Source: Sulfurovaceae bacterium
GTDB lineage: Bacteria; Campylobacterota; Campylobacteria; Campylobacterales; Sulfurovaceae
Length of the DNA: 64,000 nucleotides
Assembly: GCA_016744805.1 (NCBI GenBank)
Contig: JADGDQ010000006.1
Span: 105 to 64,104, forward strand
Reading direction: 5' to 3'
Shown here piece after piece: positions 1 through 64,000 of this stretch. Within the stretch, counting starts at the first letter, position 1; the number at the start of each line of letters is the position of its first letter. Both the position numbers and the translations under genes were made by a program. A model generated the notes under the pieces. It did no database searches. It saw only the letters and a list, made by a program, of their open reading frames with translations, and was not told where the DNA came from.

Positions 1-1108
1 CAAAAAAAGCAATAGTCACAACCGTACTAAATATTCCTACTCTAAGTAGGAGTCTTGTATTTCCTTTTGCCATAAAAATAGAGCCATTAGTTGTACCAAT
101 AGATTGAATAATACCTACAGGAGCTAAAATCATAAGAATTTGAGCCAAACCAAGCCATTTATCACCAAATAAAACCGCCACTAATAAATCTGCTGTAGCC
201 ACCAATCCTGCCATAATAGGAAAGGAAACAAGAGCTATAAAAAATATAGTTTTAAGATAAACTCTTTTAAACTTTTCATTATCATTTTGTATTGTAGAAA
301 AAGCAGGAAAGAGTATACGCAAAAGGATTCGTGATATATTTTGGAGTGGATAGAGCATAATACTATATGCCAAACTATAGACTCCAAGAGCAGAAGAGTT
401 CAAAAACTTTCCAATCAAAAAGTTATCTGCATTTCTTGAAAAATAGTTTACAAAGTTAAAGGTAGATAAGTTTGCTGTATAGCCCCAAATTCTTTTAATG
501 TCATCTAAGGCAAAATGCCAAGAGGGTCGCCATTTGGCAACTATCCAAAGGGCAAGCACAGACAAAAGGCTTGTTACTAATGTTTGAGCCAAAAGGCTAT
601 AAACGCCTAAGCCATTAATAGCACAGATAATACCTGTACTTATACCTATAAAGATAGCCAAAGTCTCTATCATAGCCAACTCTCTAAATTCTAATGCCTT
701 TTCATAACGGGCTTTTTGCACCACACCAAAACTTATAATAATAAAGTTTACAGAGATAAGCTGTAATAGAAATTCAAGGGCTGGATTAGCAAAAAATAGA
801 GCAATAGAACTTGCGGATAGCACCAAAAGCACTGCAAGAAAAAGACCTAAAAAGATATTAAAAAAGAAGACACTAGAGAGAAGTTTTTGGCTAGGTTGGT
901 CTATATGAATAAGTGCAGAGGCTGTTCCCATATCGGTAAACATTGCCAAAAAACTTACAAATATCATAAGTAAGGCAAAAAGACCAAAATCATCAGGAGA
1001 GAGGAGTCGAGCAAAAATTACTAGACTTAAAACCTGTAACACTTGCTTAAATACATTTGCAAAAGCTACCCACTTCGTACCTGTTAGTACTTTGGCTTTG
1101 AGTGACAT
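1..1108 (-). CDS. Polysaccharide flippase, Wzx/MOP-superfamily-like (partial; C-terminus lies beyond the window start)
   Basis: The reverse-strand frame is open from the ATG at 1108 to the window edge. My translation, MSLKAKVLTGTKWVAFANVFKQVLQVLSLVIFARLLSPDDFGLFALLMIF..., is polytopic and hydrophobic throughout and resembles Wzx-type polysaccharide biosynthesis proteins. Its ATG directly abuts the stop of the upstream GT2 gene. It is missing from the ORF track because it has no in-window stop. Confidence 0.65.
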   Translation of the reverse strand, partial: MSLKAKVLTGTKWVAFANVFKQVLQVLSLVIFARLLSPDDFGLFALLMIFVSFLAMFTDMGTASALIHIDQPSQKLLSSVFFFNIFLGLFLAVLLVLSASSIALFFANPALEFLLQLISVNFIIISFGVVQKARYEKALEFRELAMIETLAIFIGISTGIICAINGLGVYSLLAQTLVTSLLSVLALWIVAKWRPSWHFALDDIKRIWGYTANLSTFNFVNYFSRNADNFLIGKFLNSSALGVYSLAYSIMLYPLQNISRILLRILFPAFSTIQNDNEKFKRVYLKTIFFIALVSFPIMAGLVATADLLVAVLFGDKWLGLAQILMILAPVGIIQSIGTTNGSIFMAKGNTRLLLRVGIFSTVVTIAFF

Positions 1109-2029
1109 CTATGAAGAACGAACTCTGCTGATAAGTTTACGAACTATTTTACTTTTAAGTCTCCATGGCTGTGCAAGAAGATTTTTTTTGAGGATATTCC
1201 AAATAGGTTTTTTATATCTACTATCTTGTGCTAAGGAGTAGTAGCAGTAATATGGTTTTTCTTTATGCTGTGTAGAGACTCTTAACAGATTTTCTATCTC
1301 TTCATGTGCTGTATTTTTGATAAAATGAAGATACGCATTATCATAAGCTTCTAAAAACTCTTTGATTTTAGTATCCGTGGTCATTGTAGATGCACCTTTG
1401 CGAATAAATATCATCTCATCCATCATCTCAAACCTAAATCCATTGAGTGCCAAATGTAACATTGTAGTAATATCTGAAGGTGCTAGCATAATATCTACAT
1501 GCATAAATCCTCCAAACTCCAAAAGAGACTCTCTACTATAACAAGTCCCTGATGGTGTAAGCCCTCCATGCATAGGAAGCATCACTGCATATTCACCTAC
1601 AATAAGTTCATTGGTATTAAATCCTGCTTTTTGTAATTGTAAGCCATAATCTCTAAAGAGACTATGCCCCCAAAGAAGATATTTTTTGGGATAATTTCTC
1701 TCTTTTAATTTCTGTGCTATTGTCTCTATAGCATGGGGTTCTAAAGCATCATCAGCATGACAAAAAACAACATAATCTCCCAAAGCATTATTAAGACAAA
1801 CATTATGATTTGCAATCAAAGGCACTCTAGTAGTAAGTGTTTTAATGCGTATTTTTGGGTCATTATAGCTAGCCAAAATCTGAGGGATACTATCTTCACT
1901 TGCATCATCTACAATAAGAATTTCATAATTGGTAACAGTATCTTGATTAAGACAAGAGTCGATAGTTTTTCGTATAGTCTTTTCATTATTATATACAGGA
2001 ATAGCTATAGTAATAAGAGGGTTTGTCAT
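1109..2029 (-). CDS. Family 2 glycosyltransferase
   Basis: The N-terminus ITIAIPVYNNEKTIRKTIDSCLNQD...YEILIVDDASEDS is the classic GT-A/GT2 signature. The gene is coupled to the flippase gene downstream. Confidence 0.8.
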   Translation of the reverse strand: MTNPLITIAIPVYNNEKTIRKTIDSCLNQDTVTNYEILIVDDASEDSIPQILASYNDPKIRIKTLTTRVPLIANHNVCLNNALGDYVVFCHADDALEPHAIETIAQKLKERNYPKKYLLWGHSLFRDYGLQLQKAGFNTNELIVGEYAVMLPMHGGLTPSGTCYSRESLLEFGGFMHVDIMLAPSDITTMLHLALNGFRFEMMDEMIFIRKGASTMTTDTKIKEFLEAYDNAYLHFIKNTAHEEIENLLRVSTQHKEKPYYCYYSLAQDSRYKKPIWNILKKNLLAQPWRLKSKIVRKLISRVRSS

Positions 2030-2099
2030 GTTTTAAAAATCTCCATTAATTTGAAGATATTATATCAAACTTAGCTCAAATTACTATTAATTTTCTTCT

Positions 2100-3410
2100 C
2101 TATTGGCTCAATGCATCTATCATAGCAAAAGCACTCTCTACACTTTCTGCTGTTTGTGTTACCCCACTCATTACACTTTTTGCATCTGTTACGCTATTTA
2201 AAGAGCTATTTGCAAAGTGTTCTCCTACACTCTTTTTATTTTCCAAAATAACATCATCATCATCTTTGGCTCCGTTCATTACGGCTAAGATAAAGTATGA
2301 TTGAGAGATAGACCCACTCTCTAGCTCTTCTACCCAATAGGCTAAGCCTTCACTATCTGGCTCTCTATTAAAAAGATTTTGGTAGACAAGTGTCACAAAC
2401 TCCTCTACACTCTTATCATCAGGATACAAAGCCTGTGTCTCTGGCTGTTGGAAAAAGCTCTGGGCAATGCTCTCTATAGGTAATTCTGATTCTAACCAAT
2501 AGGAAATTCCTGCACTATCAGGAGCTCTATTAAATGTAGCTACATAGAGTTTGGTTATTGTGGATACGGTTGTAATTGTTTGAGGAACATAATAACTATT
2601 TTTAGTTGTTAGCTCTCCTGTATAAGAGACAATCCAATCATAATAATTTTGAACTTTTGTATAAACACCTGCTTTTCCTACTTCTGCACACTGATCACCC
2701 CAGCTTACTACACCTATTAAATTACTTTGAGTGTTTTCATAACTAATCAAAGGACCTCCACTATCTCCTTGACAAGAATCTTTGCCTCCTTCTAGGTATC
2801 CAGCACAAAACATATTTTCTGTTAAAACACCATCAAATCCATCATTACATAAATTATAATCTACAATAGGTACTTTTACCTCATTGAGTCTATCAGGATA
2901 AGAAGCTTCTAAATTACTATCGGCTACCAAATTCCCCCAGCCAGCTACAAATGCTACTTTTCCTGTGTCTAGTGCTATATTAGATGCAATAGTTGGGAAA
3001 TATTCTATACTTGTATTATTTGTAGAGAGTTCAATAAGTGCTATATCATTATCAGTTGTAGAGGGATCATAATTTGGGTTTGATATAATTTGCTTGACCG
3101 TATAGGTTTCTATTTCTTGGTTCGAAAGGGTATAGTTTCCTAATTTTACCTTCATATCCATACTTCCAGCCATCAACTTACCATAATCATCTATAACACA
3201 ATGTGACGCAGTAAGTACCCAGCTAGGAGCAATAAGCGTACCTCCACAACTTGCTTCACCATCTTCTGATAAAGAGACAATAAAGTTCCAACGAGTACTA
3301 GCATCTGCCACCTCAGAGCCATTTATAATTCTTGTATTATGTTCTGCAAAAAGTACAACAGCACTCAAAGATAAACTTATAAAAGAGTATTTTAAAATTC
3401 TTATAAACAT
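2100..3410 (-). CDS. Secreted trypsin-like (S1) serine protease with C-terminal DUF4214 repeats
   Basis: There is a signal peptide and an IINGSE mature start. The catalytic triad contexts are LTASHC (His), DNDIALIEL (Asp) and GDSGGPL (Ser). The C-terminal roughly 150 aa carry two DUF4214-like units: ATFNRAPDSAGISYWLESE and LFNREPDSEGLAYWVEELESG. Confidence 0.85.
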   Translation of the reverse strand: MFIRILKYSFISLSLSAVVLFAEHNTRIINGSEVADASTRWNFIVSLSEDGEASCGGTLIAPSWVLTASHCVIDDYGKLMAGSMDMKVKLGNYTLSNQEIETYTVKQIISNPNYDPSTTDNDIALIELSTNNTSIEYFPTIASNIALDTGKVAFVAGWGNLVADSNLEASYPDRLNEVKVPIVDYNLCNDGFDGVLTENMFCAGYLEGGKDSCQGDSGGPLISYENTQSNLIGVVSWGDQCAEVGKAGVYTKVQNYYDWIVSYTGELTTKNSYYVPQTITTVSTITKLYVATFNRAPDSAGISYWLESELPIESIAQSFFQQPETQALYPDDKSVEEFVTLVYQNLFNREPDSEGLAYWVEELESGSISQSYFILAVMNGAKDDDDVILENKKSVGEHFANSSLNSVTDAKSVMSGVTQTAESVESAFAMIDALSQ

Positions 3411-3452
3411 GATAATCCTTTTTAATTAGTTAATTAAAATTATATCACTTTT

Positions 3453-5114
3453 TTATACTTTTTTTTGTATCCGAACCTTTTTTGGGTCAAAAAGATTGAT
3501 AATCTCTTTTATCATTGGCTCTTGTAACATATCTGTTGGCTCCTTCTCTTTGGATGCTTCACTATCTCCCACTAGAGGAGATACACAACTATTTGGCATC
3601 TCTATATCTTCTATCATAGAGCTAGTATCTGCAAATGAATCAAATGAATCAAATTCACTATCATCAATTATATCTTCTATCATAGGTTCTGTATCAATAG
3701 GTGTTTGTTCTACCTCTGCTACTTGTGAAATATTAATAATTTTAGTATCTATACCAAAACTATCTTGTACAAAATGTTTAATAATTGCCCAATGTGTAAT
3801 AAGAGATTTTTTATCTTTCTCTTTAGCCGTAGAGACCCATGTGAGTTTATTATCTTGATAATTTTCAAAAGTAATATTTCTTTCAAAACACGCCCCTAAG
3901 TCATAATCTCTATCATAGATTTTCTTAATAAGTTTTTCAAATATAATAAAATACTCATCAACCAAAGGTTTTTCAGGAGTAGGTCTAATAATTACTTTTT
4001 CAGGGGGCTTCTCTTCTATAGCAATAGGCTCTTTTTGTGGTATGCTAATACCTTTTAGCTCTTTTTCTAAAACTTTAATCATACTATCAATATCTTTGAT
4101 CTCCAAAGACTCCATCATCTTAAAAAGAGCCAAAGAGAGAATAAACTCTCCATCTCCACCCAAACTAAGAAGAGACTTTGACTCTGCAAGAACACGGAAA
4201 AATCGTTCAATAATCATAGGTGCTACTTTTGGATTTTGAGAAAGTAGAATATCTTTAAGAAATAATATAAGCTCATCAAGAATCATCTCTGTCTCATAAT
4301 CACTCGCCATCTTTACAAAACTAAGTATTTGTGTTGTATCTTTTCTCATTATATTATCAATAAGATTTTCTAGTAGATTTGGTTCTATAATTCCTAGCAT
4401 ACTTGTAATAGTTTGTGTATCCACATGGTTTTTAGAATATACTATTGCTTGGTCAAGAAGTGTAAGAGCATCTCTTAGACTTCCTGCTCCACTTCGTGCT
4501 AAAATATCCAAAGCTTCTCTCTCATAACTTACTCTCTCTTTATTAAGTATATGCTCTAGGTGTTGGAGTATAAGCTTTTGGGCTATTTTTTTAAACCTAA
4601 AGTGCTGTGTCCGCGAGAGAATTGTAGCAGGAAGCTTAAGAGGGTCTGTAGTAGCAAGTATAAATTTTACAAACTCTGGAGGTTCTTCAAGTGTTTTAAG
4701 CAGAGCATTAAAGGCTTGAGGGGTGAGCATGTGGACTTCATCAATAATAAAAATTTTATATCTTGCCGAGCTTGGTTTATATTTGGTATGTTCAATAAGG
4801 TCTTTAATATCATCAATTCCACGGTTACTTGCTGCATCCATCTCAATAATATCCATATGTCTGCTCTCGTTTGCCATCAAGCAGTTAGCACATATATCAC
4901 AAGGGTGAGAACTCTCTCCTTTTTCGCAAAGCAGTGCTTTAGCAAAGATTCTAGCAGTAGAAGTTTTTCCACTTCCACGCAGACCAGAAAAAAGATACGC
5001 ATGGGATAATCTATGGCTATCAAGCGCTTGAATAAGTGTTTGTGAGACCGTATCTTGACCGACAAGATCATCAAATGAGCTAGGACGATATTTTCTTGCT
5101 AGGGCTAATGACAC
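3453..5114 (-). CDS. dnaX: DNA polymerase III subunit gamma/tau
   Basis: Motifs seen are ARKYRPSSFDDLVGQ, Walker A GLRGSGKTS, a Zn module CDICANC, Walker B IFIIDEVHML and sensor SRTQHFRF. Confidence 0.95.
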   Translation of the reverse strand: MSLALARKYRPSSFDDLVGQDTVSQTLIQALDSHRLSHAYLFSGLRGSGKTSTARIFAKALLCEKGESSHPCDICANCLMANESRHMDIIEMDAASNRGIDDIKDLIEHTKYKPSSARYKIFIIDEVHMLTPQAFNALLKTLEEPPEFVKFILATTDPLKLPATILSRTQHFRFKKIAQKLILQHLEHILNKERVSYEREALDILARSGAGSLRDALTLLDQAIVYSKNHVDTQTITSMLGIIEPNLLENLIDNIMRKDTTQILSFVKMASDYETEMILDELILFLKDILLSQNPKVAPMIIERFFRVLAESKSLLSLGGDGEFILSLALFKMMESLEIKDIDSMIKVLEKELKGISIPQKEPIAIEEKPPEKVIIRPTPEKPLVDEYFIIFEKLIKKIYDRDYDLGACFERNITFENYQDNKLTWVSTAKEKDKKSLITHWAIIKHFVQDSFGIDTKIINISQVAEVEQTPIDTEPMIEDIIDDSEFDSFDSFADTSSMIEDIEMPNSCVSPLVGDSEASKEKEPTDMLQEPMIKEIINLFDPKKVRIQKKV

Positions 5115-5180
5115 AGTAACTCCTTAGGGGATTAATATATTTTAAATTGTAGTTAATTTTTACTCTAAACACGCAAAGAG

Positions 5181-5873
5181 TTACCACTCCTCTTCGCCCA
5201 TAAGAATCTCTTGATTTGTGCGTCTTGGTTTTTTGACACTCTTAGTACTCTTGCTCTCGTTCGTATCCCAAAACTTGATACTACTCCATAGAGAACTTTC
5301 ATTTTTATCACTGATAGTATCATCTATTTGTACAGAACTATTATCATCTTTATCCCATAAACTAATACTACTCCAAATAGAGTCACTATCACTTTGAGTC
5401 TCTTCTTGTTCTTCAGACTCTTTTGTTAGATTCTCTTCTTCTTTATCCCATAAGTCTGACCAGTACCATATTGAAGTTTTATTTTCATCTAAAGTCTCTT
5501 CACTTTGCTCTGGCATATCTGTTTGCTCACTCCAAAAATTACCCAAACTCCATATTATAGACTCTTCTTCTTTCTCTAATGGAGTTACTTTTAAAGTGCT
5601 TAATCTATTTTTTGCATAAAGATTTCCACGATTAGATGCTTTTTGATACCAATACAGAGCAGTCATGGTATTAACCTCTGTTCCTATACCCTTTTCATAC
5701 ATTATTGCTAATTCAAGATACGCATTCGTATTATGTTTTCTAGCAGAGACATAAAAGTATTTTAGAGCCTTAAAATACTCTTCATTTTGATATGATTTGC
5801 GACCTTTATTATACGCCGTATCAGCAAACAAAACTATACTAAACAGAATAAACACAAGGAGAGATTTTTTCAT
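5181..5873 (-). CDS. Secreted Sel1-repeat protein with an acidic Trp-rich repeat tail
   Basis: There is a signal peptide and Sel1-like repeats (AYLELAIMYEKGIGTEVNTMTALYWYQKASNRGN). The C-terminal half is very acidic and carries four SxW-x4-(L/F)W units. Confidence 0.7.
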   Translation of the reverse strand: MKKSLLVFILFSIVLFADTAYNKGRKSYQNEEYFKALKYFYVSARKHNTNAYLELAIMYEKGIGTEVNTMTALYWYQKASNRGNLYAKNRLSTLKVTPLEKEEESIIWSLGNFWSEQTDMPEQSEETLDENKTSIWYWSDLWDKEEENLTKESEEQEETQSDSDSIWSSISLWDKDDNSSVQIDDTISDKNESSLWSSIKFWDTNESKSTKSVKKPRRTNQEILMGEEEW

Positions 5874-5978
5874 TGAAGAGACCTTTTGAATAGAAATCGT
5901 ATTATAGGAGATTGTCCAAAAGATGTCAAGGATAAAAGTATTATAAAACTACCTTTAATCCCAACTCTTGTATAAACT

Positions 5979-6365
5979 TTATACTATACGCTCTTCAAAA
6001 GATGGATCTTGCATCACATGGTCTATCTCATTATTTTTATCAAGAACAATAACTTTAGGTTCAATTTTTTGAGCCTCTTCAGGGGTCATTTGTGCATAAG
6101 TTATAACAATAACAAGATCCCCTACCTGTACTTTTCTAGCTGCTGCACCATTGATACAAACTATTCCAGAACCTCTCTCACCTCTAATTGTATAAGTTTC
6201 AAAACGCTCTCCATTATTAATATCTACTACTTGCACTTTTTCATGGACTAAGATATTAGCAGCATCAAGCAAATCCTCATCAATAGTAATACTCCCCTTA
6301 TAATTAAGATTAGCTTCTGTTACAGTTGCACAGTGAATTTTTGACTTAAACATCTCTAATAACAT
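5979..6365 (-). CDS. panD: Aspartate 1-decarboxylase proenzyme
   Basis: [29 protein letters not shown] contains the G-S self-cleavage site, and both the size (128 aa) and the overall sequence are typical of PanD. Confidence 0.92.
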
Positions 6366-6583
6366 TTTATATATTTCCTCGAATTAAATTTATATAAAAT
6401 TCTATCAGTTTAAGCACAAAAATAGATAAAAATAACTATTTTGATTATTGATGGTCAGATTGATGGTTAGATTATTGTAAGAAGTTTCCCAATATTTTTT
6501 ATAATTGAAAATTTTATACAAACCCCAAGTCTCTCTTTCGAGAGTGAAAACAAGGAGGGTTTTGGGATTTATATAAGCGGTTT

Positions 6584-7696
6584 TTAGAATTTATAAGTAA
6601 GGATTAGCTCTAATGCTCCTTCCGCACCATCATCTGTTGTTGTATCATATTCGGTACTTGTATAGATGGCATCAACACCAAGAGAATCAGTGATTGCATA
6701 GCCCAAAATAACATCTACTTCGTTTGCTGTATCATAATCAGCATAACTTAGAGTTGCTGTAAATGCGTCAAGCTCTGTAGCTGCTTCTACTTTGAATGAA
6801 TCTGTCATGATTTGTGAAGCAAAGATATTCCAACTGCTTGTATATACACTATCAACTTCAACCATACCAGCTTCTCTATCTTCTACAGTTGCATACGCAG
6901 CAGAGAGAGTTACGCTAGAGAAAGTTCCTGATGCTTTGATACCATATACCAAAGAGTCTTCACCCTCATCATCATAATCAGTTGTAATAACTTGACCCTC
7001 TAGTGTTACACCAGAAAATTCATAACCAGCATCTGCATATACTTGTGTATAATTACCAGCATCTACATTATAGTACCATATACTCGCACTAAATGCGTCA
7101 CTATAAGCAGCACCAAATGTATAGTTATCACCATCAAGGTTAATAAATTTGTCACCAGAGTTATTTGGTCTTACTTTTGTAACATACGACCCAACAAGTG
7201 TAAGGTTATTAACAGATTTATTTACCAAAGTATATGCTTCAAATCCTGATGGTGCAAGCAACCAGTCAAAACTACCAAGCATAGGTGTATCAAGAAGCTG
7301 ACGACCTGCTACCAAAGTAGTATCTGCGAAAGTTGCAGTAAGGTTTGCTACATTAAAAAATGCACCAGTCTTCTCACCTTCCATTTTGAGTTCACCAACA
7401 CTATCACCAGCATCTGTAAATCCAAGAGCTGTAAAGTTAGCAGTTACACCTGAGAATATCTCGTGAGATACATCCAAAGTAATCGCTTCAGCAGCAGAAG
7501 AACTCGCTTCGTCAAAAAGGTCTACAGAGTCATTTGTATAGTAGTATAATTTTGCATTACCACTAATAGTTGTTTTAGAAACCTCTTCTACTTTTGGTAC
7601 TTCTACAGTATCTACTACTACTGGTTTAATATCTCCACCAGCCATTGCACTACTTAGAGCAAGAGTTGTTACTAAACTAATTGTTATTGCTTTCAT
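6584..7696 (-). CDS. Outer-membrane porin, Campylobacter MOMP-like
   Basis: There is a signal peptide. The sequence has an alternating beta-strand pattern rich in Y/T/D/G/A and ends in YKF, the aromatic C-terminus typical of beta-barrel OMPs. Assignment to the MOMP family is by resemblance only. Confidence 0.55.
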   Translation of the reverse strand: MKAITISLVTTLALSSAMAGGDIKPVVVDTVEVPKVEEVSKTTISGNAKLYYYTNDSVDLFDEASSSAAEAITLDVSHEIFSGVTANFTALGFTDAGDSVGELKMEGEKTGAFFNVANLTATFADTTLVAGRQLLDTPMLGSFDWLLAPSGFEAYTLVNKSVNNLTLVGSYVTKVRPNNSGDKFINLDGDNYTFGAAYSDAFSASIWYYNVDAGNYTQVYADAGYEFSGVTLEGQVITTDYDDEGEDSLVYGIKASGTFSSVTLSAAYATVEDREAGMVEVDSVYTSSWNIFASQIMTDSFKVEAATELDAFTATLSYADYDTANEVDVILGYAITDSLGVDAIYTSTEYDTTTDDGAEGALELILTYKF

Positions 7697-7784
7697 AAAC
7701 TTTCCTTATATTTTACGCTTTGTCCAAAACGATTGATAAAAAAAGTATACAATAAGTAAACAGATAGTTAATAACATTAACTGA

Positions 7785-8300
7785 TTAATTTTTAGGCAAT
7801 TGCTCCAAAAGAGACTTTTTTACAAAGGGATCATGCAAATTTTTGCCTTGGAGCATCAATATTCTCATCTCTTGATACTCTATTAATCCCTCTGCTTTGT
7901 TTTGATACCCAGCAAATCCATAGCCCATAGGTGATGAGGCTACGCGTGTATACCATGCCTTAGTTGCATCTACCCACTCTTTGGTATCCAATGTTTTAGT
8001 CAAAAGTGTAGGATTAGGAAGTTTATGCGTCTCCAACCATAACACAACACAGCCAATATCATCAAAAAAGTAAGTGACACCATCTTCTCTGACTATCTCT
8101 GCCATATACTCTAACGCTTCCACATCCATATTACACTCAGAGCATTGGTACTCTTTTGGCTGAATCTCTATAGGTTTATGGTCACTATTGCCTCGTTTGA
8201 TAAACTTAGGACCATCCTGATTTGCCAAAGAGAAAAACAAAATCATCACCACAGCTCCACCCACAACAATACTCAAAAAAGAGATAAATAACTTTTTCAT
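7785..8300 (-). CDS. NosL-like metallochaperone-domain protein, membrane anchored
   Basis: There is an N-terminal TM helix, and CSECNMDVE...VTYFFDDIGCVVLW resembles the NosL CxxC(x)M and FDDxGC motifs. The gene overlaps its upstream neighbour by 4 nt. Confidence 0.55.
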   Translation of the reverse strand: MKKLFISFLSIVVGGAVVMILFFSLANQDGPKFIKRGNSDHKPIEIQPKEYQCSECNMDVEALEYMAEIVREDGVTYFFDDIGCVVLWLETHKLPNPTLLTKTLDTKEWVDATKAWYTRVASSPMGYGFAGYQNKAEGLIEYQEMRILMLQGKNLHDPFVKKSLLEQLPKN

Positions 8301-9265
8301 AACAAAACTCCATTTTTACTATAATAAACTACCACAAAGAGGCTACACAAAAGCACAAACAGACTCAATGCCCAAAGAGCAAAATTTCTAAGCCTCAAAG
8401 CATCTCTCTTCCATAACCATCTACTTATTGCATAATCAAGACTCATAAAGACCCCCACCAAAAGCAATCCCCACACCAAATACCCTATGAAATAGTACTC
8501 TTGTTGTAGCATACAAAAAGGACACTTATGTGTAGGTAACTCATAGATATAAGTGCCATAAAAATAGACTACACTATAGTAAGCAACAAACAAAAAGAGC
8601 AGACTCGTTACAATAATCCCTAGACTATTTTTGCTCCATAGCATCAGCACAAGCAAGACAAACAGAAGATAAAAGAGCAGAAGAAGCATAGGCGTATCTA
8701 ATCCCAAAAACAGAGCATTGCTCCCCCCCATCTGCCCAAAAATAACCGAACAGCAGGTCACAGGATTAGTTGTTTGGATATGAGTAAAGTAGAGTATATC
8801 CAGAGCAAACTCTATGCTAAGCAACATAAATATAAAGAGAAAAAACCAGAGCTTTCGTTTGGTATAAGGGTAGGCTTTTGCCTCCAAATCCAAACGATTG
8901 AGTGTCATCCAGAAACCACTCAAAAAAAGTATAATAATTTTGAGCAAAAGCAGAGGATTCCCATAGCCATTGGCTTTAATAATCCCAGCCCCACACATAG
9001 CCCCAGGGACAATATCAGAGAGTTGGTCAATAGTATAGACAAAATAGGGCAGAAGCAAAATCTTAAGAGCCATCACAAAAAAGACAATACTCATCACAAG
9101 ATAAGAGCGATTTTCTAACCGAAACTGCTCTTGCGTAAACGCATCAAAATTCCACCGCTTAATGAGTAGAGGAGTAATAATAAAAGCCACAAAAAGCAAC
9201 CCAAAAAGAAGACTCTCACTCAAAAGATAGACAATAACCTCTTGGCTTAGAAGCACTTCATTCAT
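8297..9265 (-). CDS. Polytopic Cys-rich membrane protein (unknown family)
   Basis: About 9 hydrophobic helices are visible, with Cys motifs GAMCGAG, VTCCSVIFG and HKCPFCM. The gene overlaps the ABC ATPase gene by 8 nt. Confidence 0.7.
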   Translation of the reverse strand: MNEVLLSQEVIVYLLSESLLFGLLFVAFIITPLLIKRWNFDAFTQEQFRLENRSYLVMSIVFFVMALKILLLPYFVYTIDQLSDIVPGAMCGAGIIKANGYGNPLLLLKIIILFLSGFWMTLNRLDLEAKAYPYTKRKLWFFLFIFMLLSIEFALDILYFTHIQTTNPVTCCSVIFGQMGGSNALFLGLDTPMLLLLFYLLFVLLVLMLWSKNSLGIIVTSLLFLFVAYYSVVYFYGTYIYELPTHKCPFCMLQQEYYFIGYLVWGLLLVGVFMSLDYAISRWLWKRDALRLRNFALWALSLFVLLCSLFVVVYYSKNGVLL

Positions 9266-9932
9266 CCACTATCCTACCATCTTCCATCTTAATGAGTCTA
9301 CTTTCAAAAGGTAATGTATCAAAGATTGGGTCATGGGTGGCTACTATGATGGTTTTTCCTAGGGCTTTTAGAGTAGAAAGGATTTCTATAAATTTAAGGG
9401 AATTTGCTTTGTCTAGGTTGGCTGTGGGTTCGTCACAGATAATAAGTTTGGGGTCTGTTACCAAGGCTCTTGCTATGGCACATCGCTGTTTTTCTCCGCC
9501 TGAGAGTTCTCGTATGGTTTGGGATGCTTTGTGTGCTATTCCTGCTCTTTGCATACTCTCTTGGGCTTGTTTTTTGATAGTAATTATATCTAATCTGCTA
9601 GGAATAAGAGGGGCTATAATATTCTCTTCTACACTAAGGGCTTCTAGGAGATTGAAGTGTTGGAAGATAAAACCGATGCTTTTGGCTCGATAGTGTGAGG
9701 CATGGAGGTCTGGGAGTTTGCTAATAAGCTCTCCATCCACTACAATCTTGCCTGAACTTGGTTTGTCCAGAGAGGCAATAAGTGAGAGCAGTGTAGATTT
9801 GCCACTTCCACTTACACCAGAGAGGATAATCGCCTCATTTTTGGCAATATGTAGAGTAATACTTTTAAGAGCCTCAAAAGGCTCACTGCTCTTTTCATTA
9901 AATATTTTATGAATATTTTCTATCTCTATCAT
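9258..9932 (-). CDS. ABC transporter ATP-binding protein (MacB/LolD/FtsE-like)
   Basis: Motifs are Walker A GVSGSGKST, signature LSGGEKQR, Walker B LIICDEPT and H-loop ATHD. I place the start at the ATG at 9932 (MIEIENIHKIF), which forms an ATGA overlap with the permease stop. The track start at 9971 is probably too long. Confidence 0.88.
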   Translation of the reverse strand: MIEIENIHKIFNEKSSEPFEALKSITLHIAKNEAIILSGVSGSGKSTLLSLIASLDKPSSGKIVVDGELISKLPDLHASHYRAKSIGFIFQHFNLLEALSVEENIIAPLIPSRLDIITIKKQAQESMQRAGIAHKASQTIRELSGGEKQRCAIARALVTDPKLIICDEPTANLDKANSLKFIEILSTLKALGKTIIVATHDPIFDTLPFESRLIKMEDGRIVDE

Positions 9933-11107
9933 AGCATCGCCTCTTTGGGTGGGGTTACTGCTATTTTCCATACCGGAATCAAAACAGAAGCAAAAAAGGG
10001 GAGTGCAAAAAACAAAAAGAGAGACCCCAAGATACCAAACTCTATAGTAGGCACAAAGACGACACTATTGGCAAGATTCTCTCCACCCAAAAATATCTCT
10101 TGCAAGAGAGGAGCATCGAAGATAAAGACAAAAATATATGCTAAAACAACACCCAAAATAAAGGAGCTAATAACTATTACTAGGGTCTCATAGAATTTGA
10201 GTTTTAAAATATCTTGAATACTCCAGCCAATGGCTCTTAGAATACCTATCTCTTTTTTTTCGGCTGAATAGACCATAGAGTATCGTTGGTAGAGGATAAG
10301 CATAAAAGTAATAATTGTAATAAGATACAAAATCAAAAAGAGTCCCCCTTTGTAGTTGTAGAGGCTCTTGTAGGCTTTGGAAATCTCTCGTTTGTCTATC
10401 ACCTGTGCATCATAAAAGAGAAGATGTAACTTACCCACAATAGTATCCCACTCTGCATCATTGGGGACATTGAGGGCTATATCTGTAATAGACTCCTCCT
10501 CCATAGCAAAAATCTCTTTGGCTAACTCTAGGGGCATTACTATCATATCATTGGCTATAAGGTTGGTACTGCTTGGGAGCTGTTGGGCTATAGCTACTTT
10601 TTTGAAGCTTCCATTAGGGAGTTTAAAAGAGAAGCTATCACTATAGTAGTGTGCGGACATAAACTTTTGTACTCCCTCACCCACTAGCATACTTGGCATT
10701 GCAAAAAAGCTTTTTAAATCTGTTGTTTCCATCAGCTCTTGCAAAGAACGGTTACTCTGCTCATCAAAAAAATCTACCCCAACAATCAAAAAAGAGTTCT
10801 CATTGGGAGCAAAAAAATAACGCCCATAGACTCTAGGAGTCACGGCACTTACGCCATCTATCTGCACTATTTTCTCTATCCACTCGGTGGGTGTATCTAC
10901 GGCTCTTCCTGCTTGGAGACGACTTATAGTAAAATCAGGTTGGTTTTGCAGTGTGGCTTGGAGACTCTTTTGCAAAGAAGAGGAGATAAAAAGCACACTA
11001 CTTAACAAAAATATAATAATCACAGAGATAAAAATAGCTCCAATATGTTTGTTTTTTTGTTTGAAAAGAAGCAGACTCAAAAAGTGAAAAAAGGCATTAT
11101 TGTGCAT
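9929..11107 (-). CDS. ABC transporter permease, FtsX/MacB-type with periplasmic domain
   Basis: The layout is one N-terminal TM, a periplasmic domain of about 220 aa and a C-terminal FtsX 3-TM bundle (EIGILRAIGWS motif). I place the start at MHNNAFFHF (11107) rather than the track start at 11200. Confidence 0.8.
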   Translation of the reverse strand: MHNNAFFHFLSLLLFKQKNKHIGAIFISVIIIFLLSSVLFISSSLQKSLQATLQNQPDFTISRLQAGRAVDTPTEWIEKIVQIDGVSAVTPRVYGRYFFAPNENSFLIVGVDFFDEQSNRSLQELMETTDLKSFFAMPSMLVGEGVQKFMSAHYYSDSFSFKLPNGSFKKVAIAQQLPSSTNLIANDMIVMPLELAKEIFAMEEESITDIALNVPNDAEWDTIVGKLHLLFYDAQVIDKREISKAYKSLYNYKGGLFLILYLITIITFMLILYQRYSMVYSAEKKEIGILRAIGWSIQDILKLKFYETLVIVISSFILGVVLAYIFVFIFDAPLLQEIFLGGENLANSVVFVPTIEFGILGSLFLFFALPFFASVLIPVWKIAVTPPKEAML

Positions 11108-11360
11108 AGATAAAACCTCTCTTATTGAGGCTAGGCATAGAGGGGTATGAGGGGTGCATAGCATTGCCTGAGGGGAGTCTAGGCTCATAGAACGCCACAC
11201 TCAAAGAGGGTGATGAAAAAGTCGTAAGCCTAGAGAGTGTTTGGATATTTTGCTCTTTGGGTGTAGAGTAGAGCAGATAATGCACCGCCAAACCACATAC
11301 AAGCAGACCCAAAAACACAAACCCCACTATAAGCTCTCTACTCACTCTCCAACCCATCAA
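11097..11360 (-). CDS. Small single-pass membrane protein (hypothetical)
   Basis: This 87-aa ORF fills the gap between the NosL-like gene and the permease. It has one clear TM helix (LIVGFVFLGLLVCGLAVHYLL) and overlaps both neighbours. No family is recognised. Confidence 0.45.
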   Translation of the reverse strand: MMGWRVSRELIVGFVFLGLLVCGLAVHYLLYSTPKEQNIQTLSRLTTFSSPSLSVAFYEPRLPSGNAMHPSYPSMPSLNKRGFIYAQ

Positions 11361-12015
11361 GTCTCATAATCATAGCATCGGTAATCTTATCAAACTTCAT
11401 AATGCCTCTGCTTGAGTGGTCTGCCTCAAATGCTTTGGCACTTTTGAGTGACTTAAAAGGGATAAGCTCACGCCCCATAGGACCAAAAATAGTAGAGTCA
11501 TTGACATAAAAAGCCTCTTTTGCATCTATAGCCTCTAGGGTATAGTAGTCTGTGACCATTATCTGCGTAATTGCCTTGCGGTCATAGATAAAGTCCCCAT
11601 CAAAAATATAATACTTCATCATATCTTTGACCCCATCAAAGTAGAGTGTTTTATTGTTATAAGTCATACTTGCTCCCCATTTGGGGTATTTGCTTACAAA
11701 CATCCCACAGACAGGACACTTCGCACCTTGGGGGACTTGCAGATGATTTGTATTTTGTTGCATACTCCCATTACTTATATAATAGGCAACTGCTTCTAAC
11801 TTAGCCTTAGACAAAGCAGAACAGGCTTGGGAGTTTTGAATCTTTTGGACAAGTTGCTCTATAGTACCTACAGCAGAAGGCAACTTCTCTTTAGTACAAA
11901 GAGCCTTGGCTATCTTCTCCCCTTTGTTAGAGAGTTTAATAATATTATGAAGAGTTGCTTCATTAGAAAAGAGTAGAGTTATTGAAAGAATAAGAACTAG
12001 AATAATTTTGTGCAT
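11338..12015 (-). CDS. Periplasmic NosL-like protein
   Basis: There is a signal peptide. GAKCPVCGMFVSKYPKW...LYFDGVKDMMKY resembles the NosL family (CxxCGM). Confidence 0.6.
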   Translation of the reverse strand: MHKIILVLILSITLLFSNEATLHNIIKLSNKGEKIAKALCTKEKLPSAVGTIEQLVQKIQNSQACSALSKAKLEAVAYYISNGSMQQNTNHLQVPQGAKCPVCGMFVSKYPKWGASMTYNNKTLYFDGVKDMMKYYIFDGDFIYDRKAITQIMVTDYYTLEAIDAKEAFYVNDSTIFGPMGRELIPFKSLKSAKAFEADHSSRGIMKFDKITDAMIMRLDGLESE

Positions 12016-12081
12016 ACGGTTATCTCCTATATGTAGAGTATCTTCATTGTACTGTAAAAATAGTAAAAGTTATAATGAGTA

Positions 12082-12498
12082 TCACTTTTCACTCAAATGT
12101 TTAATCGTTTTTTTAACTATCATACAATCTTTATGAGAGTTTTCTAGTTTACTATGGAGCCATTGCAGATACTCCATGGGGATTTCTGTCCATTTTGTGC
12201 CTTTGTATCTGCCAAAGCTTATGCGTTGTCTGTGCGGTGGGAGGTCGTCCATAAATGATTGTATGATGGTTTTGGTTATCTCTATAGGGAGTTCTTTGGC
12301 ATCAAATACTTTTTGGGCATAGGCTTCATCCCATTTTTTTTTGAGATAAAAGTATTTGGATTTATATTTGAGTCCGCCTCCTCTTTGTTTTGCAAAATCA
12401 TCTAAGGCTATAATAGTTTTGGCATCAAGTTCTTGAAAATTAAGAATATCAAAAAGGGTTTCATAGTCTGTGGTCTCTATAGATACTTTAATAATCAT
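12082..12498 (-). CDS. Hypothetical protein with a DUF3820-like C-terminal motif
   Basis: This is a 138-aa ORF that overlaps the miaA stop by 11 nt. The C-terminal ISFGRYKGTKWTEIPMEYLQWL resembles the DUF3820/ExoX-C-like motif, as I recall it. Confidence 0.5.
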   Translation of the reverse strand: MIIKVSIETTDYETLFDILNFQELDAKTIIALDDFAKQRGGGLKYKSKYFYLKKKWDEAYAQKVFDAKELPIEITKTIIQSFMDDLPPHRQRISFGRYKGTKWTEIPMEYLQWLHSKLENSHKDCMIVKKTIKHLSEK

Positions 12499-13414
12499 TT
12501 AAAATCTTCTCTTTTAGCTCTTCTAACCCTAAGAATACTACATTTTTAAACTGTGATTTATTAAATGTATTTTGTCTTTTGGCTAATCGTGCTGTATTGG
12601 TGATAATTTTTTCTATAAATCTTGTTTTGTCTACTCTGCCATCAAAATACTCTAATGTCTCTTTGATACCTATAGATTTCATAGCATTTGGTTGGCGAGT
12701 ATATTTGTACTCTAATCTAGCAACCTCATCAATCAATCCACTCTCTACCATACTATGGGTTCTTTTGATAATTCGTTGACGCAATATATCTCTAGGGGTC
12801 TCAATAGCATACAGAGGCATATCTCCAATAATAGTTGGCTTTGGAGGATTGGCTTTGAAATATACAGAGGGGATAGTATCTGTAGCAAGATAGATACTCA
12901 GAGCTTTTTCTATGCGATAAGTATCATTAGATTTGATACTACTCATATATGCTTCATCTAAAGCAAAGAGTCTTTTATAGACCTCTTGGGGATAAAGCAT
13001 TTGGCAAGATAGCTCTTGTTGGAGTGCTTTGTTGCGTCGTGGAAGTAGAGAGATACCATCTATCATACTCTTTAGATAAAAGCTACTCCCACCTACTACT
13101 ATAAGCATTTTATTCTCTTTGGTGGCTTGTGCGTATACCTCTTGATAGAGCTTCATAAAGAGTGTTACATCAAAGGGTTCATCAGCAGAGATGAGGTCTA
13201 TACCATAATGAATAACTCCCTCTCTCTCGTTTAGAGTAGGCTTAGCAGATACTATATCTATCTCTTTATAGAGAGCCAAAGAGTCCAAAGAGAGGATAAC
13301 CCCATCTAATCTCTTTGCAATATCCACAGCCAAAGCACTTTTACCCGAAGCTGTAGAACCAATAATAGCAAGTTGTTTTGGTTTATTAGTTAAATTATTC
13401 ATATCCGTAATCAT
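12488..13414 (-). CDS. miaA: tRNA dimethylallyltransferase
   Basis: The P-loop IIGSTASGKSALA, the SLALYKEIDIVSAKP motif and the overall sequence are typical of MiaA. An alternative ATG lies at 13402. Confidence 0.9.
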   Translation of the reverse strand: MITDMNNLTNKPKQLAIIGSTASGKSALAVDIAKRLDGVILSLDSLALYKEIDIVSAKPTLNEREGVIHYGIDLISADEPFDVTLFMKLYQEVYAQATKENKMLIVVGGSSFYLKSMIDGISLLPRRNKALQQELSCQMLYPQEVYKRLFALDEAYMSSIKSNDTYRIEKALSIYLATDTIPSVYFKANPPKPTIIGDMPLYAIETPRDILRQRIIKRTHSMVESGLIDEVARLEYKYTRQPNAMKSIGIKETLEYFDGRVDKTRFIEKIITNTARLAKRQNTFNKSQFKNVVFLGLEELKEKILNDY

Positions 13415-13458
13415 AACTAAATATAGGTAAAATACCGTAAATTATTTATGGAGTACTT

Positions 13459-14016
13459 ATGGGACTATTTGATAAGAATAATCGTTTTAATATGGCAAAC
13501 CTTATTTCATTTGGAAATATTGCCTCAGGTTTAATGGCTATCTATTTTATTGTAGAAGGGAACTTCTTTGTGGCTATTATTTTGGCTTGGATTGCAGGAG
13601 GCTTAGATATAGCCGATGGAAAAGTAGCAAGAAAGTATAATCTCTCTACAGAGTTTGGTGTTCAGCTTGATAGTTTTGCCGATTTTTTATCTTTTGTGAT
13701 TATGCCCTCTTTTTTACTTTTTTATGCTCTGCGTGGCAGTGGATTGGAGACAGCAGGAGAGATTATATTAGGACTTATTTTTATTGTTTATGTAATTAGT
13801 GGATTGCGTAGACTTATAGAGTTTAATCTCAAAGTAGATGCAGGAGAGGTAGCCAAATATTTTGAGGGCGTTCCTACACCACTAGGAGCAATACTTTTAT
13901 GGATTTTATATCTGCTCTTTAGCTATAGTATTATTGCCAACCCTTATGTTATTGGTTTTTTGGTTTTGATTATCTCTTGGTCACTCAATAGCAAACTCCG
14001 TATTCCTCACCCATAA
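13459..14016 (+). CDS. pssA: CDP-alcohol phosphatidyltransferase, probable phosphatidylserine synthase
   Basis: DIADGKVARKYNLSTEFGVQLDSFADFLSF matches the D-G-x2-A-R-x8-G-x3-D-x3-D motif. The protein is a small polytopic membrane protein. Confidence 0.7.
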   Translation: MGLFDKNNRFNMANLISFGNIASGLMAIYFIVEGNFFVAIILAWIAGGLDIADGKVARKYNLSTEFGVQLDSFADFLSFVIMPSFLLFYALRGSGLETAGEIILGLIFIVYVISGLRRLIEFNLKVDAGEVAKYFEGVPTPLGAILLWILYLLFSYSIIANPYVIGFLVLIISWSLNSKLRIPHP

Positions 14017-14873
14017 TGAGAGAGACTATACGCACAAAACTCGCCAACTTCTCGGAGTTAGTGATGTTTCAACACTCTATTTTCTCTCTGCCTTTTATCT
14101 TTATTGCTATGGTTGTAGCCAAAGATGGATGGTTTGGATGGAAACTGTTCTTTTTGGGTCTTGTTGCTGCTGTGAGTGCTAGAAACTTTGCTATGGGTGT
14201 CAACCGTTATCTTGATAGAGATATAGATGCGCTTAACCCTAGAACCAAAAACCGCCCCTCTGTAGATGGAAGAGTCAGTAATAGTGGAATGATAATTTTT
14301 ATTCTTTTAAACGCTCTTATTTTTATTGCTATTGCTTTTTTGATTAATGATTTGGCATTTAAGCTCTCTGTACCTATACTTATGGTTCTTGGGGCATATA
14401 CAATTTTTAAGAGATTTAGTGCCTTAGCTCATATTATTTTGGGAGTAAGTCTAGGATTAGCACCTATAGCAGGTGTTGTAGCTGTCTTGAATGATATTAC
14501 CCTCTGGTCACTCTATTTGGCTCTTGGTGTAATGTTTTGGGTAGCAGGGTTTGACTTGCTCTATTCACTTCAAGATATGGAATTTGACAAAGCCAATAAT
14601 CTCCACTCTATCCCTTCTAAATATGGGGCAAAAAAAACTATGCTTATTGCAAGAGTCTTTCATCTTTTGACACTTATCTTTTGGTCTGCCTTTATTATTT
14701 TGGCTTTTTTAAATATATGGGGAGTAGTTGCTATTATAGCTAGTGCCATTATGCTAGGATATGAACATTACTTAGTCTCCAAAGACTTTAGCAAAATAGA
14801 CAAAGCCTTTTTTACTGTAAATGGCTATTTAGGATTTATATTTTTGATACTTATTATTATTGGAGTTTTATAA
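14016..14873 (+). CDS. UbiA-family aromatic prenyltransferase (MqnP/4-hydroxybenzoate polyprenyltransferase-like)
   Basis: It has the NRYLDRDIDALNPRTKNRP and DMEFD Asp-rich motifs and about 8 TM helices. A TAATG overlap couples it to pssA. Confidence 0.8.
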   Translation: MRETIRTKLANFSELVMFQHSIFSLPFIFIAMVVAKDGWFGWKLFFLGLVAAVSARNFAMGVNRYLDRDIDALNPRTKNRPSVDGRVSNSGMIIFILLNALIFIAIAFLINDLAFKLSVPILMVLGAYTIFKRFSALAHIILGVSLGLAPIAGVVAVLNDITLWSLYLALGVMFWVAGFDLLYSLQDMEFDKANNLHSIPSKYGAKKTMLIARVFHLLTLIFWSAFIILAFLNIWGVVAIIASAIMLGYEHYLVSKDFSKIDKAFFTVNGYLGFIFLILIIIGVL

Positions 14874-14898
14874 TTAGCATAATTAAAGGAAAGTTAGA

Positions 14899-14904
14899 TA
14901 TAAT
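14899..14904 (+). promoter_or_regulatory. Candidate -10 box (TATAAT) for the tRNA-Arg gene
   Basis: An exact TATAAT ends 19 nt upstream of the mature tRNA 5' end. It is embedded in an AGGAAAG...CTTTCCT inverted repeat that could also terminate the UbiA-family gene. Confidence 0.35.
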
Positions 14905-14923
14905 TCTTTCCTACAAAATATGT

Positions 14924-15000
14924 GCGCTCATGGCTCAGCTGGATAGAGCATCGGTTTGCGGTACCGAAGGTCTCAGGTTCGAATCCTGATGGGCGTACCA
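14924..15000 (+). tRNA. tRNA-Arg, encoded anticodon GCG
   Basis: I folded the cloverleaf by hand. Acceptor is GCGCTCA/TGGGCGT, D-stem GCTC/GAGC with G18G19A20, anticodon stem TCGGT/ACCGA with loop TTGCGGT, T-arm TCAGG-TTCGAAT-CCTGA, discriminator A, and an encoded CCA. Total length is 77 nt. Confidence 0.85.
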
Positions 15001-15007
15001 TTTAAAT

Positions 15008-15346
15008 TTATTTCTTCAACCCAAAACCTAAATCACACAGTATAATTTTAAGTTTTTCTTTTACTTCTCCTTGAAACTCCATACTATTTTCTTTGATAGT
15101 TCCACCTGTACCTAATAATTTTTTGATGCTTTTAAGTACTGTAGTTAACTCTTTTTTATCTAAATAAAAGGGTTTTACAATAGTTACTACTTTGCCTCTT
15201 CGTTTCTCTTTTGCAAAGTGTAGTTGGTGTTTGTTGGGTAATTTTATCTCGTTATTCTCTTTTTTTTTGGGTTTGGTTTTGTTGTCTGCACTCCATGCAT
15301 CATCAAAGTTTGCACCCATTTCAAATAAATTTTTTTTATTAGACAC
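15008..15346 (-). CDS. SUI1/eIF1-family translation initiation factor (YciH-like)
   Basis: The C-terminal KVVTIVKPFYLDKKELTTVLKSIKKLLGTGGTIKENSMEFQGEVKEKL matches the SUI1 domain pattern. The protein is 112 aa. Confidence 0.8.
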   Translation of the reverse strand: MSNKKNLFEMGANFDDAWSADNKTKPKKKENNEIKLPNKHQLHFAKEKRRGKVVTIVKPFYLDKKELTTVLKSIKKLLGTGGTIKENSMEFQGEVKEKLKIILCDLGFGLKK

Positions 15347-15355
15347 TTTTAGCCT

Positions 15356-15454
15356 TTAACTATAATCTGTATCAAAAATCATACCCAAAACAACCATTAA
15401 GACGAGTAAAAATACCATGATGTAATATAATTTTTCTTCGCTAATATTCTTCAT
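15356..15454 (-). CDS. Small hydrophobic peptide, 32 aa (hypothetical; not in the ORF track)
   Basis: My translation is MKNISEEKLYYIMVFLLVLMVVLGMIFDTDYS. A good RBS (AGGGGA) sits 6 nt upstream of the ATG, and the ORF ends 9 nt before the SUI1-family gene on the same strand. Confidence 0.4.
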   Translation of the reverse strand: MKNISEEKLYYIMVFLLVLMVVLGMIFDTDYS

Positions 15455-15491
15455 AATTTATCCCCTATAGTATTTGTGCTATAATCTTGCT

Positions 15492-16454
15492 ATGTTATTA
15501 CTTATTCTTAAAAAGTTTGCTTATATTCTTATTATGCTACTACTTATATCTATTATCTCATTTTCTATGATTCATATAGCTCCTAATAGTTTTTTTGCAT
15601 CAGGTGGATTAAACCCTAATATTACTCCTGAATCTATAGCACATCTCAAAGCAGTGTATGGGCTTGATAAACCTCTTGTTGTGCAGTATTTTATTTGGCT
15701 CAAAGCTCTGCTACAGCTTGATTTTGGTCTCTCTTTTGCTAGTGGGGGTAGGGTGATAGATGAGATTGGGTCTCGTATAGGTATTACACTACTTATGAAC
15801 TTTATAGCTATGATAGTTATATTTTTTATTGCTATTAGATTTGGTGTGCAGAGTGCTTTGCGAGGGGGAAAATATGATAATGGGTTCAAGCAATTAGCAC
15901 TTTTGAGCTACTCTATGCCATCTTTTTATCTAGCTATACTCTTGATACTCTTTTTTGCTCTGAAGCTCTCTTGGTTTCCTATTAGTGGTGTGGAGGGGTT
16001 TGAACCAAAAGAGGGTTTTGCACATCTGCTTGATATGGCATATCACTTGATACTTCCTATCTCTGTTATGATTTTTGTGGGGTTTGGGTCTCTTTTGCTT
16101 TATGTTCGCTCACTTACACTAGATATTTTAAAAAGTGATTATATATTCTTTGCCAAAGCCCAAGGAGCTTCACAAAAAACACTTAAAAAAGTCTATATCT
16201 ATCCTAATCTTAAACCTTTTATTATTACTATCTTAGGACTCTCTCTACCTGCACTTTTGGGTGGGAGTGTGATATTAGAGCAGATATTTTCTATTGATGG
16301 TATGGGATTGCTCTTTTATCAGAGTGCATTGAGCAGAGATTATCCTGTGATTATGGGGATTATGATTATAGGGGCATTTTTGACACTTCTTGGCAATGTT
16401 GTAGCAGATTTAATTCTTCTAAAGATAAATCCTCACTACAAAAGAGCTACTTAG
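15492..16454 (+). CDS. ABC transporter permease, OppB/DppB (peptide/nickel) family
   Basis: About 6 TM helices are visible, and the sequence has an EAA-like loop (FAKAQGASQKTLKKVYIYPNLKP). The N-terminus MLLLILKKFAYILIMLLL...APNSFF is typical of the family. I prefer the ATG at 15492 over the TTG at 15474. Confidence 0.8.
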   Translation: MLLLILKKFAYILIMLLLISIISFSMIHIAPNSFFASGGLNPNITPESIAHLKAVYGLDKPLVVQYFIWLKALLQLDFGLSFASGGRVIDEIGSRIGITLLMNFIAMIVIFFIAIRFGVQSALRGGKYDNGFKQLALLSYSMPSFYLAILLILFFALKLSWFPISGVEGFEPKEGFAHLLDMAYHLILPISVMIFVGFGSLLLYVRSLTLDILKSDYIFFAKAQGASQKTLKKVYIYPNLKPFIITILGLSLPALLGGSVILEQIFSIDGMGLLFYQSALSRDYPVIMGIMIIGAFLTLLGNVVADLILLKINPHYKRAT

Positions 16455-16459
16455 TAGCT

Positions 16460-18157
16460 CTATATTCTATCTACAACTTCTATTCCTAATATATCTAACC
16501 CTTGTTTTATAACTTTGGAGGTGAGAAGAGCAAGAGCTAAACGGCTCTGTTTTGTTGGCTCATCAATCTCCTCTTTGAGAATAGGATTTTGTTCGTAAAA
16601 ACGCATAAATAGTGTAGCTACTTCATAGAGATATGTTGTGATTTGATGGGGTGAGGCATCTTTGGATGCTCTAAGCAGTATATCCTCAAATCGTAAAAGT
16701 GCTATGCTTAGAGTATGTTCTATAGGTGTAGCAATAATAATTTCACTTCCTATCTCACCGTCATATTTTCTAAAAATACTCATAATCCTAGCATAAGCAT
16801 ACTGCTGATACAAAGATGTATTTCCCTCTAGGCTTAGCATCTTATCCCAATCAAAAATATAGTTAGATTCACGATTAATAGAGAGGTCTGCATATTTGAT
16901 TGCACCAATACCTATAGTTTTAGCCAAAGTATTGAGTTCTTCTTCTGAATGATTTTGTGGTTCTCTAATAGATTTTTTGGCTCGTATAACAGCCTCATCA
17001 AGAAGATTAATAAGTTTTACAGTTCCACCATCTCGTGTTTTAAAGGGTTTGCCCCCTTTGTCCATCATTGTACCAAAAGCTATATGCTCTAGGTTGGTAG
17101 ACTCTTTGACTAAGCCATTTTCTTTGGAGATACGGAATACTTGTTTGAAATGTTCGGCCTGTCTAGCATCTACTACATACACAACTCTATTGGCATCCAA
17201 TACTTCACTACGGTACCATAAGGAAGCAAGGTCTGTAGTAGCATAGAGGTAGCCACCATCACCTTTTTGAACAATTACAGGAGTCTCTTGCCCTTCTAGG
17301 AATACACACTTAGCCCCTTTACTCACTTGCAATGCACCACTCTCTTGGAGTTTGCTTACAACTTGTGGGAGTCTCTTGTTATAAAAGCTCTCTGCTCGTA
17401 CATCATCTCTAGTAAGTTTTACACTTAACTTCTCATAAACCTCTTCACAGTGTTGCAAAGATATATCTATAAAGTTTTGCCAGAGTCTTAGACAATGAGC
17501 ATCACCACTCTGTATTTTGACCACATAATCTCTAGCCTTCAATGCAAACTCTTCACTCTCGTCAAATCTTTTTTTGGCACTTTTATAGAACTCTTCTAGG
17601 TCTTTGAGATTTTCCATACTATTGACACTCTGTTCTTCAAGATAGGCTATAAGCATTCCAAACTGTGTACCCCAATCTCCAATATGGTTTTGACGCACAA
17701 CACTATCACCCAAAAAGCTAAATAGATTTGCTAAAGTATCACCAATAATAGTAGAACGAAGATGCCCTACATGCATCTCTTTTGCCATATTAGGTCCAGA
17801 GTAGTCTACAATGACTTCTTGGGGATTTGTGCTAATTTCTACACCTACTCTCTCTCCTTGAAGCATCTCTTCTACTCTTTTGGCTACCCATAAAGGATTG
17901 AGCCAAATATTAATAAACCCAGGCCCTGCAACTTCTACTTTGCTAATGGCATCAGTGGTATCTATAAGAGCCACAACATCCTCTGCTATCTCTCTAGGAT
18001 TTCGTCGCAGTGTTTTGGCAAGAGGCATAATTCCATTAAATTGGTAGTCTCCAAATTCAGGTTTTGTAGCTTCTGTAACAGAGACTTTATCTACCGTGAT
18101 AGAGGCTTGTTTGAGGGCTTGTGCAATAAGAGTATTTATATGTTCTTTTAGTTTCAT
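16460..18157 (-). CDS. argS: Arginine--tRNA ligase
   Basis: The class I HIGH variant (MHVGHLRS) is present, and the full 565-aa length resembles ArgS throughout. Confidence 0.95.
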   Translation of the reverse strand: MKLKEHINTLIAQALKQASITVDKVSVTEATKPEFGDYQFNGIMPLAKTLRRNPREIAEDVVALIDTTDAISKVEVAGPGFINIWLNPLWVAKRVEEMLQGERVGVEISTNPQEVIVDYSGPNMAKEMHVGHLRSTIIGDTLANLFSFLGDSVVRQNHIGDWGTQFGMLIAYLEEQSVNSMENLKDLEEFYKSAKKRFDESEEFALKARDYVVKIQSGDAHCLRLWQNFIDISLQHCEEVYEKLSVKLTRDDVRAESFYNKRLPQVVSKLQESGALQVSKGAKCVFLEGQETPVIVQKGDGGYLYATTDLASLWYRSEVLDANRVVYVVDARQAEHFKQVFRISKENGLVKESTNLEHIAFGTMMDKGGKPFKTRDGGTVKLINLLDEAVIRAKKSIREPQNHSEEELNTLAKTIGIGAIKYADLSINRESNYIFDWDKMLSLEGNTSLYQQYAYARIMSIFRKYDGEIGSEIIIATPIEHTLSIALLRFEDILLRASKDASPHQITTYLYEVATLFMRFYEQNPILKEEIDEPTKQSRLALALLTSKVIKQGLDILGIEVVDRI

Positions 18158-18241
18158 TGATAATATCCATTAAGTAGGGTTTAAAAAATTGCTAGATATA
18201 GCAAGGTGAAGATAGGTGACTGCCTCAAAGCAGTCAAAGTA

Positions 18242-18484
18242 TTACGCTTTTTCGTTTGTTGGAGTAGTCTCTGTTGCTTTAGCAACTTTTGTTTCTGCTT
18301 TTGTCTCTGTTTGAGTTTCAATTTCTGGTTTTGCATCAGCAATTTCATCATCTTTGACAGCTTTTTTAAAGTCTTTGATTCCTTTACCAACACCTTTGGC
18401 TAAATCTGGAATTTTTTTAGCTCCAAAAAGAAGAACTACAATTGCTAAAATTATCAATAATTCTGGCATACTTGGCATACCCAT
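18242..18484 (-). CDS. tatA: Twin-arginine translocase subunit TatA/E
   Basis: [36 protein letters not shown] is the canonical TatA TM helix plus amphipathic helix. Confidence 0.92.
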
Positions 18485-18569
18485 GTCAATCCTTTATTAC
18501 CTATTTCATTAAGGCTATTTGTAAAATTTTGTTAATTATACTTTAAAATTTTTAAGACAAGCTATCAAA

Positions 18570-19184
18570 TTACTCACTTGCTAACCAATTCTTGATAAAT
18601 GTAGCTTCATCTATTTGACTATGTTTAAGCCGTGCAGCATTTGCCACAATACTAAATTCTCGTGCAGCCCTAGAAATATGATCATTAATAATAGCAAAAT
18701 CATATTCACCAACTGCCAAAATTTCACTCTTGGCATTTTCTAGTCTTCTTTGTATCACCTCTTCATTATCACTCAAACGATTACGAAGTCTTGTTTCTAA
18801 TTCTATAAGTGTTGGTGGAGTAATAAATGCCGAAGTTGTGATATCACCTAACTTTGCACGCACTAATCTATGACCTTGAATATCAATATCAAAAATCACT
18901 AATTTACCAAGAGACAAAGCATCATGTACAGGCTCTAAGGATGTACCATAATAGTTATCATGCACTTTTGCATACTCCAAAAATGTACCTGATTTAATCC
19001 CCTCTTCAAACTCTTCTTTACTTACAAAGTAGTAATCTTTTCCATGAACTTCTCCTTCTCTAGGTAAACGAGTAGTAGTAGAAATAGAAAAATAATACTC
19101 TCCAATATCTGCTGATGCTTCAGAAATAATTGTACTCTTTCCTGCACCACTAGGTCCCGAAAGTACCAATACTGCTCCTACCAT
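18570..19184 (-). CDS. gmk: Guanylate kinase
   Basis: The P-loop LSGPSGAGKST, the TTRLPREGEVHGKDYYFVS motif and the size are typical of Gmk. Confidence 0.93.
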   Translation of the reverse strand: MVGAVLVLSGPSGAGKSTIISEASADIGEYYFSISTTTRLPREGEVHGKDYYFVSKEEFEEGIKSGTFLEYAKVHDNYYGTSLEPVHDALSLGKLVIFDIDIQGHRLVRAKLGDITTSAFITPPTLIELETRLRNRLSDNEEVIQRRLENAKSEILAVGEYDFAIINDHISRAAREFSIVANAARLKHSQIDEATFIKNWLASE

Positions 19185-19185
19185 T

Positions 19186-19764
19186 CTATTCTCCTTTTGG
19201 GAACTTTATTGATATAGTAATATCTGCTCCCTCTAATATCTGTTTTATTTTTTTTGTTTTCATAGAAAGTATTTTTTCTACTAAACTATCTATCTCTTTT
19301 GTTTTTTTTCTCTTTTGTTTTTTACTTTTTTTTGGACTATAAACAACTGTATTATCTATAGATTCACTTGCTTCCTCATCTAAAAGTTCTTTAATTGTCT
19401 GTATCTCTTCTAAATCAAGAACTGAACTTCTCTTATCTAGGTCTCTTACAGAAGAACTCTCTTTTACTATAGTAGCTATATCTGTGGGAAGAAAAGGCTT
19501 TGTAATTATTTGTGTTAAACCCTTAATATCACTCTTTGATACAGTACTTAATAGTATTTTTTTTTCTACATTTAATTGATCTAGGATCAGTTGAATATCA
19601 TCTGTAGTACCATACGAATCATCTATAAATACAATATCATAAAAATCTTGTGGTAGAGATTGTTTAGATACTATCTCTATAAGCTTACTCTTTGTATCTT
19701 CTAATCCTAAAGAGAGTAATTCAAAGATTACCACATTAGTATTAAGCAGAAGAATTTGTACCAT
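19186..19764 (-). CDS. Divergent receiver (CheY-like) domain protein with a basic C-terminal tail
   Basis: MVQILLLNTN...DIVFIDD...LLSTV...ITKPFLPTDI follows the REC beta-alpha pattern (DD, S/T, KPF). The tail is Lys-rich (KKSKKQKRKKTKE). The ATG at 19764 has GGAG 7 nt upstream; the track TTG at 19776 is unlikely to be the start. Confidence 0.5.
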   Translation of the reverse strand: MVQILLLNTNVVIFELLSLGLEDTKSKLIEIVSKQSLPQDFYDIVFIDDSYGTTDDIQLILDQLNVEKKILLSTVSKSDIKGLTQIITKPFLPTDIATIVKESSSVRDLDKRSSVLDLEEIQTIKELLDEEASESIDNTVVYSPKKSKKQKRKKTKEIDSLVEKILSMKTKKIKQILEGADITISIKFPKGE

Positions 19765-19827
19765 TAACGACTCCAATAATTATAAAATATGAGCCGTATT
19801 CTAGTATAATTTATGTTAAGAGTAGCG

Positions 19828-20385
19828 TTAGGAAAACAGACTTTTAATTTTGTTACTCCATATTTCACTTAATGGAATCTTCTTGTTAAGTTGGGCAATA
19901 AAAGTATTATAATCTAATTCTCGTTCTTCAAGATAACGATTAAGATAAATAATAGAAGCACTCATGCCATTCTCTTTTTCTATTTTGAGAAGGATTTTAT
20001 AGAGTGGTTCAATCACCTCTAAAGCACTTTTTGAAACTGCTCGTCTATAAGCAATATGCTCTTTTATAGATCCTGAATAATCTTCTTGGGTCTTAAAATC
20101 TGTAATTACCCAATAATAACTTCCATCTTTTGCACGATTCTTTACAATAGCAGAAATATTTTTTCTTTTTTTAATACTTTTCCACATTAGGTAAAAAATA
20201 ACTTTAGGCATATCAGGATGTCTGATAAAATTATGATTTTGTCCTATAGTCTCAGTAGAAGAATATCCTGATATTCGTAAAAATACATCATTGCCATAAT
20301 TAATAACACCAGCATGGTCAGTTCTAGTTACTAATATATCTCGTGAACTAATAGAGATTTCTTTATCTAATAGATTTTCATTCAT
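19828..20385 (-). CDS. Stand-alone Aer/CetB-like PAS sensor protein
   Basis: TDHAGVINYGNDVFLRISGYSSTETIGQNHNFIRHPDMPKVIFYLMWKSIKKRKNISAIVKNRAKDGSYYWV closely parallels the FAD-binding PAS domain of Aer/CetB. There is no TM or MCP domain. Confidence 0.8.
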   Translation of the reverse strand: MNENLLDKEISISSRDILVTRTDHAGVINYGNDVFLRISGYSSTETIGQNHNFIRHPDMPKVIFYLMWKSIKKRKNISAIVKNRAKDGSYYWVITDFKTQEDYSGSIKEHIAYRRAVSKSALEVIEPLYKILLKIEKENGMSASIIYLNRYLEERELDYNTFIAQLNKKIPLSEIWSNKIKSLFS

Positions 20386-20511
20386 TATTTTATATATCCT
20401 TTATAAAGTATTTAATTATATTAATAAAAATAATATTAAGATATTAATACTTTATCAAAAAAATTTAATTAAATAACTGATTTGTATCAAAATAGCTTCT
20501 ATTTTACTAAA

Positions 20512-20946
20512 CTATGATAATAATCCAGCTCCATCCATTGCCGTGCTTCGATCTTGGGCATAGACTCTTTTGCCATCTATGACATCATATTTCCAAATGG
20601 GTGCATTGGCTTTAAAGTCTTCGACAAACTCATCTATCAACTCCAAAGCTACTCGTCGCTTTGGAGAGAAAACAGCAGAAACATAAGAAGAGGTATGGAT
20701 AGGAACATCCCCTAAAGAGTGAGCCATCTTGACAATAGCTCCTCTCTCTTTGGCTCTCTCTTGCCATGCAATAAACCATTTTTCCAAAATAGGCTCATAA
20801 ATATCAAAACTCAGTGCTTCTATACCATCTTCTGCACGAATAGTTCCTACAAATGGAATATATGCCCCATAATTAGAGCTACTCTCTTCATCTAGCCAAC
20901 GAGAAAATATCTCTTTGGTATCGAGTGAACCTTTATGTAATTCCAT
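20512..20946 (-). CDS. moaE: Molybdopterin synthase catalytic subunit
   Basis: The size and overall sequence fit MoaE, and the gene lies directly downstream of a MoaD-like gene. Confidence 0.8.
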   Translation of the reverse strand: MELHKGSLDTKEIFSRWLDEESSSNYGAYIPFVGTIRAEDGIEALSFDIYEPILEKWFIAWQERAKERGAIVKMAHSLGDVPIHTSSYVSAVFSPKRRVALELIDEFVEDFKANAPIWKYDVIDGKRVYAQDRSTAMDGAGLLS

Positions 20947-20949
20947 CCT

Positions 20950-21171
20950 CTATCCTCCACAAACAGGCGGTAATATAGAAATTCTATCACCATCTTGCAA
21001 AGCTATATCAAGACTGTTTACCATTGTATCATTATGAGCTACTGCACACTTATCAAGCCAATCGACCAAAGAGAGATCCTCTTTAAGCTTTTGAGATACT
21101 TCTCTTAATGATTTTGCTTCTATCTCTATTGGTGCTTTATCTATAGGACCTAAAAATTCTACTTTTACCAT
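20950..21171 (-). CDS. moaD: Molybdopterin synthase sulfur-carrier subunit
   Basis: This is a 73-aa ubiquitin-like protein ending in GG (ILPPVCGG). Confidence 0.8.
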   Translation of the reverse strand: MVKVEFLGPIDKAPIEIEAKSLREVSQKLKEDLSLVDWLDKCAVAHNDTMVNSLDIALQDGDRISILPPVCGG

Positions 21172-21266
21172 CTGCCACTCTTTATTTGGATTTTAAAATA
21201 TTATAAACATACATCTCTATATTCACGCTTACTTTTGGTTATAATCTTTTTAAAAAAAGGATCATC

Positions 21267-21911
21267 GTGATTTTTGGTTCTATAAGCTATCTTAATCTTC
21301 TTCCCTTTCAACTCTTTTTGAAAAAATCTCTTCCTAGCCAAACAAAACAATCACTCCATTATCGACGCAATGTACCAAGCAAAATTAATAAAGCTTTTCA
21401 TAATAGAAAGGTTAATGTAGCTTTTATCTCTAGTGTTACTTCTGCTCAGTGTAAGTGTACTAATTTAGGGATTATTGCTAATGGTGCTGTGCGAAGTGTT
21501 TTTGTGATTCAAGGTGAAGACCAAATAGATACAGACTCTGCGTCTTCTAATGTATTAGCTAAAGTACTTCATCTCCAAGGTAAAGTACTTATAGGAGATA
21601 AAGCATTGCGTTATTATCTTGCAGGAAATGAAGCCACTGACCTTGCCCTTAGATGGAAAGAAGAAACAACTCTTCCTTTTGTATTTGCCAGACTCTGTTA
21701 TAATCGTTATGATAACAAAGTAGAAAAACTTGCCAAAGAATTTAGCAAACGAAAAATATCTATACCACAAACTATTCTCAAAAAAGAGGCAAAAGCCAAA
21801 GGGATAACACCCAAAGAGTTAGTATGGTATTTGGAGCATATTTATTATAATATGGATTACAAAGCTCAAAAATCCCTTAAGTTATTTTTGAGAAAAAGTC
21901 GAAAAGTATAA
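21267..21911 (+). CDS. mqnA: Chorismate dehydratase-like menaquinone (futalosine pathway) protein
   Basis: The N-terminal ISYLNLLPF motif and the VAFISSV motif are typical of MqnA and the VitK2-biosynthesis family. The start is a GTG at 21267, with AAAGG upstream. Confidence 0.6.
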   Translation: MIFGSISYLNLLPFQLFLKKSLPSQTKQSLHYRRNVPSKINKAFHNRKVNVAFISSVTSAQCKCTNLGIIANGAVRSVFVIQGEDQIDTDSASSNVLAKVLHLQGKVLIGDKALRYYLAGNEATDLALRWKEETTLPFVFARLCYNRYDNKVEKLAKEFSKRKISIPQTILKKEAKAKGITPKELVWYLEHIYYNMDYKAQKSLKLFLRKSRKV

Positions 21912-21955
21912 CCATAACTTGATATAATCACAAAAAATATTATCAGGATTATATT

Positions 21956-22918
21956 ATGCGTGTACTTACAGGAATACAGGCTTCAGGAAAGCTTCATATA
22001 GGAAACTATTTTGGGGCTATGAAGCCTATGATTGAACTTCAAGAAGAGAATGAACTTTTTACTTTTATTGCAAACTACCACTCTTTGACTACCTCCAAAG
22101 ATGCTAAAACATTGCATCAGTATACTCTTGATGCAGCTATAGATTACCTTTCGGTAGGTATTGACCCCAATAAAACTACATTTTGGATACAGAGTGATAT
22201 GCCTGAGGTACTAGAGCTTTATTGGATTCTCTCTAAATTCACACCTATGGGTCTTTTGGAAAGAGCACATAGTTACAAAGATAAAGTGGCTAAGGGGATT
22301 AATGCAAACCATGCACTCTTCTCGTATCCTGTACTAATGGCAGCAGATATTCTTATACTTGATACACAAAAAGTTCCTGTAGGAAAAGACCAAATACAAC
22401 ATATTGAGATGACTCGCGATATTGCCATTAAGTTTAATAATGAATATGGAGAGATATTTACTCTACCAGAATATGTAGTAGCAGAAGAGGTAGCAACTAT
22501 TCCAGGGATTGATGGAGAGAAGATGAGTAAGAGTTATGGGAATACTATAGAACTCTTTATGGATGAGAAGCCTCTCCAAAAGAGATGCAATAAGATTATT
22601 AGCTCATCTACCCCTCTTGGAGAACCATTAGAGTATGATGGATGTAATATCTATGCTCTTGCCTCACTCTTTTTGGATGATACGCAAAAAATAGAACTCC
22701 AAGAGCGTTACAAAAGTGGCAAAGAGGGGTATGGACATTTCAAAAAATATCTTAAAGAACTTATTTGGGAAGAGCTAGGAGAGGCTAGAGAAAAGAGAGC
22801 CTACTACCTAGATAATTTGGATGAAGTAGAAGATATTTTGGCAACTGGTGCAAAAAGAGCCAAAACTATCACCCAAGAGAAGATGCTCACAGTCAAAGAT
22901 GCTGTAGGGTTACGATAA
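21956..22918 (+). CDS. trpS: Tryptophan--tRNA ligase
   Basis: TGIQASGKLHIGNYFG is the HIGH region and KMSKS is present (GEKMSKSYGN). Confidence 0.95.
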   Translation: MRVLTGIQASGKLHIGNYFGAMKPMIELQEENELFTFIANYHSLTTSKDAKTLHQYTLDAAIDYLSVGIDPNKTTFWIQSDMPEVLELYWILSKFTPMGLLERAHSYKDKVAKGINANHALFSYPVLMAADILILDTQKVPVGKDQIQHIEMTRDIAIKFNNEYGEIFTLPEYVVAEEVATIPGIDGEKMSKSYGNTIELFMDEKPLQKRCNKIISSSTPLGEPLEYDGCNIYALASLFLDDTQKIELQERYKSGKEGYGHFKKYLKELIWEELGEAREKRAYYLDNLDEVEDILATGAKRAKTITQEKMLTVKDAVGLR

Positions 22919-22919
22919 C

Positions 22920-23276
22920 CTACTCTTTTAGTGCTTTAGATACAATTGTATCTATACGAGTAGAAATAGCATTTTTACTTGCTTCAGATTTTTGACTTAC
23001 AAGACTTGCACTATTCTCTTTTTTTGCTTGGTCTTGTGAGAACTCTTCCATCTCAACCTCTTTATAATTTTCTAAAATATTAAGATAATCACTTGTTGTT
23101 TTACCTGCTACTTCTGTACTCTCTTCCAATGAAGGTGCTGGCTGAGCTACCATATAAGGATTATCCCCATTACTAATAGTATTAAGCATAAAAATTAATG
23201 CCACAATAATGATCCCAAGAAGAATTATTACTGATACTGCTATCTTAAAAGCAAAAGCTGGTCTATTCTGTCTCAT
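22920..23276 (-). CDS. Hypothetical membrane-anchored protein
   Basis: There is one N-terminal TM helix followed by an acidic, Ser-rich soluble part. No family is recognised. Its stop lies 1 nt from the convergent trpS stop. Confidence 0.5.
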   Translation of the reverse strand: MRQNRPAFAFKIAVSVIILLGIIIVALIFMLNTISNGDNPYMVAQPAPSLEESTEVAGKTTSDYLNILENYKEVEMEEFSQDQAKKENSASLVSQKSEASKNAISTRIDTIVSKALKE

Positions 23277-23287
23277 TTTCTATCTCC

Positions 23288-23908
23288 TCACTTTGTCTTT
23301 ACTGTGGTTAGTCCTAGACTTTTCCACATCTGAAATCCACCTCGATAATATTGTATTTTATCAGCAGGATAACCTTTTTTGAGTAACGCAGTAATAAGCT
23401 GTTTTGATTTTGAACACCAAGGTCCATTACAATATACTACTATCTCAATAGCTTTTTCTATATTAAGTGTGCCATTAGAATTATTTGTTACACCCAAAAC
23501 AGTTAAAATATTATCCATAGCTTTTGTATTTTTAGAGAGTGAAAAAGGTATGTTTATAGAAGAAGGTATAGTTCCTTGATTATAAAGTTTTTTTGGTCTA
23601 GCATCTATAACTACACCTTTCTTATTATTTACTTGATTTTTAATAAATTTTACTACCTCAACCTCACCAATGGTTTCTATTTTGTCATTGAATGAGATGG
23701 GTTGAATACACATTCCAGGACAAGGATATGATATTTTGGCATAAGTACCTGTAAGATGATTTTGTATATCTTGTATACGGTGTATTTTTATGGCATGCCC
23801 TTTATGATAGACAAAAACATAAGACATATCTTCGGTAATTTTAACTTTATCATATTTTCCTGCACTTAGAATTGAAAATAATAGAGCTATACTAAGAATT
23901 AATTTCAT
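23288..23908 (-). CDS. Secreted rhodanese-domain sulfurtransferase (paralog 2)
   Basis: There is a signal peptide. Rhodanese motifs are VVIDARPKKLYNQGTIPSSINIP and the active-site loop VYCNGPWCSKS, followed by YYRGGFQMW. Confidence 0.75.
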   Translation of the reverse strand: MKLILSIALLFSILSAGKYDKVKITEDMSYVFVYHKGHAIKIHRIQDIQNHLTGTYAKISYPCPGMCIQPISFNDKIETIGEVEVVKFIKNQVNNKKGVVIDARPKKLYNQGTIPSSINIPFSLSKNTKAMDNILTVLGVTNNSNGTLNIEKAIEIVVYCNGPWCSKSKQLITALLKKGYPADKIQYYRGGFQMWKSLGLTTVKTK

Positions 23909-24525
23909 TTTGTTGCCTCCTTCTTTGGTACATTAACAGTAAATCCAACAAGTTGCCAAGACTGAATACCACCTCGATAATATTTCATCTTTTTTTCAGG
24001 AAATCCAATATCAATAAGTGCTTTTATTGCTGCTGGTGATTGACCACACCAAGCACCATTACAATAAAGTAAAATACTTTTAACTTTACTAAAATCCCAA
24101 ACACCCTTTTTTTTCTTTGCACCAAACTTAATCAAGATATTATCTCGCTTATCATTATCACTTAGAAAAATTTTAAAAGGTATATTAACAGAACCTGCTA
24201 TATTACTCTTTTCAAACCAACTCTTAAGTCTTGCATCAATAAAAACACCTTCTTTATTTTCAAGAAAATTAATAACCTCTAATTCACCATAAGTATCTAC
24301 GCCTTTTGAGACTTTAAATGGTTGAATATAAAATGGTGGAGAGGGTCTAGAAGTCAAACTAAACTCATTTGTAAGATAAACTTCTTTCCCTTCTACTCGT
24401 TTAATAATATGCTCTTTTCCATCTACTTCTATAGTTACAGAGCTTTTTTGTTCTGTAATATTATTTTGTGCTAAAGCAAAGATTGAAAGAAGAAAAAATA
24501 GTACTGTTTGTTGTAGATTCTTCAT
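23905..24525 (-). CDS. Secreted rhodanese-domain sulfurtransferase (paralog 1)
   Basis: This has the same 206-aa length and architecture as its neighbour (VFIDARLKSWFEKSNIAGSVNIP, LYCNGAWCGQS, YYRGGIQSW). The two genes overlap by 4 nt. Confidence 0.75.
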   Translation of the reverse strand: MKNLQQTVLFFLLSIFALAQNNITEQKSSVTIEVDGKEHIIKRVEGKEVYLTNEFSLTSRPSPPFYIQPFKVSKGVDTYGELEVINFLENKEGVFIDARLKSWFEKSNIAGSVNIPFKIFLSDNDKRDNILIKFGAKKKKGVWDFSKVKSILLYCNGAWCGQSPAAIKALIDIGFPEKKMKYYRGGIQSWQLVGFTVNVPKKEATK

Positions 24526-24586
24526 TATAACTCCTCATAGTATAATATTATAAATATATATATACCTAAATGATAGTATAATTTTC

Positions 24587-25339
24587 CTAAGAGCTTGAAG
24601 TATTGAGCCACTCTTTTGCAATAAAGCGTAAACCTTCCACATTATCAGATGCAAAAATCTTTAAATTATTTTTGGACTCTTTTTGGGTCACTCCATATTT
24701 TTGTTCTAAATACTCTACAATTGCCTCACCAGAGTGGATAAGAAGTGGTTTATTATCAAAATAGCTACTGATAGCTTTGCTAATAAGAGGAAAATGTGTA
24801 CAGCCCAAAATAATTGCCGAGGGTTTATCCAAATTCTTAAAATAATGCTTCATGACTTCTTCTAAGATAGCTCCATCAAATATACCCTCTTCAACTATTG
24901 GCACAAAAAGACCCGTCTGAATAGCAGTAATATCTCTATAACCTTTAGCTTGAAGTTCATTTTGATACCGCCTAGAGGCAATTGTGGCACGAGTAGCAGT
25001 TATAAGTATAGAAGAGTTTTTATCTTGAAGTTTATTCTCTAAAGCCATTATTCCTGGCTCTATTACACCTATAATATCATATCTACTCACCTCTCGCATC
25101 TCTTTAAGAGCATAGGCACTTACAGTATTACACGCAGTAATAAGGAGGTCTATATCAAAGTTATTAAAAAACTCTAATGCTTCTAGGGAGTAACGAATAA
25201 TTGTATTTTTATCTTTTGTACCATAAGGAACACGAGCTGTGTCCCCATAATAGATAATCTCATCAAAGAGTTGATGCTCTAGCAAAGATTTGACTACACT
25301 TAGCCCACCAGCTCCTGAATCAAAAACACCTATCTTCAT
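24587..25339 (-). CDS. murI: Glutamate racemase
   Basis: MKIGVFDSGAGGLSV, the catalytic Cys contexts ITACNTVS and LGCTHFP are all present. Confidence 0.93.
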   Translation of the reverse strand: MKIGVFDSGAGGLSVVKSLLEHQLFDEIIYYGDTARVPYGTKDKNTIIRYSLEALEFFNNFDIDLLITACNTVSAYALKEMREVSRYDIIGVIEPGIMALENKLQDKNSSILITATRATIASRRYQNELQAKGYRDITAIQTGLFVPIVEEGIFDGAILEEVMKHYFKNLDKPSAIILGCTHFPLISKAISSYFDNKPLLIHSGEAIVEYLEQKYGVTQKESKNNLKIFASDNVEGLRFIAKEWLNTSSS

Positions 25340-25347
25340 AAAAGAGC

Positions 25348-26679
25348 TTATGCCCCTTGATTCATAATAGAGAGAAACTCTTCATTAGTTTTTGTTTTCA
25401 GCATCTTAGAAAAGAGGAATTTTAGCCCCTCTACCTCTTCCATATTCTGCATAGCATTACGCAATGCCCAAACTTTTTGTAAAAGATCTGGTTCGCTTAA
25501 TAACTCCTCTTTTCTAGTCCCTGACTTGGTGACATCAATAGCAGGATAGATACGACGCTCAGAGACATGTCTATTGAGTACCACTTCAGAGTTTCCTGTA
25601 CCTTTAAACTCTTCAAAGATAACCTCATCCATCTTACTACCTGTCTCAATAAGTGCTGTAGCAATAATAGTAAGGCTTCCACCCTCTTCAATATTTCTAG
25701 CTGCACCAAAGAATCTTTTTGGTTTATGCAGAGCATTTGCATCCACACCACCAGATAATACTTTACCAGAACTTGGTGTCACAGTATTATATGCACGAGC
25801 CAAACGCGTTATAGAATCGAGTAAAATAATCACATCTTTTCCTAACTCTACGCGTCTTTTTGCTTTTTCTATTACCATCTCTGCTGTACGAACATGATTT
25901 TGTGCAGGAAGGTCAAATGTGGAGCTATAGACCTCTCCTTTAACAGACCGTTGCATATCAGTAACCTCTTCTGGTCTCTCATCAACCAAAAGAACCATAA
26001 GAGATGCATCTGGATTATTATGAGAAATTCCATGAGCTAACTCTTTGAGAAGCTCTGTTTTACCTGTTCTAGGAGGGGCAACAACCAAAGCTCTCTGCCC
26101 TTTTCCAATAGGAGTAAAGAGATCAAGAATTCGTCCTGTTAGCTTCATAGGACTATATTCTAGCTTCAATTTATCATTTGCGTACAAAGGCGTAAGATTA
26201 TCAAAGAGTGGTCTTTGTTTTGACTTATCAGGTGGAAGGTAGTTAATAGCCTCTATCTTCAAAAGTGCATAATACTTCTCTTGGTCTTTAGGTTGTCTTA
26301 CTTGACCTGTAACTATATCTCCGTTACGAAGTGCAAATCTTTTGATTTGTGTAGAACTAACATAAGTGTCATTTCCTGAATTTGCAAAGTTACCATCACT
26401 CGAACGCAAGAAACCGTACCCATCATTCATAACCTCTAAAATACCTGTGTAAAGAATAAAACCACCTTGACTTACTTGTGCTTTTAGTATTTCAAAAATT
26501 AAATCTTTTCGTTGAAACTCATTTGGGTTTTCAACTTTTACCTCTTTTGCAATATCGACAAGTTGAGTTAAAGGCTTTTCCTGTAGAGATTCTATTTTGT
26601 AACCATCTACAGGTACATGTGTTCTATTGTTTTTTCTATTGGCATTAGGTTTACCGTTAGACTTTTTGTTTTCGCTCAT
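25348..26679 (-). CDS. rho: Transcription termination factor Rho
   Basis: There is an N-terminal RNA-binding region (GYGFLR), Walker A PPRTGKT, and the [10 protein letters not shown] and ITRLARAYN motifs. Confidence 0.96.
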
Positions 26680-26880
26680 AATTCCTCTTGTTGAGTATGA
26701 AATAAATCATTGGGGGATATAGATAATAGAGTGTGACCTATTATCATTGTAGTAATAACGACATTATAAAGCAACTAGGCTTAAAGGTGAATTATAGGAA
26801 GTATATCAAGATCAAATTATAAGCTACTGTAAAGTAAAAGAGCGTTAAAGTAACTATAACTAATTTACAAAGGATAAAAA

Positions 26881-27681
26881 ATGAAATATATCAAAGGTAT
26901 ATTAATAGTAAGTATGCTTCTACTTTTAGCTATGCCCGCAAACTTATTAGCCCAAACAACTCGTGCTGCAAGTATTGCCTCTTTATATCTTGCTACTTTT
27001 GATCGTTTCCCTGATACTGATGGGCTAGAGTATTGGGAGAATACATCATTAACTATAGAAGAGATATCTCAAAGCTTTTTTGACCAAAGAGAGACACAAC
27101 TAGCATATCCTTCACGAGATACTACAGCACTCTTTATTGAAAAGGTCTATGAAAATTTTTTACAACGACTTCCTGATACTTCAGGATTACTCTATTGGGA
27201 GGAAGAATTAGATGCGAATAGAGTTACAAGAGGTGCATTTATTTTGGCTATTATAGATGGAGCTCAATCTAGTGATAAAAGCTTTATTGATACACGAAAT
27301 GAAGTTATGAGTGCCTTTTTAAGTTCTGAACTTAGCTATACAAAATCCCAAGAGATACTAGATAATCTCGATAGTAACGGTAAGACATCAGCATTAGAGC
27401 TAATTGCAGAATTATCAGATGAATCCTCAAGAATTACTAAATTTGGAAATGCAGTAATTGAATTAGTGAGTTATCCTGAACAAACTACAGAAGATACAGT
27501 AACAGTCAAAATTACAAATGATGGAGTGCCACAAAGGCTTTTAATTACACTTGAAAGTGATGTAGGTACAAATGATTATCCTATTACGCTGACTATGACA
27601 ACTACTACAGGAAGAGTTTTATATCATTATACAGATATAGTAATTACAGTAGAAAAAATTGAAGAAGTGGTGGAAGAATAG
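26881..27681 (+). CDS. Secreted DUF4214-repeat protein
   Basis: There is a signal peptide and two DUF4214-like units (ATFDRFPDTDGLEYWEN; FLQRLPDTSGLLYWEEELD). The C-terminal roughly 100 aa are unassigned. Confidence 0.7.
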   Translation: MKYIKGILIVSMLLLLAMPANLLAQTTRAASIASLYLATFDRFPDTDGLEYWENTSLTIEEISQSFFDQRETQLAYPSRDTTALFIEKVYENFLQRLPDTSGLLYWEEELDANRVTRGAFILAIIDGAQSSDKSFIDTRNEVMSAFLSSELSYTKSQEILDNLDSNGKTSALELIAELSDESSRITKFGNAVIELVSYPEQTTEDTVTVKITNDGVPQRLLITLESDVGTNDYPITLTMTTTTGRVLYHYTDIVITVEKIEEVVEE

Positions 27682-27692
27682 ATATAAGAGTC

Positions 27693-27716
27693 GTTATCAG
27701 GTAAGAACCTGATAAC
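27693..27716. terminator. Hairpin between convergent genes (possible bidirectional terminator)
   Basis: A perfect 9-bp stem GTTATCAGG / CCTGATAAC with a 6-nt loop lies between the stops at 27681 (+) and 27725 (-). Neither side has a clean U-tract. Confidence 0.45.
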
Positions 27717-27724
27717 TAAAAGGC

Positions 27725-28000
27725 TTACTCTTCGATAACTGCGCTATCTTTTTCGCCTCTATTTTCCATTGATGGCATACCATCTACAGTATCACCCCAT
27801 ACAATACATCCTTCAGTAGGACATGCTTCTGCACATGCAGGAACATCGTGATAACTCACACACTCAACACATTTATCAGCATACACATAATAAATCTCTT
27901 CACCTGTTGGGTTATCGTCCTCATCAACAATTGCTTCTACTGGACATTCATCAATACATGCCGCACAGTTAATACAAGTATCTGTAATAATTACTGCCAT
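27725..28000 (-). CDS. 2x[4Fe-4S] ferredoxin
   Basis: The Cys clusters are CINCAACIDECP and CVEC...CAEACP. The protein is small, 91 aa. Confidence 0.85.
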   Translation of the reverse strand: MAVIITDTCINCAACIDECPVEAIVDEDDNPTGEEIYYVYADKCVECVSYHDVPACAEACPTEGCIVWGDTVDGMPSMENRGEKDSAVIEE

Positions 28001-28071
28001 TTTTTCTCCTTAAAATCAAAGTTCTCAAAACTATATCTAAACTTATGTAAAATATTCTTTAACGATGAGAT

Positions 28072-29229
28072 TTATATTCCCAGATAGCTCTTAATCTCAT
28101 CTACACGGTCTAATTTTTCCCAACTAAACTCATCTTCTTCTCTACCAAAATGACCATACGCAGCTGTTTTACGATATATTGGACGCAAAAGATCCAAAGA
28201 ATCAATAATTCCTTTTGGAGTAAGATCAAAAAGAGCCTCTATACATGTTGTAATTTTATTTTCATCTACAGTTGATGTGCCATGTGTATCTACATAAATA
28301 GATACAGGAGCAGCAACACCAATAGCATAGGCTATTTGTATAGTGGCTTTTTGACATGCTCCTGATGCTACAAGATTTTTAGCTACATGTCTTGCTGCAT
28401 ACGCAGCACTTCTATCTACCTTGGTTGGATCTTTTCCAGAAAAAGCACCCCCACCATGTGGGCAAGAGCCACCATAAGTATCAACAATAATCTTTCTTCC
28501 TGTAAGTCCTGCATCTCCTTGAGGTCCACCAATAACAAATCGCCCTGTAGGATTAATATGATAAATAATATCATCAGACATAAGCTCCGCAGGAATAACA
28601 GCTTTTATAACTTCATTCAGTACTGCATCTTGAACCACCTCTAATGCAACATTATCATGGTGTTGTGTAGAGACAACAATAGTATCAATAGCTACTGGCT
28701 TATCATCTACATATTTTACACTTACTTGTGCTTTTCCATCAGGACGCAAAAAAGGAACTGTACCATTTTTTCTAACCTCTGCTAGTTTTGCTGTAATCTT
28801 ATGAGCTAATGAAATAGGCAAAGGCATAAGCTCAGGAGTCTCTTGACAAGCATAGCCAAACATCAACCCTTGATCCCCTGCACCTATCTCTCCACAACTT
28901 TTATCTACCCCTTGATTAATATCAGGACTCTGTTCACCTACACCATTTAAGATTCCTGCACTACGATAATCAAATCCATAAGCTGCGTCAGTATAGCCTA
29001 TCTCACGCACAACTTCTCTTGCTATATCTTGCATTGGTGCATAAGTATGAGTTTTAAGCTCTCCTGCAATTACACAGAAACCATTACTTAACATTGTCTC
29101 ACATGCTACGCGTGCATTTTTATCATTGGCTATAATATAATCAAGTATCGCGTCAGATATTTGATCTGCCATCTTATCAGGATGCCCTTCTGTTACAGAC
29201 TCACTAGTAAAAATATACTCTTTTGACAT
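28072..29229 (-). CDS. metK: S-adenosylmethionine synthase
   Basis: [36 protein letters not shown] and [16 protein letters not shown] are canonical MetK motifs. Confidence 0.97.
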
Positions 29230-29277
29230 TTTTAATTCCTTGAAAGTATTTTTTGTTTACTGTCACTAAACTTAAAG

Positions 29278-29309
29278 AAGTATCTTTTCACTTAAAGCAA
29301 AAGATACTT
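29278..29309 (-). terminator. Strong hairpin 9 nt downstream of the two-gene ATPase module
   Basis: A perfect 11-bp stem AAGTATCTTTT / AAAAGATACTT with a 10-nt loop is flanked by T/A runs. It separates ORF 29318-30043 from metK. Confidence 0.5.
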
Positions 29310-29317
29310 TTTTAAGG

Positions 29318-30043
29318 TTATTTAACTTTTATAATATAAGTGAAGTCTTTACTTATAGATGCTAAATTAATCAATCCACTACTCAATAAAATAATGACTT
29401 TATCTGTTTCTATATATCTATCATGAATATTTCTACCCCACTCTTCTCTATTAATACTCCACTCAGAGTAAATCGAGAGTAAATCATTCTCTCTATTTAT
29501 ATTCCAATCGTCTTGACAATAGATATTAATGTCAACTGCTTTTCTAGGTAAAATATTCAATAGTAATAGTTTATTAGTATCCCAACTATTACTGCTATAG
29601 TTTATTTTAGATAAATATCTATCATAAATACTTATCTCATTGGCATCTACTAATAAAGCCCTAATATGCTCTATTGCTTTATCTCTATCATCTCCACTTT
29701 TATAAGTAGCCGTAAAACTAACATCAACCTCATCATTTAAAATATTGATGTAAGGGTAAGGATAAGTTCCATCCTTACTATCTTTTGTAAGCATTATTTT
29801 CAATTTTGTACTTTCTATTAGTTCCTTTTCATTGACAAACCTACGAATTTTTACAAATCCTCCATCTACTAAAGACTTAATAAGTTCATCACTTAAGCCT
29901 ATATGTTCTTTTTGAGTCACTGACATTTTAAAGGGTTGTAAATATTTAAAAAGCTTTCGTATCGTCTCTTTATCGTACTTATTTATTTGTCCTCTTTGAA
30001 AAGCAATATATTCAGATATTAAGTCACAATGAAGAGCCAACAT
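29318..30043 (-). CDS. Uncharacterised partner protein with a C-terminal HKD-like (H-x-R-x4-D-x6-SSG) PLD/MIT_C-like motif
   Basis: The protein is 241 aa, and its ATG directly follows the stop of the ATPase gene. The C-terminus reads NIHDRYIETDKVIILLSSGLIN, and an earlier ISIYDRYLS element is present. I recognise no family for the N-terminal half. The DNA is very AT-rich. Confidence 0.6.
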   Translation of the reverse strand: MLALHCDLISEYIAFQRGQINKYDKETIRKLFKYLQPFKMSVTQKEHIGLSDELIKSLVDGGFVKIRRFVNEKELIESTKLKIMLTKDSKDGTYPYPYINILNDEVDVSFTATYKSGDDRDKAIEHIRALLVDANEISIYDRYLSKINYSSNSWDTNKLLLLNILPRKAVDINIYCQDDWNINRENDLLSIYSEWSINREEWGRNIHDRYIETDKVIILLSSGLINLASISKDFTYIIKVK

Positions 30044-31303
30044 CTAACAATCATTTCCTAAAGAATAAATATCTTCTAGTGTTGCATCATAAAAACCCTT
30101 TGGAAATGGTGTTTTAAATTCTCCACAAGAATTAATTTCTATTTTTTTAAATTTACTATTTTTCTTTTTATAATAAACAACTACATCTTCTGCTTTAATA
30201 TCCTTATTAGAAATTAAAAATCTTAGTTTATTAAGAATATGGTCACTATGTGTTTCAATAATTGTAAAATTATTTTTTGGTCTATCTTTAGCAAAAAGTG
30301 CTTCCATAAATCTTGCTTGTGATTGAGGGTGAAGATTAAGTTCAGGTTCCTCAATAATTGTAAGTCTATATTTATCTATATTTTGTTTTTCACGGTTCAA
30401 TGCAAATTGTGTAAGTATTGGTATCGTAGAACTAATAGAACTTCCAAACATTTTCAACTGTAACTCTTTCTTATCAAGTTTTAAAAAAAGTTCTTGTTTT
30501 GATTTATCTACTATCAAATTATAATCAAAAATATGACTAATTGACTCTTCTAAAAATTTTGTATCATATAAATTTAATGCTCTATCTTTATACTTCTCTC
30601 CAAAATATCCTATATAATCAAGATTATAATCATAACTTGCATTTTGTTTTTCAATCATTCCAATATGTCTAATAGAAGTAAGATTTTCTACTAAAACATC
30701 TAAAGGCTTTAATATAAATTTAATTGTTTCTTGTATCTCGTTAAATCTATTAACAAGCTCTTTTTCAACTGAAGTATTCTCTCCTGATAATAAAACTCTT
30801 GTCATCATTTTTAAATTTGTAATTATTTTAAATTTATCAGCTGAATTAGTTAAATACTGATATATCGCTTTGTCATTATTAAATATCTCTTCTATGTTTA
30901 CTTTATATTCTAAAGACTCTTCATTTTGAAGTTCAAGATAAAGTTTCATATCTTGATTATCTATATCTATTCTTTTTAATATTCCATATTCATTATCTGT
31001 TTTATCATCAATATAAGTTAAAGTTAGTTTAGTATTATTTTCTGTAACCTCAAAAGAAAATATAACCTCATCACCCTTATCTTTAAAACTATTATTATCT
31101 CCTAATTCAGAAAAAGGATTATTATATTTTATTCTCTGAATATTATTACCAAAAGTTTTACTTACATTTAAAAGAGATAATCCTTGAAGCATTGATGACT
31201 TACCGCTAGAATTTTCACCCATTATTATAGTAATTGGTTTTATCTCTATACTATCAAACTCTTGAATAGCTTTGATATTTTTACAACCAAATTTTGTAAT
31301 CAT
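30044..31303 (-). CDS. ABC/OLD-type AAA_21-like ATPase (possibly DUF3696-type)
   Basis: Motifs are Walker A GENSSGKSS (aa 29-37), Walker B/D-loop LTIIEEPELNLHPQ and H-loop ETHSDH. The short C-terminal tail is GEFKTPFPKGFYDATLEDIY. Its ATG directly follows the dxs stop. Confidence 0.75.
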   Translation of the reverse strand: MITKFGCKNIKAIQEFDSIEIKPITIIMGENSSGKSSMLQGLSLLNVSKTFGNNIQRIKYNNPFSELGDNNSFKDKGDEVIFSFEVTENNTKLTLTYIDDKTDNEYGILKRIDIDNQDMKLYLELQNEESLEYKVNIEEIFNNDKAIYQYLTNSADKFKIITNLKMMTRVLLSGENTSVEKELVNRFNEIQETIKFILKPLDVLVENLTSIRHIGMIEKQNASYDYNLDYIGYFGEKYKDRALNLYDTKFLEESISHIFDYNLIVDKSKQELFLKLDKKELQLKMFGSSISSTIPILTQFALNREKQNIDKYRLTIIEEPELNLHPQSQARFMEALFAKDRPKNNFTIIETHSDHILNKLRFLISNKDIKAEDVVVYYKKKNSKFKKIEINSCGEFKTPFPKGFYDATLEDIYSLGNDC

Positions 31304-33124
31304 CTATATCCTTTGTGTCACTCTTTGAGCCAACTGCTCTGGCAGTCTATTTAAAGACTCCTCCACTAAAGTTGTATTTCCATGTGTAATAAAGTTATCT
31401 TCATACTCAAATGATGTTATATCTATACCTTGTATCCTATTTTCACTTACAAATTCTAAGAGAGCAGAGGCTACTCCACCCATTTTTGCACTATCACTAA
31501 AGACAAACCATTGTGTATAAGTTAAAGAGAGTTCTTTTAGTTTCTCTTCATCTAATGGCTTCACAAAACGCAAATCTAAGATGGCTATCTCTTGGTCTAT
31601 AAGTTTGGCTGTCTCTATGGCTTTGCCTACACCATCTCCATAGCCTATAAAGAGTATCTCTTTGCCCTCTTGGAGAAGATGAGCCTCTCCTAGAGTGTAT
31701 GCTGGTACTTTGCTATCAGGGGCGGTAAATGCTCCACGAGGATAACGCAAAGCACAAGGATGCGAATACTCTTTTGCAAACTCCATAGCCTCTTTCATAC
31801 TATTTTCATTATATGGGGCTAAAAGTGTCATATTAGGAATAGCTCTTAAAAATGATATATCAAAAATACCTTGATGTGTCTCTCCATCTTCTCCTACTAT
31901 TCCTGCTCTATCTATTGCAAAAGTTACACCCAAATCCATAAGTGCCACATCATGAATTACCTGATCATAGCCTCTTTGCAAAAAGGTAGAGTAGATGGCA
32001 CAAAATGGTTTAAAGCCCTCTTTTGCTAATGCACCCATAGAGGTTACGGCATGTTGTTCTGCTATGGCTACATCCCAAAATCTATCAGGATACTTCTCCA
32101 TCACTGCACTCATTCCTGTACCACTTGGCATAGCAGCAGTAACACCCACTACCTTATCATCACTATCTGCTAAATCAATCATGGTTTCACTAAAGATAGT
32201 TGTAGCAGGTTTTGAGCTACTCTTTTTATTACTTTTTCCTGTCTCTAAATCAAAAGCACTTACACCATGCCAATGCTCCTTTGTCCCTTCTGCTATCTCG
32301 TACCCTTTACCTTTGGTTGTTTGAGTATGTATAATCACAGGGCGACCAAGGTTTTTGGCTATCTCTAGGGTCTCAATAAGGTCTTCAATATTATGTCCAT
32401 TTACAGGACCTATATACTCTAGTCCTAACTCCTCAAAAAGTAGCCCAGGAGTAATAAGCATTAAGGACTCTTCAAATCGTTTTGCCATATAGGTAGCACC
32501 TTCAGGAAGGTGTTCTAATAGGTGAGCTGTGCCTCTTTTCATCTTTTGAAAAAAAGGACTTGCCATACTTTGTGAAAGATATTTACTCACAGCTCCTATA
32601 GGCTTGGCTATACTCATTTCGTTATCATTGAGTATAATAACAGCAGGATACTTACTATCACCCATCTCATTGAGTGCTTCATAGACCATTCCTGCACTCA
32701 TGCTTCCATCACCAATAAATGCTACGGGGATTCTCTCTTCACCTTTGAGTTTAATAGCTTTTGCTGCACCCATGGCTAACGATATAGAGGTTGAGCTATG
32801 CCCTGAACAGTAGTAATCATACGATGACTCACTAGGCTTAGTATAACCACTTATCCCTCCAAATTGACGCAGAGTATCAAACCTATCCCATCTATCTGTT
32901 AAGAGTTTATGAGCATACGCCTGATGACTTACATCAAAAATAAAAGGGTCTTTTTTTGCATCAAAAACAAAATGCATGGCTACAATAAGGTCAGTAGCCC
33001 CCAAAGTAGAACTTAAGTGACCACCATTTTTACTCACTGTTTCTAATATTTTATTACGAATTTCACTAGCTATTCCCTCTAGCTCCTCTATATTACAAGA
33101 TTTTATATTTTCATATCTATTCAT
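31304..33124 (-). CDS. dxs: 1-deoxy-D-xylulose-5-phosphate synthase
   Basis: GGHLSSTLGATDL, the TPP motif GDGSMSAGMVYEALN and the full 606-aa length resemble Dxs. Confidence 0.96.
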   Translation of the reverse strand: MNRYENIKSCNIEELEGIASEIRNKILETVSKNGGHLSSTLGATDLIVAMHFVFDAKKDPFIFDVSHQAYAHKLLTDRWDRFDTLRQFGGISGYTKPSESSYDYYCSGHSSTSISLAMGAAKAIKLKGEERIPVAFIGDGSMSAGMVYEALNEMGDSKYPAVIILNDNEMSIAKPIGAVSKYLSQSMASPFFQKMKRGTAHLLEHLPEGATYMAKRFEESLMLITPGLLFEELGLEYIGPVNGHNIEDLIETLEIAKNLGRPVIIHTQTTKGKGYEIAEGTKEHWHGVSAFDLETGKSNKKSSSKPATTIFSETMIDLADSDDKVVGVTAAMPSGTGMSAVMEKYPDRFWDVAIAEQHAVTSMGALAKEGFKPFCAIYSTFLQRGYDQVIHDVALMDLGVTFAIDRAGIVGEDGETHQGIFDISFLRAIPNMTLLAPYNENSMKEAMEFAKEYSHPCALRYPRGAFTAPDSKVPAYTLGEAHLLQEGKEILFIGYGDGVGKAIETAKLIDQEIAILDLRFVKPLDEEKLKELSLTYTQWFVFSDSAKMGGVASALLEFVSENRIQGIDITSFEYEDNFITHGNTTLVEESLNRLPEQLAQRVTQRI

Positions 33125-33141
33125 ACTATTATCTTATTTAT

Positions 33142-34239
33142 TTAGAGTGAAGAAGTATTTGTAAAAACTTCAAAGAAGCGACTGTTTTGCTTGGCTGTTC
33201 CTACAGTTATTCTAATAGCATTCATCCCATAAGATGCTAAATTACGAATAATTACTCCTTGTTCTAAAAGAGCATTTGAAACTACAGTAGAATCAAATCT
33301 ATCATCAAATAAATAAGTAATAAAGTTTGTATAACTATCTATAAATTCAATATTATGACTGTTTGCAAACTCTTCATATCTTATAATCTCTTCTTGGTGT
33401 AAAATAATAGAATCAGCTACAAAACTTTCATCTTTTAATGCCTCTATGGCTGAGAGTAGAGAGAGTGTAGTAATATTAAATGGTGGACGGAGCTTGGAGA
33501 GTATTTGAATTAACGCTTTATTTGCAATACCATACCCTACACGCATTCCTCCAAGCCCATAGGCTTTAGAGAAAGTTCCTAAATAGATTACATTAGGCTC
33601 ATCCAAAATATTTTGAGGAACAATAGAGTATTTCTCATCCTTAGCTGAAGCATATTCCATATATGCACCATCTACTACAATAAGAGTCTCTTTATCTATA
33701 GCATTGATTATCTTAAATAAATTTTCTTTACTTATTGCATCACCAGTTGGGTTATTGGGTGTACAGATATAGACTATTTTAGGTTTATGTTCTTTATATG
33801 ATGCTATAAATTCATCTACCTTATGCTCATAGCTAGGTGTACGAATAATAGTTGCACCCATCTGTTTTGCATAAATTTCATACATAGCAAAAGTAACTTG
33901 ACTCATCAATACTTTACTCTCTTCATCTAAAAATGCCCGAGAGATAAACTCTAATACTTGGTCACTTCCTGCACCTATAATAATATTTGAAGGAGTTATA
34001 GTATATTTAGAAGAAAGAGCCTCTTTCAGTTCGTACATACTATCATCAGGATAGAGGTGTGCTTTATAAGCATTTTCTTTAATTGCGTTTGCAACTGCAA
34101 GACTTGTACCCTTTGGATTCTCATTAGATGCTAGCTTTACAACATCTTTTGCCTCTATACCAAACTTACGAACAACCAATTCAATAGGTAATCCAGCTTC
34201 ATAATTTTTGATAGAGTCTAATACTTTATTAGCTTTCAT
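33142..34239 (-). CDS. hisC: Histidinol-phosphate aminotransferase
   Basis: [18 protein letters not shown] and the PLP-Lys context [15 protein letters not shown] are present. Confidence 0.9.
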
Positions 34240-34250
34240 TAGTTTCCTTT

Positions 34251-35309
34251 TTATATATCATCTGCCTCTTTAACATAAGAGCCTAAAAATTTAATTGAAT
34301 CTGAATATTTTGTAAAAATATTCTTGATATGTTCATCCTCTTTATGTCCTGCAAACTCTAAGAAAAATGTAGAGATTCCACCTACAATATGTGATTTAAT
34401 CTTAGTTAAATTAATATTTACTGCTTCAAAGTCATTCAAAAAAGCAACTAATGCTCCTGGTTTATTAGGAAGTTGTACCAATATAGAAGTTTTATCATTT
34501 TGGCTTGGTGCATTTTCAAAATTACTTACAATAAAAAATCTTGTTCTATTATTACCATTATCTTCAATATTTTGAAATAGAGTAGGAATATTATACATAG
34601 TAGCTGCAACATCCGAACAGATAGCAGCACTACCTTTATTCTCTTTTGCTAATCTTGCTGCCTTGGCTGTAGATTCTACAGGAATATGTTCTACTTCATC
34701 TAAGCCAAAATCATCAAGAAATTTTTGACATTGTGCAAAAGCAATATCTTTTGAATAGATTCTTTTAATAGTTTTAATATCTTCACATGGTGTTGCTAGT
34801 ACATGATGAATATCTATAACAACTTCTGCAATAATTTTTAAATCATAATCACTTAAACAATGAATAGTATCACTAACAATTCCATTAGAGCTATTTTCTA
34901 TAGGAATTACACCAAATCTTGCTTTGCCACTATCAACTTCACGAAACACACCCTTAATAGAGCCTATAGATAAATAAGAACTCATAGCTCCAAAGCGACT
35001 CTCTGCTGCTTGATGTGTAAAACTCGCTTCTGGACCTAAGTAAGCAATTCGTTCAGGAAGCTCAAGGTTTCTAGCCACAGCAAAAAGTTCTAAAAATAGT
35101 GCATCTATAGCACTATCTGTTAACTTCCCTCTATTATTATCTTTTAGGCGATTGAGTATAGACTGCTCTCTTTCTGGTCTATAAATAGGTGCACCTGTTG
35201 TATTTTTGAGTTCCCCTACACTATGAACAAACTCCATTCGTTCATTAAGTAACTCCAAGAGAGTATCATCAATACGGTCTATATTTTCTCTAAGCTTATT
35301 GAGTGCCAT
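34251..35309 (-). CDS. pheA: Bifunctional chorismate mutase / prephenate dehydratase
   Basis: The domains are an N-terminal CM ([20 protein letters not shown]), a PDT domain ([15 protein letters not shown]; TRF) and a C-terminal ACT domain. Confidence 0.9.
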
Positions 35310-35321
35310 TGTAACTCCTTT

Positions 35322-36554
35322 TTACTTTTTTTCTTGCCAACTTGTATCACATGCTACTTCTAATCTAATTTGATCTTCAAAACTCTCTCGTTGTCTAATT
35401 AAATAATCTTTACCATCAAATATTGCTACCTCAGCACTACGACCACGAGTATTATAATTACTTGACATAGTAAAACCATACGCTCCTGCACTATGCACAA
35501 TAATTAAATCATTATGCTCCAAAAGAGGAAGTGGAACATCTTTACCAAAGAAATCACCACTTTCACAAATAGGTCCTACCACATCTGCTGGTACCATCTC
35601 TTCATCTGAAGGCTCTACAAAAGCTTCTATTTTATGATATGCATTATATAAACTTGGACGAATCAGGTCATTCATAGCACCATCTACAATAACAAATCGT
35701 TTTCCATCATTACTTTTTTCATACAGTACTTTGGTAACAAATATCCCAGCATTTGCCAACATATATCTGCCTGGTTCACATACAAGAGTTATATCTAAGC
35801 CTTTTGTTGCTTCAAAAAGTACGCTTGCATACTCTTCAGGAGTAATTGTTATTTCATTATCATACACCACACCAATACCACCACCAACATCAAAAAATTT
35901 AATATCAATTTTAATAGCTTTTAAACTGCGAACTAAATCAGCAACAATAATAGCCGATTCTTTAATGGGTTCTAATTGAGTAAGTTGTGAACCTATATGA
36001 AAATGAATACCAATAGGAGTAAGATATTGAGATTTTTTAGCATAAATATACATCCCTTTAGCCACATCTATATCTACCCCAAATTTATTCTCATGTAAGC
36101 CTGTAGAGATATAGGGGTGTGTTTGTGGATCAATATTAGGATTCACACGAATAGAAATACGAGCCACAAGATCTAGCTCTTTTGCCATAAGCTCTACTCT
36201 TTTCATCTCTGCTTGACTCTCTAGATTTATCATCAAGATACCTTTTTGCAAAGCTTCTCGTATCTCATCATCTTTTTTACCAACACCAGAAAATATAATC
36301 TTATATGGCTTAATACCTGCTTCTAATGCTCGATTAACCTCACCAATACTTACACAGTCTGCACCAGCACCTTCATTTGCCAAATGGCGAATAACTGCTA
36401 AATTTGAGTTAGCTTTAATAGCGTAAGAGATAAGAGATTTTTTACCTTCAAAAGCCTCTTTTAGACTTATATATCTATCAGTAATAGCATTAAAATCATA
36501 AAGGTAGAGAGGTGTATTATATTTAGCTACTAGTTCTTTGAGGTCTATATGCAT
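35322..36554 (-). CDS. lysA: Diaminopimelate decarboxylase
   Basis: The PLP-Lys context YAIKANSN, the FDVGGGIGV motif, CESGD and the overall sequence resemble LysA. Confidence 0.93.
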   Translation of the reverse strand: MHIDLKELVAKYNTPLYLYDFNAITDRYISLKEAFEGKKSLISYAIKANSNLAVIRHLANEGAGADCVSIGEVNRALEAGIKPYKIIFSGVGKKDDEIREALQKGILMINLESQAEMKRVELMAKELDLVARISIRVNPNIDPQTHPYISTGLHENKFGVDIDVAKGMYIYAKKSQYLTPIGIHFHIGSQLTQLEPIKESAIIVADLVRSLKAIKIDIKFFDVGGGIGVVYDNEITITPEEYASVLFEATKGLDITLVCEPGRYMLANAGIFVTKVLYEKSNDGKRFVIVDGAMNDLIRPSLYNAYHKIEAFVEPSDEEMVPADVVGPICESGDFFGKDVPLPLLEHNDLIIVHSAGAYGFTMSSNYNTRGRSAEVAIFDGKDYLIRQRESFEDQIRLEVACDTSWQEKK

Positions 36555-36649
36555 CTATGTTTTCCTAATATTCATCTTTTTTGAAGATGATTTTACCTAA
36601 AAGTTGCATGATTTATGATTAGCATCTTAAAAGTATACAGAAATAGTTA

Positions 36650-37729
36650 CTAGATGGTCTCTTTATTATCAAAGAAAATTCTCAAAGCATAGACCCAAAG
36701 AAGAAGTATAGGCAAGGCAACTGCTATTTCAGGAGCTAAAACACCATTTTGTCCCATCTGATTGAGTGCAAACAAAAGCCCCCAGACCAAAAAAGTCACA
36801 CCCAAAGAGAATGCTAATACCAAAGCTATATTCATATACCTAGCATGAAAAGGAATTTTAAAAAATAAAATCAAAAGTAGTGCTATAGAAAAAAGAGGAA
36901 AGAGTATCTTATAATAAATAGTTGAACGAAGTTTATTAGTATTTAAATTTTGAGAATCCAAAAGCTTCCATGCACTAAAAGTATCAATCATATTAAGAGC
37001 TTTTCCCTCCTGTATTGATTCTATAATTTTAGGCTCATATCCTATAAGAGTCAGTAACTCATCTTTATGTTCTACTTCATATCTTTGCAAAGAGTGTTTA
37101 TCATAAATCAGTCTACGAATAGAAATATCTTTAGCCAACCATCCTTCCCCTGTAAAATGAGCCTCTTTTGCATTAATAGTATAACTTAAATCTCTTCCAA
37201 TAAGTTCAAAAAGTACCAAATCTTCCATAGTTTTATTCAAAGGATCAAGGTTTTTAGCATAAACAAAAGTTCCTTTGTATATAAAAAAAAGATCTTCTAC
37301 CGCATAAGTATCTAGCCCTTGCTGAAGCATTGCAGTAGCTCTATCTTTGGCATAAGAAAATTCAGTAGTATGGAGGTAGCTAAAAAGTAGATAAATAGAA
37401 GTTGAGACTATAAAAAAAGGTAAAAATAGTTGTCTTTTTGTATATCCAAAACTATGTAATATAACCATATTACTGTTTTTAATAAGATATACTTTGGTCA
37501 TAATTCCTGCAAATATAATTGCAAGCGGATAGAGCAGAGTAAGTGCCTCTTGCCACATATAAAAGAGATACAAAATTTTGTAGTTAGAAGAGACCTCCAA
37601 CTGTTCTGAATGCTGAAAATAATCAATCATTGAGAATGCCAAAGATATACCCATTAAAAGAGCAATAAAGTTAATAAAATAATGCTTAGCTAAATAGCGA
37701 AAGCTTAGTCTTGGTCTAAAGAGACTCAT
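36650..37729 (-). CDS. LptF/LptG-family LPS export permease
   Basis: The topology is YjgP/YjgQ-like (3 TM, a periplasmic beta-jellyroll, then 3 TM), and the protein is 359 aa. I cannot distinguish F from G. Confidence 0.7.
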   Translation of the reverse strand: MSLFRPRLSFRYLAKHYFINFIALLMGISLAFSMIDYFQHSEQLEVSSNYKILYLFYMWQEALTLLYPLAIIFAGIMTKVYLIKNSNMVILHSFGYTKRQLFLPFFIVSTSIYLLFSYLHTTEFSYAKDRATAMLQQGLDTYAVEDLFFIYKGTFVYAKNLDPLNKTMEDLVLFELIGRDLSYTINAKEAHFTGEGWLAKDISIRRLIYDKHSLQRYEVEHKDELLTLIGYEPKIIESIQEGKALNMIDTFSAWKLLDSQNLNTNKLRSTIYYKILFPLFSIALLLILFFKIPFHARYMNIALVLAFSLGVTFLVWGLLFALNQMGQNGVLAPEIAVALPILLLWVYALRIFFDNKETI

Positions 37730-38298
37730 TGAAGTAAAACTTCTATGTTTTTAAGACTATAACGAGACTTTATCTTCTCTAATGGTTCTTCTATAAGCAG
37801 TTGACACGGTTTGAGTACATGTTCTATCCATCTATCTAGCACAGCACTCTGATCTTGAGTAAAATCACTTAATACAAAATCTGCTACTTGTGATCTATGC
37901 AGAGGTTTATCTATCCCCATACGAACACGAGTATACTCTTTAGTAATCATACTATCTATAGATTTTAATCCATTATGACCGCCATGACCACCACCCTTTT
38001 TAAAACGCACCGCACCAAAAGGTAGATCTAAATCATCATGAATAACGATGATATTATCAATCTCTACTTTATAAAAATTTTTTACAGCTTGTACACTTTT
38101 ACCTGATAAATTCATATAAGTTGTGGGTTTTAAAAAAAGTAAATTATTAGACTTGTAGAGTACTCCATCAAAAGAGTTTTTGGATACATCTCTAGCTTTA
38201 TAGTGATTGATAAGTGCATCAATCACCAAAAAGCCAATATTGTGACGATTATTTTCGTAAGTAGTTCCAGGATTTCCTAGACCGACGAAAAGAGTCAT
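37726..38298 (-). CDS. pth: Peptidyl-tRNA hydrolase
   Basis: VGLGNPG...YENNRHNIGF and GGHGGHNGLKS are present. Confidence 0.95.
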   Translation of the reverse strand: MTLFVGLGNPGTTYENNRHNIGFLVIDALINHYKARDVSKNSFDGVLYKSNNLLFLKPTTYMNLSGKSVQAVKNFYKVEIDNIIVIHDDLDLPFGAVRFKKGGGHGGHNGLKSIDSMITKEYTRVRMGIDKPLHRSQVADFVLSDFTQDQSAVLDRWIEHVLKPCQLLIEEPLEKIKSRYSLKNIEVLLQ

Positions 38299-38834
38299 TA
38301 TTTTGCTTTAATCACACCACAGATAGCAACATCATCTCTATCCATTATTACTGTATTTTCAGGTGCTTGAATATCTCTTACAAGAATATTATCATCTCTG
38401 TCAAGATCACTTACATCAAGATCAAAGTTAAATGGCATATTTTCAATAGCCCCTCTTACTGTTAATCTTTTTTTAGAAATAATAAGTACACCTTTATTTT
38501 TTAAACCTTTTGGTGTTCCATTAGTTTTTACTGGTACAAGATATTTTGTTACTTGCCCAGGTACTGCAACTCTAAGGTCTACATGGATAACATCACCATT
38601 AACTGGGTGTAGTTGATACTCTTGGATTACAACATTTAATTCAGTATCTCCAAGTTTTACAGGGAAAGAAAAAGTCTCTTTGTTTCTTACTGTTCTTGCA
38701 AACTCACCTCGCTTAAATGCTGCACTGATGTTCTCTACACCATTTGCATAAATATTAGCGATTAGATAACCATCTCTTTTCAACTGCTTTGCATTGCGTT
38801 TTCCGATACTCTCTCTAATGATACCTTCTAACAT
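38298..38834 (-). CDS. rplY: 50S ribosomal protein L25 / general stress protein Ctc
   Basis: The sequence resembles L25/Ctc (RESIGKRNAKQLKRDGYLIANIY; HPVNGDVIHVDL), and its position next to pth is conserved. Confidence 0.88.
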   Translation of the reverse strand: MLEGIIRESIGKRNAKQLKRDGYLIANIYANGVENISAAFKRGEFARTVRNKETFSFPVKLGDTELNVVIQEYQLHPVNGDVIHVDLRVAVPGQVTKYLVPVKTNGTPKGLKNKGVLIISKKRLTVRGAIENMPFNFDLDVSDLDRDDNILVRDIQAPENTVIMDRDDVAICGVIKAK

Positions 38835-38896
38835 TTCGATCCTTAAATTATAAAATAGACGCGATTATAGCCAAAAGGTACTAAATATTTTCTAAA

Positions 38897-40060
38897 TTAC
38901 TTCTCTTCCTCTTCCTCTTCCATCTTGAAGTCATAACTATCAGGCTCTTTATCTTCACCATCACCTGTACCATCTGCATACCCTGCTAACTCTAGCTGAA
39001 GCTTGACATCACTTGGGCTTGTGGCATTATCCATCAGTACCTCTTCTCCAATTCTATCTGCAAAATAGAGGTCAAGGAGAGCTTGGTCAAATGTCTGTGT
39101 TCCATAGACCTCTTTCCCCTCTGCTAGGGCATCGGCTATCTCACTATCTCGTGCCTCTGCTACAAGCTGTTCTACCCTAGCAGTTCTCTTATATATCTCA
39201 ATAACAGCAGCCCGTCCACCATCAAGAGTCTTGACAAGCCTTTGTGCTACAATCCCTTCTAGGGTAGCAGAGAGTGCTTTACGGATACGGGGTTGTTCGA
39301 GCGGTGGGAATGTTCCCATCATTCTATCAATAGTATCTTTTGCATTAATGGAGTGAAGTGTAGAAAATACCAAGTGACCTGTACTTGCAGCATGGAGTCC
39401 TATTTCAATAGTCTCCAAGTCCCGCATCTCCCCTACAAGTATAATATCAGGGTCTTCTCTTAATGCCCCTTTGAGAGCCATCGCAAAAGAGATAGCATCT
39501 TGTCCTACACCTCGCTGATTAACAAGACATTTTTTATCTGGATGAATAAACTCAATAGGATCTTCAACCGTAATCAAATGCTCCTCTTTTGTCTCATTAA
39601 TCTCGTTAAGTATCGCTGCTAGAGTTGTTGATTTACCACTTCCTGTGACACCTGTTACAAGTACAAGCCCTCTTTTCATCTTTGTAAACTCATACAAAAC
39701 AGGTGGGAGATTGAGTTGGCTCATACTAGGAATATCAAGAGGAATAATCCTAAAGACTCCACTCAAACCATCAAGTTGATAGAACATATTAACACGGTAT
39801 CTTGCCTCATTTTCTATAACAAAAGTGAAGTCTAGGTTCATCTCCTCTTTTAGTAGCTCGTACTGTGCTTTCGTGGTAATCTCTCTAGCTAGTTGATCCA
39901 TCTCATCTTTACTAAAACCAGACTTACCAAACTTAATCAAAGAACCCTTCACACGACCACGAGCAATAGCTGTAGCCTTAATATGCAAGTCACTTCCATC
40001 AACTTTTCTCATATAACGCAAATATTTAATAAGCTTTGCTTCCATTGCCCCTATAGCCAT
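38897..40060 (-). CDS. pilT: PilT-family type IV pilus retraction ATPase
   Basis: Motifs are Walker A GVTGSGKSTT, the Asp box ITVEDPIEF, Walker B ILVGEMRD and the His box LVFSTLHS. The C-terminal tail is acidic and ends in EEEEEEK. Confidence 0.85.
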   Translation of the reverse strand: MAIGAMEAKLIKYLRYMRKVDGSDLHIKATAIARGRVKGSLIKFGKSGFSKDEMDQLAREITTKAQYELLKEEMNLDFTFVIENEARYRVNMFYQLDGLSGVFRIIPLDIPSMSQLNLPPVLYEFTKMKRGLVLVTGVTGSGKSTTLAAILNEINETKEEHLITVEDPIEFIHPDKKCLVNQRGVGQDAISFAMALKGALREDPDIILVGEMRDLETIEIGLHAASTGHLVFSTLHSINAKDTIDRMMGTFPPLEQPRIRKALSATLEGIVAQRLVKTLDGGRAAVIEIYKRTARVEQLVAEARDSEIADALAEGKEVYGTQTFDQALLDLYFADRIGEEVLMDNATSPSDVKLQLELAGYADGTGDGEDKEPDSYDFKMEEEEEEK

Positions 40061-40095
40061 ACTACTCTCCTCATAATTAATAGTGTATCATTGTA

Positions 40096-41910
40096 CTACT
40101 TTTTATTTGAAATAGAGACTCTCTGCTGTGCAATAGCTACTATCTCTTCATCTTGTCCCATATCTAGCCATCTAAACTTTGTTCCACTCTGGACTGTACC
40201 ATCTAATATATCACCACCATCACGAAACTTCAAATCCAAAGAGGCGATATCAAATCCATTTGTAGTATGAGTAAAAGCATTCAATCTACTACTCTTAGGA
40301 GTATGGGTAAAGAGATAGCACCAACTCTCTAGCCCCAAGCGTCCCACACGCCCTCTAAGCTGATGGAGCGTTGCTAAACCTAACCGCTCTGCCCCTACGA
40401 TAACAATAAGCGTTAAACGAGGCAGAGAGATACCCACCTCTACAACCGTTGTTGCTAACAAAAGATCCCCGCTCTTCCTAAACTCCATAAGAACTCTCTC
40501 TTTGTTTTTATCTTTTCCATGGGTTACAAAGGTGTTCTCAAACCTCTCTTCCCAAAACTCTCTACTTTGGCTTAGAGATTGGTACTCTATACTCTCACTC
40601 TCTTCTACTAAGGGATAGACTATAAGTACTTGGTGCTTCTTGGCAATCTCCTCTTTGATATGCCCTAGTAGCTGAGAAAAATCTCTTTTATCTACTACTT
40701 TGGTGGTGATTTTTTTCTCAAAAGGTGTTTGGGTGATAAGGCTTATATCCACTAAAGCACTATTCATCATAGCCTGAGTACGAGGAATTGGTGTAGCAGA
40801 AAATTGGATAAAGTGAGCATGTCTCTTCCCATCACCTCTTGCAATACTCTCTAATAAAGCTCTCTGTTTAGTGCCAAAACGGTGCTGTTCATCTACCATT
40901 ACAAGGGGAGCAGTTGGAAGGTTCTCTTTGTAGAGCAGTGCATGTGTCCCAATAATAAAATTTGCATTTAGATAATCACCCTCTTCTTTGTTTTGCATTA
41001 CAAGAGCAATATCTACAAAAGATGGCAAATATTTACAAGCCTCCTCATAGAGTTGCAAAGCCAACAGTGAAGTAGGAGCCATCAAAATAGCTTTACTAGG
41101 ATATGCCATCATCATAGATGCCAAAATTACCATGGTTTTTCCTGAACCCACATCACCAACTACCATTCTCTTACTAGCCTTATCTTTTGTAGATAAATCT
41201 CTTCTAATAGCCTCTATCGTACTATTTTGTTCTGGAGTTAATCTAAAGGGCAAGGCATCTATAAATAGTGATATATCTCCTAGCAGAGCTTTTTGTGCAG
41301 GATACTCTACTCTTTTATTTGATAGTTTTTGAAGATGATTGAATGCCTCTACCATCTTAAGTATTTTTATATTTTTATCTAAAAGCACACCATTATCATA
41401 TATCTGCTTTATATCTTTTGGAAAGTGCAAAGCCATCAAACACTCTGACTCTTCTACAGATAATCCAGTATCAATGAGTGCCTGAAGTGACAAATAAGTA
41501 TTTATAAGCTCTTTTGTCTGTTCTTGCTTTAGGGCACTTTTATATTTTGGTACTATACTCCCCACATTTTTGATAACTTTTGGCTGACTTATCTGATAAG
41601 TATCCCTATAAAGCACAAGCTTCCCTCCAATTACAAGCTCATTTCCTAATGCAAAACTCTGATAATGGTAAGGAGTTACACGAAAAAAGATACCTTGAAG
41701 TGTTTGATTAAATTTTGGAAGATAAAACTTAACCATAAGTTTACCATTATAAGAGTTTATAGAGTTAACTTTGGCTTGAAAAATACTGTTTTGACCAATA
41801 GTAAAAGAAGAAGAGAGTTGATTATCTTGATAAGAGCTAGGAATAAGTAAAGCTAAATCTAAAAGGGTAGAGATTTTAATTTTTTGGAAGAGTTGTTTGT
41901 GAGTTTGCAT
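40096..41910 (-). CDS. recG: ATP-dependent DNA helicase RecG
   Basis: There is a wedge/OB N-terminus plus helicase motifs GDVGSGKT, DEQHRFG, SATPIPRT and QLRGRVGR. I chose the ATG at 41910 over the TTG at 41943, but the start is uncertain. Confidence 0.9.
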   Translation of the reverse strand: MQTHKQLFQKIKISTLLDLALLIPSSYQDNQLSSSFTIGQNSIFQAKVNSINSYNGKLMVKFYLPKFNQTLQGIFFRVTPYHYQSFALGNELVIGGKLVLYRDTYQISQPKVIKNVGSIVPKYKSALKQEQTKELINTYLSLQALIDTGLSVEESECLMALHFPKDIKQIYDNGVLLDKNIKILKMVEAFNHLQKLSNKRVEYPAQKALLGDISLFIDALPFRLTPEQNSTIEAIRRDLSTKDKASKRMVVGDVGSGKTMVILASMMMAYPSKAILMAPTSLLALQLYEEACKYLPSFVDIALVMQNKEEGDYLNANFIIGTHALLYKENLPTAPLVMVDEQHRFGTKQRALLESIARGDGKRHAHFIQFSATPIPRTQAMMNSALVDISLITQTPFEKKITTKVVDKRDFSQLLGHIKEEIAKKHQVLIVYPLVEESESIEYQSLSQSREFWEERFENTFVTHGKDKNKERVLMEFRKSGDLLLATTVVEVGISLPRLTLIVIVGAERLGLATLHQLRGRVGRLGLESWCYLFTHTPKSSRLNAFTHTTNGFDIASLDLKFRDGGDILDGTVQSGTKFRWLDMGQDEEIVAIAQQRVSISNKK

Positions 41911-41964
41911 AAAAAAGGTCAAGAGGTAAAACCCCTTGACCAAAGTAAACTTTAAGAGAGATTC

Positions 41965-42453
41965 TTAAAGAGTAGTTTCTTTATCGACACCATCTACACC
42001 AAGAACACTTCCAGAGAGTTTATATACAACTTGTTCTCCTACAGTACCAGCTGGTTTCTTTTTAGCTGCTTTAGCTACTATTTTAAGAACATTAGCTACA
42101 ACTGTAACCTGAACTACATCTTCACCACCACAAACATAAGTCATATCTGTTGGCTTAGCACCAGTTTTAAGACCTTTATCTGTACTAATACCAATATTAG
42201 TTACATCAGCAAGAACAAGCTTAGCACCTGTTTTATCATAATTAGTAGTACCAGCAAATACAGAACTACCCACAGATGTATACATTTGACTAATCTCTCC
42301 AACTAGTTGACCAACTTCGTGTACACATGTTGTAGCTTGTGCATTATCTCTTGTAGCTGCTAGCTTTGGGATGGCAACGGCTGCCAAAATACCGATAATA
42401 ACGATAACAAAAATCAATTCGATCATAGTAAATCCGCGTCTCATGTTATTCAT
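41965..42453 (-). CDS. Type IV pilin / pseudopilin with a prepilin N-methylation motif
   Basis: RRGFTMIELIFVIVIIGILAAVAIPK is the class III signal peptide with G/F cleavage and Glu+5. AGGAG lies 6 nt upstream of the ATG. Confidence 0.85.
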   Translation of the reverse strand: MNNMRRGFTMIELIFVIVIIGILAAVAIPKLAATRDNAQATTCVHEVGQLVGEISQMYTSVGSSVFAGTTNYDKTGAKLVLADVTNIGISTDKGLKTGAKPTDMTYVCGGEDVVQVTVVANVLKIVAKAAKKKPAGTVGEQVVYKLSGSVLGVDGVDKETTL

Positions 42454-42573
42454 GATAAACTCCTAGTAAATATTTTAGTACCAATTCAATAATTGGTCTA
42501 TACAAATGATACTCCCATAAAGCTTAATATAATATTAAACAAACTCTAAAATAGAGGAAATATCATCAAAAAG

Positions 42574-42795
42574 TTACAATCCATCCAAAGTGTCTACTAA
42601 TAGCTCTATTTCATCCTCATAATTACTATTTTTATGGGCTAATTTGAGGTAAGCTTTAAGCAAAAGTGCTGGAGTATTATCTGTTTCTTGAGAAATTCCT
42701 GCACTTTTCATATCATTTATAACAAAATCAGCAAACTCATCTTCTAAATTTACCTCATATCGTTTCCCTGAAATACTTAAAGATATTTTTTTCAT
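42574..42795 (-). CDS. Hypothetical small protein (possibly ZapA-like)
   Basis: The protein is 73 aa. ISLSISGKRYEVNLEDE loosely resembles the ZapA N-terminal strand pattern. It is coupled by a 4-nt overlap to the upstream coiled-coil gene. Confidence 0.4.
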   Translation of the reverse strand: MKKISLSISGKRYEVNLEDEFADFVINDMKSAGISQETDNTPALLLKAYLKLAHKNSNYEDEIELLVDTLDGL

Positions 42796-43010
42796 GCTAA
42801 GAGAGCTTCAACTTTAGTAATAATCTCTTCTATCTCGTGATCTTTCTCTTCAAGTTCATAACGCAAAAGATCAATTGTACTTTGTTGTTCTGCATAAGCA
42901 TTTTCTTTCTCTTCTAATTGACCTTTTAAATCTCTACTCTCTTGTTTGATTCCTTCGTAACTATTTTTAAGCTCTTCTATCTTGCCTTGTAGTCTCTCTA
43001 GTGCATTCAT
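42792..43010 (-). CDS. Small coiled-coil protein (ZapB-like character)
   Basis: Heptad-rich sequence runs from MNALERLQGKIEELKNSYEGIK... to ...KVEALLA. The ATG at 43010 has GGAGTG upstream; the track start at 43067 is unlikely. Confidence 0.45.
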   Translation of the reverse strand: MNALERLQGKIEELKNSYEGIKQESRDLKGQLEEKENAYAEQQSTIDLLRYELEEKDHEIEEIITKVEALLA

Positions 43011-43108
43011 GCTACACTCCTTTTTTGAAATAATAGTGTTATAATAGCGAAACATTATCAAAGCCACAATGAATTTTATCTATTTTATATCCTAAACTAG
43101 GAGCTACT

Positions 43109-45082
43109 ATGCCAATTTTTAATTTAGTAAGTCCATACCAACCATCAGGAGATCAACCACTCGCTATAGAACACCTTAGTAACTCTATTATGCAAGGCAA
43201 TCAATACCAAACGCTCTTAGGAGTTACAGGGAGTGGAAAGACCTATACTATGGCAAAGGTTATTGAAAAGACCCGTAAGCCTACACTTATTATGACACAT
43301 AACAAAACTCTAGCAGCTCAACTCTATAGTGAGTTTAAGAGCTTTTTTCCTCATAACCATGTAGAATACTTTATCTCCTATTATGATTACTACCAGCCAG
43401 AAGCCTACCTTCCTAGACAAGATCTCTTTATAGAAAAAGATAGCTCAGTCAATCAAGAGTTAGAGAGATTACGCCTAAGTACTACAGCCAATCTTTTGAG
43501 CCACGAAGATGTGATAGTAGTGGCTTCTGTATCAGCTAATTATGGTCTAGGCTCACCAGAGGATTACCGTTCTATTGTACAAAAACTCTCTGTAGGAGAG
43601 GAGTATCGCCAAAAAGAGTTGCTTCTACGGCTTGTAGATATGGGGTACAAGAGAAATGATGACTATTTTGATAGAGGGGATTTTAGAGTAAGTGGAGATG
43701 TGATAGATATTTATCCCGCCTATAGTGCAGAGGAAGCCCTACGGATAGAGTTTTTTGGAGATGAGATAGAAGAGATATATGCTTTTGATTCTCTTACAAA
43801 TGAAAAGGGTGAACAGGAGAAAGAAGTTACTATCTATTCAGCTAATCAATTTATAGTAAGCAAAGAGAAGTTAGCTATAGCCGTTAAGAGTATAGAAGAG
43901 GAGTTAGCCCAGAGACTTGCTTACTATCAAAAAGAAGATCGTATGACAGAATATAATAGAATTAAACAGCGAACAGAGTTTGATTTGGAGATGCTAGAGG
44001 CTACTGGCATGTGCAAAGGCATCGAAAACTACTCGCGTCACCTTACAGGTAAAGCAATAGGAGAAACCCCTTATTCGATGCAAGACTATTTTGCTACGAT
44101 GCATGATGATTATTTGGTTATTGTAGATGAATCCCATGTGAGTTTGCCACAGTTTCGTGGTATGTATGCAGGAGATAGAAGCCGAAAAGAGGTATTAGTA
44201 GACCATGGCTTTCGGTTGCCCTCTGCTTTAGATAATCGTCCTTTGATGTTTGATGAGTATATCTCTAAAGCTCCCCATTTTCTATTTGTCTCAGCCACTC
44301 CTGCACCTTTAGAGCTTGAACTCTCTAGCACCATAGCCCATCAGATTGTCCGCCCTACAGGATTGTTAGATTCACCTATAGAAGTTATAGATAGCTCCTA
44401 TCAAGTCGAAAATCTCTATGATAGAATGAAAAAAGTTATTGCAAGAGAAGAGCGAGTACTTATTACCGTGCTAACCAAAAAAATGGCAGAAGAGTTAACA
44501 ACTTATTATAATGACCTAGGATTACGAGCAAAATATATGCATTCAGACCTTGATGCAATAGAGAGAAATCAGGTTATTCGTAGTTTAAGGTTGGGTGAAT
44601 TTGATATTTTGATAGGGATAAATCTCTTACGAGAGGGGCTTGATTTGCCAGAGGTGAGTCTTGTAGCAATACTTGACGCAGATAAAGAGGGGTTTTTGCG
44701 TAGTGAGACTGCATTAATTCAGACAGCAGGAAGAGCTGCAAGAAATGTAAATGGTCATGCATTAATGTATGCAAAAAGAGTTACAAGGTCTATGAAAGCG
44801 ACTATAGATATTACAACTGCTAGAAGAGAAAAACAGATAGAGTATAATACAAAACATAATATAACCCCCACAACTACTCTGCGTGAACTTGATACAGATT
44901 TAAAAGTAGAAGATGTAGGTCAATTATATAATAAACAAAACTCTCTTGATAAAATGCCAAAAGCAGAGAGGCAAAACCTTGTAAAAGAACTCAAAGCCAA
45001 AATGCTCTTAGCCGCAAAAAGCTTAGAGTTTGAAGAAGCAGCGAGGTTACGAGATGAAATAGCAAAGATAAAAAAGCTATAA
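43109..45082 (+). CDS. uvrB: Excinuclease ABC subunit B
   Basis: Present are GVTGSGKT, the beta-hairpin region [14 protein letters not shown], helicase motif [11 protein letters not shown] and the C-terminal UVR domain. Confidence 0.97.
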
Positions 45083-45107
45083 TATATAAATAACTCAAGG
45101 ATTTTTA

Positions 45108-47195
45108 ATGACTGATTTAAACTCTCCATCTTTATATTTTAATCGTGAACTCTCTTGGCTAGAATTTAATACGCGTGTTTTAGCTCAAGCCAATAACAAG
45201 AGCCTTCCTCCACTAGAAAAATTAAAATTTTTAGCTATTTATGGTACAAATTTGGATGAATTTTATATGATACGAGTTGCAGGACTCAAGGCACTCCTTT
45301 ATGCAGGTATTCAAGAGATAGGAGCAGATAAACTTACACCTAAAGAACAATTAGATGCTATTCATCTTTATTTACATAATGAACAAAGAGTATTAGAAAA
45401 ACACTACCAAGATATTCTTTTAGAATTAGGCTTACATAGCGTTTATATTAAAGCTTTTGATACAATTAAAAAGAAACAAAAAAAAGAGATAGAAAAAATA
45501 TTTTTTGAACAAATTTTTCCTGTTATTATCCCCATAGCTATAGACACAACACACCCTTTTCCTCATCTAAATAATCTTAGTTTTGGTATAGCGATTACTC
45601 TTATAGACAAACAATCAAACCTCAAAAATGGTCTTATCCGTATTCCTCGTATACTCCCAAGGTTTATTCAAGTAGATAGTGTCTTTGTACCTATTGAGAG
45701 TGTTGTAGAAAACTTTATTAGTGATCTTTTCCCTGGATACAAAAGTGTAGCATCAACTGCTTTTCGTGTAACACGGAATGCAGATATTGCAATTACAGAA
45801 CAAGAAGCAGATGATTTTTTGGAAATATTAGAAGAGGGTTTGCGAGCAAGAAATAAAGGTTCTTTAGTCCGTTTGGAATTGATAGAAGGTGCAGATAAAG
45901 ACCTTATAAAATTTTTAACTACTCATCTTAAACTCTACGAAAATGATATATATTTCTATAAAGATACTCCTCTAAATTTGGGAAGTTTTTGGCAAATTAT
46001 AGGTAATAAAAATCTCTCTAATCTTATGCTTCCTGTCTATGCACCCAAAACCCTACCACCACTTAACCAAGATGACATTTGTAAGATAATCGAAAAAGAA
46101 GATATACTTTTATATCACCCTTATGATAGTTTTGACCCTATTCTTAAATTTATTAAACAGGCATCTAGTGATCCTAGTACTTTAGCAATTAGAATGACTC
46201 TCTACCGTGTTGGAGCATCATCACCTATTGTCAAATCTCTTATACGAGCTGTTCAAGATGGCAAACAAGTTACAGTATTAGTCGAACTCAAAGCCCGTTT
46301 TGATGAAGAGAATAATCTCCACTGGGCAAAAGCCTTAGAAGATGCAGGAGCACATGTAGTCTATGGTATTCCAGGTCTCAAAGTCCATGCCAAAATAGCA
46401 CAAGTTATTAAACGAGAAAAAAATAGACTCAAAAGCTATCTACATCTTGCTACAGGTAACTATAACCCTACTACAGCAAAAATTTATACTGATATAAGTT
46501 ATTTTACTACAAAAATAAATCTTAATAATGATGCAACTCGTTTTTTTCATTTTCTTACAGGTTTTTCTACAAAGACTACTCTTGATAGCCTCTATATCTC
46601 TCCAACTCAAATTAAACCTAGACTTATAGAGATGATAAAAAAAGAGAGTAGCTATGCCCACAAAGGTCATATTATACTTAAGTCAAACTCTTTAGTAGAC
46701 CCAGATATTATTAAAGCTCTCTATCAAGCATCACAAAAAGGTACAGTTATAGATCTTATTATTAGAGGAATTTGTGCATTAAGACCACAAGTAAAGGGTG
46801 CTAGTGAGACTATTCGTGTCTATTCTATTATAGGAAAATATCTAGAACATCCACGCATCTATTATTTTAAACATGATAGTGCCAAATGCTATATCTCTAG
46901 TGCTGACCTTATGCCTCGTAATTTAGTGCGTCGTGTAGAGCTTATGACTCCTATTCAAGAGCCAAAACTCTCTTCTAGGATTGAGAAAATTCTCCTTATA
47001 CAACTAAGAGACAATCAACTTAGATGGGAACTAAATGCAAATGGTAAATATCATAAACTCACATCTACAGGTGAAATAATCAATAACCATAATATCTTGG
47101 AAGAGTATACAAACAAAATGTATAATAAAGCAGATAAACCTATACCCAAATATCTTGATAGATTAGCAAATAAAATATTAGAAAAAGGCAAATAA
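45108..47195 (+). CDS. ppk: Polyphosphate kinase 1
   Basis: YFNRELSWLEFNTRVL is present, along with the PLD-like HKD-type catalytic domains (KVHAKIAQV) and the 695-aa length. Confidence 0.95.
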   Translation: MTDLNSPSLYFNRELSWLEFNTRVLAQANNKSLPPLEKLKFLAIYGTNLDEFYMIRVAGLKALLYAGIQEIGADKLTPKEQLDAIHLYLHNEQRVLEKHYQDILLELGLHSVYIKAFDTIKKKQKKEIEKIFFEQIFPVIIPIAIDTTHPFPHLNNLSFGIAITLIDKQSNLKNGLIRIPRILPRFIQVDSVFVPIESVVENFISDLFPGYKSVASTAFRVTRNADIAITEQEADDFLEILEEGLRARNKGSLVRLELIEGADKDLIKFLTTHLKLYENDIYFYKDTPLNLGSFWQIIGNKNLSNLMLPVYAPKTLPPLNQDDICKIIEKEDILLYHPYDSFDPILKFIKQASSDPSTLAIRMTLYRVGASSPIVKSLIRAVQDGKQVTVLVELKARFDEENNLHWAKALEDAGAHVVYGIPGLKVHAKIAQVIKREKNRLKSYLHLATGNYNPTTAKIYTDISYFTTKINLNNDATRFFHFLTGFSTKTTLDSLYISPTQIKPRLIEMIKKESSYAHKGHIILKSNSLVDPDIIKALYQASQKGTVIDLIIRGICALRPQVKGASETIRVYSIIGKYLEHPRIYYFKHDSAKCYISSADLMPRNLVRRVELMTPIQEPKLSSRIEKILLIQLRDNQLRWELNANGKYHKLTSTGEIINNHNILEEYTNKMYNKADKPIPKYLDRLANKILEKGK

Positions 47196-47720
47196 ATGAT
47201 ACTACAATTTAAAGAGTGGAGACCACAACTAGAAAAGAACGCATGGATAGCAGAGGGTGCAAGTGTCATAGGACGCGTAAAGATGGGTGAAGATAGTGCT
47301 GTGTGGTTTGGCTGTGTAGTCAGAGGCGATGTACACCATATTACTATAGGCGATAGAAGCAATATCCAAGACCTCTCTATGATCCATGTAACCCACCACA
47401 AAAGAGATGATATGAGTGATGGAAACCCTACAGTTATAGGCAATGATGTTACGGTAGGTCACCGTGTTATGCTCCATGGCTGTACTATAGAGGATGCCTG
47501 TTTGATTGGAATGAGTGCAACTATACTTGATGGAGCCGTTATTGGCAAAGAGTCTATAGTTGGAGCAGGAAGCCTTGTTACCAAAAACAAAAAATTTCCT
47601 CCACGAAGCCTTATTATGGGAAGTCCTGCTAAAGTGGTAAGGGAATTAAAAGAAGAAGAGATACAAGAACTCTATGCCTCTGCTTCTCGTTATGTAAGCT
47701 TTAAAAATGAGTATCTCTAG
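47196..47720 (+). CDS. Gamma-carbonic-anhydrase-like hexapeptide-repeat protein (YrdA/PaaY family)
   Basis: The sequence shows left-handed beta-helix hexapeptide periodicity and His ligand contexts (GDVHHITIGDRSNIQD; VGHRVMLHG). The start directly abuts the ppk stop. Confidence 0.8.
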   Translation: MILQFKEWRPQLEKNAWIAEGASVIGRVKMGEDSAVWFGCVVRGDVHHITIGDRSNIQDLSMIHVTHHKRDDMSDGNPTVIGNDVTVGHRVMLHGCTIEDACLIGMSATILDGAVIGKESIVGAGSLVTKNKKFPPRSLIMGSPAKVVRELKEEEIQELYASASRYVSFKNEYL

Positions 47721-47722
47721 CC

Positions 47723-48385
47723 ATGCAAAAAGTTCTTAGAAAATCTCTTAATGATATTTTTAGTCCAATGGTACTGGGCTTTGTACTCAAAATAGGATTC
47801 GGTTCTATAGTTCTTTGGGTTGTATTATTAAGTCTCTTTTGGGATAGTTATGCAAAATTTATTCAATCTTTTATAGTAAAAATACCATTTTTAGGCTCTT
47901 GGGAGTGGATACAGTCAGGTGGAACTGCTATTTTTGCACTCCTATTTGGCTATATACTTATTATTATAACTATCTCTTTATTGACCTCTTTATTGAGTGA
48001 ACCCATTTTGATACAACTTGCAAAAAAGCACTACCCCAATGTCCAAACAGTAGGCTCTCCAAATATTTTTACCTCTTTATTTCTTACACTCAAAGCTAGT
48101 GGACTCTTTTTGGTACTTTTTGTCTTCTCTATCCCCCTACTCTTTATTCCTATTATTGGACAAATATGGATGCTATGGCTTTGGTCTCTGCTTATCAAAG
48201 AGCCAACGGGCTATGATGTAGGTTCTCTTTTTATCAATGACCAAGAGAGACTTCAAAATAAACAAAAAAAATCAAATATTATAGCTATTATAGCCTCACT
48301 CTTTAACTATATTCCATTCTTAAATATCTTTGCACCACTCTTTGGTCAAATACTATTTTTGCATCATATCCTTAAAGAGAAATAG
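47723..48385 (+). CDS. Polytopic membrane protein (EI24/CysZ-like character)
   Basis: The protein has 4-6 TM helices. The family assignment is tentative. Its 3' end overlaps the convergent ABC1-kinase gene by 33 nt. Confidence 0.5.
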   Translation: MQKVLRKSLNDIFSPMVLGFVLKIGFGSIVLWVVLLSLFWDSYAKFIQSFIVKIPFLGSWEWIQSGGTAIFALLFGYILIIITISLLTSLLSEPILIQLAKKHYPNVQTVGSPNIFTSLFLTLKASGLFLVLFVFSIPLLFIPIIGQIWMLWLWSLLIKEPTGYDVGSLFINDQERLQNKQKKSNIIAIIASLFNYIPFLNIFAPLFGQILFLHHILKEK

Positions 48386-49714
48386 AGACTCTTTTGATGC
48401 AAACCCTCTCATGATACTCTTTGCAAATTTGGTCTCTATCTTCGCCTCCATCTTCTCAAAGAGTGCATAGTAGCCCAAAAGAGTACGGTCTAAGAAAATA
48501 TACTCTTCATTGAGTTTATGCACAGAGTCTAGCTGTTTTTTCTGAACTTCTACTATTGTCTCAAAACCTCTTTTTGAAAAGTCATTATGCTCTTGAAAAC
48601 AATAACTATCTTCTAAGAATATCTCTATATAAATACGGTCAAGTGGTTTGATTACTTCTTTATAAAATTCTATCATCTCTTGCATACTTGCTCTATCTAT
48701 CATATCCAAAGCCAAATACTGCTCTACGATTGTAGCATCATCAACACCATCAATTAATGAAAGATGCAAAGTATTATAGCTCTCTAAAAACGCTCTCTCT
48801 ACCTTTTTGACACAGCCAAAATCTATCATGCCCAACTTATCATCAGCCATAAAAATAAAATTCCCTGGATTTGGATCTGCATGGACTCTTTGAAGTTGGT
48901 AGAGTGTAATAAAAAAACTATCAAATAGTATCTGTGCATAATGATTTCTCTTTAATTGTGATGGCTTTGTAGCAAGAAACTGCTCTAAATTTATGCCCTC
49001 TATAAAAGAACTTGCCAAAACCCTTTGTGTCGATATATCAAAAAATACCTCAGGAATAATTATATCTGGATGCTGGAAATTTTTGTAAAAATAATCAAGA
49101 TTACTAGCTTCATAAAGATAATCAACCTCTTCATACAGTCTCTGACTAATTTCATTCATAATATGATCAATATTACGCCCCTTAGCAAAACGAGTCAATG
49201 CAAATTTAAGTATCCCCAAATCACTTTTGATACTCTTGGCTACTCCAGGATATTGAATTTTGATAGCAAGTTTTTTTTGTTTATACAAAGCATAATGCAC
49301 CTGTCCTAAACTCGCTGACCCAAAAGGCAAGAGTTCAAAGCTTTCAAAATACTTTTGTGGATACTCTCCTAGTTCTTGCTTAATTACTTTTCGTACTAAG
49401 GCTCTATTAATAGGTGGTACAGATTGAAATGATTTATTCATCTCTTCAAGGTATGCAGGTGGTAAAAATGGCATAGCTAAGGCTATCTGCTGTGCTACTT
49501 TGATAGAAATACCTTTGAGTTCTCCCAAAGAATCCATTAATAATTTTGCATTTTTATACTCCGTAGAGAGTTTGAGTTCTTCCTTTTTCTGCTTTGATAC
49601 AAAAACTTTTTGAACACTTGTTTTTGCATGATTTGCACCTATTTTTAGTATTGCTTTTCCTAATACTTTACCTCTTGCTAATTGACTAATAGGAATACTC
49701 TCATCTTTATACAT
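48353..49714 (-). CDS. ABC1/UbiB-family atypical protein kinase
   Basis: PFGSASLGQVHYA, AIKIQYPGV, HADPNPGNF and MIDFG are ABC1/AarF kinase motifs. Confidence 0.85.
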   Translation of the reverse strand: MYKDESIPISQLARGKVLGKAILKIGANHAKTSVQKVFVSKQKKEELKLSTEYKNAKLLMDSLGELKGISIKVAQQIALAMPFLPPAYLEEMNKSFQSVPPINRALVRKVIKQELGEYPQKYFESFELLPFGSASLGQVHYALYKQKKLAIKIQYPGVAKSIKSDLGILKFALTRFAKGRNIDHIMNEISQRLYEEVDYLYEASNLDYFYKNFQHPDIIIPEVFFDISTQRVLASSFIEGINLEQFLATKPSQLKRNHYAQILFDSFFITLYQLQRVHADPNPGNFIFMADDKLGMIDFGCVKKVERAFLESYNTLHLSLIDGVDDATIVEQYLALDMIDRASMQEMIEFYKEVIKPLDRIYIEIFLEDSYCFQEHNDFSKRGFETIVEVQKKQLDSVHKLNEEYIFLDRTLLGYYALFEKMEAKIETKFAKSIMRGFASKESLFLFKDMMQK

Positions 49715-50444
49715 GCACTAAGCCCTCTAGTTTGCGTTTAATACCTTCAAAACCTTTTTTGGGTGCACTGTATCGCTCTAATGCAGAAAGCAAGTGTGTT
49801 TTGAGTAAAAACATTCCCAAATCAGAAGCTCTATTAAGTACAGAAGAGTAAAGGAGAGCCTCTATAACACCCATAGAGTGATCTATAAACTGCGTTGTAT
49901 TCTCAAATGATTCACTCTCGTCTTCTATCCAATACGCTACCACCGCGATATAATAATCCCAAAAGAAAAGGGGTAAATACTCTCTAAAGGGTGGTTCTTT
50001 AATCTCATCAGCCTCTATAGCAACACTTAGCATTTCATCAACTATCTCTACAAATTTCTCTTTGGTCTTATAAAGAGTATCTATCTTTAGAGTCGAAGAG
50101 TGAAAGACCATATCTGCAATCTGTACTACAAACTCTCTATCTTCAAGATAAAGTTCTAGCTGTGTTTCCAAAAGTGTTTGTAACTGCTCTCGTAGAGTAT
50201 AAGTATGAAAATCTTCTATCTCTTGGAGTATAAGAGCAGATTTTATATGCTGTTGTTCTATATAGCCATAAAGAAGTTTCTCTTTATTTGGAAAATAGTT
50301 ATAGATAGTAGGATTACTCACTCCTGCTTCTTTTGCTATCTCACGCAAAGAGGCATTTTTAAATCCCTTTTGGATAATAAGGTCTACAGATGCTTGAATA
50401 ATCTTAGCTTTTGTTTTTGCTTTTGCACTTTGTGATATTTTCAT
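49707..50444 (-). CDS. TetR/AcrR-family transcriptional regulator
   Basis: The HTH is FKNASLREIAKEAGVSNPTIYNYFPNKEKL. I place the start at the ATG at 50444, with AAAGGAG upstream. The gene overlaps the ABC1 kinase gene by 8 nt. Confidence 0.85.
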   Translation of the reverse strand: MKISQSAKAKTKAKIIQASVDLIIQKGFKNASLREIAKEAGVSNPTIYNYFPNKEKLLYGYIEQQHIKSALILQEIEDFHTYTLREQLQTLLETQLELYLEDREFVVQIADMVFHSSTLKIDTLYKTKEKFVEIVDEMLSVAIEADEIKEPPFREYLPLFFWDYYIAVVAYWIEDESESFENTTQFIDHSMGVIEALLYSSVLNRASDLGMFLLKTHLLSALERYSAPKKGFEGIKRKLEGLVHV

Positions 50445-50526
50445 AATAACTCCTTTTATTTTAAAAAGTATATTATAAATAGGAATAATTGTCAATATAT
50501 TGTATAGTTTATTAAAATTAAATGCT

Positions 50527-51333
50527 TTAAAGAAGAGCTTTTGTAATAGTTTTTTGTTTATTCTCATAGAGTTTTATTTTTTTTGCTTGGATACACTGTC
50601 CCCTGTCATCAAGCTCAAAAACTATCATTTGAAGTATAGACTTGCAGTTATTAGGTACATTAAAATGCCCACCCAATCCTGTAAGAAAACGGTGAATAGG
50701 CACATCACTCTCCATACCTATCACATTATCACGACAGCCTGTAAGTCCTACATCTGTAACATAACAGCACCCATCAACAATTTCTAAATCATCAGTGCCT
50801 ACATGTGTATGTGTGCCAAGTATAGCAGAGACCTTCTCTTTGAGCAGATATAATAAAGCTCTCTTTTCACTAGTAGCTTCTGCATGTATATCAATAATAA
50901 TATGTTGAATATTTTGAGATTTGAGTTTTTCTACAACCGCTACTATCTTAGTAAATGGGTTATCAACCATAGGCATAGTGTAGTGTCCCATCAGATTAAT
51001 AATAGCAATCTCTTTGCCTAGGAGTGTTGTACGAAAGAGTCCCTCTCCTGCGGTAGATTCAGGATAGTTAATAGGACGGATAAGCGGATAAGTATCAAAG
51101 AGAGTAAGAATCTCTTTTTTGTCAAAGCTATGGTTGCCACCGCTCATCATATCAATACCATAACCCAAAAGCTCTTTACAGTTCTTTTCAGTTAGGCCAA
51201 AACCATGGCTTGCATTCTCGTAATTGGCTATAGTATAATCTATACTATGCTCTTGTTGGAGTTGTGTCAGGTGTTTGCCTAATATCTCTCTTCCTGGTCT
51301 GCCTACTATATCTCCAATAAAACCTATTCGCAT
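50527..51333 (-). CDS. YmdB-like metallophosphoesterase (2',3'-cyclic-nucleotide phosphodiesterase family)
   Basis: MRIGFIGDIVGRPGR, GGNH and GTHTHV motifs are typical of the YmdB/TIGR00282-type family. Confidence 0.8.
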   Translation of the reverse strand: MRIGFIGDIVGRPGREILGKHLTQLQQEHSIDYTIANYENASHGFGLTEKNCKELLGYGIDMMSGGNHSFDKKEILTLFDTYPLIRPINYPESTAGEGLFRTTLLGKEIAIINLMGHYTMPMVDNPFTKIVAVVEKLKSQNIQHIIIDIHAEATSEKRALLYLLKEKVSAILGTHTHVGTDDLEIVDGCCYVTDVGLTGCRDNVIGMESDVPIHRFLTGLGGHFNVPNNCKSILQMIVFELDDRGQCIQAKKIKLYENKQKTITKALL

Positions 51334-51336
51334 AGA

Positions 51337-52359
51337 TTATCCTTGATAGTTCTCTCCAGCAAATGGAAGCAGTGCACTCGCCCAAGTAAGCCCACCACCA
51401 AAAGTATCAAAGAGCATCATCTCACCCTTTTTGAGTCGACCAGATTCATATATATCATTTACCGCCATAGGGATAGAGGCTGCAGAGGTGTTTCCATACT
51501 TGCCTACAGTAAGTACCACTTGGTCTTCACGCATCTTCAATGCATCACCAACAGCTTTGATAATACGATAATTGGCTTGATGTGGAATAAAATGAGGAAT
51601 ATCTTCTGCGTTTATACTGTTCTTTTTCAAAATTTCAATAACATCTTTTGTGAGTGTCTTCACCGCCAACTTAAAGGTCTCATTCCCTTTCATCTGCACA
51701 AAATTAAGTCCCTCATCAATAACTTTTTGACTCACAGGATTAATTGTACCAGGAGCAGGTGTGACCAAAAAATCTGCGTATGATCCATCAGCACTCGCAT
51801 GCACATCTACTATCGCCTCTTCTTTCTTTGAACTAGCACTAATAATAGCTGCACCAGCACCATCACCAAAGAGTATACAAGTACCTCTATCGGTATAATC
51901 CACAATAGAAGAGAACTTCTCTGCACCAATAATCAAAACATTCTTCTTCATACCTGACTCAATAAAAGCTTTTGCCAAAGAGATAAGATAGACAAATCCA
52001 CTACACGCAGCAGATATATCAAAGGCCTGAACATTATGAATACCAAGTTTATCAGAAATTATACACGCCGTAGAGGGCATATTAAAGTAATCAGGAGTAA
52101 CCGTAGCACAGATAACCAAATCTACATCATCACAAGATATTCCAGCTCTCTCAATAGCCTTTAGTCCAGCTTTTGCACCCATATCACTTGTGTACTCATC
52201 ATCTGCAGCAATTCGTCGCTCTTTGATACCTGTTCTTTTTAGAATCCACTCATCTGTTGTATCAACCATACTCTCTAAATCACTATTGCTCAATATCTTT
52301 TGGGGAGCATAGGCCCCAATAGAACGAAATGATGCATAGATGGGTGAATAATTTGACAT
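51337..52359 (-). CDS. fabH: 3-oxoacyl-ACP synthase III
   Basis: Present are the active-site Cys context AACSGF, HQAN, and GNTSAASIP with a GGG loop. Confidence 0.95.
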   Translation of the reverse strand: MSNYSPIYASFRSIGAYAPQKILSNSDLESMVDTTDEWILKRTGIKERRIAADDEYTSDMGAKAGLKAIERAGISCDDVDLVICATVTPDYFNMPSTACIISDKLGIHNVQAFDISAACSGFVYLISLAKAFIESGMKKNVLIIGAEKFSSIVDYTDRGTCILFGDGAGAAIISASSKKEEAIVDVHASADGSYADFLVTPAPGTINPVSQKVIDEGLNFVQMKGNETFKLAVKTLTKDVIEILKKNSINAEDIPHFIPHQANYRIIKAVGDALKMREDQVVLTVGKYGNTSAASIPMAVNDIYESGRLKKGEMMLFDTFGGGLTWASALLPFAGENYQG

Positions 52360-52475
52360 AAGTATCCTTGAACTAAAAATAATATTGCGTTTATTTTACC
52401 ATAATTTATTAAGAATTTTATCAAAAAAGAGAAAGAATAATTATAAAAAATTAATTCGTAGCCAAACTGATGCCT

Positions 52476-53477
52476 CTATGAGGATTTCGTTTGACTTTTT
52501 GTAAGAAGTGCTTCAATTGTTGCATTAACATCAGATTGTGTATAGCTAATAGCTTGAAAAATAGCATTTTTAATAGCTTTTGAGTTGCTACTTCCATGGC
52601 TTACAATAGCACAACCATCTATACCAAGAAGTGGAGCCCCACCATACTCTGCGTAATCAACCTGTTTTTTAAGTTTGCTAAAGACTTTCTTTTTCATTAG
52701 CAATGCACCAAATTTAGCAGGAAGAGAGCGACGCATATTCTCTTTCATCATAGTAAAGATAGTTTTTACAACACCTTCACTTGTTTTGAGTAGAATATTT
52801 CCTGTAAATCCATCACAAACAACAACATTTACAGAACCATCAAAGATATCTCCACCCTCTACATTCCCTATAAATCCATCAAGGTCTTGCAGGAGTTTAA
52901 AAGCCTCTTTTGTAAGTTCGTTACCTTTGCTATCTTCTTCACCATTGGATAAAAGTCCAACTTTAGGTGATGCTACACCCATAATTTTTTGTACATACGC
53001 CTCACCCATAGCACCAAACTCATAGAGGTTTTGTGCCTTACAGTCTACTACTGCACCCACATCTAAAACCAAAGTTTTTGTACTGCCCAAAGTTGGCATA
53101 AGTGTAGCAAGTGCAGGTTTAGATATATGAGGAAGTCGTCCAATACGGAGAGTAGCAAGTGTCATTGTAGCACCACTATGACCTGCTGATACTATAGCTG
53201 ATGCTTTTTTGTTACGCACAAGTTCAACAGCTTTAAAAATAGATGAATCTTTTCGTCGCAAAGCATTTGTTGCTTGATCACTCATCAAAATAACATCACT
53301 AGCTTCAACAATTTCAACTTTATCAATATAATATTGGGGGAGAAATGAGAGAATCTCTTTTTTATCACCTACAAGTATAGGCAAAAAGCTCTTCTCTTCG
53401 AGTGCGTGTATACATCCCTCGATGATAGGTTCAGGACCAAAGTCCCCACCCATAGCATCTATGGCTATTTTAATCAT
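52476..53477 (-). CDS. plsX: Phosphate acyltransferase PlsX
   Basis: [12 protein letters not shown] is present, the overall sequence resembles PlsX, and the rpmF-plsX-fabH order is conserved. Confidence 0.95.
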
Positions 53478-53482
53478 CGAAA

Positions 53483-53647
53483 TTAGCTTTTATCTTTTCC
53501 AGTATACTCACCTGTAGTCATGTTCATGTGGTGTGGCATTCTCCATGTTCCATCTTCATCTTTTACTGGTCTTGGAAGTGTTAATTTATAGTGTGTTCTT
53601 CTCTTTGCTGATCTTGTATGACTCACGCGTCTTTTAGGTACTGCCAT
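53483..53647 (-). CDS. rpmF: 50S ribosomal protein L32 (not in the ORF track; below the size cutoff)
   Basis: My translation is [54 protein letters not shown], 54 aa. MAVPKRR...S..R is the canonical L32 N-terminus. Confidence 0.9.
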
Positions 53648-53678
53648 GATATTTCCTTTTTTGTTATTTTATTAGAAT

Positions 53679-54053
53679 TTAAAATTCCATCTCAAATACT
53701 TCATCACTATTATCACATCTATCGCAATAGTGATATTCACTTCTGAATGTATTCATTTCACTTAGTAAGATAAAAGAGATATCCACCTCTCCATCTAAAA
53801 ATTCGATTATATCTAAATCAACTTTATCTTCTACTATTTGGTCACTGATTGTTAGTTTCAAAGATGACTCCATAGTGCTATCAAACGAGACTCCACAGCG
53901 ATTACAAGTAATCTCTACATCACCCTTAATAGCTCCAACTAACTCCAAGCGATGGTACCCACTTTTTTGTAGTTTCCCCTCAAAGTTTACACCATGTTCG
54001 TCTATATTAAAAGGCTTTATAGTGTGTCCAACTTTGTCAAATAGTATCTTCAT
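53679..54053 (-). CDS. DUF177 (YceD-like) protein
   Basis: It has two CxxC pairs (CNRCG; CDRCD) and an acidic C-terminus. Its position upstream of rpmF is conserved. Confidence 0.75.
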   Translation of the reverse strand: MKILFDKVGHTIKPFNIDEHGVNFEGKLQKSGYHRLELVGAIKGDVEITCNRCGVSFDSTMESSLKLTISDQIVEDKVDLDIIEFLDGEVDISFILLSEMNTFRSEYHYCDRCDNSDEVFEMEF

Positions 54054-54061
54054 TGTCTCTC

Positions 54062-54475
54062 TTAGCTAATATCTTTTTGTGCAAAGAAAAATGCAATTTC
54101 AATCGCTGCATTCTCTACAGAGTCACTACCATGAACTGCATTTGCATCAATACTCTCTGCAAAATCTGCTCTAATAGTTCCAGCTTGGGCCTCTTTTGGA
54201 TTTGTTGCACCCATAAGGTCTCTATTTTTTGTCATTGCATCTTCACCCTCAAGTACTGTTACTACAACAGGACCAGATATCATAAAGTCTACAAGCTCAC
54301 CAAAGAAAGGTCTCTCAGCATGAACAGCATAAAATGCCTCTGCATCTGCACGGCTTAATTGAATCTTTTTAGTTGCTGCAATACGAAGACCTGCATCTTC
54401 AAATCTTGAGAGGATTTTACCTACTACGCTTTTAGCTACTGCATCAGGTTTGATGATTGATAATGTTTGTTCCAT
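54062..54475 (-). CDS. ndk: Nucleoside diphosphate kinase
   Basis: [12 protein letters not shown] is present, along with the active-site context NAVHGSDS. Confidence 0.96.
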
Positions 54476-54622
54476 AATGGTTTCCTAGGGAATATAATTT
54501 ACTTCGATAAGTATCGTTTTGGAGAAACTAGAAGTATTTGGGCGGAATTTTACCTAAAATATAATTAATATTTAATTAATTTGTCTCTATTTTGCTAGTT
54601 ATACATGCTACCAAAGAATAAA

Positions 54623-54641
54623 GTAGAGGGTATACCCCTAC
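54623..54641 (-). terminator. Candidate intrinsic terminator overlapping the stop codon of the DUF4214/DUF1566 gene
   Basis: A GC-rich hairpin GTAGAGG-gtata-CCCCTAC (one mismatch) is followed on the minus strand by TTTATTCTTT. Confidence 0.45.
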
Positions 54642-56251
54642 TCCACCTCTCTTACACAACGAGAGAAGTTAAGACCTCGAATCACATCTCCTTGTGGACC
54701 GTGTGTAATCGCTCCATCGACAATAACATAATCCTCACTACTTGTATCAAGCAAAGAGATATCTTTTGGGTCACTTCTTTGGGCTCCTGCTCCGTGAGCG
54801 TCCATCCATGTACTGTCCATATATCCCAAGCTTCTACCAAAACTCACATAAACCGCTGAAGCACCTGTGCCGTTAGATGATTTGTGAGTCGTACTACTCC
54901 AGTAGAATCCAAAGTCACTCGCTCCTGCTTCATTGGTGATAGCTGTGGCATTAAATATCGCATTGATTGCTGGGGATGCTGTGGTATCTGGTGAGCGAGT
55001 ATAGTCTACTATGCTCTGTAACTCTTTTGCATCAGGGAGTTTCCAGTCGCTATAACCTGCTAGGGTGGAGTTTTCACAATAGCTTATGGCACTATCCCAA
55101 TTAGTCTCTGTGCTATTATCATTTTTGTGCCACATAAGCTCTGTTGCACTATCTGTAATAGTCATATCACCATTATCCACAAAGCTATTTGTAGCATAAT
55201 TTTCGTTGTCTCGTACACACTGCACATAAAACATCTTATCTATGCCTCGTAGCTCCAATCCATATCCTTTGATCCGTCCATCTGCAAAATTGAGTCCAAA
55301 CATTGTAGCGTCACCATTCATAGTAGTAGAGACATAGTTTGTAGTTGTCGCCCATTGACCATCTATGATTCTCTCTCCTGCATCTGTATCTCCATAACCA
55401 AAGCCAAAGACTGTATTATCTATAAATGGCTCTAGTGAGCTTGTATCATCTCCTGTCTCTCCACTTGGATCAGAGCCTGAGAAGTTCATCAGAGAGTAGA
55501 TTGTTTTAATATCAGGCAATCTCCAATCACTATATCCTGCTAATGAGAGATTTGAACAATACGATATAGCATCACTTTGAGATAATTTATCAACCGCTTT
55601 TACCTCTCCACTCCCATCTCTATCGGCTGTCTGTTGCCACATAAGTCCAGTGACATTATCTGTTACAGTCAAGTCACCATTATCTGTATAACTCATACTA
55701 TTGGTAGTATAAGCACCATCTTGCCCACTACTAGCACACTCTGTGGAGAGACCCTTTGAGGTAAAACAGTTCTCTTGGGATGTATCTACTATGGTGTAAC
55801 TACTTTGACCTATGCCAAGTTCGCTTAGAGCCTCTTGTGTTTTACTCTGTAAGATAGTGGCATCATCACCAATAGCTCCATTGACAACGGCCAAAATAAA
55901 TACAGAATTAGAGACACTCCCACTATCTAACTCCCCTACCCAATAGTCACTCCCCGCACTATCAGGAGAGCGTTGGAAAAGGTTTGTATAGATAGCATCG
56001 ATAAAGTCTGTGCTAGTTGTACCCTCTGGATATTTTGCTTTTGTCTCCTCTTGGTCAAAAAAACTCTGAGCAATACTCTCTAGGCTCAAATTAGAGCTAC
56101 CCACCCAGTAGTTCAACCCTGCGATATCTGGAGTTCTATCAAATGTAGCAATATAGAGCCTTGTTACATTAGTCTGTGTCGCCACCTCTGCATACACACC
56201 TGTCACCATCAATCCAACTGCTGTACATAGCGTAAGAAATTTCCGTTTCAT
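54638..56251 (-). CDS. Secreted DUF4214 + 2x DUF1566 (Lcl C-terminal-like) protein
   Basis: There is a signal peptide and two DUF4214 units (ATFDRTPDIAGLNYW; LFQRSPDSAGSDYWVGELDSG). Two DUF1566-type units follow, with GYSDWRLPDIKTIYSL and GYSDWKLPDAKELQSIVDY. I prefer the ATG at 56251 over the TTG at 56257. Confidence 0.75.
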   Translation of the reverse strand: MKRKFLTLCTAVGLMVTGVYAEVATQTNVTRLYIATFDRTPDIAGLNYWVGSSNLSLESIAQSFFDQEETKAKYPEGTTSTDFIDAIYTNLFQRSPDSAGSDYWVGELDSGSVSNSVFILAVVNGAIGDDATILQSKTQEALSELGIGQSSYTIVDTSQENCFTSKGLSTECASSGQDGAYTTNSMSYTDNGDLTVTDNVTGLMWQQTADRDGSGEVKAVDKLSQSDAISYCSNLSLAGYSDWRLPDIKTIYSLMNFSGSDPSGETGDDTSSLEPFIDNTVFGFGYGDTDAGERIIDGQWATTTNYVSTTMNGDATMFGLNFADGRIKGYGLELRGIDKMFYVQCVRDNENYATNSFVDNGDMTITDSATELMWHKNDNSTETNWDSAISYCENSTLAGYSDWKLPDAKELQSIVDYTRSPDTTASPAINAIFNATAITNEAGASDFGFYWSSTTHKSSNGTGASAVYVSFGRSLGYMDSTWMDAHGAGAQRSDPKDISLLDTSSEDYVIVDGAITHGPQGDVIRGLNFSRCVREVE

Positions 56252-56312
56252 TCTCAACCCTTTGTCTTATATTTACATATTTTATATAGTACTCTTTAGA
56301 GAAAAACTTATG

Positions 56313-56339
56313 GTAACCAAAAGTAAATGGTTGGTAACA
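56313..56339 (-). promoter_or_regulatory. Conserved 27-nt direct-repeat motif, copy 1 (upstream of the DUF4214/DUF1566 gene)
   Basis: The minus strand reads TGTTAC-caacca-TTTAC-ttttg-GTTAC. It lies 61 nt upstream of the ATG at 56251. The same architecture occurs at 60356-60382 and 63285-63311. Confidence 0.55.
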
Positions 56340-56358
56340 ATAATTAAATTAAAAAATC

Positions 56359-57102
56359 TTAATGTTTTAAAGATTTATAGTTTCTTAAAATCCAGTATCT
56401 AAGAGCAAGAAACTCATTATTTTGATTTTTAAATGCATCTAGCAAAGTTTTTAAGAGTATTTCTATAGATTCATTTTTAAGTTTTTTATCCATAAGGCTC
56501 TCTTTAAAATCATCTATAATTGTTTGTCTTTTTTCATTCAAACTATCTCTATCTAATCCACACATCCCAATAGTATACTGCACTCTTTTATCTTTTGAAG
56601 CTATCACTCCATCATCAAAACTTAGCTTTTCCAAAACACTTTCTATCTCAGGGTGAATCATCTTTGGTTTTTCAAACTCTTGATATTGCTGGGCATAAGA
56701 GTGAATATTCTCCTTAAAGCTCTCTTCATAATAGACCTCATCTGCTAAAATTTCAAAATTATTACCTTTGTTGTGATTGCATCTATAACAACACCATAAA
56801 AGGTTATCCCAAGAGAAAGCCAACCAATAATATTTACTTTTAGGACGATAATGCTCCACTGTACTAGAACACTCTTCTAAATTATTATCTCTACACTCTA
56901 TAATTTTTTGCTCACAAAAAGCACACTTTTTATGATAGATAGTTTGGAGAGCCTCTTTTATATCTAGTTGTTTGTAGCGTTGGTGAAAATCTCTCTTTTG
57001 ATGGTATTTTCTATCTCGTATACATGTATTTCTTCTCGTATCAGTTTTCCTATCTATAAGAGAAGCAGGAATACTCTCTAAGTTTTTAGAAACTTTTATC
57101 AT
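56359..57102 (-). CDS. ptuB: Septu PtuB-like HNH endonuclease
   Basis: CAFCEQKI...STVEHYRPKS...WDNLLWCCYRCNHNKGN gives CxxC, H and N, then CxxCNxxK, which is the HNH/Zn-finger pattern. A 4-nt ATGA overlap joins it to the upstream ATPase gene. Confidence 0.75.
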   Translation of the reverse strand: MIKVSKNLESIPASLIDRKTDTRRNTCIRDRKYHQKRDFHQRYKQLDIKEALQTIYHKKCAFCEQKIIECRDNNLEECSSTVEHYRPKSKYYWLAFSWDNLLWCCYRCNHNKGNNFEILADEVYYEESFKENIHSYAQQYQEFEKPKMIHPEIESVLEKLSFDDGVIASKDKRVQYTIGMCGLDRDSLNEKRQTIIDDFKESLMDKKLKNESIEILLKTLLDAFKNQNNEFLALRYWILRNYKSLKH

Positions 57103-58514
57103 AAATCATTCTCTTTAAGATAATCATCTAACTCTTGATGTATCATAGCAATAATTTCTTCTTCAATAATCGCTTTTTTACCTTGTATGCGTTCTTTGAT
57201 AATATTGTGAATTTTACTAGAGATAAAATCTTCTCGTGTATCAAGATTATTGTCATTGTCTCTAGCCCTTGCCGTATCCATATCAAATAGTGGAGATGTA
57301 GAGAGAGAATTTGCCATAAGGTTTTTAATATCATTCATAGGTTGAGATATTTTAGTCGCTCCCTCTTCTTTATAGACTTTAAAAAATATCGCATCATCAC
57401 TAGCCCCAAGTACCGTCACCATACTATGTGTAACCATAATAAATTGAACCTCTTTAAATACTTCTCTCAAAGTATGGACAAAATCATATTTCCATCTAGG
57501 GTGTAGATATAAGTCTACTTCATCTATCAAAACAATAGCTTTTAATTTTGCCAATTCGGTAACATTTGGTTGATTTACTATCAATCTCGAAACCAAATCA
57601 TATAGCCATATAATAGTACTCTTATACCCCTCTGAAAGCTCATTGAAATCAATATCTCCACCATCGAAAATATTTAAATCTTCTCTTAAAATAGTTTTAT
57701 TTAGTACTGAGATAAACTCTTTTAGTAGTGAATGATCTCCTTGATAATTTTTGCCTAATTCATAAAAAGGATCTTTTAAGAGTGTTGTTCTTTGTGAATC
57801 ACTTGTATCAAATAAACCACTGTAACCATATTTATCAAATGTACGATAATCAATTTTATTTCTATTGATACCATAAGCAAATACATTTTGAATATCAAGA
57901 TTATTACTATAGTGTTCAGAAAATTCATCTTTTGCAGATAACTCCATACCACTATCTCTAATATGTTCGATTACAATGCCTGAATACTCTTTTTTGAGTG
58001 CCAATAAAATAGCTTGTAATAAAATTGTCTTCCCATCTCCATTTTCACCCACAAAATATATCTCTTTTTTCTCTTTGAGGTTTTGTATCTCTATATCTTT
58101 GAGGGAGAAATATTTTTTGATTTTGATGGAGTTCAAAAATGCTGTTTCTATATGAAAGATTGGAATTTTACTTACTATTTGAGAGTTTTTATCATTGGTT
58201 TTATTAAAAAAAGTATTTACATGTTGTTGTATAAAGTGTATACTGATTTCCATTTTTGTTGAATAGTAAGAAATATCATAAATATGTTCAATAATATAGC
58301 GTAACTTCTCATCTAATAATTTTAATAAGTTTTCTTCTTTTGCTTGTTCTAGTAAAGAAAAATTATCTATATATAGCTTTATAGTTTTAGAAAATTGTTT
58401 TATGTCCGTGTCAATATCAAGTGTATTGAATTGTTTTATAATACTTGCAGTAGAGATAAGATTTTCAATATCATATAGATTTTTATTAATCCTATTTAAA
58501 AGCTCTTTATTCAT
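57099..58514 (-). CDS. ptuA: Septu PtuA-like ABC/AAA_15-AAA_21 ATPase with an N-terminal extension
   Basis: Motifs are Walker A GENGDGKT (about aa 157), signature-like LSEGYKS, Walker B IVLIDEVDLYLHP and H-loop VTHS. About 140 aa precede the ATPase core. Confidence 0.75.
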   Translation of the reverse strand: MNKELLNRINKNLYDIENLISTASIIKQFNTLDIDTDIKQFSKTIKLYIDNFSLLEQAKEENLLKLLDEKLRYIIEHIYDISYYSTKMEISIHFIQQHVNTFFNKTNDKNSQIVSKIPIFHIETAFLNSIKIKKYFSLKDIEIQNLKEKKEIYFVGENGDGKTILLQAILLALKKEYSGIVIEHIRDSGMELSAKDEFSEHYSNNLDIQNVFAYGINRNKIDYRTFDKYGYSGLFDTSDSQRTTLLKDPFYELGKNYQGDHSLLKEFISVLNKTILREDLNIFDGGDIDFNELSEGYKSTIIWLYDLVSRLIVNQPNVTELAKLKAIVLIDEVDLYLHPRWKYDFVHTLREVFKEVQFIMVTHSMVTVLGASDDAIFFKVYKEEGATKISQPMNDIKNLMANSLSTSPLFDMDTARARDNDNNLDTREDFISSKIHNIIKERIQGKKAIIEEEIIAMIHQELDDYLKENDL

Positions 58515-58587
58515 AAACCATCCTCATAAATTATGAGATAGATTCTAGCATAAGATACTAAAATCTAATGTCTCTTTAGACCCCAAC

Positions 58588-59691
58588 TCAAAAATCAAAC
58601 TGCATACGAACCTGCATAATATCTTCACTCTCTACATCTGGCTCTGAGAGTGTGGCGTGGATGTAGTTTGTCATGATACGCAGATTGTCTGTAGTGTACC
58701 AGTTGAGACCTACTGTATAGTTTTTCTCTATGCTCTCCTCTTCGTCTTGGTCATCAAGGTCTAAATAGCTCATACGCAGAGCTAGTTCCCATGCACCCCA
58801 GCCTCCATCGGTCACAGGATTGAGAGGTTTGACGCGTGAGAAGATGGCTTTTTTGGCTTTGTATTGCTTGGATTCACCTGTGAGAAACCAGCTCCCTTGG
58901 AGATACCAACTCTGGAAATCATACGCTGTATCGATATTGTCAACTCCTATCCAAAAATACTCCCCTTGGAGTGCAAAGCTATCATAGATGATAGCACTCT
59001 CAATATCTACTCGTTGTCTATTTTGCACATCTTTTATCTTGGTGGAGACCAGTTTTCTATCAAAGAGATCTGACTCTGGTTCTGTATTGAGTGAGAGTGA
59101 TGCTCCATCATAGTCACTATAGGATGAGGCGACTCCTAGATGCAGGAGTTTGGTTTTGCTTGGGCGGTAGGCGTAGGTGGCTCTGGCTACTAGAGATCTC
59201 TCTGCATCTTCATTATCTATCAGTTCATCTAGTGATTGACCAAAAGCACCCATAGTCAGAGTGTAGTAGTGTGCATCATCTTTGATAGGATAGCGAACCT
59301 GTACGCCTAGTTTTCGTTTGCTCACAAATGCTTGAGCTAAAGAACGCTCCATAAAGGTATTGTACTTAGAGCTTGTCAATGCCTCTAGCCCTATAGGCTC
59401 TTTGATATTTCCTGCTTTGATAAAGAGCTGAGGGAGGGCTTCATACTCTAAGTAGACATCTTTCCAGTTGTTGCTTCCTGTGAAGCTATACTCTATCTCA
59501 TATTTGAGTGTAGGGAGTGCTTGACCTTTGAGAAAAACTCTTGCACGGCGAATGGCTTGATCATTTGTAGCTACCCCATCTTCATCATCAAACCAAGCAC
59601 TATCTGCAACAATCTGTCCTCCAAACTCAAAAGAGTCTTCAGCCAAAAGGAGACTCTGTAGTATCAAACATAAGAAAAGACTCTTTTTCAT
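58588..59691 (-). CDS. Phosphate-selective porin O/P (OprO/OprP) family outer-membrane protein
   Basis: There is a signal peptide. FEFGGQIVADSAWFDD...AIRRARVFLKG...YEIEYSF is typical of the Porin_O_P family, and the sequence ends in F. Confidence 0.7.
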   Translation of the reverse strand: MKKSLFLCLILQSLLLAEDSFEFGGQIVADSAWFDDEDGVATNDQAIRRARVFLKGQALPTLKYEIEYSFTGSNNWKDVYLEYEALPQLFIKAGNIKEPIGLEALTSSKYNTFMERSLAQAFVSKRKLGVQVRYPIKDDAHYYTLTMGAFGQSLDELIDNEDAERSLVARATYAYRPSKTKLLHLGVASSYSDYDGASLSLNTEPESDLFDRKLVSTKIKDVQNRQRVDIESAIIYDSFALQGEYFWIGVDNIDTAYDFQSWYLQGSWFLTGESKQYKAKKAIFSRVKPLNPVTDGGWGAWELALRMSYLDLDDQDEEESIEKNYTVGLNWYTTDNLRIMTNYIHATLSEPDVESEDIMQVRMQFDF

Positions 59692-59693
59692 AA

Positions 59694-60263
59694 CTACAGC
59701 TCCGTACCCATATTAACCAGAGCAAAAACTACAAGCATCATACTTACAATAAGCCCCAAAGAAAAAATAGCATAGGCTTGACGCAACCAATAATATTTGA
59801 TTTTAATCTCTGCACCTAATATATGAAGGTGTTGCAAAATATTCTCTTGGGTCTTCTCTGTAGAGAGTATCACCTCTTTTGCCTGTGCAAGATATTCCAT
59901 AGGAGAGAGTGAGGAAATATCCTGAAAATAGAGAATAGATGTATAGTTTTCCAAATACTCTTTGTGCATTATATTCTCTTTATATCGTGGTTGGATAGCT
60001 TTTGTAGCAAAAAATATAGATGCCATAGCTGTGATAATAATAGCAATAAATGGATACATCATCAAAGGGTGATTGAGTTGCATACCTGAAGCTGTAACGA
60101 TAACTGTGAGGATAAACCCATTAACAGAGATTAAGATACTCGCTTTAGAGTCAGCCAAAGCCGTTAACTCCAAGTTTGAACGCAAAGCATTTCTAAAGAG
60201 TGTCTCAACCGAACGAGGTTTTTTACTTGGTGATTTTTTTAATAAGTTCATATGGGTAGTCAT
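59694..60263 (-). CDS. Membrane protein with a DUF5706/PycTM-like domain
   Basis: NLELTALADSKASILISVNGFIL followed by 2+1 TM helices resembles, as I recall it, the Pycsar-effector (PycTM) / DUF5706 family. GAGGAG lies 6 nt upstream of the ATG. Its stop is 2 nt from the porin start. Confidence 0.5.
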   Translation of the reverse strand: MTTHMNLLKKSPSKKPRSVETLFRNALRSNLELTALADSKASILISVNGFILTVIVTASGMQLNHPLMMYPFIAIIITAMASIFFATKAIQPRYKENIMHKEYLENYTSILYFQDISSLSPMEYLAQAKEVILSTEKTQENILQHLHILGAEIKIKYYWLRQAYAIFSLGLIVSMMLVVFALVNMGTEL

Positions 60264-60355
60264 AAGATACTCCTCATTATTTTTTAAAATTATCTTTTCA
60301 CTCTAAGGAGTGGAAGATTGATAAGAGTATTGTATGATTTTTATTCAAACAGTGG

Positions 60356-60382
60356 GTAATAAAAAGTAAATCAACAGTAACA
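60356..60382 (-). promoter_or_regulatory. Conserved 27-nt direct-repeat motif, copy 2 (upstream of the DUF5706-like/porin operon)
   Basis: The minus strand reads TGTTAC-tgttga-TTTAC-ttttt-ATTAC. It lies 92 nt upstream of the ATG at 60263. Confidence 0.55.
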
Positions 60383-60400
60383 TTGAAGCATTTAGACGAT

Positions 60401-62137
60401 TTATACCTTCGCCCAAGTACCAAATGGTTGCTTTTCAAACTCCATTGTGCCATCTTTTCCTTTGTAGATATTTATCCATACTTGCCAGTTTTCATTATCC
60501 ATATCTGGATAATCTACACGGTAGTGACTACAACGGCTCTCTGTTCGCATTAGAGAGGCTTTGAGTTTCATCTGGGCAGAGAGTATCATATTGGTTGTCT
60601 CATGAGCCAAACGCAACTCATGCAGTGATGAGGCTTTGAGCATAGGGGAGTGATGGCTCTGTAGCTCCTCCACATAAGCAAGGGCTGATTGCATCATTAG
60701 CTCTTTTTTGATATAGAGAACAAAATTAGGAATCATCACCCCTTGCAGTGTTTGGGTCACCCACGCAGGAGAGTAGCCTGACTCTCTATAGAGTGGTGCT
60801 AAAATCTCTTCTTTTATTTTATTTACTTTGGATTTAGGTATTTTGGGCATAGCAATAGTTTTGGCATACTTAGCTGATGCTTCACCTGCAATAGCCCCTT
60901 GCACAGAAGAACCTGCCATAGAAGAGCCTATTTGAGTATAGATAGCTCCAGCCATATACGAACCTAGTGCATCTCCTGCAGCGTAGAGACCTTGGATAGT
61001 TGATTCACACTGCTCATTGATAGGAACAAGACCTTCAGACTTATGGATAGACAATCCTGCCGATGCACCACCTACATTGGTACCATTGCTACCCGGAGGG
61101 GGTCCTCTTCTCTCATCTCTTGGGGGGGGACCTCTGTGTTCACCTCTTGGGGGATGGTCTCTTCTTTCTCCATGCATTTGACTAAACTCTACAGGTCTAA
61201 AGGGTCCTCCCACAACAAAAGTTGCTCCTTGTTGAGGGGGTCCCATCATCACTGGTGGACCTTTTTTGTAGGCTTGGTAGTTGAGGTCTACTCCTAAATC
61301 ATGACGAATCTCTACACTAGTAGTACTTGGAACTTGTTCAAACATACCATGCCAATTATCAAAAGAGGCCGCAGAGTTTTTATCAGAACCCACATGCCCA
61401 TCATTCCACTCTTTGCCTGTTACCTTTGCACCAATATTATATGCCATAACAGTACCATCATGCGTCAAGTCACTAATAGGAAATCCATTGGGTTTAAAGC
61501 CCCCTGCCCCTGTACACAAAATCACACTTTTAGCACGAAAGAGATAGAGGCTCTGTTCGTCTATACCAAAGCCCATAGCTCCTGCTATTTTGCCCTCTTC
61601 TTTGATGAGATGGGTAATCATAATCCGTTCCATCACAGGAATCTCTCGCTCTTTGATAGGGTGAGTGAGTGGGTCTCTACAGAGTACTTGGTCAAAGAAC
61701 CCCCAAGAGCGAAGCTCTTCTACTCTTGCTTTTGAGTGTTCTGCCATCTGTTTGGTGTAGATGGCATTGTTGGTTCCTAATGATGAGCGAGATACTTTGT
61801 TGGTAAATTCATCAAGTGATACACCAGACTCCTTGGCATCAAAACTAAAAACACCCTTGGCAAATGGAGTCTGTCCTGATGTCCCTAGACCCCCTTTGAC
61901 CACGAGCATCACATCTGCTCCTGCGTCTCTAGCTTTTGTGGCAGCAAAAACCCCTGCAACGCCTCCACCAATTACCAAAACATCACTTTGATACTCTTTT
62001 GTCTCAAATCCTTTGGGGTCTATAGATGGAAGGGTTGATTCCCCCTCTCCATTGAGACCAACTGTTGCTAGTGTGGCTACACCTGCTATACCCAAAAAGT
62101 CTCTTCGTGAGAATCCTTCGTTATTTGATTCTTTCAT
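60401..62137 (-). CDS. Tat-exported FAD-dependent oxidoreductase (fumarate reductase/succinate dehydrogenase flavoprotein-like)
   Basis: The Tat motif is SRRDFLGIAG, the dinucleotide fold is VLVIGGGVAGVFAA, and the C-terminal context is RCSHYRVDYPD. The Pro/Arg-rich repeat insertion HGERRDHPPRGEHRGPPPRDERRGPPPG is unusual. Confidence 0.8.
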   Translation of the reverse strand: MKESNNEGFSRRDFLGIAGVATLATVGLNGEGESTLPSIDPKGFETKEYQSDVLVIGGGVAGVFAATKARDAGADVMLVVKGGLGTSGQTPFAKGVFSFDAKESGVSLDEFTNKVSRSSLGTNNAIYTKQMAEHSKARVEELRSWGFFDQVLCRDPLTHPIKEREIPVMERIMITHLIKEEGKIAGAMGFGIDEQSLYLFRAKSVILCTGAGGFKPNGFPISDLTHDGTVMAYNIGAKVTGKEWNDGHVGSDKNSAASFDNWHGMFEQVPSTTSVEIRHDLGVDLNYQAYKKGPPVMMGPPQQGATFVVGGPFRPVEFSQMHGERRDHPPRGEHRGPPPRDERRGPPPGSNGTNVGGASAGLSIHKSEGLVPINEQCESTIQGLYAAGDALGSYMAGAIYTQIGSSMAGSSVQGAIAGEASAKYAKTIAMPKIPKSKVNKIKEEILAPLYRESGYSPAWVTQTLQGVMIPNFVLYIKKELMMQSALAYVEELQSHHSPMLKASSLHELRLAHETTNMILSAQMKLKASLMRTESRCSHYRVDYPDMDNENWQVWINIYKGKDGTMEFEKQPFGTWAKV

Positions 62138-62765
62138 CTTCTCTCCTATAACTTTGCAGTAGCATCCAAGAGGCAGTAGAGGCTACAAGAACTATCCATA
62201 ATGTTTGTGCATCATTTATGTGTCGTCCCATATCAATAGCATGCCAAGATGCCAAAAAAATAAAAAGGAGTGAAGTAATACCATGGAGGAGTTTCCAACT
62301 CCTATATTTCATCCCTAATTTATGACGAAAAAGAGAAGTAGCCCCTAGAAAAAATATCAAAAGATATGCAATCAGACCTACTATCTCTCCTTGTGTTTCA
62401 AATGTAGTCAATAATTTTATCAGAGCATCTTGGGGGAGTAGACCTGCTTCAAAAAATCTTGGTAAGACAATAAAAAATGGGTGAAGCATAAAAAAGAGTA
62501 CAACTACATACCCTATATATTTATGTATTCTAATAATAGTTTTGAAGCGATAAGACTCTAATGGTGTCTTAGGAATGCCTGATAGAAAGAATTGTAAATA
62601 GAGTAGATAAAGAGCTAAAAGCGTGGCAAGTCCAAGAGAGTCTTTGAGAAAACTACGAAATGGATACTCACCCAAAAACCAAAAAAGAGTTGGCAACCCC
62701 ATAAAGATAAATAGTACTCCAAAGAGCGTAGAGTGTTTACTAGTGTTTTGCATAGCTACCTCCAT
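62121..62765 (-). CDS. Ferric-reductase-like (MsrQ/YedZ-type) transmembrane heme-b protein
   Basis: It has about 6 TM helices with conserved His pairs (IHKYIGY...MLHPFF; LLHGITS...WHAIDMGRH). It overlaps both neighbouring genes. Confidence 0.6.
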   Translation of the reverse strand: MEVAMQNTSKHSTLFGVLFIFMGLPTLFWFLGEYPFRSFLKDSLGLATLLALYLLYLQFFLSGIPKTPLESYRFKTIIRIHKYIGYVVVLFFMLHPFFIVLPRFFEAGLLPQDALIKLLTTFETQGEIVGLIAYLLIFFLGATSLFRHKLGMKYRSWKLLHGITSLLFIFLASWHAIDMGRHINDAQTLWIVLVASTASWMLLQSYRREDERIK

Positions 62766-62971
62766 GAGACTACAACAGGAATCATCTTTTCAGGTGAAAT
62801 AATAATTGCATCTACAGGACAGTACATACGGCATAAGTGGCAGATTTGACAATCCTCCACATAGGCTATAAATGCTTTTCCTGTTTTGGCATCTAAGCGG
62901 ATAACATCTGTAGGACATGCTCTCACACAATCACCACAACCAATACAACCGCGTATAGATGTAATAGACAT
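62756..62971 (-). CDS. Small 2x[4Fe-4S] ferredoxin
   Basis: The Cys motifs are CIGCGDCVRACP and CQICHLCRMYCP. The protein is 71 aa. Confidence 0.85.
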   Translation of the reverse strand: MSITSIRGCIGCGDCVRACPTDVIRLDAKTGKAFIAYVEDCQICHLCRMYCPVDAIIISPEKMIPVVVSWR

Positions 62972-62984
62972 TCTATTTTCCTAT

Positions 62985-63230
62985 CTATCTTTTAGGAGGA
63001 TTTGTTGGTTTACATGCAAAATACTTACCATCAGGAGTATTACTACAAGTCCCCTCTACTGTATCACCTCTAGGAGAAGTCATAGAACAGCTCGACCCTT
63101 CATCTTGACCTTCACAAATAGAGATTGCTTCAGCAGGTGGTGTTCTTTTTTCACCTTGTTGTGGTCGTTGTTCTTGTGCAAAGCCAAATGTTAGAGCTAC
63201 AAGAGCTACTGTTAGGATAATCTTTTTCAT
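62985..63230 (-). CDS. Small secreted Cys-containing protein (hypothetical)
   Basis: There is a signal peptide (MKKIILTVALVALTFGFA). The mature part of about 60 aa has 4 Cys and is rich in Pro, Gly and Thr. No family is recognised. Confidence 0.55.
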   Translation of the reverse strand: MKKIILTVALVALTFGFAQEQRPQQGEKRTPPAEAISICEGQDEGSSCSMTSPRGDTVEGTCSNTPDGKYFACKPTNPPKR

Positions 63231-63284
63231 TTTTTTTTCCTTCTGTTTAGATTTTAAATTATATTCTTATAACTCCAATAGCGA

Positions 63285-63311
63285 GTAACAAAAAGTAAAC
63301 TAATGGTAACA
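63285..63311 (-). promoter_or_regulatory. Conserved 27-nt direct-repeat motif, copy 3 (upstream of the small secreted protein/ferredoxin/flavoprotein operon)
   Basis: The minus strand reads TGTTAC-cattag-TTTAC-ttttt-GTTAC. It lies 54 nt upstream of the ATG at 63230. Confidence 0.55.
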
Positions 63312-63340
63312 AATAAAAGTTACTTACTTATTTCTTTCTA

Positions 63341-64000
63341 TCAACTACCCAAAGCAGTCTGCAACGCCTCTACTGTAACTCCTAGAGTCGTAGCTGCTGT
63401 TTCATAGTCTGGCTCACCTTGGCTAGGGTCACCTAGTGCCGACATTAATGCCTCTTCGCTCATACCCAATATCTCTGCTGCTGCTGCAAAATCTGGTTGA
63501 CCGCTAGGTGCATCTGTATCTCCACCATCAGGTTGTTGGTTGCCCATATCTCCATCTGGAAATACAACGACTCTTGTCGCATCATCACCACGATAAGTAC
63601 TCGCATCACCCTCTGGTGTAGATGCTACATCGCCACCACGCACTAGACGAACATGATGATAAAAGACTTCTATATCAGAACCTGTAGAGACCTCTTGGGA
63701 TTTAGTATCAAAGACCACAGAACCTGCTCCGTGTAGGTCATTACCCTCTGTATCTGTATTATAACCAAAAGCAAGAATCCAAGCATAGATATTCCCACCA
63801 TCTATATCACTCTCTTCACCCACTAATGGATTGGATGTACTCGTCCAAAAAAATGGATAATCAGTTTGACCTTTTATGTTTGTAAGTGTTGAGATATTAA
63901 ATACACTCGTATCTATAGCTGGAAAGACCCCACTATAATCTACAATACTCTGCAACTCTTTTGCATTTGGCAATCTCCAATCATCATATCCTGCATAGGT
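63341..64000 (-). CDS. DUF1566 (Lcl C-terminal-like) domain protein, partial (N-terminus beyond the window end)
   Basis: The frame stays open upstream of the track Met to the window edge (…TYAGYDDWRLPNAKELQSIVDYS), so the real start lies outside the window. The C-terminal acidic tail carries a duplicated A-x2-LG-x3-EAL-x2-ALG unit. Confidence 0.7.
   Translation of the reverse strand, partial: TYAGYDDWRLPNAKELQSIVDYSGVFPAIDTSVFNISTLTNIKGQTDYPFFWTSTSNPLVGEESDIDGGNIYAWILAFGYNTDTEGNDLHGAGSVVFDTKSQEVSTGSDIEVFYHHVRLVRGGDVASTPEGDASTYRGDDATRVVVFPDGDMGNQQPDGGDTDAPSGQPDFAAAAEILGMSEEALMSALGDPSQGEPDYETAATTLGVTVEALQTALGS

Follow-up and report, generated by a model that had tools for sequence, protein, structure and literature searches.

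A probable two-gene relative of the Menshen defense system, lacking NsnA, between dxs and metK in a Sulfurovaceae bacterium

The window, by which we mean the whole 64-kb stretch of Sulfurovaceae DNA that was analyzed, carries dxs (31304..33124) and metK (28072..29229) on the reverse strand, and two further reverse-strand genes lie between them: ORF1 (30044..31303, 419 aa) and ORF2 (29318..30043, 241 aa), exactly as delimited in a preliminary description of this DNA. The packing, which that description called extreme, is indeed so; on the left flank the TAG of dxs directly adjoins the ATG of ORF1, and the TAG of ORF1 adjoins the ATG of ORF2. Eight nucleotides past the ORF2 stop, and not nine as first counted, is a hairpin on the same strand (29278..29309) with the 11-bp stem originally reported (29299–29309 pairing with 29278–29288) and a 10-nt loop; the pairing continues into arms of 22 nt with 91% complementarity, and the folding z-score is −3.1. 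Sulfurovum sp. CS9, whose dxs–metK spacer is empty, has a comparable hairpin in that spacer that shares the AAAAAGTATCTTT arm, and the hairpin after ORF2 is probably the native terminator of the dxs operon, not DNA of the cassette. The right edge of native DNA is marked by AGTTTAGTGACAGTAAACAA (29253..29272, reverse strand), a host metK leader element that is present at 48 of 69 empty and 11 of 14 occupied sites and that gave no match in Rfam. ORF1 and ORF2 exactly make up the insert, which has the dxs stop on one side and the native terminator and metK leader on the other. No promoter of its own was detected for the cassette, which is presumably transcribed together with dxs.

Both genes encode full-length homologs of components of Menshen, a system composed of NsnA, NsnB, and NsnC (PMC12065111). 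ORF1 matches the PADLOC NsnB profile PDLC03878 (E value of 9.2e-42; residues 1–414 against profile positions 1–341 of 345) and ORF2 the NsnC profile PDLC03880 (E value of 1.7e-41; residues 2–240 against positions 5–240 of 242). Judged by these matches, ORF1 and ORF2 represent two of the three genes of Menshen, those for the NsnB ATPase and the NsnC effector; the preliminary description had seen correctly that a defense-type ABC ATPase is paired here with a small nuclease-like effector but was mistaken in recognizing no named system. The gene order is likewise that of Menshen, in which nsnB precedes nsnC and the genes abut or overlap. The dxs–metK pair differs from Menshen in having no NsnA, the protein used for defining and finding the system: the window encodes no protein with the DGxQR motif of NsnA, and dxs lies directly upstream of ORF1. 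The current rules of PADLOC and DefenseFinder would presumably not call a complete Menshen system at this pair. NsnA is a ParB-DUF262 protein with QRxxxW, DGxQR, and FxxxN motifs and a ParBDB and is encoded directly upstream of NsnB (PMC12065111), and a canonical relative of the pair (L014) matches NsnA with an E value of 1.5e-113 and NsnB with an E value of 7e-85, its NsnC being 32% identical. The Menshen subunits copurify (10.1101/2025.07.10.664194). In the passages of PMC12065111 that cite Millman et al. 2022, anti-phage activity is described as tested only for the three-gene Menshen of S. silvestris.

ORF1 is predicted to be an NsnB-type ABC ATPase of the Rad50/SMC-like kind. The earlier assignment to AAA_21-like ATPases is borne out by Pfam matches to AAA_15 and AAA_21 (E values of about 1e-15), and an AF2 model of the protein (pLDDT 84, pTM 0.84) finds its best Foldseek matches in Rad50/SMC heads, retron PtuA, and Eco8. 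The gene has a dN/dS of 0.13–0.18. The nucleotide-binding motifs stand at the residues first assigned to them: Walker A, GENSSGKSS (aa 29–37; 31193..31219, reverse strand), in which G29, E30, N31, G34, K35, and S37 are invariant among 47 homologs; the Walker B/D-loop, LTIIEEPELNLHP (aa 314–326; 30326..30364, reverse strand), which was originally given one residue longer as LTIIEEPELNLHPQ (aa 314–327) and contains an EE dyad; and the H-loop, ETHSDH (aa 350–355). The EE dyad is found in 19 of 19 loci of the same NsnA-less type and in 47 of 47 database homologs, in contrast to the NsnB proteins that are linked to NsnA, which have an EN dyad and a GxG signature (14 of 14), as has been described for NsnB of S. 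silvestris (PMC12065111). Further differences between the two types are a signature region of the form FGSS[IV]SS (FGSSISS in ORF1) instead of [IMV]GxGxSY, an H-loop of ETHSDH instead of ETHNDH, and a greater length of the NsnA-less ATPases (365–489 aa against 341–374 aa), most of which contain a β-rich insertion. In ORF1 this insertion, which from the alignment and the model appears to be clade specific, spans approximately aa 106–209 (30677..30988, reverse strand), is missing in the alignment from NsnA-linked NsnB, and is modeled as strands (106–172) followed by a long helix (177–209). It showed no similarity to NsnA, and it is mostly missing from the NsnA-less forms L008 and L113 (365–373 aa), so that it cannot alone replace NsnA.

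The C-terminal tail of ORF1, aa 394–419 (30047..30124, reverse strand), contains FPKGFYDATLEDIY as originally noted, and its FPxGFYDATL motif is the same in the NsnA-less and NsnA-linked clades. The label "DUF3696-like" fared less well: on its own, the tail reaches 16.4 bits with Pfam DUF3696, where the cut-off is 22, while covering profile positions 1–49 of 52, and the whole of ORF1 gave no DUF3696 match in Pfam. The tail is predicted to form an NsnC-docking helix, by analogy with published AF3 models in which NsnC docks at this part of the ATPase (PMC12065111).

The layout of an OLD/SMC-type ABC ATPase with a small nuclease-like partner is shared with Septu (PtuA with the HNH protein PtuB), PARIS (AriA with the Toprim protein AriB), and Gabija (GajA with GajB). 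Membership of the dxs–metK pair in any of these three systems was rejected, given that ORF1 scores 142 bits against NsnB, 70 bits against AriA, and about 40 bits against GajA, and that the partner has a PLD fold and not an HNH or Toprim fold; ORF1 also matches HEC/PDC ATPase profiles. The Septu pair reported at 56.4–58.5 kb of the window is real (PtuA, E value of 3e-36; PtuB, E value of 4e-34) and lies 25 kb away, and the dxs–metK pair stands outside any classical defense island in the window.

ORF2 belongs to a family of 320 clusters at 50% identity with lengths that are nearly all 230–260 aa; its dN/dS is 0.17–0.25 and its AF2 model has a pLDDT of 89 and a pTM of 0.71. The N-terminal half, which could not be placed at first, corresponds to the NsnC N-domain, as residues 6–129 match another NsnC profile (PDLC03907) with an E value of 5e-5. 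This α/β domain (aa ~1–115; 29699..30043, reverse strand), modeled with alternating strands and helices, is predicted to be equivalent to the inactive PIN domain ("inPIN") of NsnC. The C-terminal domain (aa ~116–241; 29321..29698, reverse strand) is predicted to adopt a PLD-superfamily, MIT_C-like fold, the equivalent of "PB-PLD1". The suspected resemblance to MIT_C and PLD proteins is upheld by Foldseek, in which the best matches are to MITD1 (2YMB/4A5Z; E value of 3e-7), followed by PLD2, PLD3, PLD4, Zucchini, and Nuc with a probability of 1.00, and a 45-homolog alignment confirms the HxR-x4-D motif proposed for the effector. This HKD-like motif, H207-D-R209-Y-x3-D214-x6-S221-S-G223-x2-N226 (29366..29425, reverse strand), lies in NIHDRYIETDKVIILLSSGLIN and, like the upstream element ISIYDRYLS (aa 137–145; 29609..29635, reverse strand), was located correctly from the outset; D141 of the latter stands behind a β-strand formed by residues 136–140 in the model. 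Compared with H-x-K-x4-D-x6-G-S-x-N, the motif keeps the spacing, has arginine in place of lysine, and is shifted in its GSxN part. H207, D208, R209, Y210, S221, and G223 are invariant among the 45 homologs, as are D141 and H126, and D214 and K215 are conserved in at least 90% of them.

No Pfam family, including PLDc, PLDc_2, and MIT_C, matched ORF2 at E ≤ 1, and a profile of the ORF2 family found nothing among PDB sequences at E ≤ 10; however, a family member 44% identical to ORF2 (P0059) matches Pfam MIT_C with 26.4 bits, where the cut-off is 25. An effector of this type, with an inactive-PIN N-domain and a PB-PLD1 domain, has already been described by Li et al. (2025), who give as its signature an acidic residue after β2, HDR before β5, and similarity to MIT_C (PMC12065111), and the invariant H126, D141, H207-D-R-Y, S221, and G223 of ORF2 agree with that signature. 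ORF2 thus resembles the PB-PLD1 variants of Menshen in both of its predicted domains. It shares the PLD fold with Nuc, Zucchini/PLD6, BfiI, NucT, and the PLD-like effectors of Mokosh and Azaca, and with the one-HKD PLD nucleases a single HxK-like half-site per chain, H-x-[K/R]-x4-D-x6-[GS]S; it differs from PLD-superfamily nucleases in the replacement of lysine by arginine and in giving no PLDc or PLDc_2 match by sequence, and from the Mokosh and Azaca effectors in that its partner is an ABC ATPase and not an SF1/SF2 helicase.

The effector might instead be defensive without being a nuclease, its MIT_C-like domain binding or hydrolyzing membrane lipids or another phosphodiester, for example a nucleotide signal. 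The best structural match of the C-domain is to the MIT_C domain (PF16565) of MITD1, a eukaryotic ESCRT-III-associated protein whose MIT_C binds membrane and for which we know of no demonstrated catalysis; both have an IHDR-type motif, although ORF2 is only about 14% identical to MITD1 and has its domain fused to the N-domain of NsnC and an ATPase as its partner. The substitution of arginine for the PLD catalytic lysine and the lack of sequence matches to nuclease PLDs, in Pfam for ORF2 and among PDB sequences for the family profile, point the same way. However, the invariance of H126, D141, H207, D208, and R209 suggests catalysis over mere binding, the fold also matches the nucleases PLD3, PLD4, Zucchini, and Nuc strongly, and the other NsnC effector families with a recognizable fold are all nucleases (PMC12065111). 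We consider an effector that is not a nuclease unlikely.

The dxs–metK pair has relatives that likewise lack NsnA. We compared 15 NsnA-linked loci, identified by phmmer and motif, with about 20 NsnA-less loci in which both ORFs are intact, and the two types separate in 200 of 200 bootstraps for the ATPase and in 191–198 of 200 for the effector. The trees were made by neighbor joining with midpoint rooting and are compatible with NsnA having been lost or never present. The genomic contexts of the NsnA-less clade, whose members occur in Campylobacterota and Gammaproteobacteria, number at least six, and none of them has a DUF262 gene within 5–7 kb. What is new relative to known Menshen is, as far as sequence comparison goes, this NsnA-less branch, a distinct lineage for both ATPase and effector, of which we found no earlier description in the literature; surveys seeded on DUF262, or rules that need all three genes, would miss it. 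One relative of the pair has IS4 transposases on its flanks. Relatives were also sought among viral contigs and none were found, a result that is silent on function.

The system could still work as a three-component Menshen, with NsnA or a different sensor acting in trans from a gene at another place in the genome. Of that genome, the sequence covered here amounts to 64 kb; Li et al. report that some genomes carry two or three Menshen systems (PMC12065111), and at least two loci of NsnB-like type occur in the Sulfurovum MAG GCA_045267865.1. However, at each of the 15 NsnA-linked loci the genes nsnA and nsnB abut or overlap, which suggests tight coupling, and the NsnA-less pairs form a clade of their own with different ATPase motifs; the missing DUF262 neighbors in the six or more contexts and the lack of a DGxQR protein in the window argue in the same direction. 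Provision of NsnA in trans is in our view quite unlikely.

The composition of the pair is foreign to its surroundings, as had been proposed from two 60-nt samples whose G+C counts of 9 and 32 are exact. The pair has a GC content of 25.3%, compared with 38.5% in dxs and 38.0% in metK, and in all four hosts its GC3 is 0.11–0.20 where that of the flanks is 0.17–0.36. Its accessory status is also evident from the dxs–metK interval of relatives, a comparison that the preliminary description had called for: among 85 distinct Sulfurovum dxs loci, 69 are empty, with dxs followed by metK, 6 are occupied, and 10 are other or undetermined, so that the pair is polymorphic in its presence and not core. The site is empty in the nearest relative. 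Occupied sites fall in at least four places on the dxs tree, whereas the cassette copies are monophyletic in 200 of 200 bootstraps; the ATPase gene exceeds dxs in nucleotide identity, and the cassette has a lower dS than the flanks, a difference that may in part be an artefact of extreme AT bias. The same pair is also found at unrelated sites elsewhere. The pair is accessory DNA, and horizontal transfer has carried it from one Sulfurovum lineage to another at this same dxs–metK site. An integrative mobile element or classical genomic island was rejected, since, as first reported, neither an integrase nor a transposase adjoins the pair, no direct repeats bracket it, and there is no tRNA target, the sole tRNA of the window being 14 kb away. 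We infer that the cassette arrives when homologous recombination takes place in the conserved flanking genes dxs and metK. The position after dxs holds other defense genes in other members of the genus: one Sulfurovum (L036) has two tandem, true Septu systems that start 2 nt past dxs, and another (L091) has an ATPase/PD-(D/E)XK protein and CRISPR-Cas downstream of dxs.

A compact two-gene unit of foreign composition that spreads horizontally could also be a selfish, toxin–antitoxin-like addiction module, with a PLD-like toxin and an ATPase antitoxin kept by post-segregational killing, and both the annotation of AAA_21 as an AbiEii/type IV toxin–antitoxin ATPase family and the IS4 transposases beside one relative would suit it. 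We find this improbable given that the nearest relatives are parts of an experimentally validated anti-phage system and that the same chromosomal spot holds Septu or CRISPR-Cas in other species; moreover, toxin–antitoxin behavior and defense by abortive infection can coexist. A decaying, nonfunctional remnant of a Menshen operon after loss of NsnA, which the absence of NsnA and the sporadic domain loss and pseudogenization in Menshen mentioned by Li et al. (PMC12065111) might suggest, is very improbable: about 20 loci have both ORF1 and ORF2 intact, dN/dS lies at 0.13–0.25, residues of catalytic type are invariant, the clade is old enough to occupy two phyla and many sites, and the cassette has exact boundaries without any nsnA fragment. 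That the pair is a housekeeping unit of the core genome tied to dxs or metK, as its tight packing within the dxs transcription unit and the use of the same position by several metagenomic relatives could imply, is effectively refuted by the presence/absence data, by its occurrence at unrelated sites, and by its foreign composition.

The reading that we favor, and regard as reasonably probable in full, is that the dxs–metK genes form a two-gene relative of Menshen that lacks NsnA and has an ATPase-gated effector. The mechanism that we propose is drawn by analogy from the published NsnB4–NsnC2 models (PMC12065111) and from Septu, PARIS, and Gabija, in which the ATPase is probably both sensor and gatekeeper, and would amount to a nuclease of the PLD family that is gated by an ATPase and serves in direct or abortive defense. 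The N-terminal α/β domain of ORF2 would dock on ORF1, and an oligomer of the ATPase would use its C-terminal, DUF3696-like tail to hold the effector in an inactive state. Because the clade has no NsnA, infection would be sensed by the ORF1-type ATPase itself, in which the EE dyad keeps a glutamate at the Walker B catalytic-base position where NsnA-linked NsnB has EN, and which in most members has the added β-rich insertion. ATP binding or hydrolysis would then release or activate the effector, which, having one HKD-like half-site per chain, would probably dimerize to cut nucleic acid and so stop phage replication, either directly or by abortive infection.

These observations bear on what NsnA does in Menshen. 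A lineage without NsnA, in which EE and EN change in perfect step with its absence and presence, offers a ready comparison for the role of that protein and for whether NsnB and NsnC alone can sense phage, and it touches on how NsnA signals to NsnB, an open question for Menshen (PMC12065111). ORF2, as a compact and well-modeled MIT_C-like PLD domain, is a good test case for possible enzymatic activity in MIT_C-type domains. In Sulfurovum, defense cargo, be it the pair, Septu, or CRISPR-Cas, appears to swap in at the dxs 3′ end without a visible mobility gene, a neat case of exchange by way of the flanks in naturally competent Campylobacterota. More tentatively, we speculate that three propositions may hold jointly, although we doubt somewhat that all of them do: that the NsnA-less pair is an autonomous two-component immune system with the ATPase as sensor, that the HDR domain is a true phosphodiesterase, and that the site is an integrase-free dxs hotspot. 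If so, NsnB–NsnC would be the self-sufficient core of Menshen and NsnA an add-on DNA sensor; the effector domain would be a catalytic, prokaryotic immune relative of the MIT_C of eukaryotic MITD1 and of the C-terminus of BrxL, which Li et al. describe as MIT_C-like (PMC12065111); and in Sulfurovum recombination would serve a defense hotspot at the stop codon of dxs, with its cargo expressed from a housekeeping promoter.

Two ORFs, ORF1 (30044-31303, minus strand, 419 aa) and ORF2 (29318-30043, minus strand, 241 aa), are wedged between dxs (31304-33124) and metK (28072-29229), with the coordinates and lengths given in the preliminary description. The packing is as tight as it claimed: the dxs stop codon TAG abuts the ORF1 ATG, and the ORF1 TAG abuts the ORF2 ATG. 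GC content is 25.3% in the pair, whereas dxs has 38.5% and metK 38.0%, and the counts of 9 and 32 G+C in 60 nt by which this contrast had been described are both exact. No direct repeats flanking the pair were found, as had been said, and the sole tRNA in the window lies 14 kb away. The hairpin reported 3' of ORF2 does have an 11-bp stem (arms 29299-29309 and 29278-29288; extended arms of 22 nt, 91% complementary) and a folding z-score of -3.1; its distance from the ORF2 stop is 8 nt, not 9. Being AU-rich, it is overlooked by a GC-based terminator scan.

Menshen comprises three genes encoding NsnA, NsnB, and NsnC, with nsnA directly upstream of nsnB in the canonical operon (PMC12065111). NsnA is a ParB-DUF262 DNA sensor, NsnB an SMC-like ABC ATPase that has a DUF3696 helix at its C-terminus, and NsnC an inactive PIN-like N-domain joined to one of 15 effector domains (Li et al. 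2025, PMC12065111). A Menshen operon from Solibacillus silvestris is reported to protect against T2, T4, T6, and Fado (Millman et al. 2022, as cited in PMC12065111). ORF1 and ORF2 belong to the NsnB and NsnC families, respectively. PADLOC identifies ORF1 as NsnB over its full length (E 9.2e-42). Its only Pfam matches are AAA_15 and AAA_21, and its tail gives a nearly full-length match to DUF3696 that is below threshold. The ORF1 model (pLDDT 84, pTM 0.84) has a Rad50/SMC-type head and also resembles retron PtuA and Eco8. ORF2 has no match in Pfam; PADLOC identifies it as NsnC over its full length (E 1.7e-41), and a second NsnC profile covers its N-domain. NCBIfam gave no informative match. Its AlphaFold2 model (pLDDT 89, pTM 0.71) is structurally most similar to the MIT_C domain of MITD1, followed by PLD2/3/4, Zucchini, and Nuc. 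Residues H126, D141, H207-D208-R209-Y210, S221, and G223 are invariant in 45 homologues. The family is small: of 1.84 billion representatives, it accounts for 320 clusters (50% identity), nearly all of 230-260 aa. The link to PLD and MIT_C is based on the fold together with one match above the Pfam MIT_C threshold in a family member of 44% identity. By sequence, the family profile found no match in PDB, so it connects to no PLD or MIT_C protein of solved structure. The PB-PLD1 effector type, one of those 15 domains, has as its defining features an acidic residue following beta2 and an HDR motif preceding beta5, and it resembles MIT_C (2YMB), NucT, and Tdp1 (PMC12065111); the sequence and predicted structure of ORF2 fit this description. 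The family matches, invariant residues, and folds thus bear out the earlier structural intuitions, an MIT_C/PLD fold for ORF2 and an ATPase head for ORF1, yet not the accompanying claim that the pair has no named counterpart, as both families belong to Menshen and the effector type is already published. PLD enzymes use a catalytic lysine, which is replaced by arginine in the ORF2 motif, and MIT_C itself is not known to be an enzyme. Both points favor an effector that is not a nuclease, a reading that we consider unlikely; the substrate may be DNA, RNA, or another molecule.

In canonical Menshen the gene upstream of the ATPase is nsnA, whereas ORF1 is preceded by dxs, and none of the proteins of 100 aa or more encoded in the 64-kb window contains the NsnA motif DGxQR. 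We gathered relatives of ORF2 with their flanks and sorted the loci by the gene upstream of the ATPase. Fifteen loci are NsnA-linked: phmmer matches the protein encoded upstream to NsnA from a canonical relative (L014; E 1e-25 to 1e-160), every full-length copy contains DGKQR or DGRQR and QRxxxW motifs, and the ATPases are short (341-374 aa versus 365-489 aa in the other group). About 20 loci are NsnA-less. These are flanked by dxs and metK, by PNP_UDP_1 and AIRS, by NTP_transf_2 and a response regulator, by Uma2 and TPS-CHAT genes (Candidatus Parabeggiatoa), or by IS4 transposases on both sides, and include a Sulfurovum locus with an ATPase of 489 aa. The split between the two groups is recovered in both trees (ATPase, 200/200 bootstraps; effector, 191-198/200) and is matched without exception by ATPase motifs. 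The Walker B dyad is EE in the NsnA-less group (19/19 loci and 47/47 database homologues) and EN in the NsnA-linked group (14/14), the signature region FGSS[IV]SS versus [IMV]GxGxSY, and the H-loop ETHSDH versus ETHNDH. Because ABC ATPases have their catalytic base at the second position of the Walker B dyad, the NsnA-less ATPases appear hydrolysis-competent and canonical NsnB may not be. Most NsnA-less ATPases also contain an extra module (ORF1 residues ~106-209), modelled as beta-strands and a long helix, which is mostly missing from two short members. A captured piece of NsnA was considered as the source of this insertion and rejected, its similarity to NsnA not being significant (best BLAST E 1.6). 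That NsnA acts in trans is quite unlikely: only 64 kb of the genome is in view, which leaves room for a distant gene, but the way the clades divide speaks against this reading. As individual proteins ORF1 and ORF2 are members of known families, and as a system the pair is a variant of Menshen, neither Menshen proper nor categorically new; we do not file it as Menshen proper because NsnA is missing and a diagnostic motif of the ATPase is different. Since the published survey used DUF262 as its seed (PMC12065111), the NsnA-less branch was beyond its reach, and our literature search found no paper describing that branch.

Gammaproteobacterial NsnA-less copies (L148, JGI Ga0672419_0185; L143-L146, Candidatus Parabeggiatoa) encode a 417-aa ATPase and a 245-aa partner. 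In one case the pair lies between IS4-type DDE transposases, and in the other it adjoins Uma2 and TPS/CHAT genes; such neighborhoods are more usual for mobile elements or conflict systems. The Sulfurovum MAG GCA_045267865.1 has two NsnB-like loci (L147:207-3885 and L007). The first encodes a short ATPase and NsnC adjoining era, and the contig ends before any possible NsnA. The second, preceded by a 243-aa ORF with no assigned family, encodes a 489-aa DUF3696 ATPase, a 247-aa HDRY partner, and an overlapping 144-aa ORF also with no assigned family; it could represent yet another architecture.

By analogy with published NsnB4-NsnC2 models and with Septu, PARIS, and Gabija, we posit that an ORF1 oligomer would grip the ORF2 N-domain by its C-terminal tails and hold the PLD-like domain inactive, that a phage cue would act on the ORF1 ATPase, and that ATP turnover would free or activate ORF2. 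Since each ORF2 carries one HKD-like half-site, dimerization would probably be needed to form an active site, as in Nuc or Zucchini, which makes release followed by dimerization a plausible switch. An addiction module, a role compatible with defence, is a very unlikely reading of the pair.

The first three relatives inspected had the pair at the same dxs/metK position, so conserved synteny was initially suspected. Scanning GTDB species genomes with dxs as the seed rejects a core or housekeeping status. Among 85 distinct Sulfurovum/Sulfurovaceae dxs loci, metK lies within 12-313 nt of dxs in 69 (empty sites), the pair is present in six, and in the other ten the content is different or undetermined. 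The dxs-metK interval, whose comparison the preliminary description had proposed, is therefore polymorphic for presence of the pair (69 empty versus 6 occupied), and in the closest relative, Sulfurovaceae BB41 (dxs 91%, metK 96%), the site is empty. On the dxs tree, loci with the pair are scattered over at least four separate positions, yet the cassette copies are monophyletic (200/200 bootstraps). In four hosts compared, the GC content of the pair is 0.24-0.28 versus 0.38-0.44 for the flanks, and GC3 is 0.11-0.20 versus 0.17-0.36. Between hosts, nucleotide identity is higher for the ATPase gene than for dxs. The dS of the cassette genes is consistently the lower, at 0.58-1.4 versus 1.3 to saturated for dxs and metK (L001, L004, L005, L102), which may reflect a cassette younger than the host splits or an estimate lowered by extreme AT bias; despite the lower dS, cassette proteins evolve faster than those of dxs and metK. 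The pair is under purifying selection (dN/dS 0.13-0.25), which together with its conservation makes a decaying remnant highly improbable.

Comparison of junctions shows that the insert is exactly ORF1 and ORF2. A hairpin corresponding to the one 3' of ORF2 also occurs in Sulfurovum sp. CS9 (L019), whose spacer is empty. A conserved 20-nt element, AGTTCAGTGACAGTGAACAA (29253-29272, minus strand), containing the inverted repeat GTTCA...TGAAC, precedes the metK start by ~20-24 nt; it also occurs in L004, L005, L011, L016, L019, and others, and in Sulfurovum as a whole 48/69 empty and 11/14 occupied dxs-metK spacers contain it. A leader hairpin of metK or an operator is a possible role for this element; no Rfam match at E<=1 was found in the ORF2-metK spacer that includes it. 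Loss of the pair from the nearest relative (L015) by a deletion that also took this motif is not supported, the motif also being missing from 21/69 empty sites. Sigma-70-like matches that might provide an internal promoter are not enriched (24 found versus 22.2 expected). With the metK leader native to the site and the hairpin probably so, the pair is thus a promoter-less cassette within the dxs transcription unit and is probably co-transcribed with dxs.

Other cargo occupies the same spot. In Sulfurovum sp. 4571-419 (L036:8811-13106, JAMOTK010000031), two different tandem Septu pairs start 2 nt after the dxs stop, the insertion point of the NsnBC cassette; in that genome the downstream region lacks metK. 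In Sulfurovum sp. FS08-3 (L091:8872-15793, JQIS01000061), dxs is directly followed by an AAA-ATPase_like and PDDEXK_9 protein, then by a CHAP-domain protein, a Cas1 fragment, and a Cas9-like ORF (HNH_4 and RuvC_III). The dxs 3' flank in Sulfurovum is variable and defence-rich and, as the cargo differs by species, behaves as a defence hotspot. Because an integrase is absent, homologous recombination via the conserved flanks is the likeliest route of the cassette; we infer this route, as sliding-window identity has no clear rise in dxs or metK beside the cassette. No phage-borne copies were found on IMG/VR contigs.

Elsewhere in the window, the Septu pair described at 56.4-58.5 kb is real (56359-58523, minus strand; PtuA, 474 aa, E 3e-36; PtuB, 248 aa, E 4e-34). 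Flanked by an Lcl_C/DUF4214 protein and a porin gene, it resembles the NsnBC pair in sitting between ordinary genes without an accompanying mobility gene. A 202-aa protein with a PycTM (Pycsar effector) domain (59694-60302, minus strand, E 9e-17), neighbored by a phosphate porin and an FAD-binding oxidoreductase with no cyclase gene beside it, may be an orphan Pycsar effector. In L005 and L011, metK-fdx is directly followed by ndk-yceD-rpmF-plsX-fabH; in the window, ndk-yceD-plsX (52476-54484) lies across the locus at a distance of ~25 kb, and a local rearrangement has thus occurred in this lineage.

Two-gene ATPase-nuclease defence systems are already common. The NsnA-less lineage offers a natural point of comparison for the step from NsnA to NsnB, which is still unsolved, ORF2 is a test case for MIT_C-type catalysis, and the dxs 3' end in Sulfurovum is a clean, integrase-free defence hotspot.

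Follow-up and report, generated by a model that had tools for sequence, protein, structure and literature searches.

In E. coli, the pho box bound by PhoB consists of head-to-tail repeats with a period of about 11 bp, set in tandem at strong promoters; it takes the place of the -35 element, with 10 bp between its end and the -10 element, and the phoBR operon is autoregulated. Head-to-tail binding of PhoB and its contact with sigma-70 are documented (PMC4415409). OmpR, which acts at ompF and ompC, occupies 10-bp tandem units with several dimers side by side, and its consensus has been quoted as GTTACATNTN (PMC12936845). Its arrays are found at about -100 to -40, ahead of a -35 element. The H. 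pylori ArsRS system (HP0166/HP0165) autoregulates and has many proteins of the envelope and outer membrane under its control. Its regulator ArsR is essential and occurs in every strain; it lacks a sharply defined consensus, and AT-rich DNA and topology are said to guide its binding (PMC11162790). C. jejuni PhosR, an epsilonproteobacterial OmpR-family regulator paired with PhosS, uses a direct-repeat box, GTTTC-N6-GTTTC, at pstS. In the free-living campylobacterotan Sulfurimonas hydrogeniphila, the OmpR-family two-component system SulRS responds to thiosulfate and controls the sox genes; EMSA and DNase I verified a pair of TTACA direct repeats in its 43-bp footprint (-57 to -14), and what the kinase senses is the substrate of the periplasmic pathway under its control (PMC12936845).

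The window analysed here, a 64-kb stretch of a Sulfurovum/Sulfurovaceae MAG of 2.33 Mb, had been predicted to contain three copies of a 27-base response-regulator motif. All three were present with the exact letters, on the minus strand: TGTTACCAACCATTTACTTTTGGTTAC (copy 1, 56339-56313), TGTTACTGTTGATTTACTTTTTATTAC (copy 2, 60382-60356) and TGTTACCATTAGTTTACTTTTTGTTAC (copy 3, 63311-63285). These were the only matches in the window to TGTTAC-N6-TTTAC-N5-RTTAC with at most one mismatch, against a chance expectation of 0 (100 dinucleotide-preserving shuffles; mean 0.00, maximum 0). Each copy is intergenic, starting 18-29 nt past the stop of the preceding gene, and copies 1, 2 and 3 end 61, 92 and 54 nt before the ATG, in agreement with the 54-92 nt originally given. 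The direct repeats do lie on one helical face, and the three half-sites first counted are real, but the operator has four, forming two 21-bp units; the weaker half-site 4 lies 6 nt past half-site 3 and reads TTTTT, TTTGA and TTGGA in copies 1 to 3. In full, the minus-strand operators are TGTTAC-caacca-TTTAC-ttttg-GTTAC-cataag-TTTTT (copy 1, 56302..56339), TGTTAC-tgttga-TTTAC-ttttt-ATTAC-ccactg-TTTGA (copy 2, 60345..60382) and TGTTAC-cattag-TTTAC-ttttt-GTTAC-tcgcta-TTGGA (copy 3, 63274..63311). Copy 1, with its four head-to-tail half-sites at about -60 to -23, is in the same register as 26 other tandem sites, and its centre equals TTTACTTTTGGTTAC, with which the E. coli ompF F1 site begins. The -10 hexamer of copy 1, TACTAT (56286..56291, minus strand), stands 21 nt past half-site 3 and 10 nt past half-site 4; those of copies 2 and 3 are TACAAT (60329..60334) and TATAAT (63258..63263), also on the minus strand.

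A scan of the whole genome returned nine sites at zero or one mismatch, all promoter-type, compared with none in the reversed-sequence control, and allowing two mismatches gave no further sites; the number of promoters is therefore nine and not the three first reported. Each of the nine lies between genes, in the orientation of the gene that follows. A fourth site on the same contig lies 828 nt past the window end (C62:64932-64958, TGTTACCATCGGTTTACTTTTTGTTAC), and site 9 lies 53 nt upstream of a response-regulator gene on contig C88. The strict form GTTAC-N6-TTTACTTTTTGTTAC occurs five times in this genome and only five times in 185,579 other species genomes. The nine sites are not independent of each other, as three promoter pairs look duplicated (C48+/C48-, C62:64932/63389 and C62:56417/C65), and contig C65 (2.9 kb, about 75% nucleotide identity to a block of C62) could come from a co-binned relative.

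The full operator can be written as T-GTTAC-N6-TTTAC-N5-rTTAC-N6-TTtrA-N10-TAyAAT. A sigma-70-type -10 hexamer, TAnnAT, stands exactly 21 nt past the motif in all nine sites, which bears out the proposal of a promoter-associated motif overlapping the -35 position; the array extends from about -60 to -23, in place of the -35 element, a layout that, judged from sequence, is of the pho-box/OmpR class II kind. A -35 hexamer was found in none of the nine promoters, several have weak -10 boxes (TACCAT, TACTAT, TATACT), and a TTGACA/TATAAT consensus scan called none of them. The stretch of high information content runs from -61 to -7, with unrelated sequence on either side. Among the 27 sites used for the consensus, positions that the search had not fixed were nonetheless conserved: TT in half-site 4 and a purine before half-sites 2 and 4 (27/27 each), and T at -60 (25/27). 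As in E. coli PhoB, the repeats run head to tail with a period of about 11 bp and end 10 bp before the -10 element; the half-site, however, is GTTAC/TTTAC and not CTGTCAT. GTTAC equals the E. coli OmpR consensus, and a porin gene is among the targets as at ompF and ompC, but the array reaches -23.

In the window, copy 1 precedes a gene (54638..56251, minus strand) for a secreted protein with a DUF4214 domain (PF13946, 2.6e-21) and two Lcl_C (DUF1566) domains (PF07603, 2.7e-41). Copy 2 precedes an operon (58588..60263, minus) encoding a PycTM-like membrane protein (59694-60263; PF18967, 7.4e-17) and an OprO/P-family porin (58588-59691; PF07396, 1.6e-56). Downstream of copy 3 lies an operon of four genes (60401..63230, minus), assigned with Pfam, for an 81-aa secreted protein with four cysteines (62985-63230), a 2x[4Fe-4S] ferredoxin (62756-62971), a ferric-reductase-like haem-b membrane protein (62121-62765) and a Tat-exported SdhA/AprA-like flavoprotein with the Tat motif SRRDFLG (60401-62137). 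A fourth target, a 477-aa Lcl_C lipoprotein, is represented by its 3' part (63341..64000, minus), its own operator lying past the window end. The regulon in this genome very probably comprises the nine promoters, including that of the regulator's own operon. Besides the flavoprotein and porin operons, they serve four DUF4214 and/or Lcl_C secreted proteins or lipoproteins and two paralogous small cytoplasmic proteins, a list that supports the proposed regulon of envelope and redox operons. None of the nine targets is a sox gene, and SulRS differs from the system here in regulon (sox genes), consensus (TTTAYATTTAKKAGWTACAMTTA) and gene neighbourhood.

The gene behind site 9 encodes a 223-aa OmpR-family response regulator (PF00072 and PF00486), in one operon with an ArsS-family membrane histidine kinase (NCBIfam score 354 bits, cut-off 250). 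D8/D9, D51 and K100, the canonical receiver residues, are all in place, and the output domain is a winged helix. With an NCBIfam OmpR score of 149 bits against a cut-off of 331, it is no ortholog of OmpR. Among characterised proteins, its DNA-binding domain comes closest to that of H. pylori ArsR (59% identity to the ArsR-DBD, PDB 2K4J), the KSIDV(M/I)IGR(I/L)RSKIE helix being almost the same in both. Both systems have envelope targets and autoregulation; the one described here differs in its sharp operator and in being accessory. The original attribution to an OmpR/PhoB-type winged-helix regulator is most probably right, and the motif is very probably the binding site of the C88 regulator, a candidate that would activate itself and about eight operons. 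Because C88 is a separate contig, the case for linking operator and regulator is built on autoregulation, on co-occurrence, and on linkage in relatives.

Across 201 Sulfurovaceae genomes, an ortholog of the C88 regulator was found in 12, and all eight genomes with promoter-type tandem operators were among these 12; G004 and G198 have drifted tandem operators. The genomes with the ortholog are phylogenetically clustered, and co-occurrence counts overstate independence. The box is kept upstream of the orthologous regulator genes, which are 67-89% identical. There it is tandem in G008 and G161 and a single GTTAC-N6-TTTA(A/C) unit in G004, G023, G064, G153, G181 and G183, always 10 nt from TAnAAT, which marks the 16-nt unit as the functional module. 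The regulator gene of G198 has no box of its own and lies directly downstream of the operator-bearing flavoprotein operon. In G161 (C38), G064 (C79) and G198 (C82), target families adjoin the genes of this regulator and kinase. As sought in the original prediction, the operator recurs at the same target families: the Cys-rich small protein, the ferredoxin/haem-b/Tat-flavoprotein operon, the PycTM-like protein with the OprO/P-type porin, and DUF4214/Lcl_C proteins. Homologs of the last lie behind the operator in G064, G161, G183 and G153, and the porin pair does so in G161 and G153. The 26-mer of copy 2 stands unchanged before the orthologous gene in G008, and G161 and G153 have variants of it there. 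The Cys-rich protein is found in only eight of the 201 genomes, all with the regulator, and is preceded by the operator in G008, G064, G153, G181 and G183 and by a drifted one in G004 and G198.

These observations make it likely that a single two-component system uses the motif as its operator. The phosphorylated C88 regulator would bind the four-half-site array, one dimer to each 21-bp unit, and recruit RNA polymerase by class II activation, like PhoB at pho boxes; the regulator operon would be positively autoregulated. The distance to the -10 element is invariant to the base pair in the 27 sites and in the single-box promoters. The sequence shows the sites, their geometry and conservation, and how they co-occur and are linked with the regulator; that the regulator binds them and activates instead of repressing, and where transcription starts, is what we infer. 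The switch is well supported but of an ordinary kind. Repression by the same regulator, sitting over the -35/spacer region and blocking polymerase so that expression of the regulon would go with an inactive kinase, is unlikely. The array does overlap the polymerase footprint, and H. pylori ArsR represses many envelope genes and negatively autoregulates (PMC9449129, PMC11162790); however, absent -35 hexamers and weak -10 boxes are expected of activator-dependent promoters, and face-specific polymerase contact needs a fixed -10 distance where occlusion does not.

That another protein binds the site is very improbable. The candidates are an orphan regulator of HP1021/CemR type, whose box is TGTTWCW, and the other OmpR-type regulators that the genome encodes, at least two in number (C72, C41). 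Half-site 1, TGTTAC(T), fits the HP1021 box in three of the nine sites, and the best Cj1509 box is TGTTACA (PMC6052347), but the other six read TGTTACC or AGTTACC and do not fit it. HP1021 homologs are described as conserved across Epsilonproteobacteria, whereas the operator occurs only where a C88-type ortholog does; its four-fold 10-11-bp direct repeat fits tandem winged-helix binding; and the motif precedes the C88 regulator gene and its orthologs, being absent upstream of the C72 and C41 regulators.

The suggestion of a pho box of a PhosR/PhoB-type regulator, acting under phosphate limitation, was not supported and has hardly any likelihood left, although one target is an OprO/OprP-family porin and the box stops as far from the -10 as E. 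coli pho boxes do. The pstSCAB-phoU operon (C59:5567-10013) carries no copy of the motif. Its promoter has instead GTTTCCAAATTGTTTCC, the sole GTTTCC-N5-GTTTCC in the genome and a near match to the C. jejuni PhosR-type box, which Wosten reportedly gave in 2006 as GTTTCNAAAANGTTTC; no such box is present at the nine promoters. With pstSCAB-phoU using another box, the nine promoters were rejected as a phosphate regulon. Moreover, the nine targets include no phosphatase, phosphonate or pst gene, and the cognate kinase belongs to the ArsS family and is not PhoR. Phosphate control is universal, yet only about 6% of family genomes have the operator regulon. Least credible of all is spread by duplication of promoter cassettes or a small dispersed repeat with no regulator, since, although three promoter pairs are alike beyond the half-sites and two of these precede paralogous genes, conservation stops sharply at -61 and at -10, unrelated genes have the element in common, over 27 sites in 8 genomes the spacers drift but neither the half-sites nor the spacing change, and every copy is in a promoter, with neither terminal repeats nor a transposase.

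Returning to activation by the C88 system, the periplasmic sensor domain of the kinase is not conserved, even among orthologs. One guess is that the signal is a periplasmic anion, the substrate of the induced flavoprotein complex, entering via the induced porin. The PDB relatives of the Tat flavoprotein are SdhA, the PAPS reductase alpha subunit and AprA.

Direct reading of the minus strand gave the motif three times in the window, as TGTTACCAACCATTTACTTTTGGTTAC at 56339-56313, TGTTACTGTTGATTTACTTTTTATTAC at 60382-60356 and TGTTACCATTAGTTTACTTTTTGTTAC at 63311-63285. When TGTTAC-N6-TTTAC-N5-RTTAC was searched for with at most one mismatch, exactly these three matches were returned from the window and none from 100 dinucleotide-preserving shuffles. 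The copies lie 18-29 nt past the stop codon of the upstream gene and 54-92 nt ahead of the next ATG, and both the three copies and this distance, as given in the original prediction, were borne out by the reading and the search. In the genome assembly holding the window (2.33 Mb, 94 contigs, 34% G+C; the window lies within contig C62), TTAC-N7-TTAC-N6-TTAC was matched nine times, against no match in a reversed-sequence control. The three-half-site core with at most one mismatch likewise gave nine matches versus none, with or without the requirement for TAnnAT at 21 nt. When two mismatches were allowed in the genome scan, no extra site with a -10 hexamer appeared, and no weaker or single-box sites were found above the reversed-sequence control in this genome. 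All nine copies are intergenic and oriented toward the downstream gene. If positions are counted so that the -10 hexamer is -12 to -7, information content across the nine sites is high only from about -61 to -7, outside which the flanks are unrelated, so the motif does not belong to a longer dispersed repeat. A genome-wide scan against a control had been proposed with the original prediction as a check; it yielded a promoter-associated set of nine, and the possibility of a dispersed repeat or mobile element was ruled out by the confined conservation together with the position and orientation of every copy. Matches to the strict form GTTAC-N6-TTTACTTTTTGTTAC number five in this genome; 185,579 other species, represented by one genome each, contribute just five more, one of them in a Sulfurovum MAG.

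In all nine sites of the genome, a TAnnAT hexamer stands exactly 21 nt past half-site 3 and 10 nt past half-site 4. The hexamers are TATAAT and TACAAT (two sites each) and TAAAAT, TACTAT, TATTAT, TATACT and TACCAT (one each). At the distance of 16-18 nt upstream of the -10 boxes, no TTGACA-like hexamer is present, and the three window promoters were not called when consensus sigma-70 promoters were scanned for, which is taken as the absence of a -35 element and not of a promoter. In these predicted promoters, as read from the sequence, the motif holds a fixed position in place of the -35 element beside a sigma-70 -10 box. The three half-sites originally described are all present, but the operator has four, as the promoters of relatives show: in the tandem sites, half-site 3 is followed after 6 nt by TT(T/G/A)(G/A/T)(A/T), which ends 10 nt ahead of the -10. 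A consensus was drawn from 27 distinct tandem sites in eight genomes and reads T-GTTAC-yAAsCr-TTTAC-TTTTk-rTTAC-yCAynr-TTtrA-N10-TAyAAT. Successive half-sites begin 11, 10 and 11 nt apart in all 27 sites, giving the tandem direct (head-to-tail) repeats with a period of about 10-11 bp that characterize OmpR/PhoB-type sites. Positions left free by the search are conserved as well, namely the TT of half-site 4 and the purine before half-sites 2 and 4 (27/27 for each), and the T at -60 (25/27). At several orthologous regulator promoters a single unit, TGTTAC-N6-TTTA(A/C), is found instead, always ending 10 nt before TA(T/C)AAT. The full array would span about -60 to -23 as two 21-bp units on one helix face, in place of the -35 element. 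An ECF-sigma reading, with GTTAC as the -35, was excluded by the 21-nt gap to the -10.

The ninth site lies on contig C88, 53 nt upstream of the gene for a 223-aa protein with receiver and Trans_reg_C winged-helix domains (PF00072, 1.9e-24; PF00486, 9.5e-21), the composition expected of a cognate regulator linked to such sites. This response regulator gene is followed by one for a kinase (420 aa) that combines HAMP, HisKA and HATPase domains. In the receiver, the acidic pocket is of the usual kind, and the phospho-acceptor Asp51 and Lys100 are present. The response regulator passed no equivalog model; its DNA-binding domain has its best PDB match in 2K4J, H. pylori ArsR (103 bits, 59% identity), with an almost identical recognition-helix stretch, and is in turn the best match to the ArsR DNA-binding domain in this genome. 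The kinase passes the NCBIfam ArsS-family model NF038389 over its full length (354 bits against a cut-off of 250). By both measures, a kinase above the ArsS-family cut-off and a regulator whose DNA-binding domain is closest to ArsR, the pair resembles the ArsRS type. Orthologs share little of the kinase's periplasmic domain (about 125 aa) save for RFHE and a short His/Arg/Pro-rich patch, and the alignment of the orthologous sensor domains was too divergent to yield clues to the signal.

At an ortholog threshold of E <= 1e-85, the C88 response regulator has orthologs in 12 of the 201 Sulfurovaceae genomes. Promoter-type tandem sites were found in eight genomes (G000, G008, G064, G123, G153, G161, G181 and G183), every one of which has the ortholog, while drifted tandem operators (such as TGTAAC..., GTTAG/GTTGC) were found in G004 and G198, and single boxes in G023 and G058. 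Seven genomes lacking the regulator contained one pattern match each, without a -10, five of them sharing one coding-like sequence. A second motif group, GTTACATACTTTTTACCCTTTGTTAC (G017, G059, G076, G103 and G120), has neither a -10 nor an orthologous regulator, lies in a conserved coding-like context and was rejected as unrelated. Orthologous regulators at 67-89% identity keep the box in their own promoter, as a tandem site in G008 and G161, as a tandem site with one extra spacer base in G025, and as a single box in G004, G023, G064, G153, G181 and G183. The operator also stands ahead of an 81-91-aa four-Cys secreted protein in six genomes, of a PycTM-like protein with an OprO/P-type porin in four, and of DUF4214/Lcl_C lipoproteins in five (G064, G123, G153, G161 and G183); the ferredoxin operon and the regulator gene are likewise among the operator-bearing genes of relatives. 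The small Cys-rich protein is present in exactly 8 of the 201 genomes, all eight regulator-bearing. The regulator and kinase genes adjoin targets on single contigs of G161 (C38), G064 (C79) and G198 (C82), the order in G198 being Lcl_C, Cys-rich protein, ferredoxin, haem-b protein, flavoprotein, response regulator, kinase. These co-occurrence counts are not phylogenetically independent, but the occurrence inside genera is patchy, which favours inheritance together as one module.

Variants of the arrangement were seen in other relatives. In genus g11 (L084, contig C62 of G023; L085, contig C103 of G058), a secreted YceI-like protein of 188 aa, the sole conserved target there besides the regulator, stands behind a single box, GTTACTTGCGGTTTAC-N10-TATAAT. 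In G028 (L011, contig C39), a TTTAC-N6-TTTAC direct repeat of reversed orientation lies some 25-45 nt ahead of the ATG of a 56%-identical regulator homolog. It may be a related box put to another use, e.g. negative autoregulation, in this more distant relative. Distant PycTM-like homologs (55-58% identity) occur in the regulator-lacking genomes G088, G117, G145, G159, G173, G177 and G187, none of which has the operator; their open frames are much longer (277 aa in G088, 481-513 aa in the rest), and the PycTM-like domain may be fused to another module in these seven genomes.

The nine predicted promoters serve a closed set of genes. One belongs to the regulator-kinase operon on C88. The operators in the window precede an operon for a Cys-rich protein, a 2x[4Fe-4S] ferredoxin, a ferric-reductase-like membrane protein and a Tat-exported flavoprotein (60401-63230, minus strand), an operon for a PycTM-like protein and a porin, and the gene for a 539-aa protein with DUF4214 and Lcl_C domains. 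A 477-aa Lcl_C lipoprotein has its promoter just outside the window, and a DUF4214 paralog and a 428-aa Lcl_C lipoprotein are encoded on C65 and C68, respectively. On C48 (4142-5171, L002), between pfk and argH, two convergent paralogous genes encode small cytoplasmic proteins (145 and 119 aa, 30% identical) with no family match; each has its own operator, and the near-duplication of the two promoters extends into the sequence past the -10. The flavoprotein carries an SRRDFLG Tat signal and is distant kin of SdhA, the PAPS reductase alpha subunit and AprA. The secreted Cys-rich protein (81 aa; window 62985-63230, minus strand) has no Pfam or NCBIfam match and belongs to a family confined to regulator-bearing genomes; it has four invariant Cys and, between two of them, an invariant PRGDT loop (C-x5-RGD-x5-C) that recalls disintegrin RGD loops. 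Three of the promoter pairs are duplicate-like, so that the independent origins number about six. Copying of promoter cassettes explains part of the similarity within the genome, but leaves the pattern across genomes unexplained. On the 2.9-kb contig C65, the promoter and the 5' segment of the DUF4214 gene have about 75% nucleotide identity to the C62 block, the rest being more diverged, and C65 could be a paralogous block or a contig from a co-binned relative. A Septu-like defence pair (window 56359-58514, minus strand), consisting of a 471-aa AAA_15/AAA_21 ATPase and a 247-aa PtuB-like HNH nuclease (NCBIfam PtuB, 3.6e-15), lies between the porin operon and the operator copy at 56339-56313, and a diverged syntenic copy on C65 (L003, 1014-2547) has the order ATPase, HNH protein, operator, DUF4214 gene.

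The original prediction had proposed control by phosphate limitation, with the motif as a Pho-box-like site. A pstS-pstC-pstA-pstB-phoU operon was annotated on contig C59 (pstB found with TIGR00972), and the upstream region of its pstS gene lacks the GTTAC/TTTAC array. It carries instead GTTTCCAAATTGTTTCC (C59:5595-5611, L031), the sole GTTTCC-N5-GTTTCC in the genome. This sequence stands some 65 nt ahead of the pstS start, and a third repeat, GTTTT, comes after it. The pho box of C. jejuni PhosR was reportedly described by Wosten et al. in 2006 as GTTTCNAAAANGTTTC, to which GTTTCCAAATTGTTTCC is presumably a near-perfect match, and GTTTCCAAATTGTTTCC is likely a C. jejuni-type pho box for pstSCAB-phoU. 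As the pstS promoter has its own box and no array, the motif under study does not belong to the phosphate regulon and was rejected as a pho box. Nor is the C88 kinase of the PhoR/PhosS type, scoring 60 bits against the PhoR model (cut-off 334) while passing the ArsS-family model, and the phosphate proposal was abandoned on both grounds. The GTTTC-type pho box named in the original prediction was correct as such, but it applies to another site of the genome. The only operator target with any phosphate connection is the OprO/P-family porin, and in annotation, membership of this family alone should not be taken as phosphate regulation.

Two further sources of binders were considered. HP1021/CemR is an orphan regulator with the heptamer box TGTTWCW, conserved across the class (PMC6052347). 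Only three of the nine first half-sites fit that box, and a regulator of this type is distributed class-wide, whereas the motif follows the C88-type response regulator. Near the other OmpR-type regulators of the genome, no box of this kind is present. One of them, on C72 (10798-11460), directly follows a gene whose product ends in LTPQQRTKLIEL (CpxP/Spy-like LTxxQ), which points to an envelope-stress system in its own right, with an accessory protein in the periplasm. Among known systems, the closest in sequence is ArsRS, in promoter architecture PhoB and in half-site OmpR: the E. coli OmpR consensus, quoted as GTTACATNTN (PMC12936845), has the half-site sequence of the operator described here. 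H. pylori ArsR, in contrast to this sharply defined operator, has no clear consensus (PMC11162790), and none is defined in the H. pylori literature. In ArsRS, moreover, acid is sensed by the periplasmic domain and the regulator is essential and universally present; the C88 system, because it is present in only 12 of the 201 family genomes, would be an accessory paralog rather than the ArsR equivalent.

We infer binding, the direction of regulation, the transcription starts and the signal. At a pho box the distance to the -10 is 10 bp. Winged-helix dimers of the C88 response regulator would bind the direct repeats head-to-tail, in the geometry of PhoB at pho boxes, with the promoter-proximal protomer positioned to touch sigma-70 region 4. 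For PhoB, both head-to-tail binding on direct repeats and the contact with sigma-70 region 4 have been described (PMC4415409). The invariant spacing, the absent -35 and the often weak -10 boxes favour activation over repression, and make it improbable that the same regulator represses these promoters; under activation, autoregulation of the regulator-kinase operon would be positive. Because the regulator and kinase genes directly follow the flavoprotein operon in G198 and an anion-type porin is co-regulated, it is tentatively suggested that the kinase may sense a periplasmic substrate of the flavoprotein complex. In like manner, Sulfurimonas SulRS senses thiosulfate for sox genes (PMC12936845).

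The regulator class is familiar and the mechanism textbook; the regulon and its operator are new, and the predicted co-regulated set, which ties together the Tat-flavoprotein complex, the small Cys-rich protein, the PycTM-like protein with its porin and the DUF4214/Lcl_C proteins, is an unusual group of proteins without assigned function. For the uncultured Sulfurovum-type bacteria that dominate at vents and in sulfidic habitats, a predicted regulator with a sharply defined operator and a closed list of nine promoters is now available, and the pair is testable in E. coli with two plasmids. The recognition helix nearly matches that of H. pylori ArsR, a regulator whose sequence specificity has been described as elusive, and the (G/T)TTAC direct repeat therefore also provides a concrete hypothesis for ArsR-family half-sites. 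A joint reading, to which little credence is given, is that the regulator, kinase and targets form a horizontally exchanged 'sense-and-respire-and-stick' island, in which the kinase would sense an anionic substrate of the flavoprotein complex, the co-induced OprO/P-type porin would admit that substrate, and the surface proteins, likewise co-induced, would mediate attachment to a surface or animal host. Its respiratory part would be a new kind of periplasm-facing complex, composed of the ferredoxin, the ferric-reductase-type haem-b membrane protein and the Tat-exported SdhA/AprA-like flavoprotein; its adhesive part would comprise the Lcl_C lectin-like lipoproteins, the DUF4214 proteins and the disintegrin-like four-Cys protein with its PRGDT loop.

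Across the whole genome, just two open frames contain the peptide EHR(G)PP(P), that of the C88 kinase, in its periplasmic loop (RGERVHKMRRGYQEHRPPPH; L001, residues ~55-75), and that of the Tat flavoprotein, in a Pro/Arg-rich insert (HGERRDHPPRGEHRGPPPRDERRGPPP; window 61140-61245). This sharing was noted post hoc and may reflect compositional chance; a feedback contact through the peptide is a side possibility. In the G008 kinase the EHR(G)PP(P) unit is repeated.
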